A stretch of 11,072 nucleotides of DNA from Candidatus Nanopusillus sp. (GTDB lineage Archaea > Nanobdellota > Nanobdellia > Nanobdellales > Nanobdellaceae): contig DAIUEN010000018.1 of NCBI GenBank assembly GCA_036845085.1, positions 1-11,072 of the forward strand, given 5' to 3'. Each line of letters begins with the position of its first letter. Position 1 is the stretch's first letter. The position numbers and the translations under genes are program-made. Positions 1-11,072 of the stretch are shown piece by piece. The notes beneath the pieces were generated by a model. That model was given only the letters and a program-made list of their open reading frames with translations. It was not told the DNA's origin and made no database searches.

Positions 1-58
1 GATTACTATTTATAATGTTACATATTAACTTATCTACAACTTTTTTGTATTCTTCCAT
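1..58 (-). CDS. Possible 5' end of a hypothetical protein gene that runs off the left edge (MEEYKKVVDKLICNIINSN...)
   Basis: The reverse complement of 1..58 starts with ATG (58..56) and reads 19 codons with no stop to the window edge. A TTAAAAA box lies on the minus strand at 87..81, which is -29..-23 from this ATG, the same spacing as other starts in the window. The fragment is too short to identify. Confidence 0.25.
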   Translation of the reverse strand, partial: MEEYKKVVDKLICNIINSN

Positions 59-80
59 TTATTAAAATTTATTTAATCTC

Positions 81-87
81 TTTTTAA
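81..87 (-). promoter_or_regulatory. Candidate TATA box (TTAAAAA) for the partial minus-strand ORF starting at 58
   Basis: It sits -29..-23 from the ATG at 58. AT-rich background makes chance matches likely. Confidence 0.2.
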
Positions 88-139
88 CATTTATTTAACA
101 TTATCTTAAGAGTTGTACAAAAAAAGGTTTAAAACTAAA

Positions 140-185
140 GTTAACATGTTAAATTGATTTGTTAAGAATAAGATAAATATCTATT
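140..185. repeat. Copy 1 of a perfect 46-bp direct repeat (gttaacatgttaaattgatttgttaagaataagataaatatctatt)
   Basis: Base-for-base identical to 213..258. It contains the perfect 12-bp palindrome TTAACATGTTAA at 141..152. Confidence 0.95.
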
Positions 186-212
186 AAAATGATTTTAATA
201 TGGTTATGCGAC

Positions 213-258
213 GTTAACATGTTAAATTGATTTGTTAAGAATAAGATAAATATCTATT
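213..258. repeat. Copy 2 of the perfect 46-bp direct repeat
   Basis: Identical to 140..185, with a 73-bp period and a 27-bp unique spacer (186..212). The palindrome TTAACATGTTAA lies at 214..225. Confidence 0.95.
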
Positions 259-263
259 CAAAG

Positions 264-285
264 TTTGTTAAAAAATATTAACAAA
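264..285. repeat. Inverted repeat TTTGTTAA-N6-TTAACAAA; possible terminator hairpin or operator downstream of the reverse-gyrase gene
   Basis: The 8-bp arms at 264..271 and 278..285 are exact reverse complements. On the minus strand the loop region reads as a T-run. It reuses the TGTTAA/TTAACA half-site seen in the 46-bp repeats. Confidence 0.3.
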
Positions 286-318
286 GAATCAATAATATTG
301 AGAATCAAATAGAAAATA

Positions 319-2085
319 TCAGGACAAAAACCACCTTAATTTGCTATCTAAACTTTTGAGTAATTTTTCATCATCTACAAAAACAATAGATAAACCTTTA
401 CTAATTCCGCCAGCATATAATCTAGAAGCTCTCCCAGACGCTTGAATATACGTTTTAACATCTACTACATTAGCGTATATATGACCATTCTCTATTTTTA
501 TAGATACATCTGGGTGATTATTTAATTTTTCTAAAATATAGGTATCCTTTATTTTTTGAGATACAATATTATAAAGGTCTCTTATCATCTTTAATAAATA
601 ACCACTAAATCCATCTAGTTCTTTATTATTTACAAAAGCATCCGAAATTAGAATCATAGCTTCTGATGATAATTTTTTTAGATTTTTATTTATATTATTA
701 ACTAATTTTCTGAGGTTTGATTTTTCATATTCGTTATCTAATATATCTATTAAAAGCTTTGATAGAGTTAATAAATCTGATATGTCTTTTTCTAAGTTAG
801 ATATATTTATTTTAATTGTTGGAATCCCTAGGAATATTACATATTTAATTCTAGTTGGTAAATCGATTCCTCTAACTAATATACCATAAGGATGTGCTAT
901 TCCTATCAAAATATTTATGTTTTTCTCAGCAAAATTTTGAATTATATCTGAAACTTCTTTTATATTACTGTGAACAAGTCCTACTTTATAACCCTTGTCT
1001 ATAAGAAAATTATATACATATTCTGCATATTCTATACCTTTATTTTTAGGAACAAATATAATAATACCATCTTTCAGAATATTTAATATTTTTAATAAAA
1101 CATTGAGTTCTTCTTCATCTTTAACTTTTACATATGCATCAATTATATTTCTCAACTTTGAAGAACTACTTCCTACTGAAAAAGATAAAAGTTCTCTATA
1201 CAATAAAGTTCTTTTACCCCTCAAAGAACCAGTAGCTGAAGACAGAATTAGAATACCTCTCTTTTTTTCTTTAATTTTTAAAAACTCTTTATAAATATTA
1301 CTATTAAAATCTAGTTTTCCAGCTAATTTCAAATCTAAAATCTCTTTTGCTAGTCTTATTTCCTCTTCTTTATATCCCAAAAGCTGCAAAGTTTTTTCTA
1401 TATTTTTAGATCCTTTAAAAAATGCATCTACATCGTCTACAAAAACTATATCGAACTCTTGGGATTTTATTTTATCAAAGGATTTTGACAAAAATTGATT
1501 AGAAATTACTAAAATGTCATAGTCTCTTTTTAATAATTTTTCTTCAAATTCTAATTTTTTCATATTGACCTTAGATAAAATTCTAATGTTCAAATTTACT
1601 TTTTTAGAAAATTTTACTAAATTATCATATGTTTGTTTTACTAGAATTCTGGTAGGTAATACTATTAAAATTTTATAATTATATTTATTTGCTAAATATA
1701 AAGAAGCTACGGAAATAAAAGTTGACTTTCCAACACCCGTAGGAGCTACTATTGAGAAGCTTTTTCTCTTTAAAATCCTTTTAAACCACATTAGCTGTAT
1801 CGACCATGGTTCAGATCCTAAAACAGATATAAAAAAGTCATAAAATGATTTAGTCTCTTGATATAACTTATAGTACTCCTCAAATTTCATCAACCTACCT
1901 TTATTTTTCAAGATACTGTAAAGATTATCATAAAAGACATCTTTTTCTTTAATTTTAGTCAAATCTGATTCCTCATCACTAGATACATCTAATTCACAAG
2001 GCAAAGAATTTACTAATCGATGAGAAGAAATATTACCTCCGCAATTAGGACATAAATTTTTTATTTTTAAATATATATCTTCCAT
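319..2085 (-). CDS. rgy: Reverse gyrase, stand-alone helicase-like (N-terminal) subunit; no topoisomerase IA domain in this gene or next to it
   Basis: 588-aa ORF. It has an N-terminal Zn-finger-like CPNCGG..x14..PC. The superfamily-2 helicase motifs appear in reverse-gyrase form: APTGVGKST (motif I), FVDDVDA (motif II), SSATG (motif III) and QASGRASR (motif VI) close to the C-terminus. The ORF ends about 40 aa after motif VI, and no topoisomerase ORF lies downstream in 1..318. Confidence 0.85.
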   Translation of the reverse strand: MEDIYLKIKNLCPNCGGNISSHRLVNSLPCELDVSSDEESDLTKIKEKDVFYDNLYSILKNKGRLMKFEEYYKLYQETKSFYDFFISVLGSEPWSIQLMWFKRILKRKSFSIVAPTGVGKSTFISVASLYLANKYNYKILIVLPTRILVKQTYDNLVKFSKKVNLNIRILSKVNMKKLEFEEKLLKRDYDILVISNQFLSKSFDKIKSQEFDIVFVDDVDAFFKGSKNIEKTLQLLGYKEEEIRLAKEILDLKLAGKLDFNSNIYKEFLKIKEKKRGILILSSATGSLRGKRTLLYRELLSFSVGSSSSKLRNIIDAYVKVKDEEELNVLLKILNILKDGIIIFVPKNKGIEYAEYVYNFLIDKGYKVGLVHSNIKEVSDIIQNFAEKNINILIGIAHPYGILVRGIDLPTRIKYVIFLGIPTIKINISNLEKDISDLLTLSKLLIDILDNEYEKSNLRKLVNNINKNLKKLSSEAMILISDAFVNNKELDGFSGYLLKMIRDLYNIVSQKIKDTYILEKLNNHPDVSIKIENGHIYANVVDVKTYIQASGRASRLYAGGISKGLSIVFVDDEKLLKSLDSKLRWFLS

Positions 2086-2093
2086 GATTTTTA

Positions 2094-2100
2094 TTTAAAA
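2094..2100 (+). promoter_or_regulatory. Candidate TATA box (TTTAAAA) for the GINS-like gene
   Basis: It sits -30..-24 from the ATG at 2124, consistent with a leaderless archaeal transcript. Confidence 0.4.
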
Positions 2101-2107
2101 ACTCCTC

Positions 2108-2114
2108 TTTTAAA
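2108..2114 (-). promoter_or_regulatory. Candidate TATA box (TTTAAAA on the minus strand) for the reverse-gyrase helicase gene
   Basis: It sits -29..-23 from the minus-strand ATG at 2085 and mirrors the box at 2094..2100 inside a 38-bp divergent intergenic region. Confidence 0.4.
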
Positions 2115-2123
2115 CTTTATTAT

Positions 2124-2747
2124 ATGGAAATAAAAGATTTGCATGTTATGATAGATGACGAGAAAAATTATAAAAGATTTGTAAGATTAGACAAAAACTT
2201 TTTCAGAAAGATATCAGAATCAATTAAGAAACTACAAAAAAATCTCGAAAATTTACCAAAAAACTCTAAAGAATACGTTGAATTAAAATTAAAAATAGAT
2301 AAAATAAATGAATATATCTTAAATCTCGAAATAATAAGAATAAAAAAAATAATAGAACTTACGATACAATCATTTCAAAATGATCTTGGAGATATAATAC
2401 CAAAAGACAATCTCACAGTTGAAGAAGAAGTTCTTAGCAAAATAATATATAACGCTTTAATTGGGTATAAAGAAATAATATTAAACAAATATTTAAATGG
2501 AGAAAACCCAAATATCAGAGAATATTTATCATTTGTATTAAAAGACATTCAAATAAAAGAGAAAAAACCAACAAAGAGTATTTCTATGATAGTTAAGCCT
2601 ATGAAAAAAATAGTGGGTAGTGGCCTTAAAGTATATGGACCTTTTAAAGAAAAAGATATAATTATATTAGATTCTAATTTTTCAACTAAGCTAGAAAACA
2701 TAAAAGTTGCTATTAATATTATAAAAGGTTATAAAGAAGAAAAATAA
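2124..2747 (+). CDS. GINS51 (Gins15)-like DNA replication complex subunit
   Basis: 207 aa. The helical N-terminal half follows the GINS A-domain pattern (L..DFF/FY-like 'LDKNFFRKISESIKKL', later 'IIRIKKIIELTI'). The C-terminal B-domain-like segment 'KVYGPFKEKDIIILDSNFSTKLENIKVAINI' matches the conserved archaeal Gins51 'YGPFk.gD...lp...a..L...g.A..I' signature as I remember it. No alignment was run. Confidence 0.55.
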   Translation: MEIKDLHVMIDDEKNYKRFVRLDKNFFRKISESIKKLQKNLENLPKNSKEYVELKLKIDKINEYILNLEIIRIKKIIELTIQSFQNDLGDIIPKDNLTVEEEVLSKIIYNALIGYKEIILNKYLNGENPNIREYLSFVLKDIQIKEKKPTKSISMIVKPMKKIVGSGLKVYGPFKEKDIIILDSNFSTKLENIKVAINIIKGYKEEK

Positions 2748-2754
2748 TATTAAG

Positions 2755-2762
2755 TTTATAAA
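2755..2762 (+). promoter_or_regulatory. Candidate TATA box (TTTATAAA) for rpl44e
   Basis: It sits -30..-23 from the ATG at 2785. Confidence 0.4.
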
Positions 2763-2784
2763 AATTTATTAAGATTATTCTAAA

Positions 2785-3102
2785 ATGAAAATACCAAAAG
2801 TTGTAAGTAAATATTGTCCACATTGCAACAAAAAAACAGAGCATAAAGTAATTATTGTTAAAGTAGCAAAAACAAGAACTGGTCTTGCTTGGGGGGCTAG
2901 AAGAGCAAGAGAAGGAAAAAAAGGAATCGGAAATAAAGGAAAATACAGTAAAAGACCACTAACACAAAGAAAAAGAGGAATTATAAAATCTTCTAAAGGT
3001 ATTGATCTAAGATTAGAATGCATGGTATGCAAAAAACAACACATATGGCATATAAGTGGAAGATATAAAAAAGTAGAATATTCCACATCTATAAGCAAAT
3101 GA
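2785..3102 (+). CDS. rpl44e: 50S ribosomal protein L44e (eL42)
   Basis: 105 aa and very basic. It has the start 'MKIPKVVSKYCPHCNKKTEHKV' and the second zinc-ribbon half 'LRLECMVCKKQH', which is the typical L44e CxxC...CxxC architecture and N-terminal motif. Confidence 0.9.
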   Translation: MKIPKVVSKYCPHCNKKTEHKVIIVKVAKTRTGLAWGARRAREGKKGIGNKGKYSKRPLTQRKRGIIKSSKGIDLRLECMVCKKQHIWHISGRYKKVEYSTSISK

Positions 3103-3617
3103 AAGCAAAATTTACTTTTGAAGTTACTTCTGATAAAAAAGAAATACTTCCACAAATATTCGAAAATATAGAAAAGAATATAAAAGAATTTAAATATATA
3201 AAAATACTTTCAGAAGAAAAAGGAGAACCATTAGAAAGAGAAATACAAGATCCCAATAATCCCAATGTAAAGATAAAAATTTATACCGCATATATAAATA
3301 TTTTAGCAGAACTCGAAGAGTTCGATCATTTACTAGATTTTATATTATGGTACGCTCCATCAAGAGTTGAAGTAGAAGACATAAAAGAAATAAAGATAAT
3401 TACTAAAGAAAAAGAAATAAAATATAATAAAGAAAAGGTTAATATTTTATTAAGTCAGATATCCAAAAGAATAATAGATATAAGTATACTACTATCTACT
3501 ATTATGGTACAAAATAGAATATTAGGGGAGAGATTAAAGAAATATGAACCTGATGCTGTAAAACCAATAGAGTTTAAACTGAATTTACCTACAAAAGAAA
3601 AAGATCAGCCAAAATAA
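3099..3617 (+). CDS. Hypothetical protein (172 aa, acidic/Lys-rich, Cys-free), translationally coupled to rpl44e
   Basis: Long ORF whose ATG overlaps the rpl44e stop (ATGA at 3099..3102). Its composition matches the other cytoplasmic proteins here. I recognise no family motif. Confidence 0.6.
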   Translation: MKAKFTFEVTSDKKEILPQIFENIEKNIKEFKYIKILSEEKGEPLEREIQDPNNPNVKIKIYTAYINILAELEEFDHLLDFILWYAPSRVEVEDIKEIKIITKEKEIKYNKEKVNILLSQISKRIIDISILLSTIMVQNRILGERLKKYEPDAVKPIEFKLNLPTKEKDQPK

Positions 3618-4402
3618 TATGTCTTTTTTTCCTCTTCTTTCTTTCTTTCTTGATCCTGAATTTGTCTTATTTCGTTTATTTTGCTCAAAATCTTATTACG
3701 ATATTCTCTTCCCTTTTCTGCTAGTTTTGAAACATTAATTGGTATATCATATATTTTTCCAAGAACATCTAAGACTTTTGCTGCTCCAAGATAACCATTA
3801 TACATATTTGTAGGATAAGTTTCAACTAAAATACCATAAGCTGGTATTTTATATAAATTTGTATAATATATTAAAGTACCAGCCATGCCCACGATATTGT
3901 TAGAAGTAAATTTTTCTATATTTCCGATTTTAACTAATATTTTTTCAGGGTTATAATATTTGTTAAAAAAGAATCTATATTTTGGATCTTCTGGCTCCAT
4001 GTCTAAAGCTAAACCACCTAAAGAAACTACTTCTTCAAAATTATATTTTTTCAATATATTTATAATATATTTAACAATTCTATATCTTTCTATTAAAGAT
4101 CTTACCGGGTCTTCAATTACTCCTGGCCAAAATTTCCCATAAAAAATAACTAGGTCTCTATTATCTAAACTTACTTTATAAAATTTGTATGAAAGTTCAT
4201 CAGTTACTAAACCATTTTTATTAATATAAAATGTATCTGGCACAACATAAGATACTATCTTTCCTATTATTTTACCATTTTTACTAGTAATTAATTCTTT
4301 TCCAACAATTCTAGCAATGTTCCCCATTCCTCCACCTACAGAATAGATAAAAACAGCATTTCTTAATTTTTCAAACTCTTTTTTATTAATAAGTATATCC
4401 AT
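3605..4402 (-). CDS. PAC2-family protein (proteasome assembly chaperone-like, COG1938 type)
   Basis: 265 aa. It lies immediately downstream of aIF2-alpha and Nop10, which is the conserved archaeal neighbourhood for PAC2/COG1938. It has an N-terminal 'VFIYSVGGGMGNIA' glycine-rich segment and a charged C-terminal tail. The family call rests on context plus general resemblance, not on an alignment. Confidence 0.6.
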   Translation of the reverse strand: MDILINKKEFEKLRNAVFIYSVGGGMGNIARIVGKELITSKNGKIIGKIVSYVVPDTFYINKNGLVTDELSYKFYKVSLDNRDLVIFYGKFWPGVIEDPVRSLIERYRIVKYIINILKKYNFEEVVSLGGLALDMEPEDPKYRFFFNKYYNPEKILVKIGNIEKFTSNNIVGMAGTLIYYTNLYKIPAYGILVETYPTNMYNGYLGAAKVLDVLGKIYDIPINVSKLAEKGREYRNKILSKINEIRQIQDQERKKEEEKKTYYFG

Positions 4403-4411
4403 AATCTTTAA

Positions 4412-4594
4412 TTATTCTAAAAACTTATATGACATATCCTTTTTCATCTTTCTTCTATAATCCCCCCAACGATCTTCTGGAGAAAACTTTGGAGGAATTG
4501 GAATAAAAGTTTTAGATCCACATTTTGTACATATTTCTTTAAATGTATAATCTTTACAAATAGGACATTTTCTTATTTCTTTACTTTTCTTCAT
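4412..4594 (-). CDS. nop10: H/ACA ribonucleoprotein complex subunit Nop10
   Basis: 60 aa. It has 'IRKCPICKDYTFKEICTKCGSKT' (zinc ribbon) followed by 'PPKFSPEDRWGDYRRK', the diagnostic Nop10 'P.RFSPED.y..YRR' motif. Confidence 0.9.
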   Translation of the reverse strand: MKKSKEIRKCPICKDYTFKEICTKCGSKTFIPIPPKFSPEDRWGDYRRKMKKDMSYKFLE

Positions 4595-5348
4595 TTATTT
4601 CATAAATTAAATTTTTACTCTTAGCAGCTTCCATAAACTTTTCTAGATTCTTCTTTGCCGATTGTATATCTTTTGGATTATAACTTACATACTCTAAGAG
4701 ATAGTCTGCAGCAGCTAAATATTTAATTTTAAACCCAAACTTTTCTATTTCTTTCAAAAATTCTTTTATTTTTATAATTCCATCTGGATCCAAACTATAT
4801 ATTAATAATCTGTATCTTATTTTATATTTTTGAGGATTCAAATATTCTTTAACGTATTTCAAAAGTAAATTTATATATTTCTTTTTAATTTTATATTTAG
4901 ACAAGGCTTCTTCTCCATGTAAATATAGATTTAAAAATGCAGTATATAATTTCTCTTGAGGAATTATCTTATAAACTATTTCATCTTCAAGTTCTTTTAT
5001 ATCTATATTTTCTTTTTCAGATATTATTTTAATTATATTATACGCTTGTATTTCCCTCTTATATTCTAAAATCTTTCCTTTTGCTTTGTTTTTATCAACT
5101 CTCTTTAATGATATTATTGATAATCTATTTATAGGATCTACATCCAAAACAACACCAATGGCTTTTCTGCCTTCTTTTACCACTTCTCTGACATTTGTTA
5201 TTCTCTTTGAAGATAACTCATCTATTGGTATTACACCATAGAATCTCTCAAATTCGTCTAATTTCACTTTTACAGAAAAATCTCCAATTTCTTCTATAGT
5301 TATTATTACATAATCATTTTTTTTAGGAACGTCTTTTCTTAAGTACAT
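4581..5348 (-). CDS. eif2a: Translation initiation factor aIF2 alpha subunit
   Basis: 255 aa. The N-terminal S1-like OB fold pattern is 'PKKNDYVIITIEEIGDFSVKVKLDEF..GVIPIDELSSKRITNVREVVKEGRKAIGVVLDVDP...ISLKRV'. The helical middle and alpha-beta C-terminal region have typical length. It is adjacent to nop10, with a 14-nt overlap. Confidence 0.85.
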   Translation of the reverse strand: MYLRKDVPKKNDYVIITIEEIGDFSVKVKLDEFERFYGVIPIDELSSKRITNVREVVKEGRKAIGVVLDVDPINRLSIISLKRVDKNKAKGKILEYKREIQAYNIIKIISEKENIDIKELEDEIVYKIIPQEKLYTAFLNLYLHGEEALSKYKIKKKYINLLLKYVKEYLNPQKYKIRYRLLIYSLDPDGIIKIKEFLKEIEKFGFKIKYLAAADYLLEYVSYNPKDIQSAKKNLEKFMEAAKSKNLIYEINEEK

Positions 5349-5364
5349 TATTATTTATCAATCG

Positions 5365-6231
5365 TTAACTTTTTATGACATTTACTGATGGTAATACATA
5401 GACCGACGTTACATAATAATCAAAAGTTAACATAACAACTATATTATCCATATCAGAAACTTTACCAAAGTTCACACGTAATATATATTTGTTATCCTTA
5501 TTTATAGAGGATGTATAACTATATGTGTTGTTTATTTTTATATCGGAAGTATAGATAAAAATTTTATAATTAAAAGAAATATTTTTTACATTAAAACTAT
5601 TTAAGTTACAACTATTTAACACATTTTCTTTAGTTACATAAAAATTACTCGTATTTTGTATATTATTAATGGAAAATTCTACTACAAGGTCTACACCATT
5701 TGGAGATGGAGAAAAATAAGCTTTATTTATTGCTATAGGAGAATTTACTGTAGTGCTATTTATATTTAAATTACAAATTTTTCGACTAGATATACAACCA
5801 TTTAACATAAAAATAGATTTATATTGATAACAAAGCAAAGCATTTACACTATAAGATTGAGATGTTAATAATTCTGGTTCTTCTAAAGAAATATATCCAT
5901 CTTTGGGCAAAACTATATTGTATTCATATTTAGAATATGCAACTTCTTCGCTGTTTATACAAAAATCACCAGAATATTTAAATGCAGGATCTTGAAAAGA
6001 TAATAAACATACTTTCCAAGGCAAATTATCAGATTCTTTTATTATAAGAGATATCTGAAATGGTGTTTTCGGATATATATTATATGGATAAGATTCTGAC
6101 GGATAAACATAAAAATAATTCATATTCACGTTAGATTTCTCTGCATTATCTGAAGAAAAACAACTAAGACCAAAAATAGATAAAATGGATAGAAATAGAA
6201 AAATTGGAAAAATATATATATTACCTTTCAT
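5365..6231 (-). CDS. Orphan exported protein, putative lipoprotein (signal peptide ending in lipobox G-L-S-C24)
   Basis: 288 aa. The start 'MKGNIYIFPIFLFLSILSIFGLSC' has an n-region Lys, a hydrophobic core and a lipobox-like GLSC. The mature part is rich in Asn, Ser, Tyr and Val, and it has 6 Cys after the lipobox Cys and many N-x-S/T sequons. The start is 4 bp after the upstream ORF's stop. Confidence 0.7.
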   Translation of the reverse strand: MKGNIYIFPIFLFLSILSIFGLSCFSSDNAEKSNVNMNYFYVYPSESYPYNIYPKTPFQISLIIKESDNLPWKVCLLSFQDPAFKYSGDFCINSEEVAYSKYEYNIVLPKDGYISLEEPELLTSQSYSVNALLCYQYKSIFMLNGCISSRKICNLNINSTTVNSPIAINKAYFSPSPNGVDLVVEFSINNIQNTSNFYVTKENVLNSCNLNSFNVKNISFNYKIFIYTSDIKINNTYSYTSSINKDNKYILRVNFGKVSDMDNIVVMLTFDYYVTSVYVLPSVNVIKS

Positions 6232-6235
6232 ATAA

Positions 6236-7198
6236 CTATCTTACAGGGTTTACAGATATTGTTTTTATAATTTTGCTATAACAATCATATTCTAATTCTA
6301 CTTCTACATAACCAAGGATACCACATTGTTCTCTTGGTACATCAATACCTAGCTTTTTAACATCAATCCAACAAGAAAATGTAGCTGAACTTCCAGATAA
6401 TGAAATATATCTTTTTCCACCACTTTTTATAACATTACATCCAAAACCGTTACCTTCGTTAAATGTTCCTTTTCCAGGTATATTTAACTTTATTGAATTT
6501 ACATATACTTTTGGTACTCCATAAAAATATGCATTATAGTTATTAAAACATCCAGCAGCATCTGTAATACTTATAGAAAATGAAGTATATCCACTGGCAG
6601 CTTGGACATTCACAGTAGATTGTGGAACTACTGGAGATCCTGTAAAGTATACTGGAAAACTATAATCGCTTTTATCATATCTGGTAGTAAGTACTACAGG
6701 AACTATAAATTTAGTCTTTACTCCAGAAACATTATAAGTAAATGTTATAGTTACATCTGAAGTTATATCGGAAGTTGGCAAATCTAAAGTAAATTCACCA
6801 ATAACTCCCTGCATTGTTGCTTTTGGATCTCCCAAAATTTCTGGAATTTCTACTTCAAATCTTTTATTAGAGATAGATCCAAAATTAGATTTTACTTCTC
6901 CATATAATTTCAAAGACTCTTGTCCGGTATAAAATGTCGATGTATATGTGATTTGATATGTAAATTGTCCGCTTTCTTTTGGATTATAATATATGGGATC
7001 TGGTCCGTACAAAGATAGACTTATAGTACCAACTCTATTAGCCGCATATTCGAGAGATGGTTTTACATTAAACCTACATTCCCCTACTCCTTGTCCAGAA
7101 GATCCTGTACTACCAGGATTAGAACAGCTCATTCCAGTAGCTGCAAGAATAAACAATAAGCCAAATACTGGAATAGAATATAATACTTTTTTATCCAT
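6236..7198 (-). CDS. Orphan exported protein, putative lipoprotein (signal peptide ending in lipobox G-M-S-C25, then a Gly/Ser-rich linker)
   Basis: 320 aa. It starts 'MDKKVLYSIPVFGLLFILAATGMSC', followed by 'SNPGSTGSSGQGVGE'. The mature part is rich in Gly, Ser, Thr, Val and Tyr with 6 further Cys. I checked the codons for M23-S24-C25 directly at 7132..7124. Confidence 0.7.
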   Translation of the reverse strand: MDKKVLYSIPVFGLLFILAATGMSCSNPGSTGSSGQGVGECRFNVKPSLEYAANRVGTISLSLYGPDPIYYNPKESGQFTYQITYTSTFYTGQESLKLYGEVKSNFGSISNKRFEVEIPEILGDPKATMQGVIGEFTLDLPTSDITSDVTITFTYNVSGVKTKFIVPVVLTTRYDKSDYSFPVYFTGSPVVPQSTVNVQAASGYTSFSISITDAAGCFNNYNAYFYGVPKVYVNSIKLNIPGKGTFNEGNGFGCNVIKSGGKRYISLSGSSATFSCWIDVKKLGIDVPREQCGILGYVEVELEYDCYSKIIKTISVNPVR

Positions 7199-7220
7199 AC
7201 TTTTCTATTCGATTTATGTA

Positions 7221-7228
7221 TTTATAAA
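7221..7228 (-). promoter_or_regulatory. Candidate TATA box (palindromic TTTATAAA) for the 320-aa lipoprotein gene
   Basis: It sits -30..-23 from the minus-strand ATG at 7198, inside the 31-bp gap between the 416-aa and 320-aa ORFs. Confidence 0.35.
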
Positions 7229-7229
7229 C

Positions 7230-8480
7230 TTAGCTTCCAATATATTCAACACTTCCAGATCCTACTATTTTATAAGAATAAAGCATTGTTGAATTTATAT
7301 ATACAGTTTCATATCCTTGAAAATTACTTCCAGGGGTTATGCATATAGGTATAGCAACTATAAGTAATCTATTCTCTTTCTGCATTTTCTTTAGATATTT
7401 TTCGGATATATATATCTCACAGGAGTTTTGACTACAAGATATTTTAAATAAATCATTTCCGAAATCAAAAGAATTTGAACAACCATTACTAGATATATAA
7501 GAAATAATAACTTTATTTGGATTATATATAAATCTTACCGAGAATTTTGATATAGACTCCATATTTTGCAAACTACTTATTGAAAGTAAAATAACATCGT
7601 ATGAAGTTTCTTTTTCAAATATTAATACAGGATGACCAGATACTTTTGCGGCTCTAGCAATCTGTATATATGGTAAATTATATATTCCATAAGAAACTGC
7701 AACATCATATTTTCCAATTAATCCTAAAGATTGATACACGGTTATTCCCTTTAAATTTGCATCATAAGCTAAGTCTGAATTGACCACTAAAAAATTATAT
7801 ACAGAATATGTTTCTACGTTATTAAATATAGCTTCTAGTTTATTGTATATCTTAAAACCAGTTTCATTAACTCCTTTACATAGAGAGGCATTAATCTTAA
7901 ATTCTGGAATTGTACACCTTATATATGCTATTCCTTGAAAATTATTAAAATTTATGTTAGAAGGATCTGCAGAAGACTGATTTACAAATCCAATAGTAGA
8001 ATTTTCCGAGTAAAAACAAGAAAGAATAGGTAAACTATTGTTACAAGTGAAAGAAACTTGAAGATTATTTAGAGAAGATGGCAAATTATAGCTAAAAATA
8101 TATGAAATAATACTGGAAGTTGCAACATATGTATCATTAGATACTGTTCTAACCACACCAGGAGCTGAAGAAGATTCAGATAATAAAATATAATATCTTT
8201 TAGTTTCTTCAGAGACTTCTGTAGATTCTGTTAACATATATTTTCTGTAATAACTTTCAGGATCTGAAATGATATTATATACTGTATTTAAAGAACTATA
8301 AAAACTTTCCCATAAGCTTTTTCCACCTTGTACTACATTTTGAGCTGGAGATCTAGGACTTACAGAAACTTTACTAAGATATGATAAAATTTCCGATCCG
8401 TAAAACCACCAAATAATACCTATACCAATTAAAAGTAAAACTATAATTACTATTGTACCAGATCCTCCACCCTCCCCCAT
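7230..8480 (-). CDS. Orphan membrane-anchored or exported protein (416 aa)
   Basis: The N-terminus 'MGEGGGSG' is followed by an approximately 19-residue hydrophobic helix 'TIVIIVLLLIGIGIIWWFY'. The rest is rich in Ser, Asn, Tyr and Ile with 8 Cys and many N-x-S/T sequons. The start is 2 bp after the upstream ORF's stop. Confidence 0.65.
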   Translation of the reverse strand: MGEGGGSGTIVIIVLLLIGIGIIWWFYGSEILSYLSKVSVSPRSPAQNVVQGGKSLWESFYSSLNTVYNIISDPESYYRKYMLTESTEVSEETKRYYILLSESSSAPGVVRTVSNDTYVATSSIISYIFSYNLPSSLNNLQVSFTCNNSLPILSCFYSENSTIGFVNQSSADPSNINFNNFQGIAYIRCTIPEFKINASLCKGVNETGFKIYNKLEAIFNNVETYSVYNFLVVNSDLAYDANLKGITVYQSLGLIGKYDVAVSYGIYNLPYIQIARAAKVSGHPVLIFEKETSYDVILLSISSLQNMESISKFSVRFIYNPNKVIISYISSNGCSNSFDFGNDLFKISCSQNSCEIYISEKYLKKMQKENRLLIVAIPICITPGSNFQGYETVYINSTMLYSYKIVGSGSVEYIGS

Positions 8481-8482
8481 AT

Positions 8483-9532
8483 TTACGAAAGTATTATCTT
8501 AGATATATATAAATTTTCTCTTGGTTCTATTACTAATAGATTACTTTTGTTATTTGTACAATGTTTTATATTAAAAACATACAAATTTCTAGAATGATTT
8601 ATATTAAATATACAATTATTAACACTCACATTTCCTTCTCCATAATTTAATACAATCTGTAACAATCCATTTTCTAACTCACCAAATTGAATATAAAATA
8701 CTTTATTTGTAGTAAACAAATACATAGTAATTTTTGTATCTTGGGTAGAATATACTTGTATAATATTTTTACCTAATTTTAGATATGGTGTTATATCTAG
8801 AGGGTTATTCTGATTATTACATGACGTAGGGTTAATTATATTATCATTTAATTTTATAGTAACAATTCCTGGAAGACTAGGACAAAAATTATAATACAAG
8901 AAAACTTCACCCCCATGATAAAAATATTCATACTTTATACTTTGTGGAAAAAGAGGATAAAGATGTATGTTATATACCCTAATATATCCATCGGATATGA
9001 GGCTTGTTGGTGAAAAAATAAATTCGAGGAGATTCGTATTGTTACTATAATAATAACTTGGAATAACTATGTAATTTACTCCATCTTTGCAATCTTCATA
9101 AATTTTCATTTTATTTAGATATATCTCTAATTTTCCATTTTTACATATACTCACAAATGTAAGATTTGTTCCAGAAATATTAGAAAACGTACTAATTAAA
9201 TATTTTCTATAAACTACACCAGAAAATATATTAGACTTTCCTTCAAAATCTTGTAAGATGTATTGATTACCAGGAACAAAACTTCCTAAAGGGAATTCAT
9301 TTGCAATATAATATACACCACCATTAATATCCAATCTAATATTACCAACCTCAACAATATTTTTTTCTCGTACATTTAACTTATTAGAAATATTTATTAT
9401 GTCTGACTGATTAAACAATTCACTAGCCAGTTGCTGTTTATATGGCATAGGTAATATAAGCCAATAAACCAATATCAGTATACCCACTATTATAAAGAAT
9501 ATACCTATTGTAGCTACCTGTAACTTTTTCAT
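8483..9532 (-). CDS. Orphan membrane-anchored protein (349 aa) with three repeated Cys-pair modules
   Basis: 'MKKLQVATIGIFFIIVGILILVYWLILP' is a signal-anchor. The ectodomain has three similar segments, each with 'x-I-x-LN' and a Cys pair (C130/C148, C217/C238, C307/C325), ending in 'N-[LI]-[LI]-x-[FVI]'. It has many N-x-S/T sequons. Confidence 0.65.
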   Translation of the reverse strand: MKKLQVATIGIFFIIVGILILVYWLILPMPYKQQLASELFNQSDIINISNKLNVREKNIVEVGNIRLDINGGVYYIANEFPLGSFVPGNQYILQDFEGKSNIFSGVVYRKYLISTFSNISGTNLTFVSICKNGKLEIYLNKMKIYEDCKDGVNYIVIPSYYYSNNTNLLEFIFSPTSLISDGYIRVYNIHLYPLFPQSIKYEYFYHGGEVFLYYNFCPSLPGIVTIKLNDNIINPTSCNNQNNPLDITPYLKLGKNIIQVYSTQDTKITMYLFTTNKVFYIQFGELENGLLQIVLNYGEGNVSVNNCIFNINHSRNLYVFNIKHCTNNKSNLLVIEPRENLYISKIILS

Positions 9533-9554
9533 AGAAATAAATTATTTTTTGATT

Positions 9555-9562
9555 TTTATATT
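9555..9562 (-). promoter_or_regulatory. Candidate TATA-like box (AATATAAA on the minus strand) for the 349-aa gene, overlapping the Pelota stop codon
   Basis: It sits -30..-23 from the ATG at 9532. The sequence is a weak match, and AT-rich background makes this uncertain. Confidence 0.2.
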
Positions 9563-10572
9563 TTATATCTTATCTTAGCAATTACTCCAAATTTTCTTAC
9601 AAGTTCGTAATAGTTTACGTCTTCATTTACAATATATATTTCTGCATTTATTTTATCGGCTCTATCCAGTATAAATAGTAAATCTTCATAATTTTCCTTA
9701 CTTTTTAATTTTTTAAAAAATTCTTCAGAAATTAAAATATATTCAACATTATTGGATTCTAAATACTCTTTTAACTTTTCTATACCAAATATTATATATC
9801 CTTTATTTATTAAACTTATAGATTCTTCCATAATTTTATTTAGCTCTAATATTTCTACATTCTTTAACATATTATAATATTCTTTTCTCTTGATAAACTC
9901 ATATATACCATTTATTCCCCCATAAGATACTTTAAACTGAAAAATCTGAATATTTTTTATATCTATTTTTTCTTCCAGATATTTATAAAAAATTTCTGGA
10001 TAAAAAATAGGTCCTACAATACACAATATTTCTGGTTTTTCTTTCTCTATTATCTTTATATACTCAGAATAAATTTTTTTTATTTCAGAATCCCTATTTG
10101 GATCTTCTTTATTCACATATATTTCATCTTCTCTCAATATTTCTATTCTTGTACTAATGATTCCGAATGCTATAGATTTGCTATCTAAAGAAACTACATA
10201 TATTTTTTTATACTTGTTCGAAGATTTTTCTAATTCTTTAATATGAAAAGGTAAAAATTTCTTTTTTTCTAAATAAACTTTACTGCCCACTACAATATCA
10301 AATGTGTGATAGTGTCCAACTACTTCTTTACTAGCTTCTAATATTCTACCAGAAACTCTTAAAGAATCACCATATTCTGAAAATTTAACTTCTTCTACTT
10401 CAATTTTTATTTTTACTTTTATTTTTTCTTTTTCTTTTTCAAATTTTATAACTCTGTAATCTTCTCCATATAAAATGTCTCCTTTTTCTATGATTTTAAA
10501 TAAAACAAAAAGATCTCTATCTCCTTCTACTACTAATTCTACCACATTTCTATCTACGAAAGTATATTTCAT
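9556..10572 (-). CDS. pelA: Pelota (Dom34 homologue), mRNA surveillance / ribosome rescue factor
   Basis: 338 aa. The N-terminal Sm-like domain pattern is 'VELVVEGDRDLFVLFKIIEKGDILYG...LRVSGRILEASKEVVGHYHTFDIVVGSKVYLEKKKF', which is Pelota 'pE..dDlw.ly.li..GD.v......lRi.G.i......g..HT..i..g..l.i.K'. The central and C-terminal parts are eRF1-like and of the right length. Confidence 0.8.
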   Translation of the reverse strand: MKYTFVDRNVVELVVEGDRDLFVLFKIIEKGDILYGEDYRVIKFEKEKEKIKVKIKIEVEEVKFSEYGDSLRVSGRILEASKEVVGHYHTFDIVVGSKVYLEKKKFLPFHIKELEKSSNKYKKIYVVSLDSKSIAFGIISTRIEILREDEIYVNKEDPNRDSEIKKIYSEYIKIIEKEKPEILCIVGPIFYPEIFYKYLEEKIDIKNIQIFQFKVSYGGINGIYEFIKRKEYYNMLKNVEILELNKIMEESISLINKGYIIFGIEKLKEYLESNNVEYILISEEFFKKLKSKENYEDLLFILDRADKINAEIYIVNEDVNYYELVRKFGVIAKIRYKI

Positions 10573-11036
10573 AATATTATTGTCAGATAAGACAAAAATA
10601 TTGCTGGTATAAATGGTGCTCCTTCCATAACATATGCTTTTATATTATATTTTCTTGATAATTCTTTTAATAAAGCAATCTCTTGCTTACTTAAACCTAT
10701 TTCTCCACTAAAAAGCTTATTGTAAAATATGAAATATAAAATTGGCGGAATTATAACTAAAAAATTAAAAAAGTTTGCTTTTATGAATAATAGGGGGAAA
10801 ATAAAAATTATAGAAGTAAGTATGATATTTTTCCAAGTCAGTTTATCTTTATGATAGATATAATATCGATTTTCTTTTTCTTCAATATTATAGAATTTTT
10901 CTAGTAACTCTTTGTCTTCTTTATAAATATTTCCATCTATAACAAAATAGTCAATCCAGTCACCTTCTACTAATAAATTAACTTCTCTTTCAAATACAAG
11001 TTTACTTTTATATTTATTCTCAAAAGACTTATACAT
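10569..11036 (-). CDS. Hypothetical small membrane protein (155 aa), translationally coupled to Pelota
   Basis: A soluble N-terminal region of about 65 aa is followed by two adjacent hydrophobic helices ('IILTSIIFIFPLLFI', 'FLVIIPPILYFIFY') and a C-terminal hydrophobic segment ('APFIPAIFLSYLTIIL'). Its stop overlaps the Pelota start (ATGA at 10572..10569). Confidence 0.55.
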   Translation of the reverse strand: MYKSFENKYKSKLVFEREVNLLVEGDWIDYFVIDGNIYKEDKELLEKFYNIEEKENRYYIYHKDKLTWKNIILTSIIFIFPLLFIKANFFNFLVIIPPILYFIFYNKLFSGEIGLSKQEIALLKELSRKYNIKAYVMEGAPFIPAIFLSYLTIIL

Positions 11037-11072
11037 AAATATAGAAACATATACGATAACTATACTTAGCAG

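Follow-up and report, generated by a model that had tools for sequence, protein, structure and literature searches.

A conserved four-gene block encoding predicted membrane-tethered, extracytoplasmic proteins in a Candidatus Nanopusillus contig

Described systems and layout of the block

The SlaB-type S-layer stalk proteins of the Sulfolobales are glycosylated and rich in β-sandwiches, possess a coiled coil and a single, C-terminal transmembrane anchor, and organise the region that separates the membrane from the S-layer. In Methanococcus maripaludis, the Epd (system 1) locus for type IV pili encodes galactose-binding-domain and adhesin-like proteins with class III signal peptides. For Nanobdella and Nanohalobium, lectin-like proteins with an N-terminal anchor have been put forward as factors in host recognition (bioRxiv 10.1101/2023.10.27.564410), and lipoproteins, together with AliA, are reported to be prevalent in DPANN archaea (PMC12462473).

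The locus described here lies in a window of 11,072 nucleotides (contig DAIUEN010000018.1) from Candidatus Nanopusillus sp., a tiny symbiotic archaeon of hot springs. It comprises four genuine, co-directional genes, P1 to P4, which sit between those for Pelota and aIF2-alpha:

10569..11072, minus strand: C-terminal half of a divergent A24 (class III/prepilin-type) signal-peptidase-like membrane protein, with the frame open to the contig edge
9556..10572, minus strand: Pelota, the upstream flank and a conserved neighbour (Pfam eRF1_1/2/3 and synteny)
8483..9532, minus strand: P1 ORF, 349 aa
7230..8480, minus strand: P2 ORF, 416 aa
6236..7198, minus strand: P3 ORF, 320 aa
5365..6231, minus strand: P4 ORF, 288 aa
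4581..5348, minus strand: aIF2-alpha, the downstream flank, 16 bp past the P4 stop (Pfam EIF_2_alpha and synteny)

On re-measurement, the gaps between the four minus-strand ORFs were 2, 31 and 4 bp, as the first-pass annotation had them, and the orthologues maintain the same order throughout, the genes being separated by minimal gaps or overlapping at their stop and start codons. The A24-like gene is truncated by the edge of the contig and shares 4 bp with that of Pelota; its full-length orthologues (326–333 aa) match the whole of PF01478 at sub-gathering scores (E = 2e-4 to 1.6e-3), have a conserved AIGD motif and give weak matches to Arc_PepC.

Sequence features and predicted architecture

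Lysine and glutamate account for 10.1–10.6% of residues in P1 to P4, compared with 18–28.5% in every neighbouring protein, whereas Asn, Ser, Thr, Tyr, Gly and Val together make up 44–50%, compared with 20–39% in the neighbours, in keeping with the sharp contrast to the cytoplasmic proteins that had been claimed. Hydropathy analysis likewise agrees with the hydrophobic N-terminus ascribed to all four, in that each has one hydrophobic segment, located at the extreme N-terminus; the division into two signal-anchored proteins (P1 and P2) and two lipobox proteins (P3 and P4) is also borne out. The Cys totals are 6, 8, 7 and 7, giving the even counts of 6, 8, 6 and 6 originally noted once the lipobox Cys is discounted, and the reported scarcity of Cys in the neighbours was reproduced (none in GINS, orf172, PAC2 and aIF2-alpha, and one in Pelota). 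Every P1 orthologue has 6 Cys, eight of the nine P2 orthologues have 8, and P3 and P4 orthologues with intact N-termini have 1+4 or 1+6; moreover, the Cys columns are invariant in the orthologue alignments of all four. Because orthologues from other genomes share them, these features of composition and Cys content exceed what would be expected by chance.

The argument for glycosylation from ‘many’ N-x-S/T sequons did not survive. P1 to P4 contain 8, 7, 1 and 4 of these (thus just one in P3), against 4.5, 6.2, 3.2 and 5.6 expected from composition-shuffled sequences, and a search for enrichment in the P1–P4 orthologues found none; the sequon number follows from a composition that is rich in Asn, Ser and Thr. 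The P1 sequons at N41 and N123 are, nonetheless, conserved in position in four of six orthologues. The hydrophobic N-termini, the low Lys and Glu content and the even number of Cys residues with conserved positions support the proposal that these are extracellular proteins: P1 to P4 are extracytoplasmic and membrane-tethered, and are probably disulfide-bonded. The gene list of the cultured Nanopusillus acidilobi includes a membrane-anchored protein-disulfide isomerase. A split reverse gyrase, Nanopusillaceae homologues and an N. acidilobi-like gene order are consistent with the thermophilic nanoarchaeote that had been suggested as the source, and point to a hyperthermophile.

Searches of Pfam, NCBIfam, PHROG, PADLOC and the PDB sequences gave no match to any of P1 to P4, with Pfam giving weak GBD-like matches in two of the seven members of the P1 family. 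As hhalign detected similarity between the four only in their signal peptides, and no other sign of paralogy, they appear to be distinct subunits. An exhaustive search of 1.84 billion protein representatives placed P2 in a family of only 13 clusters; the few source-named ones among the 12 others (at 50% identity) are from Nanopusillaceae MAGs or are unnamed hypothetical proteins. The original description of the four as orphans holds in that they belong to no described family, but not in that they are present in published genomes and that at least one of them, P1, can be assigned to a fold class. The best reading is of a lineage-specific module of Nanopusillaceae-type nanoarchaea, with the following features:

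P1, minus strand: N-terminal signal anchor and predicted all-β ectodomain of tandem galactose-binding-domain-like jelly rolls (AlphaFold, Foldseek)
9449..9517, minus strand: P1 transmembrane helix, approximately aa 6–28 (hydropathy, alignment)
8687..9196, minus strand: P1 internal repeats A (aa 113–195) and B (aa 196–282) (hhalign)
8400..8456, minus strand: P2 transmembrane helix, approximately aa 9–27 (hydropathy; helix 7–37 in the model)
7124..7198, minus strand: P3 signal peptide, lipobox G-M-S-C (Cys25) (alignment)
6160..6231, minus strand: P4 signal peptide, lipobox G-L-S-C (Cys24) (alignment)

The P1 helix, a type II anchor, is preceded by a conserved [KR]-x-Q, and residues 8–34 are better conserved than any other part of P1, with a mean pairwise identity of 55% versus 29–42% in segments of the ectodomain. 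There are six invariant Cys residues in three pairs (130/148, 217/238 and 307/325). Repeats A and B each contain a Cys pair and the motif G..x-I-y-i-N...C......I-x-x-YL..G.N.I, and their sub-alignments match one another in hhalign (probability 87%, E = 4e-6, 38 columns); the equivalent comparison of a third unit (aa 283–349) with the repeats was not significant. The AlphaFold model is of moderate quality (pLDDT 74.6 and pTM 0.50, with four of the five models at about 62 pLDDT), and in Foldseek it matches the tandem β-sandwiches of GH35 β-galactosidases, rhamnosidase 3w5n, BcsB and the SID1 ectodomain with a probability of approximately 1.0, albeit with TM-scores of no more than 0.26 across the matches. 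The GH35 enzymes, 3w5n and BcsB are the best structural matches at a sequence identity of just 7–14%; P1 differs from them in lacking a catalytic domain, in being membrane-anchored and in having, probably, one disulfide per repeat. Its strand motif, ...I-T-x-YL-x-x-G-x-N-x-I..., presumably resembles those of GH2/GH35 sugar-binding domains. As modelled, the ectodomain is of the lectin/CBM-type fold class, making P1 a lectin-like subunit, and from this fold class we infer that it may bind glycans; jelly rolls of the galactose-binding-domain-like class occur also in proteins that do not bind sugars. P1 shares its N-terminal transmembrane segment and β-sandwich, lectin-type ectodomain with MJ1_0179 from Nanobdella aerobiophila and LC1Nh_0399-0401 and 0423 from Nanohalobium constans, proteins of ectosymbiotic DPANN archaea that were likewise identified by structure prediction alone and have putative functions. 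These proteins are described as ConA/legume-lectin-like and Ig-like, however, whereas P1 matches galactose-binding-domain-like jelly rolls; no sequence relationship to P1 was found, and P1 belongs to an invariable set of four genes, two of them for predicted lipoproteins, an arrangement undescribed for those proteins.

In P2, a disordered linker connects the transmembrane anchor to a short helical stalk (aa 45–93; motif SFYxSL..V..I(S/T)NPxxY), beyond which lie β-sandwich domains (aa 97–415), and six of the eight Cys residues of P2 are invariant or nearly so in the alignments. Foldseek returned only generic β-sandwich/adhesin matches (TM-score ≤0.25) for the AlphaFold model (pLDDT 83.4, pTM 0.75), the best of which are bacterial adhesins, namely, the CupB6 tip adhesin, Bap, SdrG and RbmA. 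Since some relatives have polytopic membrane domains fused at the N-terminus, the tethering of P2 would appear to be permanent; among these relatives are proteins with two or three transmembrane segments, or with a 225-aa cytoplasmic extension and a polytopic segment.

P3 and P4 resemble the archaeal lipobox lipoproteins (AliA/AliB pathway, Haloferax volcanii) in their positive n-region, hydrophobic h-region, small residue at −1, invariant Cys at +1 and S/G/P-rich linker, which in P3 lies beyond Cys25; they differ in having Gly at −3 in the window, and mature domains that belong to no known lipoprotein family. At this position G-M-S-C and G-L-S-C are non-canonical, whereas the orthologues have canonical lipoboxes (L-S-G-C, L-L-G-C and A-A-G-C). 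In all 13 P3/P4 N-termini that are intact, the hydrophobic region ends in an invariant Cys, with a small residue at −1, and the lipobox Cys is counted in seven of seven P3 orthologues, with the start of that at locus L009 corrected. Within a genome, the lipobox region of P3 matches that of P4 (19 matches, where 265 derangements gave 5.2 on average and never more than 10), and the two do so using different codons except in L003, which argues for selection at the protein level by a shared processing machinery. On sequence grounds, both are predicted lipoproteins, lipid-modified at the lipobox Cys. Elsewhere, P3 has the conserved motifs PVY(F/Y)xxSPV(V/I)P and DAxGCF, and P4 has W..CL.SF and G..C...(LP..G.I.L).

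Conservation of the block

The order A24-like, Pelota, P1, P2, P3, P4, aIF2-alpha, Nop10, PAC2 is found at loci L001, L003/L004, L005/L006 and L011, and in part at the related loci L007–L010; the four-gene order, the conservation of which had been proposed as a check, is present wherever a related contig is long enough. In the gene table of N. acidilobi there is a matching neighbourhood, with an interval that contains three, rather than four, uncharacterised 1-TMD genes, judged by annotation alone. The published counterparts, which carry no annotation beyond ‘uncharacterised’, are apparently Nps_02065-02075 and Nst1_409-411. In the shotgun proteome of N. acidilobi, no product of Nps_02065-02075 was seen, which says little because Pelota, aIF2-alpha and L44E likewise went undetected.

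Orthologue lengths are nearly fixed (346–351 aa for P1, 408–425 for P2, 314–345 for P3 and 282–297 for P4), and orthology is strictly one-to-one, with neither domain shuffling nor variation in copy number. Identities among the orthologues of P1 to P4 are 23–38%, compared with 48–78% for the flanking Pelota, aIF2-alpha and L44e, although this divergence is no greater than that of GINS or MJ0538 in the same gene string. SNPs between two strains show no excess within the block, but the numbers are tiny. Constant lengths and one-to-one orthology of this kind are suggestive of core envelope machinery rather than of an adhesin that varies; taken with the fixed position in a string of housekeeping genes and the absence of surplus polymorphism, they suit a core envelope component at least as well as a host-contact role. 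In compact genomes, genes are often co-transcribed with housekeeping genes, which is uninformative on function.

The lack of a family match and a composition unlike that of the neighbours could suggest that the ORFs are spurious, or a mobile or viral insertion, with no function as a cellular module. This is effectively ruled out by the conservation data: length, Cys positions and gene order are kept at around 30% identity in at least six lineages, and a conserved housekeeping gene string surrounds the block. Furthermore, its GC content is close to that of the remainder of the contig, and there is no PHROG, PADLOC or BFVD-specific match.

Alternative explanations and probable role

Attachment to the host is plausible, and P1 to P4 might constitute a dedicated adhesin or contact-site module that recognises the glycosylated S-layer of the crenarchaeal host, with P1 as a host-glycan lectin. 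Such a module would accord with the lectin/CBM-type fold of P1, the adhesins among the best matches of P2, the anchored lectin-like factors proposed in Nanobdella and Nanohalobium, the differing surface sugars displayed by N. acidilobi and its host (PMC4935971), and the elevated non-synonymous SNP densities of external hypothetical proteins in Nanoarchaeota (PMC6142677); P1 to P4 also evolve faster than the flanking translation genes. We nevertheless regard it as rather unlikely, as orthology, lengths and position are fixed across lineages that presumably have different hosts, with neither domain shuffling nor copy-number change. In addition, GINS and MJ0538 diverge at least as much, the (sparse) SNPs show no excess between the two strains, the adhesin matches of P2 reflect generic β-sandwich similarity at TM-scores ≤0.25, and the relatives of P2 are limited to the 12 other clusters, those named being Nanopusillaceae MAGs or hypothetical proteins.

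The A24-like gene, which lies two genes upstream of P1 in the co-directional string of every genome examined, raises the prospect of a type-IV-filament accessory or minor-pilin-like system, in which P1, and perhaps P2, would be cleaved at class III signal peptides by the A24 enzyme and be displayed on a pilus or its base, as are Epd (system 1) proteins. The N-terminus of P1 ([KR]-x-Q and then some 22 hydrophobic residues, its most conserved part) is indeed pilin-like, and at least seven of the 13 P2 N-termini (eight by a looser count) have [KR][GAS] directly before the hydrophobic stretch. However, the residue at −1 in P1 is never G or A (it is L, S, Y, S or N), so that P1 fails the FlaFind-type motif; neither class III signal-peptide nor pilin N-terminal models were matched at E ≤ 1. 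In contrast to the Epd locus, that described here has no ATPase, platform protein, major pilin or canonical class III cleavage motif in P1, and Pelota separates the peptidase from P1; a secretion ATPase and a platform protein are absent from all of the loci. P2 relatives with multiple transmembrane segments or the 225-aa extension cannot be extracted pilins, the P1 and P2 models have a helix and then a disordered linker, with no packing on the globular domain, and P3 and P4 carry a lipobox rather than class III signals. Given that the nanoarchaeon requires an A24 peptidase for its archaellins anyway, the adjacency may be incidental; a link to P1/P2 processing is possible, but a pilus system is improbable. 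More doubtful still is that P3 and P4, with or without P1, are substrate-binding proteins that scavenge host metabolites or glycans and pass them to an uptake system whose genes lie elsewhere. Solute receptors in archaea and Gram-positive bacteria are usually lipid-anchored binding proteins, P1 has a carbohydrate-binding-type fold, and Nanoarchaeota rely on the host for most metabolites (PMC4935971). Nonetheless, P3 and P4 have no similarity to solute-binding families in Pfam, NCBIfam or the PDB, permease and ATPase genes are absent from all loci, and a Cys-rich, N/S/T/Y-rich composition is atypical of α/β periplasmic binding proteins.

On balance, it is probable that P1 to P4 are four unrelated subunits of one envelope module on the outer face of the cytoplasmic membrane. 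They would be exported by Sec, oxidation would form the intradomain disulfides, and the archaeal lipoprotein pathway would lipid-modify P3 and P4 at the lipobox Cys. We infer a four-subunit complex, a hetero-oligomer that would form in the space between membrane and S-layer, within which the unusually conserved transmembrane helix of P1 would make a specific intramembrane contact. SlaB provides a functional analogy only: P1 to P4 do not match it in sequence, or specifically in fold, and no S-layer gene is adjacent. The jelly rolls of P1 would bind glycan, either that of the cell's own glycosylated S-layer or envelope, or that of the host. Overall, a constitutive envelope-organising or glycan-binding role is most likely, of which binding to the host surface is a possible specialisation.

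A four-gene unit between Pelota and aIF2-alpha

The window is a complete 11,072-bp MAG contig of ~25% GC, in which our ORF calls agree exactly with the four closely spaced minus-strand ORFs of the first-pass annotation:

8483-9532, minus strand: P1, ORF of 349 aa
7230-8480, minus strand: P2, ORF of 416 aa
6236-7198, minus strand: P3, ORF of 320 aa
5365-6231, minus strand: P4, ORF of 288 aa

The P1/P2, P2/P3 and P3/P4 gaps are 2, 31 and 4 bp; 23 bp separate the Pelota stop from the P1 start, and 16 bp the P4 stop from the aIF2-alpha start. Each protein has a single hydrophobic segment, always at its extreme N-terminus, as expected from the export or anchor segment previously assigned to each of the four. 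Residue counts bear out the reported contrast in composition with the neighbouring proteins: K+E amounts to 10.1-10.6% in P1-P4 versus 18-28.5%, and N+S+T+Y+G+V to 44-50% versus 20-39%; the Cys counts of P1-P4 (6, 8, 7 and 7, respectively) compare with none in GINS, orf172 (a 172-aa ORF), PAC2 and aIF2a and one in Pelota. The argument from sequon richness, by contrast, does not hold: 8, 7, 1 and 4 N-x-S/T sequons are observed in P1-P4 against expectations of 4.5, 6.2, 3.2 and 5.6 when each sequence is shuffled, the orthologues likewise are not enriched, and we reject sequon enrichment as a property of the block.

Conservation of the four-gene order, set as a check beforehand, is found in every sufficiently long related contig (L001, the strain pair L003/L004, L005/L006 and L011), where the full order reads A24-like (a divergent Peptidase_A24 family membrane protein), Pelota, P1, P2, P3, P4, aIF2a, Nop10, PAC2, MJ0538-family, L44e, GINS and the helicase half of reverse gyrase. 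The shorter contigs L007-L010 carry fragments that agree with the same order; in the divergent L009 (38% GC), a C-terminal fragment of P1 is followed by P2, P3, P4 and then aIF2a, and both P3 and P4 have canonical lipoboxes after start-codon correction. Lengths are closely maintained among the orthologues (P1, 346-351 aa; P2, 408-425 aa in its single-TM forms; P3, 314-345 aa; P4, 282-297 aa), and the Cys columns are invariant in the alignments of all four: P1 has six Cys in 6/6 sequences, P2 has eight in 8/9, and P3 and P4, considering intact N-termini only, have one lipobox Cys plus four or six others. Identity to the window proteins is only 23-38%, versus 48-78% for Pelota, aIF2a, Nop10 and L44e and 30-38% for GINS and MJ0538 at the same loci; P1-P4 are therefore fast-evolving, yet no outliers. 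Between L003 and L004 there are 43 differing sites in 21 kb, of which 6 lie inside the block, which is no excess (the numbers being too small for a test).

Searched exhaustively with phmmer, a set of 1.84 billion cluster representatives yielded P2 relatives in 12 other clusters (E = 5e-79 to 2e-7), all unnamed or 'hypothetical', those with names deriving from Nanopusillaceae MAGs. Word-indexed searches, an insensitive method, returned one relative with P1 alone, only four sequences already known with a P1 profile, and only the window's own proteins with a concatenated P3+P4 profile. A scan of genome contigs gave only L001 again, and two scans of metagenome contigs gave no matches.

In the cultured Nanopusillus acidilobi, Nps_02030 to Nps_02060 run from reverse gyrase through eIF-2alpha, Nps_02065, 02070 and 02075 are 'uncharacterized' 1-TMD proteins without arCOG (orthologues Nst1_409-411), Nps_02080 is Pelota and Nps_02085 a 7-TMD protein (Wurch et al. 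2016, Supplementary Data 1). Judged by synteny alone, this neighbourhood appears to be that of the window, with the module present. The eIF-2alpha-Pelota interval holds three annotated 1-TMD genes in N. acidilobi and Nst1 versus four in all loci read here, so that the fourth is either missing, merged or left unannotated. All three went undetected in the N. acidilobi shotgun proteome (Wurch et al. 2016, Supplementary Data 1), which says little because the same holds for Pelota, aIF2a and L44E. Literature searches found no discussion of the N. acidilobi and Nst1 locus tags of the block genes, nor, in the literature searched, of the four-gene arrangement.

Several features of the surrounding genes were also recorded. 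From the A24-like gene to PAC2, the whole string is co-directional with gaps of ≤31 bp, and has the appearance of a single long transcription unit that combines translation genes with envelope genes. The 588-aa ORF at 319-2085 (minus strand) has the reverse-gyrase zinc finger, DEAD and Helicase_C domains and lacks the topoisomerase domain; by its domain content it represents the helicase portion of a reverse gyrase encoded in two pieces, as has been described for N. equitans, Nst1 and N. acidilobi (Wurch et al., supplementary file 1), and it supports a hyperthermophilic nanoarchaeal origin of the window. Orf172 (3099-3617, plus strand) has no Pfam match itself; its syntenic orthologues have precomputed matches to PF27325 (MJ0538 family), its N. 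acidilobi counterpart is arCOG05037, and it overlaps L44e by 4 bp and the convergent PAC2 gene by 13 bp. A Nop10-like Zn-ribbon gene (60 aa; 4412-4594, minus strand) overlaps the 3' end of aIF2-alpha (4581-5348, minus strand) by 14 bp. ORFs of 99 aa (6993-7292, plus strand) and 126 aa (2775-3155, minus strand), antisense to P3/P2 and L44e, respectively, are most likely spurious products of AT-rich sequence. Rfam and tRNA scans of the window gave no matches.

Anchors and ectodomains of P1-P4

P1-P4 are four unrelated, always co-encoded, membrane-tethered proteins, two with TM anchors and two with lipoboxes. Together with every orthologue, they gave no match at meaningful E-values in Pfam, NCBIfam, PHROGs or PADLOC, and their profiles found nothing below E = 0.1 among all PDB sequences. 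Judged from these searches, none of the four falls in a described sequence family, in keeping with the initial impression that they are not S-layer proteins, pilins, archaellins or solute-binding proteins. Paralogy among the four was considered and rejected, as profile-profile comparison matches only the signal peptides of P3 and P4.

The P1 model (pLDDT 74.6, pTM 0.50; 5-sequence alignment) has a TM helix at residues 3-26 followed by an all-beta ectodomain. Foldseek matches with probability ~1.0 include the tandem beta-sandwich domains of the GH35 beta-galactosidases 8qqh, 4e8d, 3d3a and 4mad, together with alpha-L-rhamnosidase 3w5n, the BcsB jelly rolls, the SID1 ectodomain and PNGase; global TM-scores are no higher than 0.26, as expected when domains differ in relative orientation. 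Two independent hints agree with a jelly-roll fold: a galactose-binding-domain-like Pfam model matches 2/7 P1 family members below threshold, and P1 contains an internal repeat (aa 113-195 versus aa 196-282; hhalign probability 87%, E = 4e-6), each copy of which carries a Cys pair and an '...I.I..YL..G.N.I' strand motif. The modelled ectodomain is thus a candidate lectin/CBM-type (galactose-binding-domain-like) jelly roll, and the GH35/CBM-type jelly rolls are the closest known structural match to the block. The best-conserved part of P1 is its TM/juxtamembrane segment, with 55% mean pairwise identity versus 29-42% across the ectodomain, which we take to argue that the segment contacts a specific partner within the membrane and is not just a passive anchor.

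The P2 model (pLDDT 83.4, pTM 0.75; 13-sequence alignment) comprises:

residues 7-37: TM helix, then a disordered linker
residues 45-93: three short helices, with the most recognizable motif, SFYxSL..V..I(S/T)NPxxY
residues 97-415: beta-rich region

Foldseek searches of the PDB and BFVD with P2 returned only generic multi-beta-sandwich proteins at TM-scores no higher than 0.25, including the CupB6 tip adhesin, RbmA, the Bap B domain, SdrG and transglutaminase barrels; for this model, such matches carry fold-class information only. A viral or defence origin was rejected, as the BFVD matches were of this generic kind. Two or three TM segments occur in some P2 relatives, and others combine a 225-aa cytoplasmic extension with a polytopic segment; it follows that the P2 ectodomain is meant to stay on the membrane. 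The lineages with extra N-terminal TM segments fused to the ectodomain are represented by P0017 (L008:166-2118), P0018, P0014 and P0015. In P0017 the fusion is to a helical, K/E-rich cytoplasmic region of ~170 aa; its N-terminal extension has no recognizable domain, and no P1 gene is visible upstream on the short contig L008.

For P3 and P4, a lipobox was taken as [L/V/I] at -3, [A/S/T/V/I] at -2, [G/A/S] at -1 and C at +1, ending an N-terminal signal peptide. All 13 intact N-termini conform in having the +1 Cys and a small -1 residue (G/A/S; T once), and an S/G/P/N-rich linker follows the Cys in the orthologues with intact N-termini. Canonical L-S-G-C, L-L-G-C and F-L-G-C forms occur in L005 and L009, and the window motifs, G-M-S-C and G-L-S-C, are non-canonical at -3.

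Lipobox residues of P3 and P4 by genome
Window: P3 GMSC, P4 GLSC
L003: P3 FSSC, P4 FSSC
L005: P3 LLGC, P4 FLGC
L011: P3 AAGC, P4 AAGC
L009: P3 LSGC, P4 LSGC

The lipobox regions of P3 and P4 (signal-peptide regions at 7124-7198 and 6160-6231 in the window) are alike within a genome and unlike between genomes: over positions -5 to -1, same-genome pairs score 19 matches, whereas 265 derangements average 5.2 and reach at most 10. In L003 the signal-peptide DNA of the two genes (L003:11263-11340 versus 12236-12310) is identical at 51/60 bases, which suggests recent gene conversion. Different codons specify the shared P3/P4 lipobox residues in L005, L009 and L011, and this suggests selection on the proteins themselves by a common, lineage-specific processing machinery. 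Within-genome co-variation and codon differences together mark the motif as functionally constrained, and constitute an unusually clean sequence-only signature of lipobox processing in Nanoarchaeota. The closest known type to P3 and P4 is the archaeal lipobox lipoprotein; in DPANN, lipoproteins and AliA, the lipidation enzyme, are both described as prevalent (PMC12462473).

The A24-like gene and a possible pilin-type processing

At the contig edge, the ORF at 10569-11072 (minus strand) encodes the C-terminal half of the ~330-aa A24-like protein and overlaps Pelota by 4 bp. The full-length orthologues (L001:4087-5088, L003:6937-7917 and L005:4088-5089) match the whole Peptidase_A24 domain with E = 2e-4 to 1.6e-3, below the Pfam cut-off, and share a conserved AIGD motif. 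The gene occupies the position of Nps_02085 ('7-TMD uncharacterized membrane protein'). No prepilin peptidase is annotated in N. acidilobi, though archaellins are present (gene table, Wurch et al. 2016), and for this reason the A24-like gene may encode the class III signal peptidase that these nanoarchaea otherwise seem to lack. Upstream of it lies a conserved coiled-coil protein of ~385-400 aa (L003:5319-6470, L001:2465-3622, L005:2329-3534) with weak matches to NPV_P10 and FlaC_arch-type coiled-coil models; it is the counterpart of Nps_02095, which is annotated as a 'chromosome segregation ATPase' and ranks 44th in the proteome of N. acidilobi.

The proximity of this gene raises the alternative that P1, and perhaps P2, are pilin-like proteins with class III signal peptides processed by the A24-like peptidase. 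P1 N-termini do present [KR]-x-Q before a conserved hydrophobic helix, and [KR][GAS] precedes the hydrophobic stretch in at least 7/13 P2 N-termini (eight by a looser count). A class III peptide, however, opens with a short charged leader whose -2 residue is K/R and whose -1 residue is G/A (rarely S), immediately followed by ~20 hydrophobic residues, whereas P1 has K/R at -2 in 5/5 sequences followed by L, S, Y, S or N at -1, never G/A. The N-terminus of the window P2 (MGEGGGSG...) lacks a basic residue, and 4/13 members of its family have multi-TM N-termini. Moreover, the pilin/archaellin N-terminal models (Pfam Class_III_signal and NCBIfam archaeal pilin) give no match at E ≤ 1, with no pilin-model match in any P1 or P2 family member at E ≤ 0.05; within 10 kb either side in L003 and L005, the A24-like peptidase is the sole component encoded, a secretion ATPase and a platform protein both being absent; and in the structure models of both P1 and P2 a disordered linker follows the helix. 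We therefore regard pilin-type processing of P1 or P2 as very improbable.

Possible roles of the module

The mature parts of P1-P4 are probably Cys-paired and of extracytoplasmic type, and those of P1 and P2 are predicted to be beta-rich. The four proteins would be exported by Sec, P3 and P4 would be lipidated, and disulfides may form; the N. acidilobi annotation includes a protein-disulfide isomerase with a membrane anchor (Wurch et al. 2016, Supplementary Data 1). The proteins could then assemble into a single complex on the membrane's outer surface, where P1, if the modelled fold is right, may bind glycans. We rank first, with a modest preference, a constitutive envelope role, because the genes are single-copy, show one-to-one orthology and fixed length, lie in a conserved housekeeping string and have no SNP excess between L003 and L004; the module could organize the membrane-to-S-layer space or bind the glycosylated envelope.

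Host attachment is a more specific reading, which we rank second and consider rather unlikely. The closest functional match to the block is provided by lectin-like proteins with N-terminal anchors, which have been proposed to recognize the host in Nanobdella and Nanohalobium (bioRxiv 10.1101/2023.10.27.564410). It is distinctly improbable that P1-P4 form the core of a nanoarchaeal contact apparatus, a hetero-complex in which P1 would engage host S-layer glycans while its conserved TM segment and the lipoproteins couple that binding to the membrane-to-membrane junction; were this true, the junction would be the symbiont's route to host lipids and metabolites.

Overall, we rate P1-P4 as families that are new but of the usual archaeal surface-protein types, grouped in a conserved module. 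The need to characterize 'conserved predicted membrane proteins' has been pointed out by Wurch et al. (PMC4935971), and the block is distinct from other single-TM hypotheticals in being a conserved unit of four unrelated new families, with a predicted lectin-type fold and two putative lipoproteins. Its interest is moderate, and lies chiefly in its apparent presence, by synteny, in the cultivable N. acidilobi-Acidilobus system, which makes it testable. The module bears on the ways in which Nanoarchaeota attach to their hosts and organize their envelopes; even if it is merely a structural envelope component, it would still contribute four protein families and a candidate organizer of the S-layer/pseudoperiplasm.
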